Shown: in pieces, positions 1 through 64,000 of the stretch
Numbering within the stretch: the stretch's first letter is position 1
How the letters are laid out: each line of letters begins with the position of its first letter
From: Shigella phage TB004
Reading direction: 5' to 3' (one strand)
DNA length: 64,000 nt
Sequence record: MW822011
Notes under the pieces: model-generated
Seen by the model: the letters and a program-made list of their open reading frames with translations, nothing else
What the model was told of the DNA's origin: nothing
The model's database searches: none
Position numbers and translations under genes: made by a program

Positions 1-317
1 CACCTACGTTTTTGTATTTTTGTATAGATGCTTGATAAGCAGCTTCTTGCGAAGTAATCCATCCATAATACGGATCATAATTATCGTTACACATCAATAA
101 AACCCAATACAACTGCGGATTTCCATATATAGCATTTGCTAATTCTTCCGGTCGTGGTGAACCTTTAATATAATAAGTACGTAAGCGGTATCCCGCAAGA
201 GCACGTTTGAAATAGTCTTTATAGTTTCTAAAAATATCTGTCATAGGAATAGTCGGCGCGTTTTTATTCACCGTTTTGGCCGCATATTCAATCGGATCAA
301 AAAATGTAAAGAGCATG
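1..317 (-). CDS. 53: baseplate wedge protein gp53, N-terminal portion (gene continues past window start)
   Basis: minus-strand ATG at 315-317 with GGAGG upstream; frame open to window edge; divergent from gene 4 as in T-even phages. Confidence 0.7.
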
Positions 318-330
318 GGCCCTCCTGTTT

Positions 331-338
331 ATAAATAT
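331..338 (+). promoter_or_regulatory. T4-type late promoter TATAAATA for gene 4
   Basis: exact TATAAATA about 25 nt upstream of ATG 364. Confidence 0.6.
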
Positions 339-345
339 ATTATCT

Positions 346-353
346 ATTTATAA
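346..353 (-). promoter_or_regulatory. T4-type late promoter TATAAATA (minus strand) for gene 53
   Basis: reverse complement of 346-353 is TATAAATA, about 29 nt upstream of minus-strand ATG. Confidence 0.55.
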
Positions 354-363
354 GGAGAATCCA

Positions 364-816
364 ATGGCATATTCTGGAAAATGGGTTCCTAAAAATATAT
401 CAAAATATAGAGGTGACCCTAAAAAAATTATGTATAGATCAAATTGGGAAAAATTCTTTTTTGAATGGTTAGATAAAAATCCAGAAATTATTGCATGGGG
501 TAGTGAAACAGCAGTAATTCCTTATTTTTGTAATGCAGAAGGGAAAAAACGTAGATACTTCATGGATATTTGGATGAAAGATTCTTCTGGGCAAGAATTT
601 TTTATTGAAATAAAACCTAAAAAAGAAACACAACCACCAGTTAAACCGGCACATCTAACAACCGCAGCGAAGAAAAGATTTATGAATGAAATTTATACAT
701 ATTCCGTTAATACTGATAAATGGAAAGCAGCGCAAGCTTTAGCTGAAAAGCGTGGAATAAAATTTAGAATTCTAACAGAAGATGGATTAAGAGCTCTTGG
801 CTTTAAGGGGGCATAA
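364..816 (+). CDS. 4: head completion protein gp4
   Basis: 150-aa ORF; size and position match T-even gene 4; late promoter upstream. Confidence 0.7.
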
Positions 817-1640
817 TGGCTATTTTTCAAATAATTAATGAAAGCACTCCCCAAGTTCCAAAGGTTAAGCAATCATTAAACGAAAAGAAATGGATTCAGA
901 TAGGTCTTGAATACAAAAAGGCCAAAGCAAAAGGAATGACAGGAAAGCAATTTGCTGAAGAAAGAGGAATCAAATATTCTACGTTTACTTCGGCAATGTC
1001 AAAATATGCTTCAGGAATTAAAACTGCTGAAAAGATTCAAAAGCTTGAATCAAAACCAATGAATAAACTCAATAAGCAAGAAAGACAACTGCTTATGATA
1101 AATTCATTCAGGCAAACGTTGCGTGATAAAATTCGTAATGAAGGTGCAGCAATTAATAATAAAACCAGAAAGTGGTTTGCTGAAACTATTAAGCAGGTAA
1201 AAGGACATAAAGTTGTTCGCCCGCAGCCGGGACGAATATATGCTTTTGCTTATGATGCTAAACACAAAGAAACTCTTCCTTATTGGGATAAATTTCCTTT
1301 GATAATTTACCTCGGTTTAGGTAAACATAATTTAATGTATGGATTGAACTTGCACTATATTCCACCTAAAGCTCGTCAACAGTTTCTAGAAGAGCTTTTA
1401 AAGCAATATTCAAATACACCTACTATTACTAATAAAACAAAATTAAAAATTGATTGGAGTCAAGTGAAAGGATTTAGGGGTGCAGACCAAATGATTAAGG
1501 CATATATACCCGGTAATATTATGGGTAGCCTTGTTGAAATCGCCCCGAAAGACTGGGCGAACGTTGTGTTAATGCCACTTCAGCAGTTCGTTTCAAAAGG
1601 AAAACGTTTCTCTGCAAACAAAGTCTGGTCAAATATCTAA
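816..1640 (+). CDS. 2: DNA end protector protein gp2
   Basis: 274-aa ORF, start overlaps gp4 stop; size and order match T4 gene 2. Confidence 0.7.
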
Positions 1641-1746
1641 TTCTATTATCTTCCATTCTTTTCTATTGTTTGTTCTAATTGGAATTGAATGGAAGGGACT
1701 TAGACCCATTATACCACCAACATTTATAAAGCATTATGAGGAATAT

Positions 1747-2277
1747 ATGTCGCAAGCACTGCAACAAATTTTTAACCAAGCAAATACAACTAACTTTGTA
1801 GTATCAATACCGCATAGTAATACTACATCTGCTTTTACTTTAAATGCTCAGTCAGTTCCTATTCCAGGAATTAGAATACCTGTTACTGATACCGTGACTG
1901 GGCCGTTTGGACTAGGCCGAGCACAGCGTCCAGGAGTTACATTTGAGTACGATCCACTCATCGTGAGATTTATAGTTGATGAAGAGCTTAAGTCGTGGAT
2001 AGGAATGTATGAATGGATGCTAGGAACTAGTAACTATCTTACAGGCGAAAATACTGCCCAAAAAACAGGTCCTGAATACATTACTCTTTACATTTTAGAT
2101 AATAGTAAAACTGAAATCGTGATGTCAATAAACTTTTATAAGCCTTGGGTTTCTGACCTGTCTGAAGTAGAATTTAGCTACACGGAAGATTCAGACCCAG
2201 CCTTAGTATGCACAGCAACGATTCCTTATACGTATTTTCAAGTAGAAAAAGATGGTAAAATTATAGCAGAAGTTTAA
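1747..2277 (+). CDS. 3: tail completion / sheath stabilizer protein gp3
   Basis: 176-aa product from ATG 1747 (GAGGA 5 nt upstream); ORF is open from 1666. Confidence 0.65.
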   Translation: MSQALQQIFNQANTTNFVVSIPHSNTTSAFTLNAQSVPIPGIRIPVTDTVTGPFGLGRAQRPGVTFEYDPLIVRFIVDEELKSWIGMYEWMLGTSNYLTGENTAQKTGPEYITLYILDNSKTEIVMSINFYKPWVSDLSEVEFSYTEDSDPALVCTATIPYTYFQVEKDGKIIAEV

Positions 2278-2326
2278 TGCTTAAGTTTCATGTGTTATAA
2301 TCTTAACTAAATTTGAGGAGAAACAT

Positions 2327-3039
2327 ATGAAACTAATCTTTTTAAGTGGTGTAAAGCGTAGTGGAAAAGATACTACTGCAGATTTTATCATGAATAATTA
2401 TTCTGCAGTTAAATATCAACTTGCTGGTCCTATTAAAGATGCATTGGCTTATGCATGGGGTGTATTTGCAGCAAACACTGACTATCCTTGTTTAACTCGT
2501 AAAGAGTTTGAAGGAATTGACTATGATCGTGAAACTAATTTAAATCTGACTAAATTAGAAGTAATTACGATTATGGAACAAGCATTTTGCTATCTTAATA
2601 GTAAAAGCCCAATTAAAGGTGTGTTTGTTTTTGATGACGCAGTTAATTTCGTAGCATTTAACAAGATTGCTGACGTTATAAATAATATTGAAGATCAATG
2701 GTCAGTCCGTCGTCTGATGCAAGCCCTAGGTACGGATTTGATTGTTAATAACTTCGACCGCATGTATTGGGTAAAATTATTTGCTTTAGATTATCTTGAT
2801 AAATTTAACTCAGGTTATGATTATTATATCGTTCCTGATACTCGTCAAGATCATGAAATGGATGCGGCTAGGGCGATGGGTGCTACAGTAATTCATGTAG
2901 TTCGTCCTGGTCAAAAATCCAATGATACTCATATTACAGAAGCTGGATTGCCAATTCGTGATGGCGATTTAGTAATTACAAACGATGGTTCTCTTGAAGA
3001 ACTTTTTTCTAAAATTAAAAATACACTAAAGGTACTATA

Positions 3040-3040
<1 letters not shown>
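2327..3040 (+). CDS. 1: deoxynucleoside monophosphate kinase gp1
   Basis: 237 aa, P-loop GVKRSGKDT; N-terminus matches recalled T4 gp1. Confidence 0.85.
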
Positions 3041-3737
<697 letters not shown>

Positions 3738-3740
3738 TTT

Positions 3741-3781
3741 CACAAAGTTATTTACACGGGGTTTTAGTTGTGATACTATTA
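3741..3781 (+). promoter_or_regulatory. early promoter upstream of ipI
   Basis: TTTACA -35-like element and GATACTAT -10 region shared with other early promoters in window. Confidence 0.45.
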
Positions 3782-3815
3782 CCCTATCAAAACAAATGAG
3801 TGATTGGAGAATAAA

Positions 3816-4088
3816 ATGAAAACATTTAAAGAATTTATCAATGAAGCTACTTTTAACGAAAAAGTAAAAATTAGTAAAGCTGTCAAGACTTTGATTGCTG
3901 ACATCAATTACCTATATGATATTGATTTAACTGACTATGTAACAGTTGGTAACAAACGTAACTTTTTCGTGTTTGACATCTCTGAACTTGACCAGAATCA
4001 AATTAACAACATTGAGCGTTTTGCTAATGATAAGGGTCTTCGTCATGAGTCAGCGGGTTATAAAAAATACGCAATTTATTTAAAATGA
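3816..4088 (+). CDS. ipI: internal protein I (capsid-targeted, IPI-like)
   Basis: N-terminal capsid targeting sequence MKTFKEFINE; locus after 57B. Confidence 0.7.
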   Translation: MKTFKEFINEATFNEKVKISKAVKTLIADINYLYDIDLTDYVTVGNKRNFFVFDISELDQNQINNIERFANDKGLRHESAGYKKYAIYLK

Positions 4089-4119
4089 GTTTACTTTTAA
4101 ATAGGGTTGTGGTACTATT
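4089..4119 (+). promoter_or_regulatory. early promoter
   Basis: GTTTAC -35 and GGTACTAT -10. Confidence 0.45.
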
Positions 4120-4148
4120 ATCTCATCAAAATTAATTAGGAAAATAAA

Positions 4149-4457
4149 ATGAAAACATTTAAAGAATTTATCAATGAAGCGGCTGCGCCAAAGACATTCG
4201 TTATTAATACTCAGGCGAGTCTTGATGATGAATACGCGGAGGCAATTCTGAAGTCACTTGCTAAGAACGGTGTTGAAGTAATTGCTTCGGACTTTAAGAA
4301 AGGGGCTTCCGAGATGTTTATTTCTATAACTAAAGGATCTAAAGCTAAGATTAAATCATCATTCGGAGTTGCTCGTACCGATCAAATCGACAATCATGAC
4401 TTTAAACAAACTGGTGCTAAACGGCAGAATACAATTGCATCACGCGGAATAAAATAG
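4149..4457 (+). CDS. second capsid-targeted internal-protein-like ORF
   Basis: 102 aa starting MKTFKEFINEA (CTS); own promoter. Confidence 0.6.
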   Translation: MKTFKEFINEAAAPKTFVINTQASLDDEYAEAILKSLAKNGVEVIASDFKKGASEMFISITKGSKAKIKSSFGVARTDQIDNHDFKQTGAKRQNTIASRGIK

Positions 4458-4469
4458 TTTATAAAAACA

Positions 4470-4499
4470 GTTTACTTTTAGATAGGGTAGTGATACTAT
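4470..4499 (+). promoter_or_regulatory. early promoter
   Basis: GTTTAC -35, GATACTAT -10. Confidence 0.45.
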
Positions 4500-4527
4500 T
4501 ACCCTATCAACTACAGAGGAGAATAAA

Positions 4528-4713
4528 ATGAAACGTTGTGAATTAATTCGAAATGTTGCTATTGCAATTTCTGCTTCCGCTTTTAGTTTTTCAATGTTTG
4601 TTGGATTTATATGCGGATTATTAACTACAGCAGAAAATGTGTTTTCACTTGTAGTAGCATTTTTAATTGGTTTAATTGCTATCGTTATGGATAAAATTTC
4701 TAAAGGTGAATAG
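4528..4713 (+). CDS. small hydrophobic membrane protein
   Basis: 61-aa ORF with GGAG RBS, mostly hydrophobic. Confidence 0.45.
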   Translation: MKRCELIRNVAIAISASAFSFSMFVGFICGLLTTAENVFSLVVAFLIGLIAIVMDKISKGE

Positions 4714-4714
4714 A

Positions 4715-5095
4715 ATGTATAAAGTGTATGCGGATTATCAGGCTAATCCATCTGAAAAGCCAGGTTGTCAAATTGGATGGGCTCATGATACTTTGCTTGA
4801 AGCAGTAGATGCTGCTCAAAAATTGGGATATAAATATGTAGAGATTGTTCAACCGTCAGGAAAAGTTATTACTCTTGAAGAGTTCAATAACATTAAACCA
4901 AACTTTTTACTTTTTGCAGGTGATAATTATTATCCTCGTGGTGGATATGCTGATTTAATCGCGAAAGCCGCCACTGAAGATGAACTCCGTGATATTATCA
5001 AAGAAAATGAAAACAAACTGATGTATGGTTCTAATCGCTTTGATTGGTGGCAAATTGTAAATGCCCATACTCATACTATTGTTGATGAAGGCTGA
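4715..5095 (+). CDS. hypothetical protein
   Basis: 126-aa ORF from ATG 4715 with GGTGA RBS. Confidence 0.5.
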   Translation: MYKVYADYQANPSEKPGCQIGWAHDTLLEAVDAAQKLGYKYVEIVQPSGKVITLEEFNNIKPNFLLFAGDNYYPRGGYADLIAKAATEDELRDIIKENENKLMYGSNRFDWWQIVNAHTHTIVDEG

Positions 5096-5097
5096 TA

Positions 5098-5385
5098 ATG
5101 ATTCTTTATGCGAAAGTATCGTCCGTTGAAAATGGATATAAATATGATCAAGATGCGGCTAAAGCCTTGATTGATGATTATGGCATTTTAACATGTTTTG
5201 AAGTTGAAAAGGTTTACATTGACCGTTCATCTTCTCAAGTTAAATTAGTAAAGGAAGACCGTAAATTTAATACAGTAAATTTTGATTTCTTTATTGAAAC
5301 AGAAAAAGGTCCTCTTGAATATGATATTTTCAAGAATCCTTTGGGTCTTGAATGCATCGTAAATATGTATTATCATAAATGGTAA
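5098..5385 (+). CDS. hypothetical protein
   Basis: 95-aa ORF immediately after previous gene. Confidence 0.45.
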   Translation: MILYAKVSSVENGYKYDQDAAKALIDDYGILTCFEVEKVYIDRSSSQVKLVKEDRKFNTVNFDFFIETEKGPLEYDIFKNPLGLECIVNMYYHKW

Positions 5386-5482
5386 ATATGCTTTAAGAAA
5401 TATTTGTTATTATTAACTCATATCGCACTGATTAATACCCTCTATCATCAAGGGTTCTTGCTTGAGAGCCTTTGTTAATAAT

Positions 5483-5555
5483 TGGGAATTAGCCAAGTTG
5501 GTAAGGCACTGGATTTTGATTCCAGGATGCAAAGGTTCGAGTCCTTTATTCCCAG
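5483..5555 (+). tRNA. tRNA-Gln (anticodon UUG)
   Basis: cloverleaf; acceptor tgggaat/attccca; anticodon loop ttTTGat; GGTTCGAGTCC T-arm. Confidence 0.8.
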
Positions 5556-5556
5556 C

Positions 5557-5643
5557 GCGAGAATGGTCAAATTGGTAAAGGCACAGCACTTAAAATGCTG
5601 CGGAATGATTTCCTTGTGGGTTCGAGTCCCACTTCTCGCACCA
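5557..5643 (+). tRNA. tRNA-Leu (anticodon UAA)
   Basis: type II tRNA with long variable arm; loop cTTAAaa; ends CCA. Confidence 0.8.
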
Positions 5644-5648
5644 AATTT

Positions 5649-5722
<74 letters not shown>

Positions 5723-5732
5723 ATTTAATTTA

Positions 5733-5806
5733 CTCCGTGTAGCTCAGTTTGGTAGAGCGTCTGCTTTGGGAGCAGAATGTCGCAGGTTCAAATCCTGCCG
5801 CGGAGA
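5733..5806 (+). tRNA. tRNA-Pro (anticodon UGG)
   Basis: acceptor ctccgtg/cgcggag; loop ttTGGga. Confidence 0.8.
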
Positions 5807-5808
5807 CT

Positions 5809-5898
5809 GGAGGCGTGGCAGAGTGGTTTAATGCACCGGTCTTGAAAACCGGCAGTCGCTCCGGCGACTCATAGGTTCAAATCCTATCGCCTCCGCCA
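5809..5898 (+). tRNA. tRNA-Ser (anticodon UGA)
   Basis: type II tRNA; acceptor ggaggcg/cgcctcc; loop ctTGAaa; CCA encoded. Confidence 0.8.
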
Positions 5899-5903
5899 GT
5901 TTT

Positions 5904-5976
5904 GCTGATTTAGCTCAGTAGGTAGAGCAACTCACTTGTAATGAGAAGGTCGGCGGTTCGATTCCGTCAATCAGCA
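5904..5976 (+). tRNA. tRNA-Thr (anticodon UGU)
   Basis: acceptor gctgatt/aatcagc; loop ctTGTaa; CCA encoded. Confidence 0.8.
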
Positions 5977-5977
5977 C

Positions 5978-6055
5978 CAAGGCCCTGTAGCTGGAAGGTT
6001 CAAGCAAGCGACTCATAATCGCCAGATGGTGGTTCAATTCCACCCAGGGCCACCA
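5978..6055 (+). tRNA. tRNA with CAU anticodon (Ile, lysidine type, or Met)
   Basis: acceptor ggccctg/cagggcc; loop ctCATaa; CCA encoded. Confidence 0.7.
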
Positions 6056-6068
6056 AATTAAGAATTAA

Positions 6069-6155
6069 GGGGAGTTATCCCGTAGAGGTAGCGGTGTGGA
6101 CTGTAAATCCATTGTCATTGCGACTCGGGTGGTTCGACTCCATCACTCCCCACCA
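6069..6155 (+). tRNA. tRNA-Tyr (anticodon GUA)
   Basis: type II cloverleaf; acceptor ggggagt/actcccc; loop ctGTAaa; variable arm resembles E. coli tRNA-Tyr; CCA encoded. Confidence 0.65.
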
Positions 6156-6159
6156 ATTT

Positions 6160-6234
6160 GGATGTGTAGCTCAGTGGTAGAGCAGTTGACTGTTAATCAA
6201 TTGGTCCATGGTTCGAATCCATGCATGTCCGCCA
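6160..6234 (+). tRNA. tRNA-Asn (anticodon GUU)
   Basis: acceptor ggatgtg/catgtcc with two G-U pairs; loop ctGTTaa; T-arm GGTTCGAATCC; CCA encoded. Confidence 0.6.
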
Positions 6235-6359
6235 AATTTGTGACAACTGTCACATTAATATCTACTTGACGCGATTATAGGGTTGAACTGATCACTCTTC
6301 TCTTAATTTCGTGTGAAGACATCTTGATTGTTGGAGTAGGTATTAATGTGAACTAATTA

Positions 6360-6436
6360 CGGGGTGTAACTCAATTGTATAGAGTAGCGGTCCTCTAAAC
6401 CGCAGGTTAAAGGTTAGAATCCTTTCACCCTGGCCA
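6360..6436 (+). tRNA. tRNA-Arg (anticodon UCU)
   Basis: acceptor cggggtg/caccctg; loop ccTCTaa; CCA encoded. Confidence 0.75.
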
Positions 6437-6457
6437 AATTATTGAGAGAATAATATT

Positions 6458-7012
6458 ATGAGAAGTGATGTAGACTGGGACCAAATTAATTTGGCTATAA
6501 AAGCTGGATTAATATACCGTGGTAATTTTGAAATAACACAAGAACTAATTGAAAATGTTGCTTTTCTTAAAATAACAGACAAGAAAAAATTCTTTTCTAT
6601 GACTAAAGCCAAACGCTTGTCAATATGGAAAGTATTTTGTAGGACTGCCGCCCTAAATCTTTTGAAATTTAAAGATGAATTTGATATAGAAAAAAGCTAT
6701 CGGCAAGCTTTCGTATACATAATGGTAGATACTACAAATCCTAATTATTATAAAATAGGAAGAAGTATAGAACCCGATGTTAGAGTTATAACAGCAAATA
6801 CATTTTCACCGTTTAAAAGTTTTAAAATAGTATCATTTAGATATTCCCAGGATGCAGTAGAACTTGAAAAATATATGCACAGCATTTATAATCAGGACCA
6901 TATAAATGGCGAATGGTTTTTCTTTCATGACATAAGTTCCATAGTTAAAAAATTAGATACTAAATCTACACAATTTGAAATACCAAATGAGAAGCCGGGT
7001 CGCTACCGGTAA
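6458..7012 (+). CDS. T5orf172 (GIY-YIG-like) domain protein
   Basis: 184 aa; C-terminal motif FVYIMVD...YYKIGRS...ELEKYMH...GEWF typical of T5orf172 domain. Confidence 0.55.
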   Translation: MRSDVDWDQINLAIKAGLIYRGNFEITQELIENVAFLKITDKKKFFSMTKAKRLSIWKVFCRTAALNLLKFKDEFDIEKSYRQAFVYIMVDTTNPNYYKIGRSIEPDVRVITANTFSPFKSFKIVSFRYSQDAVELEKYMHSIYNQDHINGEWFFFHDISSIVKKLDTKSTQFEIPNEKPGRYR

Positions 7013-7292
7013 GTCGTCGGACTGATGTTCCCTGCGTAAGGACTGGTCTTAATAAATCTTTACGATTTGTTAATATCCCCTTACATCACAGCAGAAACGG
7101 CGCACCGAATTATCGATTCGAGGAAATATCTTTGCCGTAAGCCGAGTAGCGTTTTTGACGGAACGTTCGGATATGGTCGAGATATGGCCTTTTAAAAATA
7201 TTGAGTAGCGTCAACTACTTAATAACCGGGTTCGAATCCCGGCGTTTCGTACAAACACTTGCCTTAGCAGGTGGAACCCCGACAAGGTATAT
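7013..7292 (+). ncRNA. non-coding, GC-richer structured segment (possible small stable RNA region)
   Basis: no ORF; tRNA-like T-arm CCGGGTTCGAATCCCGG; repeated GAGTAGCGT; ends at terminator. Confidence 0.3.
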
Positions 7293-7322
7293 AGCCCCTT
7301 CCGAAAGGTTGGGGCTTTTTTG
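7293..7322 (+). terminator. rho-independent terminator
   Basis: hairpin AGCCCC-TTCCGAAAGGTT-GGGGCT followed by T6. Confidence 0.65.
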
Positions 7323-7330
7323 TATAAATA
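7323..7330 (+). promoter_or_regulatory. late promoter TATAAATA
   Basis: exact TATAAATA 35 nt upstream of ATG 7366. Confidence 0.5.
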
Positions 7331-7365
7331 TAGTAAACAATAAACCTACTTTCTAAGGACCATCA

Positions 7366-7746
7366 ATGTATACTTTTAATGAATTTTTAGCCGAAACGGA
7401 AGTAATCACCGAAGCCGGCGTACGTATGACAAAAGAGAAATGGCAAGCTGCTTACGATGCTATTTCTGGTACAAAAACTAGTACAGAGTTTTTCAAAAAC
7501 GTTCAAGCCATGTACGGTATCGACACTTCTAGCCAAAAAGAATATTACAGAGCTTCTAAAGCATTCAAAGATATTGTTAGTGGTGGTGTTTCTGCTAAAT
7601 CGGGTTCGCCTAAAGTAAAACCTGCTCCTACCATTCCTAAACCTGCGACCCCTAAAGCAAAACCTGAGCCTAAGCCGGAAGTAAAAGCACCTCCTAAAGC
7701 TCCTGCTCTTAAGTTTGATACTTCTAGCCTGGAAAAAAAAATATAA
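7366..7746 (+). CDS. hypothetical protein, N-terminal frame ending in Pro/Lys/Ala-rich linker
   Basis: 126-aa ORF; stop lies just after an A9 run at 7733-7741. Confidence 0.5.
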   Translation: MYTFNEFLAETEVITEAGVRMTKEKWQAAYDAISGTKTSTEFFKNVQAMYGIDTSSQKEYYRASKAFKDIVSGGVSAKSGSPKVKPAPTIPKPATPKAKPEPKPEVKAPPKAPALKFDTSSLEKKI

Positions 7747-7987
7747 ACAACTATCTTCGCTTGTTCGTGATATTGAATCCGATACATCTTCACTCGTTCG
7801 TGAATTCAATAGTCTTCGCAATGGCCAACATATCAACAACCTTGATACCCCAGACCTTTATCGTCTTTATTTGACTATCGAAGGTTTGAAGTATACTCAA
7901 CCACTTCACGATGCGATTAAAGAAAAACTTCGTCAGGCAGGTCGTTTGGCTGCTGACGCTGCTCAGTATGCAAAAACCCGTAAATAA
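7742..7987 (+). other. downstream frame without any ATG; probable continuation of 7366 ORF via frameshift in A9 run
   Basis: 82 codons open in +1 frame, no ATG in the whole frame, begins inside the A-run. Confidence 0.45.
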
Positions 7988-8004
7988 TTAAGTTACAATC
8001 ACTT

Positions 8005-8030
8005 AAGCCCCTTCCTATGGTTGGGGCTTT
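8005..8030 (+). terminator. terminator-like hairpin
   Basis: AAGCCCC-TTCCTATGGTT-GGGGCTT hairpin, weak T tract. Confidence 0.4.
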
Positions 8031-8063
8031 CGGGCATCTAGGGCAGATAAATTTTTCACAAAG

Positions 8064-8092
8064 TTGTTTACTTCTCCTTGAGGTATGATACT
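8064..8092 (+). promoter_or_regulatory. early promoter
   Basis: GTTTAC, 17-nt spacer, TACTAT; upstream A/T-rich TTTCACAAAG element. Confidence 0.5.
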
Positions 8093-8124
8093 ATAGACCT
8101 ATCAAAACAAATGAGGAAAACATT

Positions 8125-8628
8125 ATGAGTCTTTATACTGAACTGAATAAAAAATCTGAAGAATCGCGTGACGTTGTTTTTAAAAATGTACAAAAGCGTA
8201 TTTTGGAAAAGATGTATGATGCTGCATCTAAAGGTGAAAAATCATGCCGCTTTCCGATGAGATGTTCTACAGATTTATGCTCAAATACTATTGAATGGTT
8301 AGAAAGCGAAGGTCTTACTGTAGAGAAAAACCCGGCGACTTCTATTGACGGTGAATCATATATTAGTATTTCTTGGGATAAACCACAGGTTAATGAGAAA
8401 GACGGTGATTGGGTTGTGGATGTTAAGACTTCTGATGGTGGACGTTCTGTTGAAGTTTCAGCCGTAGTTAAAGGTACACATGGGCAAAATAGCTGGGGAT
8501 GTGGTGGTGAAGAAAAAGAAATTGTTCTTAGTGTGATTGCAAGGTCCACTAGCAATAAAATTGCCCAGAGCATCATCTATGCTGCGTGCATTGAAGCTGG
8601 AAAAATTTGCAAAATTAAAAATAAATGA
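8125..8628 (+). CDS. hypothetical protein
   Basis: 167-aa ORF with GAGGA RBS. Confidence 0.55.
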   Translation: MSLYTELNKKSEESRDVVFKNVQKRILEKMYDAASKGEKSCRFPMRCSTDLCSNTIEWLESEGLTVEKNPATSIDGESYISISWDKPQVNEKDGDWVVDVKTSDGGRSVEVSAVVKGTHGQNSWGCGGEEKEIVLSVIARSTSNKIAQSIIYAACIEAGKICKIKNK

Positions 8629-8689
8629 TGTACAAACACCAAGGACGGTGTTACTATAGACCTATCAAATCAAATGAGAGGAAAATAAA

Positions 8690-8917
8690 ATGGCTAAAGT
8701 TAGTATTGATGTCGTTGATTATGAATACACAGAAGAAGTTATTCGCAACCGCCACCCTGAAGTTCGTATCGATTCAGTCCAAGATTCCAAGTTCTGGACA
8801 ACTGAGCTTAATCTGAGTGGTTCTTATGAAGCCGTTAAGAAGTTCATGGTTGAAGAATACTGCGAAGGCATGCACCCGGAAGACGCCGAGTTTTATGTCA
8901 ATTTGATTAAAAAATAA
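8690..8917 (+). CDS. hypothetical protein
   Basis: 75-aa ORF with RBS GAGAGGAAAA. Confidence 0.5.
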   Translation: MAKVSIDVVDYEYTEEVIRNRHPEVRIDSVQDSKFWTTELNLSGSYEAVKKFMVEEYCEGMHPEDAEFYVNLIKK

Positions 8918-8987
8918 TTTACAAACTCTTGAGAGCAGAGTATAATGCTCTCATTGGATAATAAACCACCAATTGAAAGGTAATAAT

Positions 8988-9581
8988 ATGAACACACTGA
9001 AGAAACTTGTTGAATTCATCCGCACTAAACTGGGTACTGCTATGGCTAAAAATCTGACTGTCGAAGAACAGTATAACGCAGCTGCAGATAAGTTGATTAC
9101 CCAGATCAAAGAACTAAAAATGGCTTCTGTTAAATCTATTAATGAAGAAAAACGTATTCGCGAACTTGTTATTGAAAAGAATAAGCAAGCCGCTTCTAAG
9201 GAACGTGAAATTCGTAAGCTCCTGGCTGAAGGACAAGATGTTACCATGCATGCCAAGCTTGGTCTTCTGTATCGTCGAACTGCCGAACAACTTAATACAA
9301 AAGCTGACGGGTATGCCGCTATGCGAATTGAAATTGCTCGTAAGGTTGTTGAACTTGACGATGCTCGTCAGAATCTGGCAATCAAACTCGAATACATTCG
9401 TGAAACTCGAGCAGCTAATGCCCTTGGTATCTCTACGGCTGATGATGTAATTGAAATCGCTGCACTGACTAAGGTTGATATCGAAGACACTCTGACTCGT
9501 GTTGAAACGTTCAATGGTAATATTTCTGGGGTTGAAACTACCTCTGCCGATGTTCAGGAATATATTAATTCTCTGAAATAA
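8988..9581 (+). CDS. coiled-coil protein, PspA/IM30-like architecture (tentative)
   Basis: 197 aa from ATG 8988; long heptad-rich helices. Confidence 0.45.
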
Positions 9582-9622
9582 TGATAAGGGGCTTCGGCCC
9601 TTATTACTTGGAGTAAATAGGA

Positions 9623-10237
9623 ATGAAAATGAAAATGCAAAGTGATTTCAATTCAATGTTTGAAGAGTTCCAAAGACAGGTTGATGTTCCAGACCAATTA
9701 CTAAATGCTCTTAAACGTATGGCAGAAGGACGTAATTATTATTGGGGTTCTTCATATGAAACTGATGAAAGTCTTTCTGGAAGATTTTCCAGAGGTAAAA
9801 AGTCTTTAATACGTCCTGGAATACTTATTAACAATATTGAATCAATTCATTTATTGACATGTGATTTTGATGTTGAATTTACTGATTTCATTTCTCCTGA
9901 ATGGACAGTTTGTTATTTAAACGACGATTTTGATTATCTCGGTGTTTATAGTTTAAGTGACGCATGGTTTAAACGTAACTTACAAAAGTCAAATTTATTC
10001 TATATTGATACTACAGTAAAATTTCAGGGAAAGAAATATTTCTTTACTCTTATAGTTGATTCTGAAACGAAGCATGAAAATAAACGTATTCTTAGTAAAA
10101 GAAATATCTTGAATATTGTTGATGATCTTTTTGATAAATTAGTGGAAAATCCTAATTTTGAAAGTGATTTATTACTAGAAAAATTTGTTAAGGAATGTAG
10201 AGAATATGTCAAAGCCATCACTATACCTTCCAAGTAA
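9623..10237 (+). CDS. hypothetical protein
   Basis: 204-aa ORF, RBS GGAG upstream. Confidence 0.5.
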   Translation: MKMKMQSDFNSMFEEFQRQVDVPDQLLNALKRMAEGRNYYWGSSYETDESLSGRFSRGKKSLIRPGILINNIESIHLLTCDFDVEFTDFISPEWTVCYLNDDFDYLGVYSLSDAWFKRNLQKSNLFYIDTTVKFQGKKYFFTLIVDSETKHENKRILSKRNILNIVDDLFDKLVENPNFESDLLLEKFVKECREYVKAITIPSK

Positions 10238-10598
10238 ACCTGTGAAGTATGAACTAAAGCGTCAGCTAATTCCTACTGATGTATTAATAGGTCCTGTGAC
10301 AGCTATATCATTTGTAATTCTATTGATTGTTGGAATGGTTATAGACTTTATGACTGATATTGAATCTGGCGTAATATTTTTGTTAGTATTAATTCTTCCA
10401 TTAGTAGTTCCATTTTTATTGGTACCTGTAAATTGGGTAGGATATTGGTATCAAGGAAGGCATTATCGTAAACGTGTACGTGAATGGAAAGCTCAGTGTA
10501 AAAAGATTGAAAAGGAACACCGGCTTAAACTCGCTGCGTATGAATTTGACGAAATTATGAAATTTGTTAAGGAATCACGATGCAAAAGCCAAAACTAA
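10206..10598 (+). CDS. small membrane protein, paralog family member 1
   Basis: 130 aa, two TM helices, C-terminal FVKESRCK motif. Confidence 0.5.
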   Translation: MSKPSLYLPSKPVKYELKRQLIPTDVLIGPVTAISFVILLIVGMVIDFMTDIESGVIFLLVLILPLVVPFLLVPVNWVGYWYQGRHYRKRVREWKAQCKKIEKEHRLKLAAYEFDEIMKFVKESRCKSQN

Positions 10599-10954
10599 AT
10601 AAAGTCAAATATTCGCTTCCTGAGTCATTTTTAATTTTTGCTGTGGCGTTGGCTGCAGCTCTTGCCGGTAGTCTTATTGGATTAATGATTGACTGTATTA
10701 TTTTAAACATCCGCAGTAACGTCAGCGGTATAGTAGATATAATAGAAGTTTGGAGTGAACTTCATTATACTATAGCAATTTCATTATTTTCATTCTTTAG
10801 CATCATTTTATATTTTCATTATGATAATTTTAAAATAAATTGGCAAAGAAAAAAGGATTACAAAATACAATTAAAAGAATATAATAACTACATGTCTTAT
10901 ATTGAAAATGAATCAATGAAAGAGTTTGTGAGTGATTGTAGGAAAATCAAATGA
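10580..10954 (+). CDS. small membrane protein, paralog family member 2
   Basis: 124 aa, TM helices, C-terminal FVSDCRKIK. Confidence 0.5.
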   Translation: MQKPKLNKVKYSLPESFLIFAVALAAALAGSLIGLMIDCIILNIRSNVSGIVDIIEVWSELHYTIAISLFSFFSIILYFHYDNFKINWQRKKDYKIQLKEYNNYMSYIENESMKEFVSDCRKIK

Positions 10955-11069
10955 TTTTAAAAACTCGCTGGTATGATTTAGATGATGGGGACGATGGCAT
11001 TTCAGTCGATAGAGTTGACTGGAGCGGCTGTTCCGAAGATATGAAAATTTGCTGATTAGGGAGTTTAGA

Positions 11070-11419
11070 ATGGGATATCAACCAGTTAAGCCATCTACTG
11101 CAACAGATGATAAATTCGTGTGTATTCGAAACGGCCGCGCTAAATTAACGAACGCTGATTGGTTTACAGGCAAGAATATGCTTCTATGGTATATCATTAG
11201 TCTTCCTGTGTCATCATTCGTATTTTATTTCTTTGGAAAAAATCCAATGGATAGAATAGGAGATTGGGCTCTTTTTACTCTGCTTGTTAATATTTTTATA
11301 ACAGCAATACTATCAGGAATATGGTGCGTGTTCATTGAAATGCCATGGCGGTTACGTAGACAGCAAAAGATTTTTGATGAAAAGAAATATACTCAAAATT
11401 TAAATAATTTTATCACCGA

Positions 11420-11438
<19 letters not shown>
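11070..11438 (+). CDS. small membrane protein, paralog family member 3
   Basis: 122 aa from ATG 11070, TM helices, C-terminal FITECRKLK. Confidence 0.5.
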
Positions 11439-12405
<967 letters not shown>

Positions 12406-12476
12406 AGTTGTTTACTTTCTCCTAAAACTGTGATAGTATATTCACAGTTACTAATTAAAATATTTAAAGGAAACAC

Positions 12477-13044
12477 ATGAAAACCTATAAAGAATTTATC
12501 GCTGGAAAAGGCCAAAGGCATTAATAAAGATGAGTGGACTTACCGAGGAAACGGCTTTGACCCTAAAACAGCCCCTATTGAACGATACTTAGCTACAAAA
12601 GCTTCCGACTTTAAAGCTTTCGCTTGGGAAGGACTTCGCTGGCGTACCGATCTAAATATTGAAGTTGATGGGCTTAAATTTGGCCATATTCAAGATGTTG
12701 TTGCTAGTAACTTGGATGCAGCTTTTGTTAAAGCTGACGGTGACCTTCGTCGCTGGAATTTAAAACTATTCTCTAAACAGAAAGGCCCGGTGTTTGTGCC
12801 TAAAGCTGGTAAATGGGTTATTGATAATAAATTAGCTAAGGCTGTCAACTACGCTGGTCTTGAATTCGCCAAGCATAAATCATCATGGAAAGGTCTTGAT
12901 GCAATGGCCTTCCGTAAAGAATTTGCTGATGTTATGGCTAAAGGCGGCTTTAAGGCAGAAATAGATACCTCTAAAGGTACGTTTAAAGACGCTAATGTTC
13001 AGTACGCTTACGCTGTTGCTAATGCAGCCCGTGGTAATTCTTAA
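12477..13044 (+). pseudogene. ipIII: internal protein III gene, frameshifted after the capsid targeting sequence
   Basis: MKTYKEFIA then stop after 15 codons; remainder of IPIII-like sequence open in +1 frame; one extra G near 12504. Confidence 0.55.
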
Positions 13045-13152
13045 TAAAGCCGAGTTCGAACCCGGTAATAGATAAATATAGAAACAGACAATTCGCACGC
13101 ATGAATTGTCCCAAACTTAAAGAATAAAACTATTTACATTTAAAGGAAACAC

Positions 13153-13455
13153 ATGAAAACATATCAAGAATTTATTACTGAAGCGCGAGTGAGTGCAGGT
13201 AAATTAGAAGCCGCTATAAATAAAAAGGCCCATTCATTTCACGATTTGTCCGATAAAGACCGTAAGAAACTTGTAAGCCTTTATATTGACAAAGAGCGTA
13301 TTCTCGCTCTTCCTGGCGCTAATGAAGGTAAACAGGCCAAGCCTTTGAATGCTGTCGAAAAGAAAATTGATAACTTTGCTTCTAAATTCGGTATGTCTAT
13401 GGATGACCTTCAGCAAGCGGCTATCGAAGCAGCTAAAGTAATTAAAGGTAAATAA
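13153..13455 (+). CDS. ipII: internal protein II
   Basis: 100 aa with CTS MKTYQEFITE; matches recalled T4 IPII. Confidence 0.8.
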   Translation: MKTYQEFITEARVSAGKLEAAINKKAHSFHDLSDKDRKKLVSLYIDKERILALPGANEGKQAKPLNAVEKKIDNFASKFGMSMDDLQQAAIEAAKVIKGK

Positions 13456-13512
13456 CAGTTTACTTTCTCCTAGAATTGTGATAGTATATTCATAATTACT
13501 TGGAGGGGTAAA

Positions 13513-13877
13513 ATGACTCGTATTAATTTGACTTTAGTATCTGAACTTGCTGATCAACATTTAATCGCGGAATACCATGAATTGCCGCGTGTTTTTGATA
13601 TAATTCGTAAACACGCGGCAAATGGAAAAATGATTATAATCCATGCAAATCAGCTATTAAGTTGAGTCAACAACGACTCGATGAAAAAATTTTAATGAAG
13701 CCGCATTGGTATAAGTATTACGGCAAAAATATTTACATTCAAATAACATGGGAACAAGCTGGACCTCATGATTCTGTGAGGGATTCCCGCCAACCTGTAA
13801 TAAGGTCGAGCCCAAGTGCGGTAATGGGTAAATACAGAAATGGACAATTCATGCGCCACGGAATGGCCCAAATTTAG
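13513..13877 (+). pseudogene. denV: denV (endonuclease V) remnant with internal out-of-frame deletion
   Basis: N-terminal 39 aa match T4 EndoV, then frame breaks; C-terminal ...SQQRLDEKI..WYKYYGK.IY in another frame. Confidence 0.6.
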
Positions 13878-13887
13878 AGATAACAAA

Positions 13888-14427
13888 ATGAGAACATTTT
13901 TAACTGGTCCTTATCTATCCCTGATGAATGCTTTTACACACCATTCTGATGCTAGAGTAGAAGAAATTTGTAAAAATGATTATATCCCACCATTCGAAGA
14001 CTTACTCAAACAGTATTGCACACTTCGACTAGATGGTGGACGTCAATCCGGTAAATCAACTGCAGTAACTAATTTTGCCGCTAATTGGTTGTATGACGGT
14101 GGAACAGTTATTGTTCTTTCTAATACTTCAGCTTATGCTAAAATTTCTGCGGGCCACATTAAAAAAGAGTTTTCTCGTTATTCTAGCGATGATATTCGAT
14201 TCCGCTTATTTACCGATTCTGTCCGTAGTTTTATCGGTAATAAAGGAAGCAAGTTCAGAGGTTTATCGCTTTCGCGGATTTTGTATATAATCGATGAGCC
14301 TGTTAAATCTCCTGATATGGATAAAATTTACGATATTCATATTGAAACTGTGCACCACTGTTGCAATAGTAAATGCTGCATTGGTGGTATTACTCGTCCA
14401 CAGTTTTTCATAATCGGAATGCAATGA
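13888..14427 (+). CDS. P-loop NTPase-like protein
   Basis: Walker A GGRQSGKST and Walker B-like ILYIIDEP; 179 aa. Confidence 0.5.
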   Translation: MRTFLTGPYLSLMNAFTHHSDARVEEICKNDYIPPFEDLLKQYCTLRLDGGRQSGKSTAVTNFAANWLYDGGTVIVLSNTSAYAKISAGHIKKEFSRYSSDDIRFRLFTDSVRSFIGNKGSKFRGLSLSRILYIIDEPVKSPDMDKIYDIHIETVHHCCNSKCCIGGITRPQFFIIGMQ

Positions 14428-14753
14428 TGACAGACACGCAACTTTTCGAATATCTTTATTTTTCGCCAAAAACTATTAAAAATAAATTGGTGAATCATTT
14501 TGAAATTTTGGCAAATAACAACGTCTTGAGCGAATTTTATCCTAAGCAATACAAATTACAAAAAGGTGTATTCAAAGGATGCAGAGTTTTGTGCACTGCT
14601 CCTAATGCAAGATTAATGAATAAAATTCCATATTTTACCATGGAATTTATTGATGGGCCTTTTAAAGGACTAATTACCCAAAGTTTAATGGCATATGATT
14701 CTGAGCCATTTTTAATTAAAGAGCAATCTTGGATAAATTTATTTTCTAATTGA
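14424..14753 (+). CDS. hypothetical protein
   Basis: 109-aa ORF, start overlaps upstream stop (ATGATGA). Confidence 0.45.
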
Positions 14754-14761
14754 GAGGTTAT

Positions 14762-15124
14762 ATGAAAGCATATCAAATTCTTGAAGGCACGCATAAAGGT
14801 ACTATTTATTTTGAAGACGGTATTCAAGCACGAATTATTGTCTCTAAAACTTTTAAAGAGGACTCTTTTGTAGACCCAGAAATTTTCTATGGTTTGCATG
14901 CCCGTGAAATTGAAATTGAAACACAACCTACAGTTAAAATTGAGGGTGGTCAACACCTGAACGTTAACGTTCTGCGTCGTGAAACTCTGGAAGATGCAGT
15001 TAAGCATCCGGAAAAATATCCACAGCTGACCATCCGTGTATCCGGTTATGCAGTTCGCTTTAACTCTCTGACTCCGGAACAACAGCGCGATGTTATCGCT
15101 CGTACCTTTACTGAGAGCCTGTAA
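14762..15124 (+). CDS. autonomous glycyl radical cofactor (GrcA/YfiD-like)
   Basis: C-terminal glycine radical motif [11 protein letters not shown]; last ~60 aa identical to recalled E. coli GrcA. Confidence 0.8.
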
Positions 15125-15345
15125 TGGCAAAGATAATTATTGAAGGTTCTGAAGATGTGTTAAATGCTTTCGCCGAGTGGTTTAGTAATTCAGGCGAACA
15201 GCAATTTAATGAAGCGTGGAATATGGGTGATATTGATGGAATTTATCCTACGACAGAAATTTCTGTTCAAGGATATGGAATTCATGAGCCTATTCGTTTA
15301 GTTGAATATGATTTAGGTACTGGTGAGGAAGTAAAATATGATTGA
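15124..15345 (+). CDS. hypothetical protein
   Basis: 73-aa ORF, overlapping start/stop. Confidence 0.45.
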   Translation: MAKIIIEGSEDVLNAFAEWFSNSGEQQFNEAWNMGDIDGIYPTTEISVQGYGIHEPIRLVEYDLGTGEEVKYD

Positions 15346-15604
15346 AGATATTAAGGGTTATAAGCCACATACTGAAGAGAAAATCGGTAAAGTGAATGCT
15401 ATTAAAGACGCTGAAGTTCGTTTAGGACTTATCTTTGATGCTTTATACGACGAATTCTGGGAAGTGCTAAATAATTGTGAAGACTATGAATTCGCGAAGA
15501 ATTATGCTGAAAGCATCGATCAGTTAACTATTGCTAAAACGAAACTCAAAGAAGCCAGTATGTGGGCTTGTCGTGCTGTGTTCCAACCAGAGGAAAAATA
15601 TTAA
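15338..15604 (+). CDS. hypothetical helical protein at vs.4 position (candidate Acb2-type nucleotide sponge)
   Basis: 88 aa; second ORF upstream of regB, matching recalled position of T4 vs.4. Confidence 0.35.
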
Positions 15605-15882
15605 TGGCTCAATTAAGCGCAGGGTTTGGTTATGAGTATTATACTGCCCCTCGTCGTGTATCTGTTGCTCCTAAGAAAATTCAAAGTCTTGATGACTTCC
15701 AGGAAGTAGTCCGTAAAGCTTTCCAGGACTATGCGCGTTATCTTAAAGAAGATTCACAGGACTGTCTCGAAGAAGATGAAATTGCTTACTATGAGCAGCG
15801 TCTTGAACAGCTTAAAAACCTACATGAGGTTCGTGCAGAAGTTTCAAAGTCTATGAATAAATTGATTAGATTTAAAGAATAA
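15604..15882 (+). CDS. hypothetical protein
   Basis: 92 aa from ATG 15604. Confidence 0.45.
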
Positions 15883-15884
15883 CT

Positions 15885-15915
15885 GTTTACTTTTCCTCTT
15901 GACTGTGGTATAATT
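15885..15915 (+). promoter_or_regulatory. early promoter upstream of regB
   Basis: GTTTAC -35 and TATAAT -10. Confidence 0.55.
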
Positions 15916-15941
15916 TTTCTATCAGTTAAGAGGAGAATAAC

Positions 15942-16403
15942 ATGACTATCAACACAGAAGTTTTTATCCGTCGAAATAAGCTCCGTCGTCACTTTGAGTC
16001 GGAGTTTCGTCAAATTAACAATGAGATTCGTGAGGCATCAAAAGCAGCAGGGGTCTCATCGTTTCATCTAAAATATTCTCAACATCTTCTTGATCGTGCA
16101 ATTCAACGGGAGATTGATGAGACATATGTTTTTGAATTATTCCACAAAATAAAAGACCATGTTTTAGAAGTTAATGAATTCCTGAGTATGCCTCCACGCC
16201 CTGATATTGACGAAGATTTTATTGATGGTGTTGAATATCGTCCTGGGCGTTTAGAAATCACAGATGGAAATCTTTGGCTTGGATTTACAGTTTGTAAACC
16301 TAATGCGAAGTTCAAAGACCCGTCGCTTCAATGCAGGATGGCAATTATCAATAGTCGTCGTTTACCGGGAAAGGCTTCTAAAGCAGTAATTAAAACTCAA
16401 TGA
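15942..16403 (+). CDS. regB: site-specific endoribonuclease RegB
   Basis: 153 aa; size and position between denV and tk match T4 regB. Confidence 0.7.
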   Translation: MTINTEVFIRRNKLRRHFESEFRQINNEIREASKAAGVSSFHLKYSQHLLDRAIQREIDETYVFELFHKIKDHVLEVNEFLSMPPRPDIDEDFIDGVEYRPGRLEITDGNLWLGFTVCKPNAKFKDPSLQCRMAIINSRRLPGKASKAVIKTQ

Positions 16404-16410
16404 GGTAAGC

Positions 16411-16956
16411 ATGAGAAAAGCACTACTCGCTGGTCTATTGGCCATTTCAATGATGGCACATAGCTCCGAGCATACTTTCAGTAATGTCCAACTCGATAAC
16501 ATGCGTTACGCGTATCAATTCGGGGAACAATTTTCTAAGGATGGAAAATATAAAACACATAAAAATATCCACAAGAGCGGATTAGGTCATATAATGGCTG
16601 CTATTTTATGGCAAGAAAGCTCCGGCGGAGTTAATTTAAAATCTAAACCAAAGCATCACGCCTATGGAATGTTCCAAAATTATTTGCCGACCATGCGAGC
16701 AAGAGTTAAGGAACTTGGTTATAATATGACCGATGCCGAAATAAAAAGAATGTTGAATAAACGGTCCAATTCAGCTTCCTGGGCGTACATTGAACTTTCT
16801 TATTGGTTAAATATACATAAGGGCGATATAAGAAAAGCAATATCCTCTTATAATTCGGGATGGAATGTTAAAGCAGGTTCTAAATATGCTTCTGAAGTCC
16901 TAGAAAAGGCTAACTACCTTAAAAATAATAAACTACTGGAAATAGTAAATGACTAA
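16411..16956 (+). CDS. secreted lytic transglycosylase (SLT domain)
   Basis: signal peptide; SLT motifs WQESSGG, YGMFQ, SYNSGW. Confidence 0.65.
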   Translation: MRKALLAGLLAISMMAHSSEHTFSNVQLDNMRYAYQFGEQFSKDGKYKTHKNIHKSGLGHIMAAILWQESSGGVNLKSKPKHHAYGMFQNYLPTMRARVKELGYNMTDAEIKRMLNKRSNSASWAYIELSYWLNIHKGDIRKAISSYNSGWNVKAGSKYASEVLEKANYLKNNKLLEIVND

Positions 16957-17296
16957 AATTTTGGTTTTATGTATAGGATTAATTTCATTTTCTGCTTCTG
17001 CGTCAGCAGATACATCATATACTGAAATTAGAGAATATGTAAACCGTACTGCCGCGGATTATTGTGGGAAAAATAAAGCATGCCAAGCTGAATTTGCGCA
17101 GAAATTAATATATGCATATAAAGACGGAGAAAGAGATAAAACAAGTAGATACAAGAACGATACTTTATTAAAACGATATGCTAAAAAGTGGAATACCTTA
17201 GAATGTTCAGTTGCGGAGGAGAAAGATAAAGCCGCTTGTCATTCAATGGTTGACCGTTTGGTAGATTCTTATAATCGAGGATTGAGTACTAGATGA
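16949..17296 (+). CDS. secreted protein (vs position)
   Basis: 115 aa, N-terminal signal peptide ...SASASA. Confidence 0.45.
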   Translation: MTKILVLCIGLISFSASASADTSYTEIREYVNRTAADYCGKNKACQAEFAQKLIYAYKDGERDKTSRYKNDTLLKRYAKKWNTLECSVAEEKDKAACHSMVDRLVDSYNRGLSTR

Positions 17297-17772
17297 TTGT
17301 AAAATATATCAAGGGCGATATTGTCGCCCTATTTCTTCAAGGTAATATTATTGCGCACGGGTGCAATTGTTTTCATACTATGGGTTCAGGTGTAGCGGGT
17401 CAATTAGCAAGGGCCTATCCTAAAATTTTAGAAATAGATAAAACCACTACTGAGTACGGTTCTCGCGATAAATTAGGCGATATGTCTATTGTTTTTAAAC
17501 ATAGTCCTACGGGATTTGGCATATGCTATAACCTGTATACGCAATACGAACCGGGTCCTAATCTTGATTATGGTGCTTTAGTAAACTGCATGATAGAATT
17601 AAATCTACAGGCAGAAACCCTTTTGTTTAAACCAGTAATTTACATTCCACGCATAGGTTGTGGTATTGCTGGCGGCGATTGGGATAAGGTTTCTAAATTA
17701 ATCGACATGTTTACTCCTGATATTGATTTAATAGTGGTGGATTATGAAAGCACATTACCCGCATCCGTTTGA
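17293..17772 (+). CDS. macro domain protein (ADP-ribose binding/hydrolase fold)
   Basis: GDIVALFLQGNIIAHGCNCFHTMGSGVAGQLARAYP and IPRIGCGIAGGDW resemble macro domain motifs. Confidence 0.55.
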   Translation: MIVKYIKGDIVALFLQGNIIAHGCNCFHTMGSGVAGQLARAYPKILEIDKTTTEYGSRDKLGDMSIVFKHSPTGFGICYNLYTQYEPGPNLDYGALVNCMIELNLQAETLLFKPVIYIPRIGCGIAGGDWDKVSKLIDMFTPDIDLIVVDYESTLPASV

Positions 17773-17956
17773 CCCTAAAAACAAAGCAGAAATTATTCGT
17801 CAATGGGAACGCATTTGCCGTACTAAATGCCCAATTAATAGTCCACATGATGTAGATAAAGACTATATTGGAACATTCGTTGAATATACCTTTATTGATA
17901 AGAAAGGTCGTAAACAGCACGTAGAAGAATATTGCTTAAAGGTTACATGGTTATGA
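17744..17956 (+). CDS. hypothetical protein
   Basis: 70-aa ORF. Confidence 0.4.
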   Translation: MKAHYPHPFDPKNKAEIIRQWERICRTKCPINSPHDVDKDYIGTFVEYTFIDKKGRKQHVEEYCLKVTWL

Positions 17957-18159
17957 GCCAAACTAGTATTCTTAAAAATGCGCATTGTGAAAAGTGTAAA
18001 TGGCCTGTTGTTTTTGCTTTATGCAATGATGAAATGGCTTGTGATTTCGATTATTGGTGCTATTGTTCTAATAAAGGATGCATAAATCATAAAGGCGAAG
18101 GATTTTATTCGGGATTTTATCCTTATCCCGATTTCATTAAAGAAGGTAAACCAAAATGA
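17947..18159 (+). CDS. Cys-rich small protein (putative zinc-binding)
   Basis: CEKC...C-x-C...C...C pattern; AAGG RBS. Confidence 0.4.
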   Translation: MVMSQTSILKNAHCEKCKWPVVFALCNDEMACDFDYWCYCSNKGCINHKGEGFYSGFYPYPDFIKEGKPK

Positions 18160-18329
18160 ATAATTTTGAGTTACAATATGAAGTGTTACGTGAGCTTGAT
18201 AATTTAATTGAACTCGCTGTTAATAAAGGTTTTGCCATTGGAATTGGTCAAAAAGATACTGATCATTTAACTATGGAAATATTTAAGCAAAAGCGAATTA
18301 TTTTAAAACTTCTGGAAATTAATATATGA
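18156..18329 (+). CDS. hypothetical small protein
   Basis: 57-codon ORF coupled to neighbours by ATGA overlaps. Confidence 0.35.
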   Translation: MNNFELQYEVLRELDNLIELAVNKGFAIGIGQKDTDHLTMEIFKQKRIILKLLEINI

Positions 18330-18511
18330 GTCTAAGCATTAGTCAGAAAAGTAGATTATTTGAGCTTATTCATGAACTTCTAGATGAGCATGCAGAAGCA
18401 AACACCTTTTATGATGAATACGGCCCGCTATCTCCCGAACAACAGGAAGAATTTGCTGACCGGTTTGATAAGAAAGAAAACGAATTAATAGCTTATGTGA
18501 ATACGCTTTAA
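18326..18511 (+). CDS. hypothetical acidic protein
   Basis: 61-aa ORF. Confidence 0.4.
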   Translation: MSLSISQKSRLFELIHELLDEHAEANTFYDEYGPLSPEQQEEFADRFDKKENELIAYVNTL

Positions 18512-18520
18512 GAAGGTGAT

Positions 18521-19102
18521 ATGGCTAGTTTAATTTTTACTTATGCAGCAATGAATGCTGGAAAATCTGCTTCTCTTTTGACTGCTGCACATAATTATAA
18601 AGAACGCGGAATGAGTGTATTAGTTCTTAAGCCTGCTATTGATACTCGCGATTCTGTTTGTGAAGTCGTTTCTCGCATTGGAATTAAACAGGAAGCGAAT
18701 ATTATTACGGATGATATGGATATTTTTGAGTTCTATAAATGGGCTGAAGCACAAAAAGATATTCATTGTGTATTTGTAGATGAAGCCCAGTTTTTAAAAA
18801 CTGAACAAGTGCATCAATTAAGTCGAATTGTTGATACATATAATGTTCCTGTTATGGCTTATGGTCTAAGGACTGATTTCGCTGGAAAATTATTTGAAGG
18901 TTCTAAAGAACTTTTGGCGATTGCAGATAAACTTATTGAACTAAAGGCAGTTTGTCATTGCGGTAAAAAAGCGATTATGACGGCTCGATTAATGGAAGAT
19001 GGAACACCAGTTAAAGAAGGTAATCAAATCTGTATTGGTGATGAAATTTATGTTTCTTTGTGCAGAAAACATTGGAATGAATTAACTAAAAAGCTCGGTT
19101 AG
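18521..19102 (+). CDS. tk: thymidine kinase
   Basis: 193 aa, P-loop AAMNAGKSAS, C-terminal Cys cluster; matches T4 Tk. Confidence 0.92.
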   Translation: MASLIFTYAAMNAGKSASLLTAAHNYKERGMSVLVLKPAIDTRDSVCEVVSRIGIKQEANIITDDMDIFEFYKWAEAQKDIHCVFVDEAQFLKTEQVHQLSRIVDTYNVPVMAYGLRTDFAGKLFEGSKELLAIADKLIELKAVCHCGKKAIMTARLMEDGTPVKEGNQICIGDEIYVSLCRKHWNELTKKLG

Positions 19103-19111
19103 TGCAAAAGT

Positions 19112-19119
19112 TATAAATA
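19112..19119 (+). promoter_or_regulatory. late promoter TATAAATA
   Basis: exact match upstream of 19145 ORF. Confidence 0.5.
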
Positions 19120-19144
19120 GGTTTATCTAACTAAAGGGGTATAT

Positions 19145-19357
19145 ATGCTACAATTAACTGAAAAGCAACTTCGCAATCTTACTGTTCTTCAATTAGATGA
19201 AATTCGTAGGGAAGTTGGAAATATCATTTCAGCTTTGCGTCGAGAAGTATCACTCAACCAATCTCCGGCAGACTATACTAGATTGCGAAATTTTGAAAAA
19301 TACCTTGATAAAGTTAAGGCCGTGCATCGGCATAAAGTAAATACAGGACAAAAATGA
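19145..19357 (+). CDS. hypothetical protein (rI.1 position)
   Basis: 70 aa. Confidence 0.5.
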
Positions 19358-19369
19358 TAGGAGGCCTTT

Positions 19370-19663
19370 ATGGACTTAAAAGCAACGGCATTATTCGCCA
19401 TGCTAGGATTGTCATTTGTTTTATCTCCATCGATTGAAGCGAATGTCGATCCTCATTTTGATAAATTTATGGAATCTGGTATTAGGCACGTTTATACACT
19501 TTTTGAAAATAAAAGCGTAGAATCGTCTGAACAATTCTATAGTTTTATGAGAACGACCTATAAAAATGACCCGTGCTCTTCTGATTTTGAATGTATAGAG
19601 CGAGGCGCGGAGATGGCACAATCATACGCTAGAATTATGAACATTAAATTGGAGACTGAATGA
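19370..19663 (+). CDS. rI: lysis inhibition regulator RI
   Basis: 97 aa with N-terminal signal-anchor; matches recalled T4 RI. Confidence 0.8.
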   Translation: MDLKATALFAMLGLSFVLSPSIEANVDPHFDKFMESGIRHVYTLFENKSVESSEQFYSFMRTTYKNDPCSSDFECIERGAEMAQSYARIMNIKLETE

Positions 19664-20046
19664 AATTCAGCGACTTTTCACAAAGTGGAAAACCTTCAAA
19701 GGCAGATGAATACTTAGGTTTATTAATGGCTGCACAAGCTTATTTTCATTCTGCGCATTTTGAAACTAAAAGTTATGCTAGACACAAAGCATACGATTTT
19801 ATTTTTTCCGAGTTGCCAGATTTGATTGATAAATTTGGCGAGCAATATTTGGGGTATTCTGGTAGAAAATACACACCTTCAATTCCAGATGCCAGTAAAC
19901 TTCCTACCGACACAATTAAAATGATTGATCGCATATTAGACCAATCTAACAGCATTTACAAAGAAATGCCTCCAGCCATTCAAAGCACGATAGATGATAT
20001 TACTGGAATGTTTTACCAGAGTAAGTATCTTCTTTCCCTCGAATAA
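19660..20046 (+). CDS. hypothetical protein (rI.-1 position)
   Basis: 128 aa. Confidence 0.55.
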   Translation: MKFSDFSQSGKPSKADEYLGLLMAAQAYFHSAHFETKSYARHKAYDFIFSELPDLIDKFGEQYLGYSGRKYTPSIPDASKLPTDTIKMIDRILDQSNSIYKEMPPAIQSTIDDITGMFYQSKYLLSLE

Positions 20047-20207
20047 CATTAGTCTCCTTCGGGAGTCCTTTTTTCATTTTGCCAGTTTACTTTCCAAAAT
20101 GAGTATGGTATAATAAAACTATCTTATAGATCGGGAGTCCTTTTTTCATTTTGCCAGTTTACTTTCCAAAATGAGTATGGTATAATAAAACTATCTTATA
20201 GAGGAGA
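20047..20207. repeat. terminator hairpin plus tandemly duplicated 72-bp early-promoter cassette
   Basis: unit TCGGGAGTCCTTTTTTCATTTTGCCAGTTTAC...TATAAT... at 20059-20130 and 20131-20202; identical copy at 63929-64000. Confidence 0.8.
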
Positions 20208-20212
20208 ACATC

Positions 20213-20401
20213 ATGAAAATTGAAGCACTTAATCAAGAAGGAAATATCTACGTTATCATTAATGGTGATTTTTTCGTCGACATGGATGAAGTTACTAGTG
20301 AAGAACTTGTAGAACTTCTTAAGAAACGTTATGATATGTGTGATGAAGCTGCAACTCATATGGCGTGTGCAATATTCTCTCTTTCATATGTGGTGGAATA
20401 A
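20213..20401 (+). CDS. hypothetical small protein
   Basis: 62 aa, GAGGAG RBS. Confidence 0.45.
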
Positions 20402-20604
20402 TGATTAGTATCGAACAAGCAGATAAAATTAAAGAATTGGTAGCTTTAATTCGCAAAGCAGACGAGGAACTTAGTGACTTTGCTTGGTTTTCGTCAGGCA
20501 TTGCAAATAAAGGTGCTGAAGAACTTGAAGCTAAGGTTGATAATGCCGTAGAAGCTTTAGATATGTTTCTTGATGAAATTATCGATCATAATACGAGAGT
20601 TTAA
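20401..20604 (+). CDS. small helical protein (tandem family)
   Basis: 67 aa, TAATG overlap. Confidence 0.4.
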   Translation: MISIEQADKIKELVALIRKADEELSDFAWFSSGIANKGAEELEAKVDNAVEALDMFLDEIIDHNTRV

Positions 20605-20606
20605 GT

Positions 20607-20801
20607 ATGCTAACACGTGAACAGTTTGAAAAAATCATTAAATTAGCACGTGATGTTGAAATAGATTCATACCAATTGGCAGTTGAGCATTGTGAAGGAT
20701 ATTCATACGATGGTATAGAAGCGGCTAAAAAGGATTTGGATAAATCCAAAGCTAAGTTAGTTCAATATCTTGAAATGATTAGGTGGAATAATGAAAACTG
20801 A
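20607..20801 (+). CDS. small helical protein (tandem family)
   Basis: 64 aa. Confidence 0.4.
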   Translation: MLTREQFEKIIKLARDVEIDSYQLAVEHCEGYSYDGIEAAKKDLDKSKAKLVQYLEMIRWNNEN

Positions 20802-20964
20802 AAAGCAGATGTTTTTAATGAAGCTAATTGAAGAATATGCTAATGCAGTTTCTGACTATGAGTATTCTTCTCGTGAAAGAGGTACAGCTTTCGCAAAGGA
20901 AGAAATGAAAATCATGGTTGATGCTCACACAAAGCTTCAGAATTTTATTGAAAACGTCATTTAA
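20791..20964 (+). CDS. small helical protein (tandem family)
   Basis: 57 aa, below ORF-track cutoff. Confidence 0.35.
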   Translation: MKTEKQMFLMKLIEEYANAVSDYEYSSRERGTAFAKEEMKIMVDAHTKLQNFIENVI

Positions 20965-21128
20965 TGGTTTACAAGTTGGCAAGGTTATGGTATAGTAATC
21001 TTGTCAACTGCCAAGGAGAAGAGAATGAAAATTTTGTTTGTTGTGTATGTGATGATTCAATATAATTACCCAATGTTTACTTATAATCTAGTGAACAACA
21101 TTATTGATATTATTCAAAGGAGTATGTA

Positions 21129-21314
21129 ATGACAAGTGAGCAGGCTTTTAAATTAAGAGAATTAATTGAGATGTATAGTAAAGCTGTTCATACATCAACA
21201 GTTATTGATGAATCAGCTTTCTCTGGATATGCTAACAAGATTAAATACAAAACTCTTATGGAAGAAGCTAAAGTAAATCTTGATTCTTATATTGAAACTT
21301 TAACTGGTGAATAA
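21129..21314 (+). CDS. small helical protein (tandem family)
   Basis: 61 aa, AAAGGAG RBS. Confidence 0.45.
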   Translation: MTSEQAFKLRELIEMYSKAVHTSTVIDESAFSGYANKIKYKTLMEEAKVNLDSYIETLTGE

Positions 21315-21315
21315 C

Positions 21316-21582
21316 ATGAGCTTTCCTAAATTAGAAGTAGGCGATTTAGTTTTAACAAAATTATGGAATGGTGTTCAATCAGTAGAAATCTGCCAATATC
21401 GTGGAGCAACAGGTAATTTGATGTACACGATTTATAATCCAGAAATTTTGTTAGAGTGTCATTTGGAACGCTTTATAAAAGACACCGATAGTATGCCTTA
21501 TAGTGTATCAATTGTACGTAAATCTGATACAAAGGAATATTCTAAAATTTTAGAACAAATTCGTGCCAATAAAAAGGATTAA
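21316..21582 (+). CDS. hypothetical protein
   Basis: 88 aa. Confidence 0.45.
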   Translation: MSFPKLEVGDLVLTKLWNGVQSVEICQYRGATGNLMYTIYNPEILLECHLERFIKDTDSMPYSVSIVRKSDTKEYSKILEQIRANKKD

Positions 21583-21583
21583 T

Positions 21584-22117
21584 ATGAAACGATTAGTATT
21601 AGAAGTTAGTCCGCTTTTTGGTGAATTGGCTATAGAAAAAGTAAATAACATGTATCGTTTGACGCAAGAAGACGATATGCTATATTTTACGCCTAGTGAA
21701 ATCATTCATTTAACCCAAATTGAATATCCTTATACTGATAAAATAGTAAGCATCAATGATGAGCACAAAATTCATTTTTATTCTTCATGCCCAGGATTTA
21801 ATATTAAAAGTGAGTCAATGTGTTTATCAGTTATCCATTGGGATAGTTTTATAGATAAGATTAAATATTTTTATTATTCTAATGAAAGAAAACATAGTTT
21901 AAAATGGCTCAAAAATTGCAATGCTATTATTACTAACGCTTGCAATCAGAATGATGAAACTCTTTTAAATGTATCAAAATGTTATGAAGAAGGAGATGTC
22001 TTAACTATTCGTCAAATTGACGATTTTCGATCACATATTGTCACATTTACCAAAGACGAAGCTATTGCGCTAAAGACTTATCTTGATTCTGTCATTCCAA
22101 CTATGATTTCAAAGTGA
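21584..22117 (+). CDS. hypothetical protein, paralog A
   Basis: 177 aa; C-terminus ...ALKTYLDSVIPTMISK resembles next ORF. Confidence 0.5.
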   Translation: MKRLVLEVSPLFGELAIEKVNNMYRLTQEDDMLYFTPSEIIHLTQIEYPYTDKIVSINDEHKIHFYSSCPGFNIKSESMCLSVIHWDSFIDKIKYFYYSNERKHSLKWLKNCNAIITNACNQNDETLLNVSKCYEEGDVLTIRQIDDFRSHIVTFTKDEAIALKTYLDSVIPTMISK

Positions 22118-22123
22118 GGAAAT

Positions 22124-22645
22124 ATGTTTATTTCAAGTGAAAGTGGTTTAATTCGTGTTGAATTTAAAAATGACATCTTCCTTATTCAAGGAGATGATAT
22201 TATTAAAATGAGTTATGATGAAATCAAGAAAATTTGTCATGCTCTTGAAAGTCATGGAAAAGTAAATGCTACTATCAATATAGGTGATTTATGGGTGACA
22301 CTTTATGAAGTATCCGAAGGATTTAACATTGAAGATGAAAACAACATCTTAGCTATTGATAAAAGAAGTGATTTGTTTGATGTATTAAAAGTTTATGAAC
22401 AGTCAAACGGTGGAAGAAAAGCTGTATTGATTTATCAAAAACCACATTCATGTGGAACTGCTTCAATCATTTCAAATATTGAAGATGAAACTGATACTTA
22501 TATGTGTGTTTTAAAAGCTGGTGGTGACCATCATCCAGATTTTATTTCTATTCGTCAAAACAATGGAGAAATTTCATTATCAAAATCAGAAGCTGAAGCT
22601 ATGATTAAGTATTTAACAACTGTTACACCTTCAATGAAAGGATAA
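22124..22645 (+). CDS. hypothetical protein, paralog B
   Basis: 173 aa; C-terminus ...AMIKYLTTVTPSMKG. Confidence 0.5.
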   Translation: MFISSESGLIRVEFKNDIFLIQGDDIIKMSYDEIKKICHALESHGKVNATINIGDLWVTLYEVSEGFNIEDENNILAIDKRSDLFDVLKVYEQSNGGRKAVLIYQKPHSCGTASIISNIEDETDTYMCVLKAGGDHHPDFISIRQNNGEISLSKSEAEAMIKYLTTVTPSMKG

Positions 22646-22647
22646 TT

Positions 22648-23109
22648 ATGATTATTAATGAAAGCTCTTGGCACTATAAATTATTCAAAATGTTTAATGA
22701 TGAATGGAAACGACCTAAGACATTGTGCGCGTATTTTTGGTCTATTGTCATTCCTACATTCTTCGCTTCTTTTTTCGGATGTACTATACTCGCAGGTCTA
22801 ACTATCATCTGCGCAGAAATCATGCAGAAATGGCTTATTTTTGGTAGTTTATGGACTCTTATTCCATCAGCATTTATACTTGCTATTTTGCTTGTTTTAC
22901 TTATTATTGGTTCATTTGTTATTCCTGCACAACTGCGTGAAAAATATAAAGATTATAAATGGAAAAAGGATTATGCTTTACATGTAGAAAATATTGATAG
23001 GGCGTATAAAGGTTTACCTCCTATTCAACCCAAGAAATCTATTATCGTCGAATTTTTAAAAACGCGTAAAGCTAAAGTATGTCCTGTTATTGAATATAAG
23101 GTTGAATAA
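22648..23109 (+). CDS. membrane protein
   Basis: 153 aa, two to three TM helices. Confidence 0.5.
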   Translation: MIINESSWHYKLFKMFNDEWKRPKTLCAYFWSIVIPTFFASFFGCTILAGLTIICAEIMQKWLIFGSLWTLIPSAFILAILLVLLIIGSFVIPAQLREKYKDYKWKKDYALHVENIDRAYKGLPPIQPKKSIIVEFLKTRKAKVCPVIEYKVE

Positions 23110-24119
23110 TGAAAACTGTAGTTAAGTCTTATTTTGGTAGTCATCTTTATGGAACTTCTACTCCAGAATCTGATGTAGATTTTAAAGAAATCTTTGTTCC
23201 TCCTGCTCGTGATATTCTTATTGGAAATGTTAAAGAGCATATGAGCAAAAACACTAACAACACATCATCTAAAAATACTAAAGATGATATTGACCATGAA
23301 CTATACAGTCTTAAGTATTTCTTTAAATTAGCAGAAGATGGTGAAACCGTAGCATTGGATATGCTCCACACTCCACCTGAACTGGTAGTTAAATCTGATT
23401 TGCCTGATGTATGGAAGTTTATTCAAGACAATCGTTCTCGTTTTTATACGACTAACATGAAATCCTATTTAGGATATGTCCGCAAGCAAGCTTCTAAATA
23501 TGGTGTTAAGGGTTCTCGTTTGGCCGCATTGCGTGATGTATTGAAAGTAGTTAATCAAATCCCCGATCAGTGGGTTGATTACCGAGAAGACGGTTCCATT
23601 AAGCAGCGCCGCACTAAAGTTGAAGATATTAAGCATCGTCTTCCAGAAAACGAGTTCTGTGAATGGGTGTTTCATAATCATGAGAAAACAGGCCCGCAAA
23701 CGTTCTACACTGTGTTGGGTCGTAAATATCAGACAACACTTTCTCTTATTGAGCTTAAGCAGTCTTTGAATAAACTTGATGCCGAATACGGTGAACGTGC
23801 TCGTAAGGCTGAAGCGAATGAGGGCATTGACTGGAAAGCTCTGAGTCATGCTTGTCGTGGTGGACTCCAATTGTTGGAAATTTACAAAACTGGTGACTTG
23901 GTCTATCCACTTCAAGATGCTCCATTTATTCTCGACGTGAAGCTGGGTAAGCATCCATTTAAAACTGTTCAAGAGTTTTTGGAAGATGTGGTCGATCAAG
24001 TAGAAGCAGCATCCATTGAAGCTTCTAAGAACGGTATGCAGCAAAAAGTAGACATGGGTTTCTGGGATGACTTCCTTGAGAGGGTTTATCTTGAAAACCA
24101 TCGAAGTTATTATAAATGA
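23109..24119 (+). CDS. nucleotidyltransferase (Pol-beta superfamily) domain protein
   Basis: N-terminal motif GSHLYGTSTPESDVDF (GS-x9-D-x-D). Confidence 0.55.
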   Translation: MKTVVKSYFGSHLYGTSTPESDVDFKEIFVPPARDILIGNVKEHMSKNTNNTSSKNTKDDIDHELYSLKYFFKLAEDGETVALDMLHTPPELVVKSDLPDVWKFIQDNRSRFYTTNMKSYLGYVRKQASKYGVKGSRLAALRDVLKVVNQIPDQWVDYREDGSIKQRRTKVEDIKHRLPENEFCEWVFHNHEKTGPQTFYTVLGRKYQTTLSLIELKQSLNKLDAEYGERARKAEANEGIDWKALSHACRGGLQLLEIYKTGDLVYPLQDAPFILDVKLGKHPFKTVQEFLEDVVDQVEAASIEASKNGMQQKVDMGFWDDFLERVYLENHRSYYK

Positions 24120-24121
24120 TA

Positions 24122-24146
24122 GGGAGCCTTCGGGCTCCCTTTTTTT
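24122..24146 (+). terminator. rho-independent terminator
   Basis: GGGAGCC-TTCG-GGCTCCC hairpin followed by T7. Confidence 0.7.
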
Positions 24147-24200
24147 ATTTCTTATGGTACTATACAACTATCAACTACTGATACAGATTTGGAGAATAAA

Positions 24201-25169
24201 ATGAAAACTGTAACTATCAATAAGGGTATCTACTTCGGTAAAGAAATCTCTGGAACTTTTGAGCTCTTAGGCGAATGGTTCCCAGATAATGCTCCGGTAG
24301 ATGCACAAGGAGATGGTAAAGTTTTTGTTGAAATTGACGGTAAACGTCGCGGTGTTTGGGTTTACAAATCAGATATTTCATATGATGGTGTAAAAGTTGA
24401 AGAAGTTAAAGAATCGTATGAAGATATGAAAATCCGCATTAATAAAAGATTTAATGTTATGGGAATGATGACGAATGGTATTATTAACGGAAATATTCGT
24501 TCATTAATTATCTCTGGCGCAGCAGGTATTGGTAAAACGTATTCTTTAGATAAAGCTTTAAATAAAGCAAATGATAATGAATACATTGAATATAAAAGCA
24601 TTAATGGTAAAATCTCTGGTATTGGTCTTTATGAGCAGCTTTGGAATAATCGTGAAGAGAATTCTGTCCTTTTGATTGATGATGTGGATGTTTTCTCTGA
24701 TATGGACATTCTTAATCTTCTAAAAGCTGCTCTGGACACTGGAGAGACCCGTAAAGTCTGCTGGAGCACTGCATCTTCTTACTTAGAAGAAAAAGGCATT
24801 GACCGTGAGTTTGAATTTAAAGGAACGATTGTTTTTATCACAAACGTTGACATTGACCGCGAATTAGACCGTGGTACTAAACTTGCCCCACACTTACAAG
24901 CATTAGTGTCCCGCTCGGTTTATTTGGATTTGGGTGTTCACACTAATGAAGAAATTATGGTCAGGGTTGAAGATGTTATTCTTTCAACTGACATGATGCA
25001 AAAGCGCGGTCTTTCTGATGAAGAAACTTATAAAGCATTATCATGGATGAAAGTTAATGTTAATCGTTTACGTAATGTTTCACTGCGTACTGCACTTTAT
25101 CTTGCTGACTTTATTATGACCGACAAAAACCATTGGGAAGAAATTGCTGAAACGGTATTATTAAAATGA
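24201..25169 (+). CDS. AAA+/P-loop ATPase
   Basis: Walker A GAAGIGKT and Walker B LLIDDVD; 322 aa. Confidence 0.55.
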   Translation: MKTVTINKGIYFGKEISGTFELLGEWFPDNAPVDAQGDGKVFVEIDGKRRGVWVYKSDISYDGVKVEEVKESYEDMKIRINKRFNVMGMMTNGIINGNIRSLIISGAAGIGKTYSLDKALNKANDNEYIEYKSINGKISGIGLYEQLWNNREENSVLLIDDVDVFSDMDILNLLKAALDTGETRKVCWSTASSYLEEKGIDREFEFKGTIVFITNVDIDRELDRGTKLAPHLQALVSRSVYLDLGVHTNEEIMVRVEDVILSTDMMQKRGLSDEETYKALSWMKVNVNRLRNVSLRTALYLADFIMTDKNHWEEIAETVLLK

Positions 25170-25885
25170 AAAAATATTTTACTATCTATAAAACTGAAAT
25201 ATTAAATTTAAAGACAGGTATTAAGAAATACTATTATGGTCGACATATAACTAATAACATCAATGATTCGTATGTTGGTAGTGGAAATTATATAGAACGT
25301 GTAAAAGTGTCAAATAACCACATATTATCAAAAACGGTTTTAGAAGTTTTTGATAATTATGATAAAATGGTACAAGCTGAAATATTATATATCATGGCAG
25401 GTAAATTGAAATATGGAAAAAACTGTGTTAACCTGTCATACGGGGGTGAAGGAGGAAAGGTTGCAGATGAAACTAGGATAAAATGCAAAAAGCATTCTAT
25501 AAATTTATGGAAAAATCCTAATCATATACAGCATATGAAGAAAAAGATGAAAGAGGTCACATCCACGCCGGAAGCTAAATTAAACACTTCAATAAAAACT
25601 TCGCAACGATATAAGGACCCAGTTTTTGTTAGAAAAGTTAGTAATATTATTAAAAAGAAACTAAGCAATCCTGTAGTAAAAGAAAAGCATATTAATGGAA
25701 TTAAAGCTGCAAAGCGTTCTCATTTAACTATATGGCAGTATGAAGATGAATTATTCGAGCTTTGGAAAGAAACTAAATATGGATGGAGAAAATTTACAAA
25801 GGAAGCTATAAAACACGGGTATCCAAATGAACCGTATCGTAGTATGGTATCAACTTTTCAGAAAAGACATTTAGAAGAATCCTAA
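25166..25885 (+). mobile_element. GIY-YIG (Seg-like) free-standing homing endonuclease gene
   Basis: N-terminal GIY-YIG-like motif (TIYK...YYYG...YVGSG) and Lys-rich NUMOD-like repeats. Confidence 0.55.
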
Positions 25886-25964
25886 GACAAAAAGGCAGTT
25901 CAGAAATAGATTATATGGACTGCCATCAAAAAGATGACTAGAATTAAACTGGTAAACGGAGGTA

Positions 25965-26270
25965 GTGATGTTATACTCAAAGGCTCGTGAAATTTACGAA
26001 ACTAAGATTAAAGAAGCTGTATTTCAGTTCGCAACGACAATGCGATGGACAAATGATTGGGAGTATTCAAAAAATCATAAGAAGCCCATGGTGACAAGAA
26101 AGGCTCATATGTTAGTGTTAATAGACCGTGAGCAGATTAAAGCCCGAGAAGCCCTCCAGAATCATAAAAAGGCTGCCTTTGAATGGTTTATGGATAACAC
26201 TGCTCCTAAGACTAAGAAAGCAGTGAGCGCATGGTTCAGTGGAAAAAATTGTGAAAGAAGTTTCTTTTAG
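25965..26270 (+). CDS. hypothetical protein
   Basis: 101 aa, GGAGG RBS. Confidence 0.45.
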   Translation: MMLYSKAREIYETKIKEAVFQFATTMRWTNDWEYSKNHKKPMVTRKAHMLVLIDREQIKAREALQNHKKAAFEWFMDNTAPKTKKAVSAWFSGKNCERSFF

Positions 26271-26330
26271 TGGTTTACAAGACTGTTCCTCTGTGGTACT
26301 ATACAACTATCAACTACGGAGGAACAGAAA

Positions 26331-26858
26331 ATGAACGCTAAAGATATTTTCAACTTGGTAAATTACAACGATGGTAAATTTAAATCTGAAGCACAAAGCA
26401 AGTTCTTTAACGACATCTCAATCGGAGGTGAAATCACTGTTGATGGAGGACAAATTTACAAATCCCGTTGGAATTGGATCGTTATTATTGATGAGATTGG
26501 TATTGTAGAAATTTACAAAAATACGAATAAAAATCGTACATTACACTGGTCTCGTGATACTAACGAACAGTACAAAAAGAATAAAGCATCTAAATTATCT
26601 CGTGTAACTCAAGAAGATATTGAGTTCATCAAGAAAGATATTTTAATGTATGATAACTTAATTGCTGAAGAGCAAGCTGTTATTGATAAATTTGATGAGA
26701 TTAAAGCTTCTCGTGAAATTCCTGATTTTATGAAAGAATCAGTAAATGAACGATACACTCTCATTTCAGAGCGTATTGAAACTTACAAAAAGCAAAGAGC
26801 TGAACGCCAAAATACTCTTCGGAAGTTTGAAGAACGGTTAAAGACGGTACTCGCATAA
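26331..26858 (+). CDS. hypothetical protein
   Basis: 175 aa, early promoter at 26270-26300. Confidence 0.5.
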   Translation: MNAKDIFNLVNYNDGKFKSEAQSKFFNDISIGGEITVDGGQIYKSRWNWIVIIDEIGIVEIYKNTNKNRTLHWSRDTNEQYKKNKASKLSRVTQEDIEFIKKDILMYDNLIAEEQAVIDKFDEIKASREIPDFMKESVNERYTLISERIETYKKQRAERQNTLRKFEERLKTVLA

Positions 26859-26913
26859 CCGCTTTATACCAAGGATGGTATAATGGTTCTAAGCCCTTTT
26901 AATTGAGATTATT

Positions 26914-27321
26914 ATGAAACAGTTGATAATTAAAAGATTGAATTTATTGATATGTTGTTTATGTGTAGTAGTTGCATACGGTTATTACGCAATTAATGAT
27001 TATATGCATTATAAAGATTATGATGTTACTGTAGTTAATACCATTACAGGAACACAAGGAAAAGGGTCTAGTTTATCGTTTATTGCCGTATATGAACTCA
27101 AAGACGGTTATAGATTTAGTGAATATATTTCCCCAGAGATGTATTCTTCAATAGAAAAAGGTGATAATATTACTGTAAGTTTACGTCCTTTCGACGTAAA
27201 ACAGACACTGTTTGATAATATTGTTTGGTTCTTTGGAATGGTATTAGTTCAATCTGTGCGTGGTGCTTATGTAGTCTGTTCAATCATATTCTGTGTATTT
27301 AGCAAAATTGAAATTGAGTGA
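26914..27321 (+). CDS. membrane protein
   Basis: 135 aa, N- and C-terminal TM segments. Confidence 0.45.
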   Translation: MKQLIIKRLNLLICCLCVVVAYGYYAINDYMHYKDYDVTVVNTITGTQGKGSSLSFIAVYELKDGYRFSEYISPEMYSSIEKGDNITVSLRPFDVKQTLFDNIVWFFGMVLVQSVRGAYVVCSIIFCVFSKIEIE

Positions 27322-27328
27322 GGAAAAT

Positions 27329-28219
27329 ATGTCAGTAGTAATTAATAATGTCAATGCAGTAATTAAATCTTTAGTTAATAAAAAAATGATGAATGAATGG
27401 ACTGTATTTCGCAGTGCAGAGCCAGATAAATTTTTTCATAGATTTAACCCAACTTTGGATTTGAATGTTATCGACAAAGATGTTCATGCAGAAATTTTAG
27501 ATAAGTTTAAAGTTGATATTGGATTTGGATTAGAAAAACATCTACAGCGAACAAATGGGTCTGGAATGAGTTTATCTAATCGCATTATGAAAGCCCTTAA
27601 TAAAATTGGAGCGTTGTCTCGTATTAATGCGAGTGAAATTCTTCGTAATTATAATAAAGGATATGACCTTTATGGTCGACTAATGCCAAAATTATCATTC
27701 GATCAAATGATTGCGGATTTGTGGGAAAATCAACGACGATTATTAGCATTGGGCGCTCGATTAGCTAAAGGTCTAGATAAACAAATGATTTTTAAGACCA
27801 ATAACACAGAAGACCTTAAATGCTTTAAATTTAGTATTCGTGGAGATGATTATTACATCAGAGCTCACTCTACAGATTATGTTAATATGGGGCATCATCT
27901 CTGTTTAGCTTTTGAAGTTTTAAAAGAAGCTGGAACATTAGAATATTCATCTGGTGCAAAATGCCCTATTGGTTCAAGTTGTATTTTAATTTATCGCCCG
28001 AATGAATCCAGTTCAACTACATTGCCTACAAAACCTGTACCAGTTCGTAGTAACGAAAAACATTCTGAACAAATTGATTATTTTAATAAACAGATTGAAG
28101 AGCTGAATATTTCTATTCAACAATATGATGATGAAATTTTCAGACTATCTGGATTGAGTAGTAAAGCTAAATCTGAGCGTGAAAAGTTAATTAAAATTGT
28201 TGATTTACTTAAATCTTAA
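27329..28219 (+). CDS. tandem paralog 1, C-terminal coiled coil
   Basis: 296 aa; GAGGA RBS. Confidence 0.5.
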   Translation: MSVVINNVNAVIKSLVNKKMMNEWTVFRSAEPDKFFHRFNPTLDLNVIDKDVHAEILDKFKVDIGFGLEKHLQRTNGSGMSLSNRIMKALNKIGALSRINASEILRNYNKGYDLYGRLMPKLSFDQMIADLWENQRRLLALGARLAKGLDKQMIFKTNNTEDLKCFKFSIRGDDYYIRAHSTDYVNMGHHLCLAFEVLKEAGTLEYSSGAKCPIGSSCILIYRPNESSSTTLPTKPVPVRSNEKHSEQIDYFNKQIEELNISIQQYDDEIFRLSGLSSKAKSEREKLIKIVDLLKS

Positions 28220-28227
28220 GGAACACC

Positions 28228-29256
28228 ATGAAAACTCGTTCTCAAATTGAAGATATGGTTCGTAATGCCAGCTATACTCGTGATGTTATGACATTTTTAT
28301 GTGAAAATAATTTAGACCCTGATAAAGTTAATCGTGTTATTCATCACTTTAAGTATACGAATAGCAGTGAATGGATGCGTAATTTTAGTAAAGCGGGGTA
28401 TATTACACAAATGACTGCTCGTGAGCAGCTCACCGATTTCTGTAAAACTATTGATTATAAAAATCCTCTATTTGTTCAAGGCGTTGGTCAAAGTAAGGTC
28501 GATTTATCATCTGGATTTTTCAATCCAAATCATTATCGTATTGAATGGAGATTTATTGCTCTGTTCCGTAGACAATTAAAGCAAATTTTATCAACTGCGA
28601 GTCGATTAAAAGGTTCTGATATTAACTTAAAGAATCTGAAATTTGATGGTTATACTCTTCAGATGGAAGTAAGACCATTAAAAGAAAATAATAGAACTGC
28701 ACGAATTAGCTTTAAACCTAACACAAAAAATTCTCTTTCAATTTGCGAGTGCCTTAAATCGCAGTTGACAGAAGCATTTAAGTATATGGACGTTGTTGCC
28801 GCTGTTCAGTCTAAGATTTTACCTCGTTTTGAGCGATTTAAATTAGACACAACAACATATGAACTTGATATGATCGTTTCATTTAAATACGATTTTTTGA
28901 GAAAGGACGAAGTCCCACAAGAGAAAAAGCAAGAAGTACAAGATAACTTAAATTTAAATTTATCCAATTACTCATCAAACGATCCTAAATTTTGGATGTA
29001 TAGGTCAAGCAATATAGATGCATGTAAACTTAATAAAGTGAGTTTTCTTCCTACTGAAAATTCAAATTTTAAACCTGTAGAAAAATGGCACGCTGACGCG
29101 ATTGAGAAGTCTCTTAAGGCAGTAGATGATGAACTCGTTAAAGCGACCAATGAAGTGCTAGAAGCTGAAAAGGTGTTAGAACAAGCTCAGTCAAGGGTTC
29201 AAAATCTGACAAAGCAACGTTCTAAACTGAACAATGCACTAAATGCACTGAACTAG
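28228..29256 (+). CDS. tandem paralog 2, C-terminal coiled coil
   Basis: 342 aa; N-terminus MKTR as in paralog 4. Confidence 0.5.
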   Translation: MKTRSQIEDMVRNASYTRDVMTFLCENNLDPDKVNRVIHHFKYTNSSEWMRNFSKAGYITQMTAREQLTDFCKTIDYKNPLFVQGVGQSKVDLSSGFFNPNHYRIEWRFIALFRRQLKQILSTASRLKGSDINLKNLKFDGYTLQMEVRPLKENNRTARISFKPNTKNSLSICECLKSQLTEAFKYMDVVAAVQSKILPRFERFKLDTTTYELDMIVSFKYDFLRKDEVPQEKKQEVQDNLNLNLSNYSSNDPKFWMYRSSNIDACKLNKVSFLPTENSNFKPVEKWHADAIEKSLKAVDDELVKATNEVLEAEKVLEQAQSRVQNLTKQRSKLNNALNALN

Positions 29257-29313
29257 TTTACTTTGCCACAAGGATGTGGTATAATGTTCTTACTTTCTAC
29301 TGAGGAGATTAAT

Positions 29314-30315
29314 ATGACTCGTAACGAATATATCAAATCATTCAATAGTGTTATTGATGATAAAGCTATACCGATGTTTGGTCAAAATAGCGTTATTTCT
29401 ATTATCAATCAATGGCTCAATAGTGTTGATGCAGGTATTGTTTCTTCTACTAAATTTATTCATGAAATTCGTAAAATTTCTAGTCGTGTAGATAAAGATG
29501 TTATCAAGAAAACCTTTAAAGAGTCTCGTCTTCTTTCATATTTGGTTAATCGTGATATTCTTGGTAATTTTGGGAAAGAAATTAAACGAACCAAAGATGT
29601 AGTAGGATATAATTGGTTCGGTGATGTTAATTCTTATCATCTTAATAATAAAGAAGACCCTGAGAATATTTTTACTCGTCGTTGGATTAGTAATTTCAGA
29701 CTTTTCAAAGGACAGATTCTAAAATCAGCTTCTAAATTATGTTATGGCGATTATCGTCAAATTCATCCCTTAGCTGATGATATGATTATCATAAAAGAAT
29801 ATGAACTTGATAAAAATAAAGTATCTATTTTTGTGAATTATGGATTTTTTACACCAGAAACTAACCAAAAGAACATTAATAAATTTTTCTCAATTGCTAG
29901 CACTATAACTCGTCAATTAGAAACCGCATTACTTTGTATGGAAACAGTAGAAAATATTCATACGTATCCTTTTAAGAATATATGCGGTTGGGAAGGATAT
30001 AAAATTGTAGTTAGTCTTCGTGAAGTGAAATGTGCGTACTCACCGACTGATAAAGAAATTTACCAACAAAAATGTGATGAAATTGTGAATACTCCTAAAG
30101 AAGAAATTACACTTGAGGAACTAATGGATAATCTTGATGATTCGCCTGAACCTGTAGAAATTCGTCCAGAAGTTATTGCACTAGAAAAGGCTTATAAAGA
30201 AGTTCTAGAAATTTCTAATAAAGCGCAGAAAGAATATGAGCAGGCTAAAAGGATTTGGGAAGAATCTGTTAATCGCCTGGATCGTCTTGAACAAGCTTTA
30301 CAGTTAATTAAGTAA
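29314..30315 (+). CDS. tandem paralog 3, C-terminal coiled coil
   Basis: 333 aa; own early promoter GTTTAC...TATAAT; SRLLSYLVNRDILGNF shared with paralog 4. Confidence 0.5.
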   Translation: MTRNEYIKSFNSVIDDKAIPMFGQNSVISIINQWLNSVDAGIVSSTKFIHEIRKISSRVDKDVIKKTFKESRLLSYLVNRDILGNFGKEIKRTKDVVGYNWFGDVNSYHLNNKEDPENIFTRRWISNFRLFKGQILKSASKLCYGDYRQIHPLADDMIIIKEYELDKNKVSIFVNYGFFTPETNQKNINKFFSIASTITRQLETALLCMETVENIHTYPFKNICGWEGYKIVVSLREVKCAYSPTDKEIYQQKCDEIVNTPKEEITLEELMDNLDDSPEPVEIRPEVIALEKAYKEVLEISNKAQKEYEQAKRIWEESVNRLDRLEQALQLIK

Positions 30316-30367
30316 TTTAAAGCCAAGGATGGCTCGGAGTATAAATCATTAACCAAGTGAGAAGAAC

Positions 30368-31297
30368 ATGAAAACTCGTAAACATTATATTGATTATTTT
30401 GACAGTCTTATTACTAAACACCGCAATTATCAGATCGGACACAGAGCAGTAATCAATAATATTCTTCGTGATTTCCTTCAATATGTTGGCCAGGAAAATC
30501 ATATCTGTAAAGATACTCAAAACGCTTATTCTCATTCGTTAGGTAATTTGCTCGAATGGTTTAAACGTTCTCGTTTATTATCTTCTACTGTGGCTCGCGA
30601 TAACATTAAAAACTTTATGAAGCCAAGCTTCATTAAAACTACGACATCTATAACCGATTTGGTTGAATTTACTATTGTTAACGATGTTAAAAAGACCCAT
30701 TTGGCTGATTGGTTATCTACCATTCCTGAAACTAAATTTGCTGATAAATTTGCTTGTCAATTCAATACCCAAGTGAATATGCTTTTTAAGCATGCTCGCA
30801 AACTATTTACCGCGGGCGATGACCGTACAAATACAGTTCATGTTAAGGATTGGGTTATTGCTGATGAAGTAACACACAAGCCAGGTGGTTCATCAGTGTT
30901 AATTAATATCCAGGTTCCTTATTATTACTCACGTAATCTCGGCACCATGACAGCTAAAGAAATTAATAAGCACAACAAAACTATTCGTTCGTTGTCTTAT
31001 AAACTTCGCATGATGTTAAAAATTATGGACGTAGTGGAAATGTATGACGAAATCGAAGATAATGGTTCAATGTTATACAGTTCACGCATTCTAATCAAAC
31101 TGAAGAACCTTAATGCATATAAGACAGTTGTAAAAGAGCCTAAAGTAGAAAAGGTTGATAACCTGAGCGAAGAACGTGAATATCTCAATGCTCGCTTAAT
31201 TGAAGTTGAAGCTCAGATTGCCGAACACACTAAATTGTTAAAAGCTCTTAATGCAAAAGCAAATGGTTTACGTAATGCTATTGAGGTATTGAAATGA
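30368..31297 (+). CDS. tandem paralog 4, C-terminal coiled coil
   Basis: 309 aa; SRLLSSTVARDNIKNF. Confidence 0.5.
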   Translation: MKTRKHYIDYFDSLITKHRNYQIGHRAVINNILRDFLQYVGQENHICKDTQNAYSHSLGNLLEWFKRSRLLSSTVARDNIKNFMKPSFIKTTTSITDLVEFTIVNDVKKTHLADWLSTIPETKFADKFACQFNTQVNMLFKHARKLFTAGDDRTNTVHVKDWVIADEVTHKPGGSSVLINIQVPYYYSRNLGTMTAKEINKHNKTIRSLSYKLRMMLKIMDVVEMYDEIEDNGSMLYSSRILIKLKNLNAYKTVVKEPKVEKVDNLSEEREYLNARLIEVEAQIAEHTKLLKALNAKANGLRNAIEVLK

Positions 31298-31611
31298 AAA
31301 AGCGTCTATTAGAAGATATTGCAGCTTCAAGTAATTCCAGTCTAATTAAAATTATTATGGCTGGTGAAGAAGACGATCTGGAAATGCGTGGAAAGATTCA
31401 TGGTTGTGACGATTTAGATTTTAAACCTCCAGCTTGGGATGCCATTATGGCTATGGTTGAACGCCGCGAAAGGGCTTCTAAAAACGTTCCTAATTGTCCT
31501 GAATGCGGTACTGAACAGGTTCAATTGGTCCATTGGCAGACTAGTATTCTTCGTTATAAATGTCGTCATTGCAAACACCGATTTGAGAGAGAAGAAAATG
31601 TCCAAGCGTAA
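31294..31611 (+). CDS. zinc-ribbon protein
   Basis: CPEC...CRHC pair near C-terminus. Confidence 0.45.
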
Positions 31612-31849
31612 AGAATATATGAAGACTGCTGAAATGGCAGTCCGCGAATTAGCAATAGCTTATTATTATGAACATGGTAAATTTCCTGATAGATACAGCG
31701 TGCTTAAATCTGCTTTAACTCGTTCATATAAAAATATGCTATCGGAAGTAAGTGATATTATATACAAACATAAAGAACAAACGGGCCAAAGTCTTGATTA
31801 CGACGAGACTTTTAAACAAGTACTAGGAATTAAGGAATATTATGTTTAA
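31598..31849 (+). CDS. hypothetical protein
   Basis: 83 aa from ATG 31598. Confidence 0.4.
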
Positions 31850-32105
31850 AGTATATGGTTATGATAGCAACATCCATAAATGTGTGTATTGCGATAATGC
31901 AAAACGTCTTTTGACTGTGAAGAAACAGCCGTTTGAATTTATCAATATTATGCCGGAAAAAGGTGTTTTTGATGATGAGAAAATCGCTGAGCTTCTGACG
32001 AAACTAGGTCGTGATACTCAAATTGGTTTGACAATGCCACAAGTATTTGCTCCTGATGGAAGTCATATTGGTGGATTTGACCAATTGCGGGAATACTTTA
32101 AATGA
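31842..32105 (+). CDS. nrdC: thioredoxin/glutaredoxin NrdC
   Basis: 87 aa, CVYC active site; matches recalled T4 NrdC. Confidence 0.85.
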
Positions 32106-32317
32106 TGCTCGAAGGAACTGATTATATCCATGACTACCGCGGAAGCGCGGTATATGTAGGTGATGAGGTTGCAGTTTATTACGGGTATGGAACTTTGATG
32201 ACAGCAAAGGTTATTCAAATTAAAAATAATCGTGCTAAACTCGAAGTTTACTATTCTAATGGTGAAAAGTCTATTTCTAAATGGAAATACGGCGATTGTA
32301 TGGTCAAACTGGGATAA
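32102..32317 (+). CDS. hypothetical protein
   Basis: 71 aa. Confidence 0.4.
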   Translation: MMLEGTDYIHDYRGSAVYVGDEVAVYYGYGTLMTAKVIQIKNNRAKLEVYYSNGEKSISKWKYGDCMVKLG

Positions 32318-32319
32318 AT

Positions 32320-32490
32320 ATGATTTACGATATTAGTGTATCAAGAACTCCGTCAATGGTTACTATTCCTGCTGAAGAATTAGATCGTCTTCAGAAAATT
32401 GAAGAACTTCTTTGGGAAATTGAATCTGATTTGCCATCAGGACTAGAATCCTGGATTGATTATGAAGAACTTAATAAGCTTCGGGGTTAA
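32320..32490 (+). CDS. hypothetical small protein
   Basis: 56 aa from ATG 32320. Confidence 0.35.
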   Translation: MIYDISVSRTPSMVTIPAEELDRLQKIEELLWEIESDLPSGLESWIDYEELNKLRG

Positions 32491-32594
32491 ACCTTGGTGG
32501 GCGGCTAGATGGGAAACAGTAGAGCCAGAGCCGGAAGAACCGGTTTACACTGATGAAGAAACAGTATATAATGAACCTACAATAAATGACATAA

Positions 32595-33059
32595 TTGATA
32601 TGGAGATGGGACATGATTACAGTAGATAAGTGGTTTAGAATTAATCGTGCTGATAAAGGGCTGTGTAATTATTGGCCGGAACTTAGTGCAGGTACTGTCT
32701 TTAAAGTTCGTGAACTTGCAAAAGAATGTGAAGATGATATAGAACCTGATACTGGAATTATTGAAATTGAACTTTCTGACGGAAAGATTATTAACATCTA
32801 CGATAAACCAATTACATATTGGTGCTTGTGGAATACTGAATCAGTAGAAAACGGCGAAATTGAAGAAGTCGTAGAACGAGTTGATCAAGCTCTTCATAAA
32901 CCTAAAGCTGGATTTCAAGGTGAACGCATTTCATATGCATTAGCTAAATTAGCTGCACAAGAAAATAACGATGGCTATGAAGGAAATTTGATGCAAGCTG
33001 CAGCAGAATATATTGAATGGCTTGAAACTCAAATTTCTTTTTCTGAACGAGCATTTTAA
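32595..33059 (+). CDS. hypothetical protein (possibly protease inhibitor Pin; start uncertain)
   Basis: 154-aa ORF adjacent to gene 49; assignment by position only. Confidence 0.4.
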   Translation: MIWRWDMITVDKWFRINRADKGLCNYWPELSAGTVFKVRELAKECEDDIEPDTGIIEIELSDGKIINIYDKPITYWCLWNTESVENGEIEEVVERVDQALHKPKAGFQGERISYALAKLAAQENNDGYEGNLMQAAAEYIEWLETQISFSERAF

Positions 33060-33107
33060 TACTTGAAAATAATAAATACCCTTATCTATTTAAGGTAAGG
33101 GTTTATT

Positions 33108-33581
33108 ATGTTATTGACTGGCAAATTATACAAAGAAGAAAAACAGAAATTTTATGATGCACAAAACGGTAAATGCTTAATTTGCCAACGAGAACTAAAT
33201 CCTGATGTTCAAGCTAATCACCTTGACCATGACCATGAATTAAATGGACCAAAAGCAGGAAAGGTACGTGGGTTGCTATGTAATCTCTGCAATGCTGCAG
33301 AAGGTCAAATGAAACATAAATTTAATCGTTCTGGCTTAAAGGGACAAGGTGTTGATTATCTTGAATGGTTAGAAAATTTACTTACTTATTTAAAATCCGA
33401 TTACACCCAAAATAATATTCACCCTAACTTTGTTGGAGATAAATCAAAGGAATTTTCTCGTTTAGGAAAAGAGGAAATGATGGCTGAGATGCTTCAAAGA
33501 GGATTTGAATATAATGAATTTGACACTAAAACACAATTAATAGCTTCATTTAAGAAGCAGCTTAGAAAGAGTTTAAAATGA
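33108..33581 (+). CDS. 49: endonuclease VII (Holliday junction resolvase) gp49
   Basis: 157 aa, Cys/His zinc motif CLIC...HLDHDH...CNLCN; matches T4 Endo VII. Confidence 0.9.
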   Translation: MLLTGKLYKEEKQKFYDAQNGKCLICQRELNPDVQANHLDHDHELNGPKAGKVRGLLCNLCNAAEGQMKHKFNRSGLKGQGVDYLEWLENLLTYLKSDYTQNNIHPNFVGDKSKEFSRLGKEEMMAEMLQRGFEYNEFDTKTQLIASFKKQLRKSLK

Positions 33582-35395
33582 CAATTGAAAAAGAAATTGA
33601 AGGATTGATTCATAAAACTAATAAAGACCTTTTAAACGAGAATGCTAATAAAGATTCTCGTGTTTTTCCAACTCAACGGGACCTTATGGCTGGTATTGTG
33701 TCTAAGCACATTGCCAAAAATATGGTCCCGTCTTTTATTATGAAAGCACATGAAAGCGGAATCATTCACGTGCATGATATTGATTATTCTCCTGCTCTTC
33801 CGTTTACTAATTGCTGTTTAGTAGATTTAAAAGGAATGCTTGAAAACGGATTTAAATTAGGCAATGCACAGATTGAAACTCCTAAATCAATCGGTGTTGC
33901 TACTGCAATTATGGCACAAATTACTGCACAGGTTGCTTCCCATCAATACGGCGGAACGACTTTTGCGAATGTAGACAAAGTACTTTCTCCTTATGTTAAA
34001 CGCACCTATGCAAAACATATTGAAGATGCAGAAAAATGGCAAATCGCTGATGCGTTGAATTATGCCCAATCTAAAACAGAAAAAGACGTATACGATGCGT
34101 TCCAAGCTTATGAATATGAAGTAAATACTCTCTTTAGTTCAAACGGACAAACTCCTTTTGTAACAATTACATTTGGTACGGGAACTGACTGGACTGAACG
34201 AATGATTCAGAAAGCAATTCTGAAAAATCGCATTAAAGGTCTTGGCCGCGACGGGATAACTCCTATTTTCCCTAAACTTGTTATGTTTGTTGAAGAAGGT
34301 GTTAATCTTTATAAAGACGATCCGAACTATGATATTAAGCAGCTTGCTCTAGAGTGTGCAAGCAAAAGAATGTATCCTGATATTATTTCAGCTAAGAACA
34401 ATAAAGCTATCACCGGTTCATCTATTCCTGTTTCTCCAATGGGTTGCCGTAGTTTCTTGAGCGTATGGAAAGATTCGACTGGTAATGAAATTCTTGATGG
34501 ACGTAATAATCTTGGCGTTGTAACACTGAATCTTCCTCGTATTGCATTAGATTCTTATATTGGAACACAGTTCAATGAACAGAAATTTGCCGAATTGTTC
34601 AATGAACGAATGGATTTGTGTTTTGAAGCATTGATGTGTAGAATTAGTTCATTAAAAGGAGTTAAATCTACTGTTGCTCCTATTCTTTACCAAGAAGGTG
34701 CATTCGGGGTTCGTCTTAAACCCGATGATGATATAATTGAGTTATTTAAAAACGGTAGAAGTTCAGTATCCCTAGGATACATTGGTATTCACGAATTGAA
34801 TATTCTTGTCGGTCGTGATATTGGTCAGGAAATTTTAACTAAAATGAATGCACATCTTAAGCAGTGGACTGAAAGAACTGGTTTTGCTTTTAGCTTGTAT
34901 TCTACACCTGCTGAAAACCTGTGTTATCGCTTCTGTAAACTCGATACCGAAAAATATGGAAGTGTAAAGGATGTTACTGATAAAGGCTGGTACACTAACA
35001 GTTTCCATGTTTCAGTAGAAGAAAATATCACTCCGTTTGAAAAGATTTCTCGCGAAGCGCCATATCATTTCATTGCGACAGGTGGTCACATTTCTTATGT
35101 TGAACTTCCTGATATGAAAAATAACCTAAAGGGTCTTGAGGCTGTATGGGATTATGCTGCACAACATTTAGATTATTTTGGTGTTAATATGCCAGTAGAT
35201 AAATGTTTTACATGTGGAAGTACCCATGAAATGACTCCTACTGAAAACGGATTTGTTTGTTCTATTTGTGGAGAAACTGATCCTAAAAAGATGAACACAA
35301 TAAGAAGAACATGCGGATATTTGGGAAACCCGAACGAACGCGGATTTAATCTTGGTAAAAATAAAGAAATCATGCATAGGGTTAAACACCAATGA
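33578..35395 (+). CDS. nrdD: anaerobic ribonucleotide reductase NrdD (uninterrupted)
   Basis: 605 aa; C-terminal glycyl radical motif RRTCGYLGNP; no intron break. Confidence 0.9.
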   Translation: MTIEKEIEGLIHKTNKDLLNENANKDSRVFPTQRDLMAGIVSKHIAKNMVPSFIMKAHESGIIHVHDIDYSPALPFTNCCLVDLKGMLENGFKLGNAQIETPKSIGVATAIMAQITAQVASHQYGGTTFANVDKVLSPYVKRTYAKHIEDAEKWQIADALNYAQSKTEKDVYDAFQAYEYEVNTLFSSNGQTPFVTITFGTGTDWTERMIQKAILKNRIKGLGRDGITPIFPKLVMFVEEGVNLYKDDPNYDIKQLALECASKRMYPDIISAKNNKAITGSSIPVSPMGCRSFLSVWKDSTGNEILDGRNNLGVVTLNLPRIALDSYIGTQFNEQKFAELFNERMDLCFEALMCRISSLKGVKSTVAPILYQEGAFGVRLKPDDDIIELFKNGRSSVSLGYIGIHELNILVGRDIGQEILTKMNAHLKQWTERTGFAFSLYSTPAENLCYRFCKLDTEKYGSVKDVTDKGWYTNSFHVSVEENITPFEKISREAPYHFIATGGHISYVELPDMKNNLKGLEAVWDYAAQHLDYFGVNMPVDKCFTCGSTHEMTPTENGFVCSICGETDPKKMNTIRRTCGYLGNPNERGFNLGKNKEIMHRVKHQ

Positions 35396-36231
35396 ATTAC
35401 GATAGATTTTATCCCTGTGATTTTGTGAATGATAAATTAACTTTAATATTTGAAGAAAATAATGATTTATTATTGTCATATGTTGATTTGATAATAAAAA
35501 ATTATAATAATCCTAAAATAAAGGGGAAAACGGAAGCACATCACGTGCTTCCCAAATCTATATTTCCTGAATATAAAACAGATAAATGGAATATTGTTAA
35601 TTTGTCATATTATGACCATGCATTGGCTCATTACTATTTAGCTAAAACAAGTAATAGTAAAATGTGTTATGCCTTTCATAGAATGATAAACTCGAATACT
35701 GATAGATTTAATACTGATGAATTGGATGAAATTTTTAAATTGTATTCCAAAGAAAGGGAATTATTTCACCGCTCTATGTCAAAATTATCGAAAAATATAT
35801 GGAAAGATGACGATTTTAGAAAAAGACATAGCGAACTAACTAAGTTAGCAATGCAAAAACCTGAAGTTAGAAATAAAACTTTATTAAATTTGTCAAATGC
35901 AATGAAAACTGATAAAGTTAGAAATAAAATTTCAAGGCTAACTAAGTTAGCAATGCAAAAACCTGAAGTAAAAGAAAAACATAGAAATTCATTAAAGCTG
36001 GCGTATGCAAATCCTGAGGTTATGAAAAGGAAACATCAGCGTCTTCGAGAAAAATATACTCTTAATTTATTTGGCGCATATAAAGATGGTGTTCTTTTAA
36101 AAACATTTAATTATATACCAGACGCAGCAAAATATTTTAATATTTCTAGCAAAGGAAATATTTTAAAATGTTTAAATGGCGAACGTAAAAGTGTTGAAGG
36201 CTATAATTGGAAATATATAAATGAATTATGA
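35392..36231 (+). mobile_element. HNH homing endonuclease gene between nrdD and nrdG
   Basis: HNH motif EAHHVLP...N...HALAH, repeated KLAMQKPEV (NUMOD3-like), C-terminal GYNWKY; start resembles nrdG start. Confidence 0.7.
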
Positions 36232-36691
36232 CAGAATATATCCGTGTTGCTTTGTTAATGGTCCTGGGTGCCGAACTGTTCTTTTCGTTACGGGGTGTTT
36301 GCATAAATGTGAAGGATGTTATAATAAATCAACATGGAATGCTAGAAATGGCGTTCCATTCACTGGTGAAACACTGGAACAATTAATTGAATGTTTGAAT
36401 AATGATTATATAGAAGGATTAACTATAACTGGAGGAGACCCTCTCTATCCTGATAACCGAGATGTTATTCATTGCATCGTTCAAACAGTAAAAAATCTTT
36501 ATCCCAATAAAAGCATTTGGTTGTGGACAGGATACAAGTTTGAAGATATTAAACAACTAGAAATGCTTAAATATGTTGATGTTATTATTGATGGGAAGTA
36601 TGAGAAAAATCTTCCGACCAAAAAGCTGTGGCGAGGTTCAGATAATCAGCGACTTTGGTCAAATACCGATGGGGTGTGGAAACATGATTAA
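36221..36691 (+). CDS. nrdG: anaerobic RNR activating enzyme NrdG
   Basis: 156 aa, radical-SAM C-x3-C-x2-C (CLHKCEGC). Confidence 0.88.
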   Translation: MNYDRIYPCCFVNGPGCRTVLFVTGCLHKCEGCYNKSTWNARNGVPFTGETLEQLIECLNNDYIEGLTITGGDPLYPDNRDVIHCIVQTVKNLYPNKSIWLWTGYKFEDIKQLEMLKYVDVIIDGKYEKNLPTKKLWRGSDNQRLWSNTDGVWKHD

Positions 36692-36805
36692 ATTGAATTA
36701 TATTATGGACACTATAAATGATATGATTTTTCATTTTGGTCCAGAATTTTATTCGCAGTATAGTTTAGTACTTATCAATGCTTGGTTAATCAATTAAGGG
36801 TAAAT

Positions 36806-37021
36806 ATGTATAAATTTCGTAAAGGTTTAGCTGATTTTCTTACAACCGTAACGTTCTTTTTGTTTATGGCAGTTGGTGCTATTTTTCTTATTCCTTTTAT
36901 TGCTATATTTTTCGTGATTAGCTTAATTTCTCCAGAAAAAGGCTTATCTTCTAGCGAATTCAATGAGCGTCTGGATAAAATTACTAACAAGCTGAATTCT
37001 GTTCTTGATAAAAAGGCTTAA
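36806..37021 (+). CDS. small membrane protein
   Basis: 71 aa, central TM helix. Confidence 0.4.
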   Translation: MYKFRKGLADFLTTVTFFLFMAVGAIFLIPFIAIFFVISLISPEKGLSSSEFNERLDKITNKLNSVLDKKA

Positions 37022-37023
37022 TT

Positions 37024-37335
37024 ATGATTAGTTTTGAGCAGTATGTGGTAGAGAGTTGGAAAGGTTTTGATATGTTCGGTAATGACTATTATTTCTATGA
37101 ATGTAGTCTAAATCCTAGTTTTTGGGCTGGACGTGAACGAGAACTCGAAGAAATTAATAACCGTGCTGAATTGTTAGGTGAATTACCTACGGTTTATTTT
37201 ACCTTTGATGCATCTGGATTTGTTATCCAGGTTTATTTTCCTGAAGAAAATTCTGGCGATGATTCTGTTAACCCGCCATACTGGGCTTATCAAGGAATTA
37301 TTTCTCGTGGAACAAAACTCGAACTTAAAGAATAA
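37024..37335 (+). CDS. hypothetical protein
   Basis: 103 aa. Confidence 0.45.
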   Translation: MISFEQYVVESWKGFDMFGNDYYFYECSLNPSFWAGRERELEEINNRAELLGELPTVYFTFDASGFVIQVYFPEENSGDDSVNPPYWAYQGIISRGTKLELKE

Positions 37336-37630
37336 GATTGAAGTCTATGGAATTCCAGATGAAGTAGGTCGTTGTCCTGGATGTCAATCAGTTACAAAAC
37401 TTCTAAAGGAGCTCAATGCTCCTTTTACTTTCTATAAAGTTCTTACAAATAATGGTAAGATTGAGTATGATCGTCCACTGATTGTATCTCTTGCTAAACG
37501 AGCTGGATTCACATCTCTTAACATTCGTTATCCAGTCATTTTCATCAATGATTCTAGACAAAAGAACATTAAACACTTCAAAGAAACTCTCATTTCACTT
37601 GGATATGATAGAGATATCATAGAAGACTAA
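37307..37630 (+). CDS. glutaredoxin-like protein (NrdH-like), start uncertain
   Basis: CPGC redox motif after KIEVYG; candidate starts GTG 37307 or ATG 37259, both inside upstream ORF. Confidence 0.55.
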   Translation: MEQNSNLKNKIEVYGIPDEVGRCPGCQSVTKLLKELNAPFTFYKVLTNNGKIEYDRPLIVSLAKRAGFTSLNIRYPVIFINDSRQKNIKHFKETLISLGYDRDIIED

Positions 37631-37633
37631 GAC

Positions 37634-37655
37634 AGGCCCTCTGGGCCTTTCTTTC
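37634..37655 (+). terminator. terminator-like hairpin
   Basis: AGGCCC-TCT-GGGCCT followed by T-rich tract. Confidence 0.5.
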
Positions 37656-37718
37656 TCACATTCTGTATATTACCATTCTAAGCTATCGTTCCCTTCTTAT
37701 CATTCCCTAAAATAATTT

Positions 37719-37748
37719 TCACAAAGTTGTTTACAAGAAGTTCAAACT
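37719..37748 (+). promoter_or_regulatory. early promoter
   Basis: TTTCACAAAGTTGTTTAC element and TATTAT -10. Confidence 0.45.
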
Positions 37749-37788
37749 ATGGTATTATTGACATATGAATTGCCTTTGAGGATTTGAT

Positions 37789-37965
37789 ATGGTTGATAAA
37801 GAGATTAAAAGGGACCAGTATTATCGTGTTAACGGACATATTGTTATTGTTACAGCAGTAGATGATCTAGATGTTCATTATACTGTACTTAAATGGAACA
37901 AACACATGATTTGTGACCGTGCTGTATTTAGTTCAGTTGCTAAGGAAATTAAACTCCATGGGTAA
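37789..37965 (+). CDS. hypothetical small protein
   Basis: 58 aa, GAGGA RBS. Confidence 0.35.
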   Translation: MVDKEIKRDQYYRVNGHIVIVTAVDDLDVHYTVLKWNKHMICDRAVFSSVAKEIKLHG

Positions 37966-38251
37966 AACGTATCGTCGTAAAGATTTAAAAGTACGTGATT
38001 ATGACTATTTCGGAAAGCGTAAAGCTCCTGATGGTGTAAGTCATAAAGATATGGTTGAAAACATTTTTCGCTCAGATAAATGGCGTAGAATGAAAGGCAT
38101 TGATTCAGAAGTTAAAGATGAGCTAAACCGTCAATTGCGTAGTGAAGTAAGAAAGTTGAAAAAATCAGTTTACATTGACGATGATTTTGATTACAATACT
38201 TCTCAACGAGTTGCTAAGCGTAAATCAAACGAGTGCTATCGTTACAGCTGA
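37958..38251 (+). CDS. basic small protein
   Basis: 97 aa, Lys/Arg-rich. Confidence 0.4.
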   Translation: MGKTYRRKDLKVRDYDYFGKRKAPDGVSHKDMVENIFRSDKWRRMKGIDSEVKDELNRQLRSEVRKLKKSVYIDDDFDYNTSQRVAKRKSNECYRYS

Positions 38252-38258
38252 GGAAAAT

Positions 38259-38390
38259 ATGAATATCAAACGAATGCTTTTTAAACAAGGATTATACACT
38301 TTAAATGTTGCTCCAAAAGGCGATACGACCAAGTGGTCAGTAAATGACTGGATTAAATTCATTGATGAAAACGGTAACTGGAAAATTTAA
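38259..38390 (+). CDS. hypothetical small protein
   Basis: 43 aa, GAGGAAAA RBS. Confidence 0.3.
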   Translation: MNIKRMLFKQGLYTLNVAPKGDTTKWSVNDWIKFIDENGNWKI

Positions 38391-38591
38391 ATGAATCCTG
38401 AATCTAAATTATCACAACGAATTGCTGAAGAACGTGCCAAATTTTTCCAGAACATGAAACACAATGGTATTGAGGATGAAGTTTTTCTAAATTGGTTCTG
38501 GAATAATAAGTATGCAGCATGTGAAGGAGCTTTGTCATTGTCAGTCGCAATGATGTACGAAGGCTGGAAAGGTGCCAAACGGTTTAGCTAA
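38391..38591 (+). CDS. hypothetical protein
   Basis: 66 aa, followed by terminator. Confidence 0.4.
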   Translation: MNPESKLSQRIAEERAKFFQNMKHNGIEDEVFLNWFWNNKYAACEGALSLSVAMMYEGWKGAKRFS

Positions 38592-38609
38592 GGGCTTCGG
38601 CCCTTTTTT
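38591..38609 (+). terminator. rho-independent terminator
   Basis: AGGGC-TTCG-GCCCT hairpin plus T6. Confidence 0.65.
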
Positions 38610-38644
38610 GGATAATAAAATTTTAACGTAATTGAGGATAATGT

Positions 38645-38971
38645 ATGACTATTCAAATTAAAAACGCCATCAATTCTTACGCATATGATAAAGTAGTTTC
38701 TTTGCTAGAAAAAGGCGATATTGTAACTCCTCAAATTTTGGATAAATGGGAAAAAGAGCTTCATCAGACGATGAAACAGAATGATCAGAAAATTGGGCGC
38801 AATACTGTCCGTGAATTGTTGGTTCAATATATCTTGTCAGAATTTGATGTTAAAGCTTTTGGTGTAGAATCTAAAGCTTATCAAAAGCGTGAAATTTCTG
38901 ATAAAACTATTCGTCGTATGAAAAATCAACGCAAGAAAAAATTTGCTGATCTGAAAATTACTAAGGCATAA
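38645..38971 (+). CDS. hypothetical protein
   Basis: 108 aa, GAGGA RBS. Confidence 0.45.
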   Translation: MTIQIKNAINSYAYDKVVSLLEKGDIVTPQILDKWEKELHQTMKQNDQKIGRNTVRELLVQYILSEFDVKAFGVESKAYQKREISDKTIRRMKNQRKKKFADLKITKA

Positions 38972-38973
38972 TT

Positions 38974-39189
38974 ATGAACGAAGCTCTTATTAACGATTTG
39001 CGTCTTGCTGGATATGAAGTAAATACAAACGGCATTGGTTTAACTCAAATTGAAGGAAATGGATTCATCCTTGAGTATGAATTTAGCCAATGGTGGTTAT
39101 ACGCTAATTACGGCGAATTGATTGAATACGTTGACCAATTTGATTCACTAGATGCAGCTCTTGAAGCGGCTAAGTTGATGAATGCATGA
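38974..39189 (+). CDS. hypothetical protein
   Basis: 71 aa. Confidence 0.4.
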   Translation: MNEALINDLRLAGYEVNTNGIGLTQIEGNGFILEYEFSQWWLYANYGELIEYVDQFDSLDAALEAAKLMNA

Positions 39190-39455
39190 AATTTATTAAT
39201 ATTTCTATTACTATTGAAAATTATGGAATTTTCTATGTTGACCAATATATGAAAATTTCATTTTTCCCAAATAAGACTGGTGTTGGATATTGGGAAAGCC
39301 ATGTTTCTGAATTAAATGAAAGCGAATATGTTAGCACACATGAAAAGTTTTTAGACTTTTTATATCATGCTGATTTAACTAGTCATTACATAGATATTCA
39401 TGAATTTAAAAAGATGATGGAGAAAGTGTTCCAAGCATACTGTTTACTTAGATAA
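39186..39455 (+). CDS. hypothetical protein
   Basis: 89 aa. Confidence 0.4.
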   Translation: MKFINISITIENYGIFYVDQYMKISFFPNKTGVGYWESHVSELNESEYVSTHEKFLDFLYHADLTSHYIDIHEFKKMMEKVFQAYCLLR

Positions 39456-39533
39456 CTGATATCCTCTATGCTTTAAGATAGATCTTCAAATATTATGATA
39501 TAATAGATCTATGAATTGAGCTAAGAGGTGAAA

Positions 39534-40091
39534 ATGTCAGAAACTAAGCCTAAATATAATTACGTAAACAATAAAGAGCTTTTACAAGCTATTATTGATT
39601 GGAAAACAGAATTAGCAAATAATAAAGACCCAAATAAAGTAGTTCGTCAGAATGATACTATCGGATTAGCCATTATGCTTATTGCAGAAGGCTTATCTAA
39701 ACGTTTCAACTTTTCAGGATACACCCAATCTTGGAAACAAGAAATGATTGCAGATGGTATAGAAGCTTCTATTAAGGGGCTTCATAATTTTGATGAAACG
39801 AAATATAAAAACCCACATGCATATATAACTCAAGCTTGTTTTAATGCATTCGTCCAACGTATTAAAAAAGAACGTAAGGAAGTTGCAAAGAAATATAGTT
39901 ACTTCGTTCACAATGTCTATGACAGTCGTGACGACGATATGGTTGCGTTAGTAGATGAAACTTTTATTCAAGACATCTACGATAAAATGACGCATTACGA
40001 AGAATCAACCTATAGAACACCAGGGGCTGAAAAGAAAAGTGTTGTAGACGATTCTCCTAGTTTGGATTTTTTATATGAGGCTAACGATTAA
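39534..40091 (+). CDS. 55: late-transcription sigma factor gp55
   Basis: 185 aa from ATG 39534; matches recalled T4 gp55. Confidence 0.85.
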
Positions 40092-40293
40092 CCTCTCCGG
40101 ATTCTTGGAAGAAATACCTGAAGTTGAAGCTATTCCCTATTTACTTAAAATGTATCTCAGGGAAGTTTTAGCTCTTGACATTGATATTGATCCAGAAAAT
40201 CCGTATGATACCGCTTTTAAATCTAATGGTGTAGAATTAAACTATCGGTATCATTTAACAGATGATGATTTTTATTTTATATTAGAGAAATAA
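40075..40293 (+). CDS. hypothetical protein
   Basis: 72 aa, overlaps end of gene 55. Confidence 0.35.
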
Positions 40294-40294
40294 T

Positions 40295-40612
40295 ATGACT
40301 GATAAACCCGAAATTAATGATGAAGTGGAAAAGCTTATTTCTTCTATTGAAGAAAAGAACCGTCTTGAAGCAGAAAGAAAAGCAAATAAGTTATTGTCTA
40401 AAAACAAACGCGAACTGAACCGTCTTTATAAACACGCTCAGATTGCAGCTGAAAACAATAATTTTGCTCAATACGAATATGCTATCAAGAAAAGTCGGGA
40501 TATTCTAAAACAGCCATATAACGATGAACTTATTAGTATTCTTTGGAAGACTACTAGATCGCAGATTGAGGATATGATTGATGCTTACACACGTAAAATT
40601 CAAGCGTCTTAA
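40295..40612 (+). CDS. hypothetical coiled-coil protein
   Basis: 105 aa. Confidence 0.45.
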   Translation: MTDKPEINDEVEKLISSIEEKNRLEAERKANKLLSKNKRELNRLYKHAQIAAENNNFAQYEYAIKKSRDILKQPYNDELISILWKTTRSQIEDMIDAYTRKIQAS

Positions 40613-40784
40613 AATTAATGCAGGATTTACTGAATCTTTGAATGGTCATCTTTGCGTGAAAATTTCTGAAAAAGAATACCATGATAGTTCAATCAAAGAA
40701 GTTAATCCTCCTATTGTAAGAGCAGACCCTAATATGAAAGTGTGGGTTGATTCTTATCAAGTCAAAAAATGGTGGCAACTGTGA
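40578..40784 (+). CDS. hypothetical protein
   Basis: 68 aa. Confidence 0.35.
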   Translation: MMLTHVKFKRLKINAGFTESLNGHLCVKISEKEYHDSSIKEVNPPIVRADPNMKVWVDSYQVKKWWQL

Positions 40785-40960
40785 AAGATGAACGCCAGAC
40801 TTGTGAAATAGATTATAATAAAATTCGTTCCTCTAAAGTAGAAATGATGAGACGCTTTAAAGAGGCTCATGATAAAGCTAAAGCAGAAGGAACTATAACA
40901 TATAAACCCATTAAATTTAGAAGCTCTAATGAGCCTCTGTATGGTGTATTATGTGGATAG
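40769..40960 (+). CDS. hypothetical protein
   Basis: 63 aa, followed by GGAGC-TTCG-GCTCC hairpin. Confidence 0.35.
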   Translation: MVATVKDERQTCEIDYNKIRSSKVEMMRRFKEAHDKAKAEGTITYKPIKFRSSNEPLYGVLCG

Positions 40961-41009
40961 GAGCTTCGGCTCCTATATTGCTTTATAAATTTTTGGTAAA
41001 ATAATTAAA

Positions 41010-41804
41010 ATGAATTATTTAAATATATATAATTTACTGATAGAAAAAGGACTAAACAGAGGCAATGATAAAAGTCTTTTGACATACTATACTGAAACTC
41101 ATCATATAATTCCTAGATGTATGGGTGGTACAGATGATAAAACTAATTTAGTTCTTTTGACACCAGAAGAACATTTTACCGCGCATTTATTATTATTTAA
41201 AATTTATAGACTTCCTAAATTGGCTTTAGCTATTCGTATGATGTGTTATAGTTCTGACGGAACAAGACTAAATAATAAAATGTATGGATGGATTAAAACA
41301 GCTGTATCTTCCTCAATATCGGAAGGCATGAAAGAGTTCTGGAAAGATGATGATAATAAAAAATACATGTCTAACGCTAGACGAAATGCTGGAAAACCAA
41401 TTTATCAATATGATTTAAATGGAAATTTTATTCGCAAATATAGATGTATTACAGATGCTGCAGAAGATATGTCATATAGCTGTTCAAGTTCAATTAAACA
41501 ATGTGTAGATGGGAAAAGGAAAACCGCTGGAGGATTTCAATGGAAATATTATTATTCTGATAACATAGGAAAGCCCTCTAGGATGTCTAATGCAACTAAA
41601 CAAAAAATGTCTAAATCTAAACGTGGGATAACTCAGAAAAGAAATGTGCCAGTATTTCAATATGATACTACTGGAAAATTATTACGAGTATTTCCTAAAA
41701 TTAAAGACGCAGCTGTATCCGTTAAAGGATGCATGTCTAATATTAAAAAGTGCATATCTGGAAAAAGCAAAATTGCTTATGGATATGTTTGGGCCTATTC
41801 GTAG
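41010..41804 (+). mobile_element. HNH homing endonuclease gene (Mob-like)
   Basis: HNH motif ETHHIIPRCMGG...NLVLL...HFTAH; repeated PIYQYD/VFQYD NUMOD-like modules. Confidence 0.65.
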
Positions 41805-41862
41805 TGTTTTATAGAAAATAAAATATTATTTACATGATTTATTGAATGAAAAGAGGAAAACT

Positions 41863-43065
41863 ATGCGTATTTGCATTTTTATGGCTCGGGGTCTTGAAGG
41901 TTGCGGTGTAACTAAATTTTCTCTTGAGCAACGTGATTGGTTCATTAAAAATGGCCATGAAGTAACTCTGGTTTATGCTAAAGATAAATCATTTACTCGT
42001 ACAAGTTCTCATGACCACAAATCATTTTCAATTCCAGTTATTTTAGCTAAAGAATACGATAAAGCACTTAAACTGATTAATGATTGTGATATTCTAATTA
42101 TTAATTCTGTTCCTGCTAATTCCGTTCAAGAAGCTACGATTAATAACTATAAAAAACTTTTAGATAATATTAAACCTTCTATTCGTGTTGTAGTTTATCA
42201 GCATGATCATTCTGTTCTTTCTTTGCGTCGAAATTCGGGATTAGAAGAAACTGTTCGTCGAGCTGATGTTATTTTTAGCCATTCTGATAATGGTGATTTT
42301 AATAAAGTTCTGATGAAAGAGTGGTATCCAGAAACTGTTTCTCTGTTTGATGATATTGAAGAAGCACCGACAGTATATAACTTTCAGCCTCCTATGGATA
42401 TTGCGAAGGTTCGGTCAACTTATTGGAAAGATGTTTCTGAAATTAACATGAATATCAACCGTTGGATTGGTCGTACTACTACATGGAAAGGATTTTATCA
42501 GATGTTTGATTTTCACGAAAAACATCTTAAACCTGCTGGTAGATCCACTGTAATGGAAGGTCTTGAACGTTCCCCTGCTTTTATTGCAATTAAGGAAAAA
42601 GGTATTCCGTATGAATATTACGGTAATCGTGAGATTGATAAAATGAATCTCACGCCGAATCAACCGGCACAAATCCTAGATTGTTATATTAATAGCGAAA
42701 TGCTTGAACGAATGAGTAAATCTGGCTTTGGATATCAGTTGAGTAAACTTAACCAGAAATACTTACAACGCTCACTCGAATATACTCATCTTGAATTAGG
42801 CGCTTGTGGTACAATTCCTGTTTTCTGGAAATCTACTGGCGAAAATTTAAAATTCCGTGTTGATAATACTCCTTTGACCTCGCATGATAGCGGTATCATT
42901 TGGTTTGATGAAAATGACATGGAATCAACATTTGAACGTATTAAAGAATTGTCATCTGACCGAGCTCTTTATGACCGTGAGCGAGAAAAAGCGTATGAAT
43001 TTTTGTATCAGCATCAAGATTCAAGCTTCTGCTTTAAAGAACAGTTTGACATTATTACAAAATAA
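41863..43065 (+). CDS. agt: DNA alpha-glucosyltransferase
   Basis: 400 aa starting MRICIFMARGLEGCGVTKF; matches recalled T4 AGT. Confidence 0.85.
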   Translation: MRICIFMARGLEGCGVTKFSLEQRDWFIKNGHEVTLVYAKDKSFTRTSSHDHKSFSIPVILAKEYDKALKLINDCDILIINSVPANSVQEATINNYKKLLDNIKPSIRVVVYQHDHSVLSLRRNSGLEETVRRADVIFSHSDNGDFNKVLMKEWYPETVSLFDDIEEAPTVYNFQPPMDIAKVRSTYWKDVSEINMNINRWIGRTTTWKGFYQMFDFHEKHLKPAGRSTVMEGLERSPAFIAIKEKGIPYEYYGNREIDKMNLTPNQPAQILDCYINSEMLERMSKSGFGYQLSKLNQKYLQRSLEYTHLELGACGTIPVFWKSTGENLKFRVDNTPLTSHDSGIIWFDENDMESTFERIKELSSDRALYDREREKAYEFLYQHQDSSFCFKEQFDIITK

Positions 43066-43241
43066 AGGGCTTCGGCCCTTTAGCTTTATACGGAGTTTGA
43101 TATAATGATATTTCTTGGATATGTGATACTTTTTCTAGCGTTTTATTTGTTCACTAGAGCATGTTGGATTGGGTTCTTTAGCACTCCAGATGGATTTATT
43201 TCAATAATTTTATTTTGCATTTCAATGACGGTTCTTGATAT

Positions 43242-44261
43242 ATGAAAATTTTAAATTTAGGTGATTGGCATTTAGGTGTTAAAGCCGATGATGAGTGGAT
43301 TCGCGGTATTCAAATTGATGGAATTAAACAAGCAATAGAATATTCTAAGAAAAATGGAATTACTACCTGGATTCAATACGGTGATATTTTTGATGTGCGA
43401 AAAGCGATCACGCATAAAACTATGGAGTTTGCCCGTGAAATAGTTCAAATGCTTGATGGTGCTGGAATCACATTACATACTATTGTAGGAAATCACGATC
43501 TCCACTATAAAAATGTAATGCATCCAAATGCTTCTACTGAGCTTTTGGCTAAATATCCTAATGTTAAAGTATATGATAAGCCTACTACAGTAGATTTTGA
43601 CGGATGTTTGATTGATTTAATTCCTTGGATGTGTGAAGAAAATACTGGTGAAATTCTTGAACACATCAAAACTTCATCTGCTTCTTTTTGTGTTGGTCAC
43701 TGGGAACTGAATGGATTTTATTTTTATAAAGGAATGAAATCTCACGGTCTTGAACCTGATTTCCTTAAGACTTATAAAGAGGTGTGGTCTGGTCACTTCC
43801 ATACTATCTCTGAGGCTGCTAACGTCAGATATATTGGGACACCATGGACACTAACTGCAGGTGACGAGAATGACCCTCGCGGGTTCTGGATGTTTGATAC
43901 AGAAACAGAACGAATGGAATTTATTCCAAACAACACTACCTGGCATCGTCGAATTCAATATCCGTTTAAGGGAAAAATTGACTATAAAGATTTTACAAAT
44001 CTATCAGTACGTGTTATAGTAACTGAGGTAGACAAAAATCTGACGAAGTTCGAATCTGAACTAGAAAAAGTTGTGCATTCATTACGAGTTGTGTCAAAGA
44101 TTGATAACTCTGTCGAGTCAGATGATAGTGAAGAAGTTGAAGTTCAATCTCTTCAGACGTTGATGGAAGAATACATTAATGCAATTCCAGACATCACTGA
44201 TTCTGACCGTGAAGCACTTATTCAATATGCAAATCAGTTATATGTAGAGGCAACACAATGA
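43242..44261 (+). CDS. 47: recombination nuclease subunit gp47 (Mre11-like)
   Basis: 339 aa; phosphoesterase motifs GDWHLG, GNHD. Confidence 0.9.
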   Translation: MKILNLGDWHLGVKADDEWIRGIQIDGIKQAIEYSKKNGITTWIQYGDIFDVRKAITHKTMEFAREIVQMLDGAGITLHTIVGNHDLHYKNVMHPNASTELLAKYPNVKVYDKPTTVDFDGCLIDLIPWMCEENTGEILEHIKTSSASFCVGHWELNGFYFYKGMKSHGLEPDFLKTYKEVWSGHFHTISEAANVRYIGTPWTLTAGDENDPRGFWMFDTETERMEFIPNNTTWHRRIQYPFKGKIDYKDFTNLSVRVIVTEVDKNLTKFESELEKVVHSLRVVSKIDNSVESDDSEEVEVQSLQTLMEEYINAIPDITDSDREALIQYANQLYVEATQ

Positions 44262-44521
44262 CTTTTGATGAATTTAAAAATGTTATGATGAGTCAGCATT
44301 TTGAATGCGAAGTAAAAGATGATATTGGGCATAAAGAAATTATTGAATATTGGTTTGAACCGCTAGAAGTTGAAGATAATTGTATTAAAAAGGTCACGGT
44401 CTGCACTGACTGGGCTGTATCTTTTAACTTCAACATTTTAGATAATGACACACCTAAATCATTACAAGATATGGCTGTATCTTGTATTAAGGATGCATAC
44501 TGTGAAGTTTTCGACATTTGA
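44258..44521 (+). CDS. hypothetical protein
   Basis: 87 aa between 47 and 46. Confidence 0.45.
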   Translation: MTFDEFKNVMMSQHFECEVKDDIGHKEIIEYWFEPLEVEDNCIKKVTVCTDWAVSFNFNILDNDTPKSLQDMAVSCIKDAYCEVFDI

Positions 44522-44708
44522 CATTAATGATGAATTCATAGCAAATATTGATTACACCGAAGAAGATTCTAGATATGTTGGAATAATTTATATCACATCA
44601 AAAGCAGCACAAGGTGTTGTTTGCATGGCTGAATTTGATGAATACTTTTTAGATTATGATGATATGATAGAATGGTCTAAAAGATACATTAAAAGGAATC
44701 TTTTGTGA
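44493..44708 (+). CDS. hypothetical protein
   Basis: 71 aa from ATG 44493. Confidence 0.35.
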   Translation: MHTVKFSTFDINDEFIANIDYTEEDSRYVGIIYITSKAAQGVVCMAEFDEYFLDYDDMIEWSKRYIKRNLL

Positions 44709-46387
44709 AGAATTTTAAACTAAACCGAGTTAGGTATCAAAATATAATGTCAGTAGGTGGAAATCCTATTGACATTCAATTAGATAAGGTTCAAAAAACT
44801 CTTATTACTGGACGAAATGGCGGTGGTAAGTCTACTATGTTAGAAGCCATCACGTTTGGGCTTTTCGGCAAGCCATTCCGTGATGTAAAGAAAGGTCAAT
44901 TAATAAACAGCACAAATAAGAAAGAACTTTTAGTTGAATTGTGGATGGAATATGATGAGAAAAAGTACTATATCAAAAGAGGACAAAAACCAAACGTTTT
45001 CGAAATCACCGTTAACGGTACACGTCTTAATGAATCTGCCAGCAGTAAAGATTTCCAAGCAGAATTTGAACAGCTTATCGGAATGTCATATGCCAGTTTC
45101 AAACAGATCGTCGTACTCGGCACGGCTGGATATACCCCTTTCATGGGCCTATCCACTCCTGCAAGAAGAAAACTCGTCGAAGACCTGCTCGAAGTAGGAA
45201 CATTAGCTGAAATGGATAAGCTTAATAAAGCACTAATACGTGAATTAAATTCACAAAACCAAGTGCTTGATGTTAAAAAAGATAGTATTATCCAACAAAT
45301 TAAAATATATAATGATAACGTTGAACGCCAGAAAAAATTAACTGGTGATAACCTTACTCGTCTGCAGAATATGTATGATGATTTGGCGAAAGAAGCTAGA
45401 ACGTTAAAATCGGAAATAGAAGAAGCTAATGAAAGATTAGTTAATATTGTTTTAGATGAAGACCCGACTGATGCATTTAATAAAATCGGTCAAGAAGCAT
45501 TTTTAATTAAATCAAAAATTGATTCGTATAATAAAGTCATTAATATGTATCACGAAGGTGGATTATGTCCAACCTGTTTGTCACAATTAAGTTCCGGTGA
45601 TAAAGTTGTTTCTAAAATTAAAGATAAAGTTTCTGAATGCACGCATTCGTTTGAACAGCTTTCAACACATCGTGATAATTTAAAAGTTCTTGTTGATGAA
45701 TACCGAGATAATATTAAAACCCAGCAGACGTTGGCGAATGATATTCGCAATAAAAAGCAATCTCTAATCACGACGGTAGATAAAGCTAAAAAGGTTAAAG
45801 CGGCTATAGAAAAAGCATCATCTGAGTTTATTGACCATGCTGATGAAATAGCACTGCTTCAAGAAGAACTTGATAAAATTGTTAAGACAAAAACTAATTT
45901 AGTAATGGAAAAATACCATAGAGGAATTTTGACTGATATGCTCAAAGATTCTGGTATTAAAGGTGCTATTATTAAAAAGTACATTCCATTATTTAATAAG
46001 CAGATTAACCATTATCTTAAAATAATGGAAGCGGATTATGTGTTTACATTAGATGAAGAATTTAATGAGACAATTAAATCCCGTGGTCGTGAAGATTTTA
46101 GTTATGCTTCATTTAGTGAAGGTGAAAAAGCACGAATCGATATTGCCCTTTTATTTACTTGGCGTGATATTGCTTCTATCGTATCTGGTGTTAGTATTAG
46201 TACATTAATTCTTGATGAAGTGTTTGATGGGTCATTTGATGCCGAAGGTATTAAAGGCGTAGCTAATATTATAAATTCAATGAAAAATACTAATGTTTTT
46301 ATAATTTCGCATAAAGACCATGACCCGCAAGAATATGGTCAGCATCTTCAAATGAAGAAAGTTGGTCGATTTACTGTAATGGTTTAA
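44705..46387 (+). CDS. 46: recombination ATPase gp46 (Rad50/SbcC-like)
   Basis: 560 aa, GTG start, Walker A GRNGGGKST, zinc-hook CPTC, coiled coil. Confidence 0.9.
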   Translation: MKNFKLNRVRYQNIMSVGGNPIDIQLDKVQKTLITGRNGGGKSTMLEAITFGLFGKPFRDVKKGQLINSTNKKELLVELWMEYDEKKYYIKRGQKPNVFEITVNGTRLNESASSKDFQAEFEQLIGMSYASFKQIVVLGTAGYTPFMGLSTPARRKLVEDLLEVGTLAEMDKLNKALIRELNSQNQVLDVKKDSIIQQIKIYNDNVERQKKLTGDNLTRLQNMYDDLAKEARTLKSEIEEANERLVNIVLDEDPTDAFNKIGQEAFLIKSKIDSYNKVINMYHEGGLCPTCLSQLSSGDKVVSKIKDKVSECTHSFEQLSTHRDNLKVLVDEYRDNIKTQQTLANDIRNKKQSLITTVDKAKKVKAAIEKASSEFIDHADEIALLQEELDKIVKTKTNLVMEKYHRGILTDMLKDSGIKGAIIKKYIPLFNKQINHYLKIMEADYVFTLDEEFNETIKSRGREDFSYASFSEGEKARIDIALLFTWRDIASIVSGVSISTLILDEVFDGSFDAEGIKGVANIINSMKNTNVFIISHKDHDPQEYGQHLQMKKVGRFTVMV

Positions 46388-46442
46388 TTTATAAGAGATT
46401 ATGCTTTAATTTATTAGAGTATAATCTCTATGGAGGAAAAAC

Positions 46443-46631
46443 ATGGAATATTCAACTGGACAGCATCTATTAACTATTCCTGAAATAAAACGATATATTC
46501 TGAGAAATAATTTTTCTAATGAAGAGCATATAGTTACTGAATCTATGCTTAAGAATGCATTTAAATCAGAATATACGAAAATAATGTCCAACAGAAATGA
46601 AGCTTGGACTGTTACTGATTATTATGACTAA
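46443..46631 (+). CDS. hypothetical protein
   Basis: 62 aa. Confidence 0.4.
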   Translation: MEYSTGQHLLTIPEIKRYILRNNFSNEEHIVTESMLKNAFKSEYTKIMSNRNEAWTVTDYYD

Positions 46632-46640
46632 AGGTGTATT

Positions 46641-47030
46641 ATGACTAAAATTACCGTGAATTATACTGTTGATGTAAAAGATATTCAGCCAAAACACGTG
46701 CGTTCTGAATCAAATCCGCAAAACCAAAATAAAATTCGTCGAGCATGGGTTTTGTCTCTTTCTGATAACGCGATGGAAGTTATTCAGAATAAAATTAAAT
46801 CTGCACCTGCTCGTCATGCGTATTATGAAGCTATCGATCGTGAAGTAAGTAATAAATGGATTGAATTAATGCGCAAACATACGACAGAATCTTTAAATGC
46901 TGGTGCTAAATTTATTATGACTTCATGTGGTGAACGCCTTGAAGATGATTATTGCGGCAATGCAGATGAACGTCTGATTGTTGCTGCTCAAATTGTTGCC
47001 GAAACAATCGCAACTGATTTTAATCGTTAA
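46641..47030 (+). CDS. rpbA: RNA polymerase binding protein RpbA
   Basis: 129 aa; size and position between 46 and 45. Confidence 0.7.
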
Positions 47031-47085
47031 TTGCTTTATTAAATTAGTTATAAAATTAAATCTCATTTGAATTGAAGGAAATTAC

Positions 47086-47772
47086 ATGAAACTGTCTAAA
47101 GATACACTGAATATTTTGAAAAATTTCGCTACTATTAACTCTGGTATTATGCTTAAATCTGGTCAATTTATTATGACTCGCGCGGTTAATGGTACAACTT
47201 ATGCGGAAGCAAATATTTCTGACACTATTGATTTTGATGTAGCAATTTACGATTTGAACGGTTTTCTCGGTATTCTGTCTCTAGTTAATGATGATGCAGA
47301 AATTTCCCAGTCAGAAGATGGTAATATTAAAATTGCTGATGCTCGTTCAACAATTTTTTGGCCAGCAGCCGATCCAAGTACAGTAGTTGCTCCTAATAAA
47401 CCAATTCCATTCCCGGTAGCATCTGTTGTTACTGAAATTAAAGCTGAAGACCTTCAACAGCTATTGCGTGTATCTCGCGGTCTGCAGATTGATACAATTG
47501 CTATCACAGTAAAAGAAGGTAAAATCGTAATTAACGGTTTTAATAAAGTAGAAGATTCTGCTTTAACCCGTGTTAAATATTCTTTGACTCTTGGTGATTA
47601 TGATGGTGAAAATACATTTAATTTCATTATCAATATGGCAAATATGAAAATGCAACCAGGAAATTATAAACTTCTGCTCTGGGCAAAAGGTAAACAAGGT
47701 GCTGCTAAATTTGAAGGTGAACACGCGAATTATGTAGTAGCTCTTGAAGCTGATTCTACCCACGATTTTTAA
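47086..47772 (+). CDS. 45: sliding clamp gp45
   Basis: 228 aa; matches T4 gp45. Confidence 0.92.
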   Translation: MKLSKDTLNILKNFATINSGIMLKSGQFIMTRAVNGTTYAEANISDTIDFDVAIYDLNGFLGILSLVNDDAEISQSEDGNIKIADARSTIFWPAADPSTVVAPNKPIPFPVASVVTEIKAEDLQQLLRVSRGLQIDTIAITVKEGKIVINGFNKVEDSALTRVKYSLTLGDYDGENTFNFIINMANMKMQPGNYKLLLWAKGKQGAAKFEGEHANYVVALEADSTHDF

Positions 47773-47823
47773 TAGAGGGCTTCGGCCCTTTATAATTTAC
47801 ACTAAAACTTGAATGAGGAAATT

Positions 47824-48783
47824 ATGATTACTGTAAATGAAAAAGAACACATTCTTGAACAGAAATATCGTCCATCTACTATCGATGAATGTATTCTTCC
47901 CGCCTTTGATAAAGAAACCTTTAAATCTATTACAAGTAAAGGTAAGATTCCACATATTATTCTTCATTCTCCTTCTCCAGGAACAGGTAAAACAACCGTA
48001 GCAAAAGCATTGTGTCATGATGTAAATGCTGATATGATGTTTGTGAATGGGTCAGATTGTAAAATTGATTTCGTTCGCGGTCCTTTGACTAATTTTGCTA
48101 GTGCAGCTTCATTTGATGGTCGTCAAAAAGTAATCGTTATTGATGAATTTGACCGTTCAGGGTTAGCAGAGTCTCAGCGACATCTTCGTTCCTTTATGGA
48201 AGCTTATAGTTCAAACTGTAGTATTATTATTACTGCTAACAATATTGATGGTATTATTAAACCGCTTCAGTCACGCTGCCGAGTTATTACGTTCGGTCAA
48301 CCGACCGATGAAGATAAAATTGAAATGATGAAGCAGATGATTCGTCGATTGACTGAAATCTGTAAGCATGAAGGAATTGCTATAGCTGATATGAAAGTTG
48401 TAGCAGCTTTAGTTAAAAAGAATTTTCCTGATTTTCGTAAAACTATTGGCGAGCTCGATAGTTATTCATCTAAAGGTGTTTTGGATGCTGGTATTTTATC
48501 ACTGGTTACTAACGATCGTGGTGCTATTGATGATGTTCTTGAGTCTCTCAAAAATAAAGATGTTAAACAGCTCAGAGCTTTAGCGCCAAAATATGCAGCT
48601 GATTATTCGTGGTTCGTAGGTAAACTTGCCGAAGAAATCTATACACGCGTAACTCCGCAAAGTATTATTCGTATGTATGAAATTGTTGGTGAAAATAACC
48701 AGTATCATGGAATTGCAGCTAATACGGAATTACATTTAGCATATCTTTTCATTCAATTGGCATGCGAAATGCAGTGGAAGTGA
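47824..48783 (+). CDS. 44: clamp loader large subunit gp44
   Basis: 319 aa from ATG 47824; Walker [11 protein letters not shown]. Confidence 0.92.
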
Positions 48784-48784
48784 T

Positions 48785-49348
48785 ATGAGCTTATTTGAAG
48801 ATGATATTCAATTAAACGAGCATCAAGTTGCTTGGTATTCAAAAGATTGGACAGCTGTCCAATCTGCTGCTGATTCTTTTAAAGAAAAAGCTGAAAATGA
48901 GTTTTTTGAAATAATTGGAGCTATTAATAATAAAACTAAATGCTCTATTGCTCAAAAAGATTATTCAAAATACATGGTTGAGAATGCATTATCACAATTT
49001 CCTGAATGCATGCCAGCTGTATATGCTATGAATTTAATTGGATCAGGTTTAAGCGATGAAGCCCATTTTAATTATCTGATGGCTGCTGTTCCTCGGGGTA
49101 AAAGATATGGTAAATGGGCAAAACTGGTTGAAGATTCTACCGAAGTATTGATTATTAAGTTACTTGCTAAGCGGTATCAAGTTAATACAAATGATGCAAT
49201 TAACTATAAATCAATTCTTACTAAAAATGGAAAACTTCCTTTAGTATTAAAAGAACTAAAAGGTTTAGTCACGGATGATTTTTTGAAAGAAGTGACTAAG
49301 AACGTAAAAGAACAGAAACAACTCAAAAAACTAGCATTGGAATGGTAA
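48785..49348 (+). CDS. 62: clamp loader small subunit gp62
   Basis: 187 aa; position between 44 and regA. Confidence 0.88.
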
Positions 49349-49349
49349 A

Positions 49350-49718
49350 ATGATTGAAATTACTCTTAAAAAACCTGAAGATTTTCTGAAAGTAAAAGAA
49401 ACCTTGACTCGTATGGGAATTGCTAATAATAAAGATAAAGTTCTGTATCAGTCCTGCCACATTCTTCAGAAAAAAGGACTATACTATATCGTTCATTTTA
49501 AAGAAATGCTTCGTATGGATGGCCGTCAGGTTGAAATGACAGAAGAAGATGAAGTTCGTCGTGATTCGATTGCATGGCTGTTAGAAGATTGGGGGCTGAT
49601 TGAAATCGTTCCTGGTCAAAGAACTTTTATGAAAGATTTAACTAATAACTTCCGAGTTATTTCTTTTAAGCAAAAACATGAATGGAAACTCGTTCCTAAA
49701 TATACGATTGGTAATTAA
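49350..49718 (+). CDS. regA: translational repressor RegA
   Basis: 122 aa; position before gene 43. Confidence 0.88.
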   Translation: MIEITLKKPEDFLKVKETLTRMGIANNKDKVLYQSCHILQKKGLYYIVHFKEMLRMDGRQVEMTEEDEVRRDSIAWLLEDWGLIEIVPGQRTFMKDLTNNFRVISFKQKHEWKLVPKYTIGN

Positions 49719-49796
49719 GCAAGGGGCTTCGGCCCCTTATTTGGAGTATAATATATCAAGAGCCTAATAACTCGGGCTATAAACTAAGGAATATCT

Positions 49797-52493
49797 ATGA
49801 AAGAATTTTATATCTCTATCGAAACAGTCGGAAATAACATTGTTGAACGTTATATTGATGAAAATGGAAAGGAACGTACTCGTGAAGTAGAATATCTTCC
49901 GACTATGTTTAGACACTGTAAGGAAGAATCAAAATACAAAGACATTTACGGTAAAAACTGTGCTCCTCAAAAATTTCCATCAATGAAAGATGCACGAGAT
50001 TGGATGAAACGAATGGAAGACATCGGTCTCGAAGCTCTCGGTATGAACGATTTTAAACTCGCTTATATCAGTGATACATATGGTTCAGAAATTGTTTATG
50101 ACCGAAAATTTGTTCGTGTAGCTAACTGTGACATTGAGGTTACTGGCGATAAATTTCCTGACCCAATGAAAGCAGAATATGAAATTGATGCTATCACTCA
50201 TTATGATTCAATTGACGACCGTTTTTACGTCTTTGATTTGTTGAATTCAATGTACGGTTCAGTATCAAAATGGGATGCAAAGTTAGCTGCTAAGCTTGAC
50301 TGTGAAGGTGGTGATGAAGTTCCTCAAGAAATTCTTGACCGAGTAATTTATATGCCATTCGATAATGAGCGTGATATGCTCATGGAATATATTAATCTCT
50401 GGGAACAGAAACGACCGGCTATTTTTACCGGTTGGAATATTGAGGGATTTGACGTTCCGTATATCATGAATCGTGTTAAAATGGTTCTGGGCGAACGCAG
50501 TATGAAACGCTTCTCCCCAATCGGTCGAGTAAAATCTAAATTAATTCAAAATATGTACGGTAGCAAAGAAATTTATTCTATTGATGGCGTATCTATTCTT
50601 GATTATTTAGATTTGTATAAGAAATTCGCATTTACTAATTTGCCGTCATTTTCTTTGGAATCAGTTGCTCAGCACGAAACCAAAAAAGGTAAATTGCCGT
50701 ACGATGGTCCTATTAATAAACTTCGTGAGACTAATCATCAACGATACATTAGTTATAACATCATTGACGTAGAATCAGTTCAAGCAATTGATAAAATTCG
50801 TGGGTTTATCGATCTAGTTTTAAGTATGTCTTATTATGCTAAAATGCCTTTTTCTGGTGTAATGAGTCCTATTAAAACTTGGGATGCTATTATTTTTAAC
50901 TCACTGAAAGGTGAACACAAGGTTATTCCTCAACAAGGTTCGCACGTTAAACAAAGTTTTCCAGGTGCATTTGTATTTGAACCTAAAGCGATTGCTCGTC
51001 GATACATTATGAGTTTTGACTTGACGTCTCTGTATCCTAGCATTATTCGTCAGGTTAACATTAGTCCTGAGACTATTCGCGGGCAGTTTAAAGTTCATCC
51101 AATTCATGAATATATCGCAGGAACAGCTCCTAAGCCAAGTGATGAATATTCTTGCTCTCCGAATGGATGGATGTATGATAAGCACCAAGAAGGTATCATT
51201 CCAAAGGAAATCGCTAAAGTATTTTTCCAGCGTAAAGATTGGAAAAAGAAAATGTTCGCTGAAGAAATGAATGCCGAAGCTATTAAAAAGATTATTATGA
51301 AAGGTGCAGGGTCTTGTTCAACTAAACCAGAAGTTGAACGATATGTTAAGTTCAATGATGATTTCTTAAATGAACTATCAAATTACACTGAATCTGTTCT
51401 TAATAGTCTGATCGAAGAATGTGAAAAAGCAGCTACACTTGCTAACACAAATCAGCTGAACCGTAAAATTCTTATTAACAGTCTTTATGGTGCTCTTGGT
51501 AACATTCATTTCCGTTACTATGATTTGCGAAATGCTACTGCTATCACAATTTTTGGTCAAGTTGGTATTCAGTGGATTGCTCGTAAAATTAATGAATATC
51601 TGAATAAAGTATGTGGAACTGATGGTGAAGATTTCATCGCAGCAGGTGATACTGATTCGGTATATGTTTGTGTAGATAAAGTAATTGAAAAAGTAGGTCT
51701 TGACCGCTTTAAAGAACAAAATGATTTAGTTGAATTCATGAATCAGTTTGGTAAGAAAAAGATGGAACCTATGATTGATGTTGCATATCGTGAGTTATGT
51801 GATTATATGAATAACCGCGAGCATCTAATGCATATGGACCGTGAAGCTATTTCTTGTCCTCCACTTGGTTCAAAGGGCGTTGGTGGATTTTGGAAAGCGA
51901 AAAAACGCTATGCTCTGAACGTTTATGATATGGAAGATAAGCGATTTGCTGAACCACATCTAAAAATCATGGGTATGGAAACTCAACAGAGTTCAACACC
52001 AAAAGCAGTACAAGAAGCTCTCGAAGAAAGTATTCGTCGCATTCTTCAGGAAGGCGAAGAGTCTGTCCAAGAATACTATAAGAACTTTGAGAAAGAATAT
52101 CGTCAACTTGACTATAAAGTTATTGCTGAAGTAAAAACCGCGAACGATATAGCGAAATATGATGATAAAGGTTGGCCAGGATTTAAATGTCCGTTCCATA
52201 TTCGTGGTGTGCTAACTTATCGTCGAGCTGTTAGCGGTTTAGGTGTAGCTCCAATTTTGGATGGAAATAAGGTAATGGTTCTTCCATTACGTGAAGGAAA
52301 TCCATTTGGTGACAAGTGCATTGCTTGGCCATCAGGCACAGAACTTCCAAAAGAAATTCGTTCTGACGTACTATCTTGGATTGACTACTCAACTTTGTTC
52401 CAAAAATCGTTTGTTAAACCGCTTGCGGGCATGTGTGAATCAGCAGGTATGGACTATGAGGAAAAAGCTTCGTTAGACTTCCTGTTTGGCTGA
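49797..52493 (+). CDS. 43: DNA polymerase gp43 (family B)
   Basis: 898 aa; exonuclease and polymerase motifs including AAGDTDSVYV. Confidence 0.95.
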   Translation: MKEFYISIETVGNNIVERYIDENGKERTREVEYLPTMFRHCKEESKYKDIYGKNCAPQKFPSMKDARDWMKRMEDIGLEALGMNDFKLAYISDTYGSEIVYDRKFVRVANCDIEVTGDKFPDPMKAEYEIDAITHYDSIDDRFYVFDLLNSMYGSVSKWDAKLAAKLDCEGGDEVPQEILDRVIYMPFDNERDMLMEYINLWEQKRPAIFTGWNIEGFDVPYIMNRVKMVLGERSMKRFSPIGRVKSKLIQNMYGSKEIYSIDGVSILDYLDLYKKFAFTNLPSFSLESVAQHETKKGKLPYDGPINKLRETNHQRYISYNIIDVESVQAIDKIRGFIDLVLSMSYYAKMPFSGVMSPIKTWDAIIFNSLKGEHKVIPQQGSHVKQSFPGAFVFEPKAIARRYIMSFDLTSLYPSIIRQVNISPETIRGQFKVHPIHEYIAGTAPKPSDEYSCSPNGWMYDKHQEGIIPKEIAKVFFQRKDWKKKMFAEEMNAEAIKKIIMKGAGSCSTKPEVERYVKFNDDFLNELSNYTESVLNSLIEECEKAATLANTNQLNRKILINSLYGALGNIHFRYYDLRNATAITIFGQVGIQWIARKINEYLNKVCGTDGEDFIAAGDTDSVYVCVDKVIEKVGLDRFKEQNDLVEFMNQFGKKKMEPMIDVAYRELCDYMNNREHLMHMDREAISCPPLGSKGVGGFWKAKKRYALNVYDMEDKRFAEPHLKIMGMETQQSSTPKAVQEALEESIRRILQEGEESVQEYYKNFEKEYRQLDYKVIAEVKTANDIAKYDDKGWPGFKCPFHIRGVLTYRRAVSGLGVAPILDGNKVMVLPLREGNPFGDKCIAWPSGTELPKEIRSDVLSWIDYSTLFQKSFVKPLAGMCESAGMDYEEKASLDFLFG

Positions 52494-52506
52494 TAGAATA
52501 AATCTA

Positions 52507-52527
52507 GGGACCTCCGGGTCCCTTTTT
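52507..52527 (+). terminator. rho-independent terminator after gene 43
   Basis: GGGACC-TCCG-GGTCCC hairpin plus T5. Confidence 0.65.
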
Positions 52528-52595
52528 CATACAAGTAATATAAATCTATACTTAGGAAAAATAGATGATTCTGGACCTCTGGAATTCATTAAAAA

Positions 52596-52650
52596 TTTTT
52601 TCACAAAACTGTTTACATCTCTGTTCTTCCGTGGTACTATACAACTATCA
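52596..52650 (+). promoter_or_regulatory. early promoter with conserved leader
   Basis: TTTTCACAAAACTGTTTAC...GGTACTATACAACTATCAACT, same leader motif as at 24150 and 26280. Confidence 0.5.
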
Positions 52651-52674
52651 ACTGATACGGATTTGGAGAATGAA

Positions 52675-53055
52675 ATGAAAATCGCTATTTTGGTTATTGC
52701 ATTGGGTCTTACTGGTTGTGTAGCTCAAGGACCAGTAGTAAATCAATCTGATGTAGGAAAAATTGTAAACTGTTCAAGCAAATTTTATAATCCTAACGTC
52801 AAGTGTTATAAAGAAGCTCCAAAACAGACAGTAGAACAGATGCAGGCAAATTTTGACGAAGCGATTCGTCCAGATGAATCTGCTCAAGCATATCGTAATT
52901 CAGATGTAATTACACGCGAAGAAAAAATTGAAAACTACTGCGCTGAGCTTTGGGCTAATTGGGCTAATAATTACCAATGGCGTACTGGTAAAAATGCTCC
53001 GATGGAGTATGTAGTGAATTCTTATAATTCATGTGTAAAAAATTTGACTAAGTGA
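52675..53055 (+). CDS. lipoprotein
   Basis: 126 aa from ATG 52675; signal peptide with lipobox LTGC. Confidence 0.55.
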   Translation: MKIAILVIALGLTGCVAQGPVVNQSDVGKIVNCSSKFYNPNVKCYKEAPKQTVEQMQANFDEAIRPDESAQAYRNSDVITREEKIENYCAELWANWANNYQWRTGKNAPMEYVVNSYNSCVKNLTK

Positions 53056-53062
53056 GGAAAAC

Positions 53063-53314
53063 ATGGAAACTTTAGTAGCAGGTTCAATTTTTATGGTTTT
53101 AGTTTCAGGTGTGTTGGCTATTATTATATACATGCTTCCGTGGTTCATCGCCTTGATGCGTGGGTCAAAATCGACAGTAGGAATCTTTTTCACATCTTTA
53201 CTGTTTAACTGGTCAATCATTGGTTGGTTTATTACTTTTATTTGGTCAATTGCAGGTGAAACTAAAAAATCTGTACAGCAAAATCAAGTAATTATCATCA
53301 GAGAGAAGGAATGA
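53063..53314 (+). CDS. imm: immunity to superinfection membrane protein Imm
   Basis: 83 aa, two TM helices; size and position match T4 imm. Confidence 0.75.
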   Translation: METLVAGSIFMVLVSGVLAIIIYMLPWFIALMRGSKSTVGIFFTSLLFNWSIIGWFITFIWSIAGETKKSVQQNQVIIIREKE

Positions 53315-53460
53315 AAAGCAAAATTTTAGCAGTATTGCTTTTAATCTTGATGATTATAATAAGTATATACTATAGCGTAGCAGTTCCTTGTATGATTCCA
53401 ACCCTTATTATAGGGTGGAGTTTATTACTGTTACAAGTTAAATATGAATGCATCAATTGA
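53311..53460 (+). CDS. small membrane protein
   Basis: 49 aa hydrophobic, ATGA overlap with imm stop. Confidence 0.35.
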   Translation: MKSKILAVLLLILMIIISIYYSVAVPCMIPTLIIGWSLLLLQVKYECIN

Positions 53461-53467
53461 GGTTTAA

Positions 53468-54208
53468 ATGATTAACGATTATATGACAGTTGAAGAAATC
53501 CGTCTTGATTTGGGTCTTGCATTAAAGGAAAAAGATTTCGTAATTGATAAAACCGGGGTTAAAACTATTGAAATTATTGGTGCATCATTTGTAGCAGATG
53601 AACCTTTTATTTTTGGCGCTCTTAATGATGAATACATTCAGCGTGAACTTGAATGGTATAAGTCTCAAAGTTTGTTTGTTAAAGATATTCCAGGTGAAAC
53701 ACCAAAGATTTGGCAGCAGGTAGCATCTTCTAAAGGTGAAATTAACTCGAATTATGGTTGGGCCATCTGGTCAGAAGATAACTATGCCCAATATGATATG
53801 TGTTTAGCTGAACTTGGTCAAAATCCTGATTCTCGCCGCGGTATCATGATTTATACTCGTCCATCCATGCAGTTTGACTACAATAAAGATGGTATGTCAG
53901 ATTTCATGTGTACGAATACAGTACAGTATCTGATTCGTGATAAGAAAGTCAATGCAGTGGTTAGCATGAGAAGCAATGATTGCTGGGCAGGCTATCGTAA
54001 TGATTATGCATGGCAAAAATACGTACTAGATAAATTAGTATCTGATTTGAATGCAGGCGACCCATCGCGGCAATATAAAGCAGGTTCTATTATATGGAAC
54101 GTTGGAAGTCTTCATGTGTACGAAAAACAGTTTTATTTAGTTGACCATTGGTGGAACACTGGTGAAACTCATATTGCTAAAAAGGATTATACTGGAAAAT
54201 GGAAGTAA
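53468..54208 (+). CDS. 42: dCMP hydroxymethylase gp42
   Basis: 246 aa thymidylate-synthase-like; matches T4 gp42. Confidence 0.9.
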   Translation: MINDYMTVEEIRLDLGLALKEKDFVIDKTGVKTIEIIGASFVADEPFIFGALNDEYIQRELEWYKSQSLFVKDIPGETPKIWQQVASSKGEINSNYGWAIWSEDNYAQYDMCLAELGQNPDSRRGIMIYTRPSMQFDYNKDGMSDFMCTNTVQYLIRDKKVNAVVSMRSNDCWAGYRNDYAWQKYVLDKLVSDLNAGDPSRQYKAGSIIWNVGSLHVYEKQFYLVDHWWNTGETHIAKKDYTGKWK

Positions 54209-54840
54209 ATGTGCCACATGTTTATAAGTATAAACATCCTAAAACTAAAAAGTGGTATATAGGAAGTCATGATGGTCACAACCCGAATTATGATGGTTCG
54301 GGTGTAGTTTGGCAACATGCTAAAAAGAAATATGGAATAAAATCCTTTAATAAAGAAATATTATATGAAGGACCAATGTTTAGACAGGTTGAAGAAATTA
54401 TTTTAACTTGTTTAGATGCTGCTAATTGTCCGGATTCATATAATTTAAAGAATGAAGCATGGGGAGGAAGTTTTCCAGGCAAATTAAATGGAATGTACGG
54501 TAAAAAACTATCTCCAGAAGAAAGATATAAGTGCGGAAATGCCTTTCGTGGAATCAAGCGTCCTGATCATTCTAAAAGAATGAAAGGCGAAGGTAATCCA
54601 ATGTATGGTAAAAATGAGCAGGCATATGGAATTATAAATCGAGCCAAGGAAAATTCTGGTAAAACTTATGAAGAAATTTTTGGCGTAGAAAAAGCTAAAA
54701 TAATTAAAGAAACGATGTCTAAAAATCGTAAAGGAAAACCTCATAATTTGATAGAAAAAATATGTCCGCATTGCGGACTAAAAGGACGTGGGCCAAATAT
54801 GACAAGATACCATTTTGACAAATGTAAGGCACTTAAATGA
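54199..54840 (+). mobile_element. GIY-YIG (Seg-like) homing endonuclease gene between 42 and glucosyltransferase
   Basis: N-terminal HVYKYKH...KKWYIGSHDG GIY-YIG-like motif; repeated NGMYGK/NPMYGK modules; zinc finger CPHC. Confidence 0.6.
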
Positions 54841-55679
54841 TTCAATTCGTAATTCCAAGCTATCAACGCGTAGGGGCAGTTTCTGCCCTTAATATGTTTC
54901 CGACTGATTATGAACCTCATATTGTAGTACGTGAACATGAAGAAAAAGCTTATTATGACGCTTACGGGTCTAGAGCTAAAATTATAACTATTCCTGATGA
55001 TGTCAATGGAATTGCCGGTACTCGTAAAGCAATTACTGATATGTATGCAGGTCAACGAATCTGGATGATTGATGATGATACTACTATTCGTATGAGTTCA
55101 ATACGAAAGAGAGACGATAAACGGCGTGTAGATAAAGTCAATCAATTGACTCGTGAGCAATTCTATGAATTAATTCAATACGTTGAGGATGCAATGGATT
55201 GCGGGTATTATCATGGTCATGCTCGTCTACCAATTTTTAAAATTACTTCATCTTGGGGTAATTATCGTGAAAACTCATATGGATTCACGAATACATGGTA
55301 TGACCTCGGAAAACTTACGACAGAACAAATTGGGTATGGAAAAATTGATTTATGCGAAGATATGTATGCATTTCTCAATTTAATTAATCAAGGTTATCCG
55401 CATTTGGCCTTGTTCAAATATCTAGTTGTATCTGGAAAATCACACGCTCCCGGTGGGTGTAGTTCAATTCGTAGTAATTCTAAACATAATAGAGCGCTTG
55501 AGCAAATCAATAGAGAGTTTCCAGAGCAAGCTCGTTGGAAAACATCGAATATTGAAAAACGAAAATCGTTGGGTGAAGAAGACGAGCCATTAAAAGTTCT
55601 TCGCATGTGTGTTTCGCGTAAAGAAAAATCAGAAGCGTTTCATAAGTTTAATGCTATTCATCCAATAGCAGTTGATTAA
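54837..55679 (+). CDS. GT-A type glycosyltransferase (candidate beta-alpha-glucosyltransferase of T2/T6 type)
   Basis: 280 aa with DxD motif (MIDDDTT); in beta-gt position but shorter and unlike recalled T4 beta-gt. Confidence 0.5.
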   Translation: MIQFVIPSYQRVGAVSALNMFPTDYEPHIVVREHEEKAYYDAYGSRAKIITIPDDVNGIAGTRKAITDMYAGQRIWMIDDDTTIRMSSIRKRDDKRRVDKVNQLTREQFYELIQYVEDAMDCGYYHGHARLPIFKITSSWGNYRENSYGFTNTWYDLGKLTTEQIGYGKIDLCEDMYAFLNLINQGYPHLALFKYLVVSGKSHAPGGCSSIRSNSKHNRALEQINREFPEQARWKTSNIEKRKSLGEEDEPLKVLRMCVSRKEKSEAFHKFNAIHPIAVD

Positions 55680-55756
55680 TGCCTAAATTTATTGTGTTAT
55701 AATTACTCTATCTTTAACCAGTGAGGAAAATATAATGATGCCTATGGAAAAAATGA

Positions 55757-56938
55757 ATGTCTATTGCAGATTTAAAATCCCGTTTGATTAAAGCTTCCAC
55801 TTCTAAAATGACTGCTGAACTGACTACATCTAAATTCTTTAATGAAAAGGATGTAATCCGTACAAAAATCCCAATGCTTAATATTGCTATTTCAGGTGCG
55901 ATTGATGGTGGTATGCAGTCTGGTTTAACCATTTTTGCAGGTCCTTCTAAACACTTTAAATCAAATATGTCTTTGACTATGGTTGCGGCGTATTTGAACA
56001 AATATCCTGACGCGGTATGTCTATTCTATGATAGCGAATTTGGTATTACTCCAGCTTATTTGCGATCCATGGGAGTTGACCCGGAACGAGTAATTCATAC
56101 ACCAATCCAGTCAGTTGAACAGCTGAAAATTGATATGGTGAATCAGCTTGAAGCTATTGAGCGTGGTGAAAAAGTTATTGTATTCATCGACTCAATTGGT
56201 AATATGGCTTCTAAGAAAGAAACGGAAGATGCCTTGAATGAAAAATCTGTGGCAGATATGACTCGTGCTAAATCACTGAAGTCATTATTCCGTATTGTTA
56301 CTCCTTATTTTAGTATTAAAAACATTCCATGCGTTGCGGTTAACCATACAATTGAAACAATTGAAATGTTTAGTAAAACCGTGATGACAGGTGGTACAGG
56401 CGTAATGTATTCGGCTGATACTGTATTCATTATCGGTAAGCGCCAGATTAAAGATGGTTCTGATCTTCAGGGGTATCAATTTGTTCTAAATGTAGAAAAA
56501 TCTCGTACCGTCAAAGAAAAAAGTAAATTCTTTATTGATGTTAAATTTGACGGTGGTATCGATCCTTATTCTGGATTGTTAGATATGGCTCTTGAATTAG
56601 GATTTGTGGTAAAACCTAAAAATGGCTGGTATGCTCGTGAATTTCTTGACGAAGAAACCGGTGAGATGATTCGCGAAGAAAAATCTTGGCGTGCAAAAGA
56701 TACCAACTGCACTACATTCTGGGGTCCTTTATTTAAGCATCAGCCATTCCGAGATGCTATTAAACGTGCTTATCAGTTAGGTGCTATTGATAGTAATGAA
56801 ATTGTTGAAGCTGAAGTTGATGAATTGATTAACTCAAAGGTTGAAAAATTTAAATCTCCAGAAAGTAAAAGTAAATCAGCAGCTGATTTAGAAACTGACC
56901 TAGATCAGTTAAGTGATATGGAAGAATTTAATGAATAA
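55757..56938 (+). CDS. uvsX: RecA-like recombinase UvsX
   Basis: 393 aa, Walker A GPSKHFKS; near-identical to recalled T4 UvsX. Confidence 0.92.
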   Translation: MSIADLKSRLIKASTSKMTAELTTSKFFNEKDVIRTKIPMLNIAISGAIDGGMQSGLTIFAGPSKHFKSNMSLTMVAAYLNKYPDAVCLFYDSEFGITPAYLRSMGVDPERVIHTPIQSVEQLKIDMVNQLEAIERGEKVIVFIDSIGNMASKKETEDALNEKSVADMTRAKSLKSLFRIVTPYFSIKNIPCVAVNHTIETIEMFSKTVMTGGTGVMYSADTVFIIGKRQIKDGSDLQGYQFVLNVEKSRTVKEKSKFFIDVKFDGGIDPYSGLLDMALELGFVVKPKNGWYAREFLDEETGEMIREEKSWRAKDTNCTTFWGPLFKHQPFRDAIKRAYQLGAIDSNEIVEAEVDELINSKVEKFKSPESKSKSAADLETDLDQLSDMEEFNE

Positions 56939-57275
56939 AGATGATTTAGATTTAGATCTAGAAATTATCGATGAATCCCCCTCTTCGGAGGGGGAAGAAG
57001 AAAGAAAAGAACGTCTTTTTAATGAATCTCTTAAGATAATTAAATCTGCTATGGAAAATGTTATCCAGGAGATTGTCATTAAACTAGAAGACGGTTCTAC
57101 ACACATTGTGTATGTGACAAAATTAGATTGGGTTGATGGAAAAGTCGTAATGGACTTTGCTGTTCTTGACCAAGAAAGAAAAGCTGAGTTAGCTCCTCAT
57201 GTAGAAAAATGTATTACAATGCAACTACAAGATGCATTTAATAAAAGGTCAAAGAAAAAATTTAAATTCTTTTAA
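56931..57275 (+). CDS. 40: head vertex assembly chaperone gp40
   Basis: 114 aa from ATG 56931; position between uvsX and 41. Confidence 0.7.
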   Translation: MNKDDLDLDLEIIDESPSSEGEEERKERLFNESLKIIKSAMENVIQEIVIKLEDGSTHIVYVTKLDWVDGKVVMDFAVLDQERKAELAPHVEKCITMQLQDAFNKRSKKKFKFF

Positions 57276-57284
57276 GGAGTAAGT

Positions 57285-58712
57285 GTGGTAGAAATTATTC
57301 TTTCTCATCTCATATTTGATCAAGCTTATTTTTCAAAAGTTTGGCCATATATGGATTCAGAATATTTTGAAAGTGGTCCAGCTAAAAATACATTCAAATT
57401 AATTAAATCTCATGTCAATGAGTACCATAGCGTTCCATCTATTAATGCGTTAAATGTTGCATTAGAAAATAGTTCATTTACTGAAACAGAATATTCTGGT
57501 GTAAAAACACTTATTTCGAAACTAGCCGATTCTCCAGAAGACCACAGCTGGTTAGTAAAAGAAACAGAAAAATATGTTCAGCAAAGGGCGATGTTTAACG
57601 CCACATCTAAAATAATTGAAATTCAAACTAATGCTGAGCTTCCTCCGGAAAAACGAAATAAGAAAATGCCAGATGTAGGTGCTATTCCTGACATCATGCG
57701 CCAAGCATTATCAATTTCATTTGATAGTTACGTTGGTCATGATTGGATGGATGACTACGAAGCACGTTGGCTATCTTATATGAATAAAGCTCGTAAGGTT
57801 CCATTTAAACTCAAAATTCTAAATAAAATTACTAAAGGCGGAGCTGAAACTGGAACACTGAACGTTTTAATGGCTGGTGTTAACGTCGGTAAGTCATTAG
57901 GATTGTGTTCATTAGCAGCAGATTATTTGCAGCTCGGACATAATGTTCTTTACATTTCCATGGAAATGGCAGAAGAAGTTTGTGCTAAGCGTATTGACGC
58001 TAATATGCTTGATGTTTCTCTTGATGACATTGATGATGGGCATATTTCTTACGCTGAGTATAAAGGAAAAATGGAAAAATGGCGTGAGAAATCTACTCTC
58101 GGTCGTTTAATCGTTAAGCAGTATCCTACTGGTGGAGCAGACGCTAATACATTTCGATCGCTTTTAAACGAATTGAAGCTCAAGAAGAATTTTGTTCCAA
58201 CAATCATTATTGTCGACTATCTAGGTATTTGTAAATCTTGCCGCATTAGAGTTTATTCAGAAAATAGTTACACGACTGTTAAAGCTATTGCAGAAGAATT
58301 GCGTGCTCTTGCTGTTGAAACCGAAACTGTTCTTTGGACTGCAGCACAGGTTGGTAAGCAAGCTTGGGATTCTTCTGATGTTAACATGAGCGATATTGCA
58401 GAATCTGCCGGTCTTCCAGCAACAGCCGATTTTATGCTTGCGGTCATTGAAACTGAGGAGTTAGCAGCTGCTGAACAACAACTCATTAAGCAAATCAAAT
58501 CACGATATGGTGATAAGAATAAATGGAATAAGTTTTTGATGGGTGTTCAAAAAGGAAATCAAAAATGGGTAGAAATTGAGCAAGATTCTACTCCAACTGA
58601 AGTGAACGAAGTAGCAGGTTCACAGCAGATTCAGGCTGAACAGAATCGCTATCAAAGAAACGAATCCGCTCGAGCTCAGTTAGATGCTTTGGCAAATGAA
58701 TTAAAATTTTAG
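57285..58712 (+). CDS. 41: replicative DNA helicase gp41
   Basis: 475 aa, GTG start, DnaB-like Walker A GVNVGKSLG. Confidence 0.92.
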   Translation: MVEIILSHLIFDQAYFSKVWPYMDSEYFESGPAKNTFKLIKSHVNEYHSVPSINALNVALENSSFTETEYSGVKTLISKLADSPEDHSWLVKETEKYVQQRAMFNATSKIIEIQTNAELPPEKRNKKMPDVGAIPDIMRQALSISFDSYVGHDWMDDYEARWLSYMNKARKVPFKLKILNKITKGGAETGTLNVLMAGVNVGKSLGLCSLAADYLQLGHNVLYISMEMAEEVCAKRIDANMLDVSLDDIDDGHISYAEYKGKMEKWREKSTLGRLIVKQYPTGGADANTFRSLLNELKLKKNFVPTIIIVDYLGICKSCRIRVYSENSYTTVKAIAEELRALAVETETVLWTAAQVGKQAWDSSDVNMSDIAESAGLPATADFMLAVIETEELAAAEQQLIKQIKSRYGDKNKWNKFLMGVQKGNQKWVEIEQDSTPTEVNEVAGSQQIQAEQNRYQRNESARAQLDALANELKF

Positions 58713-58760
58713 TTTACAAGCCGACAAGACTATGGTATAGTAGTCTTGTTGGTTAAATGA
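58713..58760 (+). promoter_or_regulatory. early promoter with inverted repeat flanking -10
   Basis: GTTTACAAGCCGACAAGAC TATGGTATAGTA GTCTTGTTGG. Confidence 0.5.
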
Positions 58761-58770
58761 GGAGATTTTT

Positions 58771-58953
58771 ATGGAATTGGTAAAGGTAGTTTTTATGGGG
58801 TGGTTTAAGAATGAAAGCATGTTTACTAAAGAAATCACAATGATGAAAGATGACGTTCAATGGGCTACTACTCAATATGCTGAAGTTAATAAAGCGCTAG
58901 TTAAAGCTTTCATTGATGACAAGAAAGTATGTGAAGTGGATTGCCGAGGATAA
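58771..58953 (+). CDS. dmd: Dmd-like protein (discriminator of mRNA degradation; antitoxin to RnlA/LsoA)
   Basis: 60 aa, first gene after 41 as recalled for T4 dmd. Confidence 0.6.
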   Translation: MELVKVVFMGWFKNESMFTKEITMMKDDVQWATTQYAEVNKALVKAFIDDKKVCEVDCRG

Positions 58954-58954
58954 T

Positions 58955-59212
58955 ATGCATATCGTTTTATTTAAACCTACTCCGTATAACGTCAGGAAAA
59001 ATACTCAATTCAAAGCACTTATTGCAGATACGTGGGAATTGGTATTAGATATTCCGGCAGAAGAAAGTCCTCCATTTGGTCGAGTGGAATTTATTAAGTT
59101 TGCTGTGCGCCCTACGAAGCGACAGATTCGCCAATGCAAAAGATACTTTCGTAAAATCGCCAAGTTAGAGAAACAGTTTGTAACATGTGATTATGCAGAA
59201 GTTTTAAAATAA
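58955..59212 (+). CDS. hypothetical protein (61.4 position)
   Basis: 85 aa. Confidence 0.45.
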   Translation: MHIVLFKPTPYNVRKNTQFKALIADTWELVLDIPAEESPPFGRVEFIKFAVRPTKRQIRQCKRYFRKIAKLEKQFVTCDYAEVLK

Positions 59213-59270
59213 TTGTTTACTTTTATTGGAAATTGAGATACTATAAACATAAACTACTGAGGAGATTATC

Positions 59271-59564
59271 ATGAAAAAATTTATCTTTGCTGCAATTTTT
59301 GCCTTATCTTCTTGTGCTGCTCAGCCTGCTATGGCGGGTTATGACAAAGATTTGTGTGAATGGTCTATGACTGCAGATCAGACTGAGGTTGAAACTCAAA
59401 TTGAAGCGGATATTATGAATATCGTTGAGCGTGATCGTCCTGAAATGAAAGCTGAGGTACAAAAACAACTTAAGTCTGGCGGTGTAATGCAGTATAATTA
59501 TGTTCTGTATTGCGATAAAAACTTTAATAATAAAAATATCATCGCTGAAGTGGTAGGTGAATAA
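59271..59564 (+). CDS. sp: spackle-like periplasmic lipoprotein
   Basis: 97 aa, signal peptide with LSSC lipobox; size and position as recalled for T4 sp. Confidence 0.6.
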   Translation: MKKFIFAAIFALSSCAAQPAMAGYDKDLCEWSMTADQTEVETQIEADIMNIVERDRPEMKAEVQKQLKSGGVMQYNYVLYCDKNFNNKNIIAEVVGE

Positions 59565-60175
59565 TGCTCTATCAAATGCACAAGTGCAAAGATACATACA
59601 AATATAAAGGTGCCCAGTGTTATATCATTAATCGTGAAAACGCGGGTCCAGGTCATTCACATCAATCACGGTTTGTATTCGTTAAAAACAATGAAATTAT
59701 AGCAGTTGCTAATTACATGCTTGTGACTAATGATGTTAATCCAGTGCCTTTTACATATTATAATCTAATGGATTTGGCGTACGATTATAATTGGTTTAAT
59801 CATGATACTTTGGCTCATATTGAAGGCGTAGGATTTGACATCTCTTATTCTAGTTACTCGTTGTGTCCTATGAGCCGAGCTCATAAAGAGCCTGAATATT
59901 TTTCATTTCGTCGGCGCGTAGACTTTAAACGCAGCACAGAGTATGTCGGTGGAATCTTTGTTAAAGATAATCGAATTACTCGCATTATTTATCCTTTGGG
60001 CTGTGGTCAAAAAGATATTGATGTTGATTTAGACTTTACTGAAAACATCATTAATCATATTGCTTCTGTGTATTTTGATATTGATCACAAAATTGTAATA
60101 TGTGGATATGAATTACCATCAGAAAAACAGTCTATTGATGACCAAATTTTTAATGCTTTTATGAATAGAGGTTAA
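59564..60175 (+). CDS. hypothetical protein (61.2 position)
   Basis: 203 aa. Confidence 0.5.
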   Translation: MLYQMHKCKDTYKYKGAQCYIINRENAGPGHSHQSRFVFVKNNEIIAVANYMLVTNDVNPVPFTYYNLMDLAYDYNWFNHDTLAHIEGVGFDISYSSYSLCPMSRAHKEPEYFSFRRRVDFKRSTEYVGGIFVKDNRITRIIYPLGCGQKDIDVDLDFTENIINHIASVYFDIDHKIVICGYELPSEKQSIDDQIFNAFMNRG

Positions 60176-60176
60176 T

Positions 60177-60341
60177 ATGAAAACATATAAAGAATTTATT
60201 AAAGAAGATATGGTCGCTGGAGATTCAGGTGGTAATCCTGAAAATATCTCCACTGGAACAACGTCAGGCGCTGTAGTAAATAAAGGTCCTGAACAGATTC
60301 CTAAAAAGAAAAAAGAGGAATCTAAAGAAAAAGAAGAGTAA
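60177..60341 (+). CDS. small capsid-targeted peptide (CTS-bearing)
   Basis: 54 aa starting MKTYKEFIKE, same CTS as internal proteins; GAGG RBS; Lys/Glu-rich tail. Confidence 0.45.
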   Translation: MKTYKEFIKEDMVAGDSGGNPENISTGTTSGAVVNKGPEQIPKKKKEESKEKEE

Positions 60342-60343
60342 AA

Positions 60344-61372
60344 ATGTCATCAATACCTTGGATTGATAATGAGTTTGCATACCGTGCATTAGCTCATTTA
60401 CCTAAATTCACACAAGTAAATAATAGTTCAACTTTTAAATTACGGTTTAGATGCCCTGTTTGTGGAGATTCAAAAACCGACCAAAATAAAGCCCGTGGAT
60501 GGTATTACGGCGATAATAATGAAGGAAATATTCATTGTTATAACTGCAACTATCATGCACCAATCGGAATATATTTAAAGGAGTTTGAACCTGATTTATA
60601 TCGTGAGTATATCTTTGAAATAAGAAAAGAAAAAGGTAAAAGTCGTCCAGTAGAAAAACCTAAAGAACTTCCTAAACAACCTGAGAAGAAAATAATTAAA
60701 TCTCTTCCGTCATGTATTAGATTAGATAAACTGGCGGAAGACCATCCAATTATAAAATACGTAAAAGCTCGTTGTATTCCAAAGGATAAATGGAAATATC
60801 TTTGGTTTACAACCGAATGGCCTAAATTAGTTAATAGCATAGCACCAGGAACATATAAAAAGGAAATACCTGAGCCTCGTCTTGTTATTCCAATTTATAA
60901 TGCTAATGGAAAAGTTGAGTCTTTTCAAGGACGTGCATTAAAGAAAGATGCTCCCCAAAAATATATCACCATCAAAGCTTATCCTGAGGCAACAAAAATC
61001 TATGGTGTCGAACGGGTTAAAGATGGTGATGTATATGTTCTAGAAGGACCTATAGATTCGCTTTTTATTGAAAATGGTATAGCTATTACGGGCGGTCAAT
61101 TAGACCTAGAAATTGTTCCATTTAAAGATAGACGTGTATGGGTTTTGGATAATGAACCTCGTCATCCTGACACTATTAAACGAATGACTAAATTGGTTGA
61201 TGCAGGAGAAAGGGTTATGTTTTGGGACAAATCTCCCTGGAAATCAAAAGATGTTAATGATATGATTAGAAAGGAAGGTGCAACCCCTGAACAAATTATG
61301 GAATATATGAAAAATAATATTGCGCAGGGATTGATGGCTAAAATGCGGCTATCTAAATATGCTAAGATTTAA
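60344..61372 (+). CDS. 61: DNA primase gp61
   Basis: 342 aa, zinc ribbon CPVCGDS...CYNCNYH plus TOPRIM-like core. Confidence 0.92.
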   Translation: MSSIPWIDNEFAYRALAHLPKFTQVNNSSTFKLRFRCPVCGDSKTDQNKARGWYYGDNNEGNIHCYNCNYHAPIGIYLKEFEPDLYREYIFEIRKEKGKSRPVEKPKELPKQPEKKIIKSLPSCIRLDKLAEDHPIIKYVKARCIPKDKWKYLWFTTEWPKLVNSIAPGTYKKEIPEPRLVIPIYNANGKVESFQGRALKKDAPQKYITIKAYPEATKIYGVERVKDGDVYVLEGPIDSLFIENGIAITGGQLDLEIVPFKDRRVWVLDNEPRHPDTIKRMTKLVDAGERVMFWDKSPWKSKDVNDMIRKEGATPEQIMEYMKNNIAQGLMAKMRLSKYAKI

Positions 61373-61569
61373 ATTAACCCAACTAAAGCAAATGCTAAAT
61401 CTACGAATGTATCAAGAGTAATTACCGGAATACTAACGCCATGAGCAATAGCAACTGGCGATAAAATAAAGTTCCAGAGTAAAATTCCTATCATAGCAGA
61501 AATAGTAAAAGCTATACGTTTTTTATTACCTTTGATGGCATCAACAAGTGCCATTAATTTTTGTACCAT
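61369..61569 (-). CDS. small membrane protein on opposite strand
   Basis: 66 aa, two TM helices; AGGAGG RBS 7 nt upstream; stop overlaps gene 61 stop. Confidence 0.55.
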   Translation of the reverse strand: MVQKLMALVDAIKGNKKRIAFTISAMIGILLWNFILSPVAIAHGVSIPVITLDTFVDLAFALVGLI

Positions 61570-61609
61570 GCGTCGTCCTCCTTTAAATTAAATATTTATC
61601 GCAAATTTT

Positions 61610-61650
61610 ACAAAATTTGTTTACTTTCTCAGCTTGCTGTGGTATTATAA
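61610..61650 (+). promoter_or_regulatory. early promoter
   Basis: GTTTAC -35, TATTAT -10 upstream of 61674 ORF. Confidence 0.5.
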
Positions 61651-61673
61651 AATAAACTGCTGAGGATAATATA

Positions 61674-63013
<1,340 letters not shown>

Positions 63014-63075
63014 TTGCTTATATATTCAAATGATATAATTATTTAACTTATTAATGAATTGAAAGGAAAAATAAT

Positions 63076-63594
63076 ATGCCACATTTCAACGAATGTAGTC
63101 AACTGATCGAAGGCGCCGATAAAGCTCAAAATGAATACTGGGATATTCTCGGTGATGAAAAAGACCCACTGCAGGTTATGCTTGATATGCAGAAATCTTT
63201 GCAGGTTCGTTTAGCTAAAGATAAACCTGAATATAACCGTCATCCTGATGATTTGGCTACTGCAGGCGAAGTTGTTGATTGGCTGCGTAATCAGAAAGAT
63301 TACATTGATGATGAATTCCGCGAACTTCTGACTTCTCTTGGTGGTATGAGCAATGGTGAAAAAGATGCATCTGCTGTATGGAAGCCTTGGAAGTCGCAGC
63401 ATGGTGAACGCCGTGAAACTCTAATTACTGATTTGTCTCCTCAAGACCAGTTGGAAATTAAATTCGAAATGATTGATATTCTTCATTTCGTTCTGAACAT
63501 GTTCCAAGGTCTCGGCCTTACTGCTGAAGAAATCTTTAAACTTTATTATTTGAAGAATGCTGAAAACTTCGCTCGTCAAGATCGAGGTTATTAA
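63076..63594 (+). CDS. 56: dCTP pyrophosphatase gp56
   Basis: 172 aa; matches recalled T4 gp56. Confidence 0.85.
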   Translation: MPHFNECSQLIEGADKAQNEYWDILGDEKDPLQVMLDMQKSLQVRLAKDKPEYNRHPDDLATAGEVVDWLRNQKDYIDDEFRELLTSLGGMSNGEKDASAVWKPWKSQHGERRETLITDLSPQDQLEIKFEMIDILHFVLNMFQGLGLTAEEIFKLYYLKNAENFARQDRGY

Positions 63595-63628
63595 TATAAA
63601 TGACGGCTTAAAAGCTGTGAGAATTTAT

Positions 63629-63636
63629 TATAAATA
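63629..63636 (+). promoter_or_regulatory. late promoter TATAAATA for soc
   Basis: exact TATAAATA about 30 nt upstream of soc ATG. Confidence 0.6.
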
Positions 63637-63666
63637 GTCATGTAATTTAAATAAAAGGAGAATTAC

Positions 63667-63912
63667 ATGGCTAGTACTCGCGGTTATGTTAATATTAAAA
63701 CATTTGAGCAGAAATTAGATGGAAATAAGAAAATTGAAGGAAAAGAAATTTCTGTAGCTTTCCCTCTTTATTCTGACGTTCACAAAATTTCTGGTGCTCA
63801 TTACCAGATATTCCCTTCAGAAAAAGCAGCATATACTACTGTATACGAAGAAAATCAACGTGATGCATGGATTGCTGCAAACGAAGATCTGTGGAAAGTA
63901 ACTGGTGGTTAA
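63667..63912 (+). CDS. soc: small outer capsid protein Soc
   Basis: 81 aa MASTRGYVNIKTFEQKLDG..., matches T4 Soc. Confidence 0.9.
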   Translation: MASTRGYVNIKTFEQKLDGNKKIEGKEISVAFPLYSDVHKISGAHYQIFPSEKAAYTTVYEENQRDAWIAANEDLWKVTGG

Positions 63913-63920
63913 TAATTCAA

Positions 63921-64000
63921 GGACTCCTTCGGGAGTCCTTTTTTCATTTTGCCAGTTTACTTTCCAAAATGAGTATGGTATAATAAAACTATCTTATAGA
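63921..64000. repeat. terminator hairpin plus early-promoter cassette, third copy of 20059-20130 unit
   Basis: GGACTCC-TTCG-GGAGTCC hairpin, T6, then identical 72-bp promoter unit ending at window edge. Confidence 0.8.

Follow-up and report, generated by a model that had tools for sequence, protein, structure and literature searches.

A T2/T6-type beta-1,6-glucosyl-HMC-alpha-glucosyltransferase very probably occupies the beta-gt slot of Shigella phage TB004

Which glucosyltransferase does Shigella phage TB004 encode between genes 42 and uvsX, where T4 carries its beta-glucosyltransferase gene (beta-gt), and which sugars would the phage DNA carry as a result? The question was addressed in a window of 64,000 nucleotides of sequence record MW822011, the whole stretch of DNA that was analyzed. 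A sequence-only reading had described a 280-aa enzyme with a DxD motif between these two genes, and both statements are borne out. The ORF listing shows an uninterrupted frame on the plus strand at 54837-55679, running from ATG 54837 to TAA 55679 over 280 codons, with the motif MIDDDTT at residues 77-83, and the plus strand order is 43, an imm.1-like ORF, imm, 42, a 213-aa ORF, the 280-aa ORF, uvsX, 40 and 41. Family scans of the neighbouring ORFs assign gene 43 (DNA polymerase, 49797-52493, plus strand) and uvsX (55757-56938, plus strand), and gene 42, the dCMP hydroxymethylase that is the source of hmC, lies at 53468-54208 (plus strand; Pfam Thymidylat_synt, PHROG 160), syntenic with T2, T6 and T4. 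Comparison with the gene orders of T4, T6 and T2 places the 280-aa ORF in the T4 beta-gt slot, i.e. the 42-uvsX interval, which in the window also hosts the 213-aa ORF, an endonuclease gene described below that the sequence-only reading had overlooked. Scanning 53300-55800 for promoters and terminators gave counts no higher than in shuffled sequences. A hairpin at 54871-54891, within the coding sequence and also present in T2 and T6, was not taken as a terminator.

Sharing the slot of T4 beta-gt does not make the product a T4-type enzyme. The sequence-only reading had excluded this, pointing to a protein about 70 residues shorter and to a different N-terminus; the lengths are indeed 280 and 351 aa, and the proteins start with MIQFVIPSYQR here and MKIAIINMGNN in T4. 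Neither BLASTP nor the PDB search yielded a strong full-length alignment to T4 beta-gt, the result that had been named as speaking against this exclusion. BLASTP against T4 beta-gt returned only scraps of 7-35 residues with E of at least 3 (the best covering 7 residues), a PDB sequence search with the T4 beta-gt entries included gave nothing relevant at E <= 10, and tblastn of T4 beta-gt against the whole 64-kb window (of a genome of ~168 kb) found no match at E <= 10.

A DNA search, on the other hand, matched the gene over 843 of 843 nt in 474 phage records at 90-97.6% identity, where it is named beta-glucosyl-HMC-alpha-glucosyltransferase or glucosyl transferase, and in many cases only hypothetical protein. 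At the amino acid level, the closest proteins are those of JEP6 (99.3% identity) and of vB_Eco_BGP, slur14 and ESh36 (98.9%). The alignment to the T2 and T6 enzymes that the sequence-only reading had proposed as a check runs over all 280 residues, with 97.1% identity to T2 b-gt (BBC14657.1) and 96.4% to T6 ggt (YP_010067197.1), while T4-like phages of Klebsiella, Enterobacter, Salmonella and Citrobacter have more distant homologues, at ~65%. Family profiles agree: PHROG 842, "beta-glucosyl-HMC-alpha-glucosyltransferase", is matched at E = 1e-87 over residues 1-275, and Pfam TAGT (PF20691, TET-associated glycosyltransferase) scores 41.3 bits against a gathering score of 27.5, residues 3-207 aligning with profile positions 2-205 of 205. 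Nearly all relatives found have a precomputed PF20691 match, and NCBIfam holds no model for alpha-gt or for the 280-aa glucosyltransferase. Relatives were collected in a first search (11 proteins), followed by a profile search and, for family breadth, an exhaustive representative search; the TAGT family comprises 2153 representative clusters (50% identity, E <= 1e-3). It should be noted that no association with a TET/JBP dioxygenase was seen in the neighbourhood examined, where gp42 is the source of hmC. The TET/JBP association is the origin of the TAGT name and no condition of the Pfam model, and the branch to which the T-even members belong is independent of TET.

Taken with the intact frame and the structural model presented below, these matches make it very probable that the 280-aa ORF (54837-55679, plus strand) is the T2/T6-type beta-1,6-glucosyl-HMC-alpha-glucosyltransferase (ba-gt or ggt; Pfam TAGT), the identity that the sequence-only reading had favoured. 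None of the results speaks against this assignment. This is a common, long-characterised gene and the identification adds nothing biologically new: knowledge of the activity goes back to the early 1960s, and that of the T2 and T6 genes to 1993.

The 213-aa ORF upstream of ba-gt (54199-54840, plus strand) corresponds to a Seg-like GIY-YIG homing endonuclease (PHROG 314, E = 2e-31; 32% identity to T4 SegA, E = 4e-9) and stands outside the modification pathway. It is absent from this site in T2, T6, T4 and BGP, and of the 474 records that bear ba-gt only 77 have it. The endonuclease gene is 100% identical in ESh29 and many other phages, while its flanks differ by 3-5%, a pattern of the kind that homing elements typically leave when they have spread recently. 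Between 38 and 64 kb the window and vB_Eco_BGP are collinear and share 93-97% identity, with two breaks, at 41005-41871 and 54192-54834, both homing-endonuclease insertions that BGP lacks. Co-conversion around the endonuclease gene was considered as an explanation for the lack of any ba-gt match above 97.6% at the nucleotide level, and was rejected: identity to ESh29 changes abruptly at either end of the endonuclease gene, with no sign of a longer conversion tract.

To characterize the enzyme structurally, an alignment of 47 relatives, down to 13% identity, was used as input for AF2 structure prediction. The resulting model of the 280-aa protein (mean pLDDT 91.6, pTM 0.90) is a single Rossmann-like alpha/beta/alpha domain that fits solved GT-A structures, and it matched only GT-A (GT2-like) glycosyltransferases, namely B4GALNT1, WrtF, the beta-1,3-glucosyltransferase AvpGT, GnT-I, TarS, TarP and SpsA, as well as cellulose and hyaluronan synthases. 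Foldseek is in agreement (WrtF, TarP, K4CP, TarS). Neither T4 glucosyltransferase is among the structure matches listed; both have a GT-B fold (PMC13216743), and the T6 TAGT protein has been modelled as GT-A, grouping beside GT2 (PMC13216743).

Six positions are invariant in 47 of 47 relatives, I6, R11, R63 and D79-D80-D81, and P7, Y9, R32, Y39, T62 and R212 are nearly so. The DDD triplet (codons gatgatgat, 55071-55079, plus strand) is the DxD motif expected to contact metal and nucleotide-sugar, and in the model it directly follows core beta-strand 74-78, at the C-terminal end of the strand. R11 (codon 54867-54869, plus strand) belongs to an IPSYxR motif that is intact in the window and carries His in T2; this motif makes up the opening strand and loop of the half that binds the nucleotide. 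D175, within the sequence CEDMY (codon 55359-55361, plus strand), is Asp in 41 of the 47 relatives and is modelled at the N-terminus of helix 174-184, ~95 residues beyond the DxD. GT2 enzymes have their catalytic base at a helix N-terminus, ~90-95 residues after the DxD, and by analogy D175 is a candidate catalytic base of an inverting GT-A enzyme.

The picture that emerges would be that of a small, single-domain, inverting and GT2-like GT-A enzyme, in which a divalent metal and the UDP-sugar would be held by the invariant DDD (79-81) and the nucleotide by the N-terminal IPSYxR motif together with R63, D175 being the likely base that activates the 6-OH of the acceptor glucose. The PDB sequence search returned no solved family member, only chance matches at E ~2 to an unrelated PNPOx-like protein, and the roles proposed for DDD and D175 hence rest on the model and on analogy.

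In order to predict the DNA modification, the remaining genes of the pathway have to be considered. An alpha-gt gene of 400 aa, whose product makes the acceptor alpha-glucosyl-hmC, is found at 41863-43065 (plus strand; PHROG 2888, E = 7e-215) and shares 98% identity with the annotated BGP alpha-gt across 400 aa; the label "second glucosyltransferase" originally given to the 280-aa enzyme is therefore apt. T4-type beta-gt is absent within the 64-kb window. Gene 56 (172 aa, 63076-63594, plus strand), collinear with the annotated BGP gene, encodes a dCTPase/dCTP pyrophosphatase that excludes unmodified C. The proposed route would have three steps: gp42 would provide hm-dCMP, with C replaced by hmC in the DNA; alpha-gt would then add an alpha-linked glucose to about three quarters of the hmC residues; and the 280-aa enzyme, using UDP-alpha-D-glucose with inversion, would place a beta-1,6 glucose on the first sugar, yielding alpha-gentiobiosyl-hmC.

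Published DNA analyses allow the product to be anticipated. HPLC/MS of DNA from the Durham-collection Escherichia phages BGP, EL and Geo gave 5-hmdC, alpha-glucosyl-hmC and alpha-gentiobiosyl-hmC at ~1:2:2, with beta-glucosyl-hmC absent, and in seven other Tequatrovirus isolates gentiobiosyl-hmC accounts for about two thirds and hmC for about one third (PMC13390438). T6 without ba-gt (also called g-gt) loses gentiobiosyl-hmC and carries alpha-glucosyl-hmC only (PMC11078745, PMC13160076). The DNA of the window phage is accordingly predicted to contain naked hmC (~20-33%), alpha-glucosyl-hmC and gentiobiosyl-hmC, and no beta-glucosyl-hmC. The earlier proposal of gentiobiosyl rather than beta-glucosyl modification thus stands as to the kind of product, which is the one seen with near-identical orthologues and lost in the T6 deletions; its extent is not fixed by the presence of the gene. 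This gene complement is no departure from the norm. Among phage genomes surveyed, alpha-GT or beta-GT together with TAGT is the commonest arrangement, and the T4 pairing of alpha-GT and beta-GT was found in 6 of 753 (PMC13216743); alpha-GT plus TAGT is the usual, majority Tequatrovirus state, and T4 is the exception.

How far the second glucosylation goes is a separate matter. T2 has ~5% gentiobiosyl-hmC, BGP-type phages have ~40%, and the figure for T6-type phages is ~67-72% (PMC13390438, PMC13160076). With an extent of ~5-72% among enzymes that are 96-99% identical, the amount is not confidently predictable from sequence; the ba-gt gene predicts the presence of gentiobiosyl-hmC and not its quantity. 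Enzyme comparison nevertheless separates two alleles. I89, K95, R97, S202 and H203 are common to the window, BGP, EL and Geo, and M89, R95, C97, A202 and Q203 to CP, TB37, T6, T2 and teqskov; BGP, EL and Geo convert only about half of their alpha-glucosyl-hmC. Residues 89-97 fall within a basic hairpin just past the DxD. CP and TB37 have about two thirds gentiobiosyl-hmC (PMC13390438) and were the near-complete converters compared, NR1, Some, EH2, QOTSP and Solly being left out. Judged by these residues, the window carries the BGP-type allele. The dam gene (62234-63013) and the 186-aa ORF preceding it are likewise present in the window and in BGP-type phages, and dam has been noted as differing between the two phage groups, a restriction enzyme-like gene being mentioned too (PMC13390438). 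Because the allele, dam and the adjacent 186-aa ORF are all shared, our best guess is that the window phage has a mixed alpha-glucosyl and gentiobiosyl pattern; a ratio of ~1:2:2, as measured in phages with this allele, would follow if the allele governs the extent. That small allelic differences in ba-gt are themselves what sets the extent of second glucosylation is a tentative and rather unlikely proposal, drawn from a correlation over five phages with measured DNA and the classic strains, a sample that is small and confounded by phylogeny.

T2 and T6 offer further variants. The T2 gene, identical in all eight T2 records and in phage SV76, carries R11H and P251S, and teqskov, the nearest T2 relative, keeps R11 and P251. 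As R11H affects a family-invariant residue, it may explain the low gentiobiosylation of T2, 5% versus 72% in T6. Two T6 depositions differ from the intact gene: MH550421 has a TAG at ggt codon 10, with the CDS annotated from M20, and AP018814/NC_054907 has an in-frame 3-nt deletion in ggt that turns DDD into DD.

Such variation raises the alternative that ba-gt is poorly active or inactive in the window phage, as it may be in T2 or in the sequenced T6 stocks, the DNA then being essentially alpha-glucosyl-hmC and naked hmC. Very similar orthologues do have very unlike outcomes, as T2 with ~5% gentiobiosyl-hmC illustrates; T2 has its substitution at the invariant R11, each T6 GenBank lineage has a lesion (TAG at codon 10; DDD to DD), and one substitution, D19N, is private to the window protein. 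The intact ORF, however, keeps I6, P7, Y9, R11, R32, Y39, T62, R63, DDD, D175 and R212, it shows just three differences from the enzyme of BGP, whose DNA is ~40% gentiobiosylated, all of them at non-conserved positions (19, 50 and 101), and, as in T2 and BGP, its start codon still overlaps the preceding gene in an ATGA. Poor activity is thus very unlikely.

Slightly less probable still is that the 280-aa enzyme substitutes for T4 beta-gt, directly beta-glucosylating naked hmC as a convergent solution on a different fold. The shared genomic slot would suit this, an inverting GT-A enzyme with UDP-glucose would be expected to give a beta linkage on any acceptor, and in 288 of 753 phage genomes a solitary TAGT occurs without alpha-GT and beta-GT (PMC13216743), so some TAGT members must use another acceptor. 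Against it, beta-glucosyl-hmC is undetectable in the phages whose enzymes are 98.9% identical, and ~20-33% of their hmC stays naked (PMC13390438), T6 gains alpha-glucosyl-hmC as it loses gentiobiosyl-hmC upon removal of ba-gt (PMC11078745, PMC13160076), and the window itself encodes the alpha-gt that makes the acceptor. Transfer of another sugar (e.g. arabinose, as in Mosigvirus/RB69-type phages), or modification of another base, is hardly credible: TAGT proteins form a large, diverse family (2153 clusters) and donor specificity is unreadable from fold alone, but the enzyme is 96-99% identical to those of phages with gentiobiose on hmC, Mosigvirus arabinosylation involves different genes and 5-hydroxycytosine instead of hmC (PMC13390438), and the window has an hmC-type gene 42 and alpha-gt.

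Under the preferred assignment, a T2/T6-type ba-gt acting after alpha-gt, the modification also bears on host defence. The sequence-only reading had anticipated a different sensitivity to modification-dependent restriction, and the literature on Brig1, Brig3 and BapA agrees with it. Brig1 excises alpha-glucosyl-hmC and leaves T6 DNA undegraded in vitro, and T6 without ba-gt shows greater Brig1 sensitivity (PMC11078745). The ~25% of hmC that stays naked in T2 and T6 exposes these phages to restriction by Brig3, whereas fully glucosylated T4 escapes it unless BapA is present, and gentiobiose is not removable by BapA (PMC13160076). GmrSD and BrxU are active on all these hmC forms (PMC13216743, PMC13390438). 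The window phage is thereby expected to be sensitive to 5hmC-specific glycosylases that need naked hmC, such as Brig3, to be partly protected from alpha-glucosyl-hmC-specific enzymes (Brig1 and the deglucosylase BapA), and to be still attacked by type IV enzymes of the GmrSD/BrxU kind (PMC11078745, PMC13160076, PMC13216743, PMC13390438). For annotation and for phage-therapy use, the ba-gt gene hence indicates the DNA state and the defence response.

Finally, the enzyme can be set beside the known systems. T4 beta-gt and ba-gt both use UDP-glucose and both make a beta linkage on modified phage DNA. They share a genomic neighbourhood without detectable sequence similarity, T4 beta-gt being a GT-B enzyme (CAZy GT63, PF09198, 351 aa) and the window enzyme a predicted GT-A protein of 280 aa, and they differ in acceptor, which is the hydroxymethyl group of hmC for the former and would be the glucose of alpha-glucosyl-hmC for the latter. 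The GT2-type enzymes TarP, TarS, AvpGT, SpsA and K4CP have, like the window enzyme, a Rossmann-like GT-A core, an N-terminal xPxY, a DxD ending the fourth strand and an acidic residue ~90-95 residues downstream at a helix N-terminus. Their identity to it is only 8-16%, and the window enzyme is set apart by its acceptor, a sugar on double-stranded DNA, and by a basic beta-hairpin after the DxD (82-98, rich in R and K) which may contact the DNA.

Closest are the T2 and T6 ba-gt enzymes, which agree with that of the window in length (280 aa), the 42-uvsX slot, the alpha-gt partner, PHROG 842 and PF20691. They differ from it in having M89, R95, C97, A202 and Q203 instead of I89, K95, R97, S202 and H203, and the window gene has neither the R11H and P251S of T2 nor the lesions of the T6 records. 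In T2, T6 and BGP, gene 42 directly abuts ba-gt with an ATGA overlap, whereas in the window the endonuclease gene intervenes and its stop codon makes the ATGA overlap kept at the ba-gt start. The BGP enzyme itself has D19, V50 and I101 where the window has N19, I50 and V101.

Sequence comparison sorts the ba-gt enzymes of the phages with measured DNA, all beta-glucosyl-HMC-alpha-glucosyltransferases of the TAGT family (PF20691), into two allele classes. The window, whose ba-gt gene lies at 54837-55679 (+ strand), carries the I89/K95/R97/S202/H203 class together with BGP, EL and Geo, phages in which gentiobiosylation amounts to ~40% (PMC13390438). The M89/R95/C97/A202/Q203 class is found in CP, TB37, T6, T2 and teqskov, with about two thirds gentiobiosyl in CP, TB37 and T6. 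The codons concerned, 89-97 and 202-203, occupy 55101-55127 and 55440-55445, and in the predicted structure model residues 82-98 form a basic beta-hairpin directly after the DxD motif.

T6 is the reference phage for high gentiobiosylation, yet ba-gt is damaged in both of its sequenced lineages, each by its own lesion. In record MH550421 (L002, 3028-3030) codon 10 is an amber TAG and the annotated CDS starts from M20, giving 261 aa, while AP018814/NC_054907 (L005) shows an in-frame 3-nt deletion around codon 79, which reduces the invariant DDD to DD and the protein to 279 aa. Concerning T2, its ba-gt (L003, record LC348380, 3001-3843) carries R11H and P251S at codons 11 and 251, the first of them at a position where Arg is invariant in the alignment (47 of 47 diverse TAGT family members). 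This allele is identical in all 8 T2 records and also in phage SV76; unlike it, the ba-gt of teqskov, the closest T2 relative, keeps both R11 and P251. Judging from these substitutions, T2 ba-gt is possibly a hypomorph, and if so, it could account for gentiobiosyl-hmC being ~5% in T2 versus 72% in T6. Both T2 and T6 also have a GC-rich, 9-bp hairpin of the window, TAGGGGCAG-TTT-CTGCCCTTA (54871-54891, + strand), which was flagged by the terminator scan but is located within the coding sequence, at ba-gt codons 12-18.

Further along, a 186-aa ORF and dam, directly downstream of it, span 61674-63013 (+ strand) and are collinear with BGP_065 and BGP_066 of BGP. The 259-aa dam product matches TIGR00571 (E = 6e-70), and the 186-aa ORF, with no match in NCBIfam, may be the "restriction enzyme-like gene" of PMC13390438.

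Two endonuclease-like genes lie next to the glucosyltransferase genes. Between gene 42 and ba-gt, a Seg-like GIY-YIG homing endonuclease gene (54199-54840, + strand; 213 aa, PHROG 314 match, 32% identity to T4 SegA) is present in only 77 of the 474 phage records that carry ba-gt. It shows 0 mismatches to ESh29 over ~640 nt, with both flanks 3-5% different and sharp boundaries, a pattern characteristic of mobile elements that have been spreading recently. The second, a 264-aa homing-endonuclease-like ORF (41010-41804, + strand; PHROG 655, E = 2e-52), is an insertion immediately upstream of alpha-gt (41863-43065, + strand), and BGP lacks the segment holding it, 41005-41871. At the gene 42/ba-gt site, the window likewise differs from T2, T6, T4 and BGP, all of which lack the Seg-like endonuclease gene there.

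Follow-up and report, generated by a model that had tools for sequence, protein, structure and literature searches.

The assembly of the T4 head is among the most thoroughly dissected morphogenetic pathways, and the list of its prohead components is considered essentially complete. Maturation of gp23, the major capsid protein, removes its 65 N-terminal residues (PMC9546572); the N-fist of the protein corresponds to residues 66-91 (PMC7136217), and residues 66-105 are flexible inside the unexpanded prohead, where they are thought to contact the core (PMC9546572). The protease gp21 has the specificity I/LxE (PMC12991175) and is described as activated once prohead assembly is complete (PMC9958956). 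In the internal protein IPIII, positions 4 and 7 of the leader govern targeting while positions 8 and 10 govern processing (PMC9026906), the first 10 residues being enough to package foreign proteins (PMC9026906; PMC3012670). The T4 internal proteins are 8-20 kDa in size, mostly basic, folded (IPI*), hypervariable between phages and present at about 360 copies per head. The acidic internal peptides II and VII are small peptides generated by gp21 that remain in the mature T4 heads, and they derive from essential core proteins of the late head-gene cluster.

The window analysed here, i.e. the whole stretch of 64,000 nucleotides of Shigella phage TB004 (MW822011), carries on its + strand an ORF of 54 codons, from ATG to TAA, at positions 60177..60341 (translation MKTYKEFIKEDMVAGDSGGNPENISTGTTSGAVVNKGPEQIPKKKKEESKEKEE). 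A Shine-Dalgarno sequence, AGAGG (60167..60171, + strand), can be read directly 5 nt before the ATG. The ORF lies between gene 61.2/adfA (anti-DarT factor; 59564..60175, + strand; Pfam PF23813 AdfA, E 4.3e-130), with which it has a common operon, and the DNA primase gene 61 (60344..61372, + strand), its invariant downstream neighbour; the stop of 61.2 (60175) and the ATG of the ORF are 1 nt apart, and its own stop and the primase ATG (60344) 2 nt apart. The sequence-only reading had reported this ORF, a ribosome-binding site and the filling of the gap before gene 61, and the three are found exactly as it described them. It had also called the ORF unannotated, which is incorrect, the ORF being T4 gene 61.1 (NP_049649.1, 'gp61.1 hypothetical protein'; UniProt P39228; phrog_1823) and being called as a CDS in close relatives too, e.g. 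XRL27892.1 in phage HMD-9. T4 gp61.1 and the window ORF share their position between 61.2 and 61, their length and their operon, and 52/54 residues are identical, the two substitutions being Y4F and T26I in T4; the match to phrog_1823 covers positions 1-54 of 54 (E 7e-34). Judged by sequence and position, the window ORF is the ortholog of the T4 early gene 61.1, a known gene without assigned function in T4, for which our literature search on functional or proteomic reports yielded gene lists only.

The leader of 61.1, residues 1-10 MKTYKEFIKE (60177..60206, + strand), closely resembles those of the internal proteins. When the window was scanned with its 30 nt (≤3 mismatches, 0 occurrences expected by chance), the leader recurred at 3816, 4149 and 13153, corresponding to paralogous leaders, all on the + strand, of an internal-head-protein gene of the ipI locus (3816..3845; 90 aa when read from this start codon; phrog_7673 'internal head protein', E 1e-54), of another internal-head-protein gene (4149..4178; 102 aa; phrog_2667 'internal head protein', E 2e-41) and of ipII (13153..13182; 100 aa; 30-nt leader match and peptide pattern scan). 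With these leaders 61.1 has 27/30 nt and 8/10 amino acids in common, and 24/30 nt (hand count) with a frameshifted ipIII remnant at 12477. The likeness is limited to the 30 nt of the leader, since around the three in-register internal-protein genes the flanks agree with those of 61.1 at only 9-14/30 positions upstream and 3-6/15 downstream. The nucleotide identity is itself partly expected, because the amino acids are identical and the codon usage is AT-rich. In a six-frame scan of the window, the pattern M-[KR]-T-[FYW]-x-[ED]-F-[ILV]-x-E was found only at the three intact internal-protein starts and at 61.1. Residues Y4, F7, I8 and E10 keep all four determinant positions of IPIII, the leader of which is MKTYQEFIAE, and a helix is predicted by AF2 at residues 4-13. 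By these resemblances the leader of 61.1 is an internal-protein-type capsid-targeting sequence (CTS); the initial claim of a CTS on the same cassette as the internal proteins is borne out by the 27/30 nt shared with three ip genes and by the four retained determinants. When IMG/VR was scanned for the RB49-type leader FKQFVEE, 61.1 was the only match in Krischvirus contigs, and leaders of this kind are frequent at the N-termini of ORFs from viral contigs that are unrelated.

The remainder of the protein resembles gp23. By BLASTP, 16/37 residues are identical without gaps (E 1e-8); the Smith-Waterman score is 80, against 29 +/- 4.4 for shuffled sequences (Gumbel p ~2e-7); the profile-profile comparison by hhalign gives 97.7% and E 1.8e-12; and in a search of the PDB (177,635 sequences) the only significant matches were gp23 (E 8.1e-13) and gp23* (E 1e-10). 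An artefact of Gly/Ser/Thr composition is excluded by the composition-preserving shuffles (0/5000 reach 80), by the profile-profile comparison and by the PDB-wide search, where gp23 alone is significant. Residues 11-36 (DMVAGDSGGNPENISTGTTSGAVVNK; 60207..60284, + strand) correspond to the gp23* N-fist (gp23 66-91) in BLASTP, hhalign and the PDB search, and residues 37-47 (GPEQIPKKKKE; 60285..60317, + strand) are paired with the first residues of the gp23* N-arm (gp23 92-102) in hhalign and hmmsearch, whose alignments reach gp23 residues 101-102. On the strength of these alignments, residues 2-47 of 61.1 are homologous to gp23 57-102, i.e. to the gp21 maturation site and the 25-residue N-fist, in exact register. 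This homology is new here, and in the literature searched we found no description of a CTS or of gp23 homology for 61.1. The segment had at first been presented as a Gly/Ser-rich stretch with a Lys/Glu tail, which overlooks the homolog of the gp23 maturation junction and N-fist.

Other head proteins gave no such signal: T4 gp20, 67, 68, 21, 22, 24, inh and hoc show no similarity to 61.1, all Smith-Waterman scores being ≤43. With a narrow T-even profile, a search of 1.8 billion proteins recovered 50 clusters, all belonging to the 61.1 family and none of them with proteins of gp23 length, the gp23 similarity being visible in profile search only with a broader 61.1 profile. The trypsin-like 'GDSGG' motif was also considered as a catalytic site and dismissed, because its Ser is freely exchanged for Ala in orthologs.

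The two proteins have about 43-46 homologous residues in register with the cleavage site, and both are flexible or disordered when undocked, the core of 61.1 being predicted as disordered (AF2 among the predictors). In contrast to gp23, 61.1 lacks the HK97-fold body (P and A domains, insertion domain). Moreover, gp23 His72 and Tyr74, which are near-invariant in the alignments, are replaced by Ser and Gly in most 61.1, and Glu67 by an invariant Met. After the Gly-Pro of 61.1, which is invariant in close relatives, the sequences part and 61.1 continues into a Lys-rich tail. This Lys/Glu-rich tail (residues 43-54; 60303..60338, + strand) is fast-evolving, with a pN of ~0.46, while nearly every member of the family retains a KKKK/KKRK patch. 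As read from its sequence, the 61.1 product is thus a 54-residue, largely disordered putative pro-peptide consisting of a CTS (1-10), a gp23-like part (11-47) and a Lys-rich tail.

The junction between the first two parts, Ile8-Lys9-Glu10 (60198..60206, + strand), has the I/L-x-E form cut by gp21 and is a predicted cleavage site, at which the scissile bond would follow Glu10 (between 60206 and 60207). It aligns gap-free on gp23 Leu63-Thr64-Glu65, the known maturation site. Short 61.1 forms, in their large majority, have a hydrophobic-x-E directly before (D/E)MVAGD, and so do the long forms (~155 aa) of CC31, Acj61, KVP40-like and Pseudomonas phages; in the long form, e.g. that of CC31 or KVP40, the predicted cut would fall at LFE|D. 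Because hydrophobic-x-Glu is kept in both short and long forms, this family-wide conservation is best explained if cleavage at the junction matters. The predicted P1' residue of 61.1 is Asp; it is Ala in the internal proteins and gp23.

The sequence-only reading had proposed conservation of the ORF in relatives as a check, and 61.1 is intact in every relative examined and under strong purifying selection. In the related IMG/VR metagenomic loci, 21/21 carry an intact 61.1 with its Shine-Dalgarno site, every ortholog having a GGAG/GAGG-type site within 16 nt before the start codon. A primase homolog begins 2-47 nt after the 61.1 stop in 17 of these 21 loci; in the other 4 the automatic search found no primase, although for two of them (CC31 or CC31-like) the annotation places primase right after 61.1. 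The same synteny occurs in T4, HMD-9, CC31, Acj61, kaaroe and Pseudomonas phage PspYZU05, where 61.1 stands exactly between helicase 41 and primase 61, and around 1500 phage records across Straboviridae genera contain 61.1. For the whole ORF, NG86 dN/dS is 0.06-0.16 (unsaturated pairs), and for the core ~0.02-0.12 with synonymous sites near saturation. Between genera within the T-even-like group, the core pN is 0.03-0.19 compared with a pS of 0.53-0.95, and the leader is constrained too (pN 0.08-0.15, pS 0.5-0.8). The core is nearly invariant from phages of E. coli to those of Vibrio, Aeromonas and Acinetobacter. These data show that 61.1 is a genuine gene under strong purifying selection, and a chance ORF or a purely regulatory upstream ORF is excluded because of the universal conservation, the Shine-Dalgarno sites and the dN/dS of 0.02-0.12. 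It is a quasi-core gene, conserved in T4 and in phages as far as those of Vibrio, Aeromonas, Acinetobacter and Pseudomonas, that brings together a head-targeting leader, a predicted prohead-protease site and a copy of the N-fist.

A longer gp61.1 is found in other genera of the Straboviridae. In CC31, Acj61, RB16, KVP40, Aeh1 and PspYZU05, gp61.1 exists as a long form of ~130-165 aa (phrog_2086). It occupies the same place upstream of primase and has the same C-terminal module as the short form (hydrophobic-x-E, MVAGDSGG...NIASG.TSG..V.NKGP, then KKRK), but instead of the 10-residue CTS of T-even phages it has a helical N-terminal region of ~85-105 residues, modelled by AF2 with pLDDT 74-84 over residues 10-70. 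In these long forms, the homology to gp23 may reach back to gp23 residue 32. Pfam gave nothing meaningful on the long forms, a BFVD fold search with the long-form model returned homologs only, some of them embedded in 387-913-aa proteins such as A0A411BBR2, A0A1B1IT15, A0A7S5R3P1 and A0A6J7WVK5, and the N-domain is absent from the rest of the window. Alone, without a clear N-fist motif, this domain occurs in Kyanoviridae, pelagiphage and rhizobiophages, its homologs lying upstream of the tail sheath in a cyanophage and near a tail assembly chaperone in a pelagiphage. In the T-even phages, the ~100-residue N-domain has given way to the 10-residue CTS with the C-terminal peptide kept, which fits an N-terminal part acting as a removable delivery or pro-piece.

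Concerning expression, the best sigma-70-like match, TTTACA-17-TATAGT with TG (58713..58741, + strand), lies upstream of dmd and is the probable start, as a putative promoter, of an early unit dmd-61.4-sp-61.2-61.1-61 (dmd at 58771, 61.4 (tifA) at ~58955-59212, sp at 59271, adfA at 59564-60175). No terminator-like site occurs within this unit, the first on the + strand after the promoter match being at 61532-61557. No late-promoter box TATAAATA was found on the + strand between 19112 and 63629, which leaves ~40 kb upstream of 61.1 without one. In a T4 infection time course, 61.1 RNA is classed as early, and ipI, ipII and ipIII as 'early RNA, late protein' (PMC9697503 supplements). Since the ipI-III RNA is also early, early transcription need not be an obstacle to a role in the head. 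In the whole-cell proteome of the same time course, the products of the operon neighbours 61.2, sp, 61.4 and dmd were detected but the 61.1 protein was not (PMC9697503).

Taken together, these data suggest that 61.1 probably encodes a head-related peptide that has been overlooked. As our tentatively preferred explanation, 61.1 could be a pro-peptide targeted to the prohead and cut there by gp21 to a 44-residue peptide; its translation level, targeting, cleavage, retention or injection, and mature function are what we infer. As for IPI-III, the leader would attach the peptide to the scaffolding core while the prohead is assembling, and the gp23-like junction may aid this docking, because the equivalent N-terminal part of gp23 is presumed to touch the core. 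Activated gp21 would then cut after Glu10, in the register of gp23 Glu65|Ala66, freeing a 44-residue (4.6 kDa) 61.1* with an N-terminus mimicking that of mature gp23*. The peptide would either be retained as a minor peptide inside the head or bind the capsid or scaffold surfaces to which the gp23 N-fist normally docks. If 61.1 is indeed processed and packaged, CTS cargo would gain a new class, a fragment of a capsid protein in place of an anti-restriction protein, and the peptide would offer a way to learn what the N-terminal region of gp23 binds within the prohead.

With IPI, IPII and IPIII (and Alt), 61.1 shares the ten-residue leader with the same determinants, the I-x-E motif, the early RNA and a small non-enzymatic product. 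The likeness to internal proteins seen at the outset holds for this CTS leader. In contrast to the internal proteins, 61.1 is conserved across genera, adjacent to primase, devoid of a late promoter and never reported in heads, and 61.1* would be a disordered 4.6 kDa peptide, slightly acidic in T-evens (predicted pI ~5.0, net charge -2). A basic and variable cargo is typical of internal proteins without strictly defining them, and 61.1, with a pI of 5.0 and a nearly invariant core, does not fit it. By size and slight acidity the predicted 61.1* is similar to peptides II and VII, to which it has no sequence similarity (scores ≤43 for gp67, gp68 and gp22). Some observations argue against a head role: the protein went undetected in the T4 proteome, the predicted P1' residue is Asp instead of Ala, the peptide is extremely conserved and not basic in T-evens, the invariant primase-adjacent place in a replication/anti-defence early operon is unexpected for a head component, and 61.1 has no canonical late promoter. 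The accepted list of what makes up the prohead core does not include 61.1 (PMC9958956), and the main text and those supplements consulted of a targeted mass spectrometry study of T4 heads, which gives cleavage sites in nine head proteins, do not mention it (PMC5694885). Retention is also questionable: other cleavage fragments leave the prohead by way of capsomer openings of 14-17 Å, and a disordered 4.6 kDa peptide could do the same. A bolder form of the head-peptide explanation, which we consider quite unlikely, is that gp61.1 acts in trans as a 'spare N-fist' in head morphogenesis, delivered by the CTS or the ~100-residue pro-domain, released by gp21 and filling the surfaces of gp23 or the scaffold to which an N-fist docks. 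Such sites could be those, e.g. beside gp24 pentons or the portal, where no neighbouring capsid subunit can supply an N-fist, and their filling could affect how the capsid expands, its stability or its length. In the capsomers next to gp24 and to the portal, the N-fists of the D subunits are disordered. No earlier case would be known in which a segment of a major capsid protein is encoded as a separate, protease-activated gene.

Other hypotheses can be weighed against targeting to the prohead. If 61.1 acts in the cytoplasm, it would be either a capsid-mimic regulator or an immune decoy. In the first case, which we hold to be unlikely, an unpackaged competitor or regulator of the interactions of the gp23 N-terminus would tune head assembly, length or the timing of maturation, with as candidate partners (i) gp21, 61.1 being a pseudo-substrate that restrains stray activity; (ii) the gp22 scaffold; (iii) the gp23 docking sites, where it would discourage lattice contacts made too early or wrongly, as in polyheads; and (iv) the chaperone route. 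The homology spans exactly the gp23 junction and N-fist, in a region thought to contact the core where the changes A66D, A94V and G97S alter capsid length (PMC9546572), and early expression would put the peptide in the cell ahead of gp23. T4 already has a gp21 inhibitor, inh, annotated as a minor head protein, and the very high conservation of 61.1 favours a conserved phage partner over a variable host one. However, a competitor of this kind leaves the bona fide CTS of the T-even 61.1 unexplained, no phenotype is known for the gene, and stoichiometric competition with the ~930 gp23 copies per head is unlikely because the 61.1 protein was undetected in proteomics.

The second case, a decoy that would pass for a gp21 substrate or for the N-terminal region of gp23 and so blunt host immune sensors set off by freshly made capsid protein or by the prohead protease, seems to us quite unlikely. 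Among defence systems, Lit/Gol and CmdTAC do sense gp23, but the Gol region, roughly gp23 93-122, lies downstream of the 61.1-homologous segment and counts against this explanation. Sensing of gp21 proteolysis also exists, in the CBASS CdnG (PMC12991175), and the early-expressed 61.1 shares its operon with three proven anti-toxin genes, AdfA, Dmd and TifA, the dmd-tifA-adfA region being an 'anti-TA island' whose other genes are explicitly flagged as anti-toxin candidates (PMC9391042). Counter-defence genes are, however, typically patchy and fast-evolving, whereas the 61.1 core is nearly invariant and always beside primase; 61.1 has no homology to Dmd, TifA or AdfA, and no PADLOC or other anti-defence annotation is known for it.

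Finally, the least probable of these explanations is that 61.1 serves the primase. It would then modulate or partner gp61/gp41, its Lys-rich tail attaching to DNA or to an acidic partner, or else be an upstream ORF feeding ribosomes to the gene 61 start. 61.1 is directly upstream of gene 61 in every examined genome with an N-fist-like peptide, its purine-rich last codons are immediately 5' of the primase start codon and the frameshifted 61.1 tail of a T6-type variant runs into gene 61 (P0002), but coupling alone cannot explain the core dN/dS, the gp23 homology or the CTS, profile searches reveal no similarity of 61.1 to any replication protein, and the homologs of the long-form N-domain in a cyanophage and a pelagiphage are in or near structural-gene neighbourhoods.

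The relation to gp23 also bears on the annotation of the gene, since GenBank and UniRef label 61.1-type ORFs as 'major capsid (domain-containing) protein'. Scans of 61.1 against Pfam (E ≤ 10) and NCBIfam gave no match, and PF07068, which covers gp23 88-517 and thus begins at gp23 residue 88, does not match it. Because it has 54 residues only and no Pfam match, 61.1 is not a capsid protein; the 'major capsid protein' labels are misnomers, and this recurrent mislabelling in the databases is corrected here.

The window is part of a Tequatrovirus (T4-like) genome, its + strand being equivalent to the minus strand of T4. The ORF, at positions 60177-60341 on this + strand, runs from ATG to TAA over 54 codons and has the product MKTYKEFIKEDMVAGDSGGNPENISTGTTSGAVVNKGPEQIPKKKKEESKEKEE. 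A Shine-Dalgarno sequence (AGAGG) is found 5 nt upstream. The ORF starts 1 nt past the point where the gene before it terminates, and its own end is followed, after 2 nt, by the start codon of primase gene 61 (60344-61372, +). The sequence-only reading therefore described the ORF, its ribosome-binding site and the gap before gene 61 correctly, and was mistaken in calling it unannotated: it is T4 gene 61.1 (NP_049649.1, 'gp61.1 hypothetical protein'), differing from the T4 product at 2 of 54 residues, and the CDS is called in close relatives too. The neighboring genes are 41, dmd, 61.4 (tifA), sp, 61.2 (adfA; product AdfA by Pfam PF23813, E 4e-130) and 61, and the window ORF shows the sequence and synteny features of the T4 61.1 family. 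The best sigma-70-like promoter stands immediately before dmd, with no terminator-like site between it and the end of gene 61, and no late-promoter box (TATAAATA) was found upstream of 61.1 on the + strand over ~40 kb; in T4, the 61.1 RNA is of the early class (PMC9697503 supplement). The labelling around this locus in GenBank records is annotation noise: HMD-9 (L001, PV287714.1) carries adfA (61.2) as 'putative major capsid protein' and 61.4 as 'DNA polymerase', and the 61.1 ORF is labelled 'major capsid protein' in HY01, pSe_SNUABM_01, Roth01, Maroon, KM16, Minot and others.

61.1 is a genuine gene. It was detected by tblastn in about 1500 phage records from many Straboviridae genera, and an intact ORF with a strong Shine-Dalgarno site was present in all 21 IMG/VR loci retrieved by family alignment. 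A script detected a primase homolog 2-47 nt downstream in 17 of these 21 loci; two of the four others are CC31 or CC31-like, with primase annotated directly downstream. Nei-Gojobori counts for between-genus pairs inside the T-even-like group gave, for the core, pS of 0.53-0.95 (synonymous sites near saturation), pN of 0.03-0.19 and dN/dS of about 0.02-0.12, the Krischvirus comparison being weaker (pN 0.36, dN/dS about 0.4). The leader is likewise constrained (pN 0.08-0.15), and the tail changes rapidly in sequence (pN about 0.46), yet retains a KKKK/KKRK patch. With the ORF intact throughout the IMG/VR loci and its core under purifying selection, the conservation in relatives by which the sequence-only reading proposed to judge the ORF was observed, as was the nucleotide cassette that it saw shared with the internal proteins: copies of the 30-nt leader with no more than 3 mismatches stand at 3816, 4149 and 13153 (chance expectation 0), where they head ipII and ORFs assigned to 'internal head protein' families of PHROG. 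A fifth copy, at 12477, heads a frameshifted ipIII, and the likeness between 61.1 and the internal-protein genes ends exactly at the limits of the 10 codons. In IPIII, the first ten residues are enough for packaging, positions 4 and 7 affecting targeting and 8 and 10 processing (PMC9026906); the corresponding residues in 61.1 are Y4, F7, I8 and E10. Owing to this recurrence and these determinants, the presence of a capsid-targeting sequence (CTS; residues 1-10, MKTYKEFIKE) is as well supported as sequence alone allows.

Several observations concern such leaders elsewhere. At the ipI locus, two internal-head-protein genes in tandem (3816-4088 and 4149-4457, both +; phrog_7673 and phrog_2667) carry different cargo behind identical 30-nt leaders (MKTFKEFINE), which fits a cassette-like shuffling of cargo behind a constant leader. 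The ipIII gene (12477-13044, +) seems disrupted, the CTS-led ORF MKTYKEFIAGKGQRH* stopping at ~12524 and the remaining IPIII-like sequence lying in other frames (e.g., ORF 12712-13044); this reflects either pseudogene status or a frameshift error in sequencing. Among viral contigs, 27 of 93 exact matches to an FKQFVEE-encoding pattern were at ORF N-termini (MK[TS]FKQFVEE...), in IMG/VR contigs L036, L038, L044, L059, L090, L105 and others, several (e.g., L038, L090/L105) being followed by a Gly-rich peptide and a KKRK tail. CTS-like leaders may be spread much more widely than among T-even phages alone.

Since several GenBank/UniRef records call the tiny ORF 'major capsid (domain-containing) protein', 61.1 was compared directly with gp23, the major capsid protein of T4. 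An ungapped BLASTP alignment put residues 2-38 on gp23 57-93 (16/37 identical, E 1e-8). The local alignment score was 80, whereas composition-preserving shuffles gave 29 +/- 4.4 and in 5000 trials never exceeded 55 (Gumbel p about 2e-7). Distant family members of the long form, with an extended N-terminus, reached the same level against T4 gp23 (77-79), and eight other T4 head proteins scored 43 or less. By hhalign, the 41-sequence family alignment matched the gp23 N-terminal alignment (97.7%, E 1.8e-12) over residues 5-47 on gp23 60-102, and among all PDB sequences only gp23 and its mature form gp23* were significant against the family profile (E 8.1e-13 and 1.1e-10). As I8-K9-E10 stands opposite gp23 L63-T64-E65 and the prohead protease gp21 strips 65 N-terminal residues from gp23 (PMC9546572), the bond predicted to be cut in 61.1 coincides exactly in the alignment with the one cut when gp23 matures. 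Residues 66-91 of gp23 form the 'N-fist', an unusual 25-residue element which in the expanded capsid touches four subunits and contributes to the Soc site; in the prohead, prior to expansion, residues 66-105 lack order and are thought to contact the scaffolding core (PMC7136217; PMC9958956; PMC9546572). For the 61.1 core, too, AlphaFold2 predicts disorder, the leader alone being helical. Since the HK97 body is absent, 61.1 is not a capsid protein.

A family profile search of 1.8 billion representative proteins returned 50 clusters at 50% identity, all members sharing [hydrophobic]-x-E-(x)-MVAGD(S/A)GG-x3-NIA(S/A)G-x-(T/S)SG-x-V-x-x-KGP and, after it, a tail rich in Lys/Arg. The variable part is the N-terminus, a 10-12-residue CTS-like leader in the T-even type, MIGFKQFVEENKLKE in Krischvirus, and a region of ~100 residues in Karamvirus CC31, Acinetobacter Acj61, RB16, KVP40-like, Aeromonas and Pseudomonas phages. 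This long region has LFE|D, LYE|S or MLE|M at its end, and a helical structure is predicted, at moderate confidence, for its first ~70 residues. In the long form, the similarity to gp23 may start as early as gp23 residue 32 (hhalign, 96.4%, E 1.1e-9). Pelagiphage HTVC008M, rhizobiophage phiM12 and a cyanophage, where it lies upstream of tail sheath, have the N-domain on its own, lacking a clear N-fist motif. Because the N-terminus varies and the junction and core are common to all, the conserved Straboviridae module is a predicted cleavable junction plus an N-fist-like peptide, the putative pro-domain being replaced in T-even phages by an internal-protein-type CTS. As a targeting signal of proven activity has taken its place, the N-terminal part seems to be a piece that serves delivery or is removed as a pro-piece.

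Aberrant members were also observed. In the T6 type (P0002/P0004, 62 aa), the tail is frameshifted in an A-rich run (…PKKKKRNLKKKKSKNVINTLD; window counterpart 60300-60341) and the ORF runs over the primase start, still Lys-rich, so the tail sequence seems unimportant or the A-run slippery. Three metagenomic proteins (P0040, P0054, P0058; 149-251 aa) have after the Lys-rich tail a second domain opening with a CTS-like motif (…MNEVSNFKQFVEGLEADK…), which may have arisen when a leader-bearing gene downstream was fused to it or reached by read-through. P0003 (69 aa, 530-nt ENA contig), with a core identical to that of the window and an acidic 20-residue extension (MSEEIKRTEEAAEESSNFIHEFIKE…) in place of the first CTS residues, may be a recombinant or assembly chimera.

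We tentatively propose, at somewhat less than even odds, that 61.1 is taken into the prohead and cut by gp21. The leader, perhaps with the gp23-like junction, would bring it into the assembling prohead, and cleavage after Glu10 would release a 44-residue peptide (4.6 kDa, computed pI about 5) whose start resembles gp23*. This proposal rests on the gp21-type junction motif retained throughout a strongly selected family, together with the timing of gp21, described as active once prohead assembly is complete (PMC9546572; PMC9958956), and on the above exchange of a pro-domain for a CTS. Against it, the protein was undetected in the T4 infection proteome, where its upstream operon neighbors dmd, 61.4, sp and 61.2 were detected (PMC9697503 supplements), and is missing from the accepted list of prohead core components (PMC9958956); the gene has no late promoter and invariably adjoins primase, and a small disordered peptide could leave through the prohead pores. 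Judging by its high conservation, the mature peptide more probably has a conserved phage protein (gp23, gp22 or gp21) as its partner than one from the host. An unlikely alternative is a cytoplasmic competitor or pseudo-substrate modulating gp21, gp22 or gp23 interactions; slightly less likely is a decoy that distracts host systems sensing capsid protein or the prohead protease, which agrees with the dmd-tifA-adfA anti-toxin island (PMC9391042; PMC12991175). A primase-linked protein or translational-coupling ORF is improbable, and as sole explanation is contradicted by the amino-acid-level selection and the gp23 homology.

Under the prohead proposal, 61.1 would be a CTS and gp21-site pro-peptide with a capsid-protein fragment as cargo. 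It has in common with CTS-bearing internal proteins both sequence-defined features and may resemble them in incorporation, cleavage and injection; it differs from them in conservation, charge, size and genomic location. A literature search of incomplete coverage found no mention of a CTS or gp23 homology for 61.1, and an earlier mention is possible. The gene is already known; for a system studied as thoroughly as T4, its architecture comes as a surprise, and the proposal is readily testable.

Two further genes of the window deserve mention. The denV gene (endonuclease V; 13513-13877, +) seems truncated or frameshifted: a 50-aa ORF stops at 13665, and the C-terminal part that resembles denV (…RLDEKI…WYKYYGK) is read in a different frame. 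Between primase and dam, a 186-aa ORF (61674-62234, +), inserted relative to T4 and with its stop overlapping the dam start (62234), matches phrog_8706 (function unannotated) and shows weak similarity, below threshold, to the restriction endonuclease DpnII (Pfam PF04556; E 0.002, 17.9 bits vs cutoff 23); it may encode a GATC-specific endonuclease partner of Dam.
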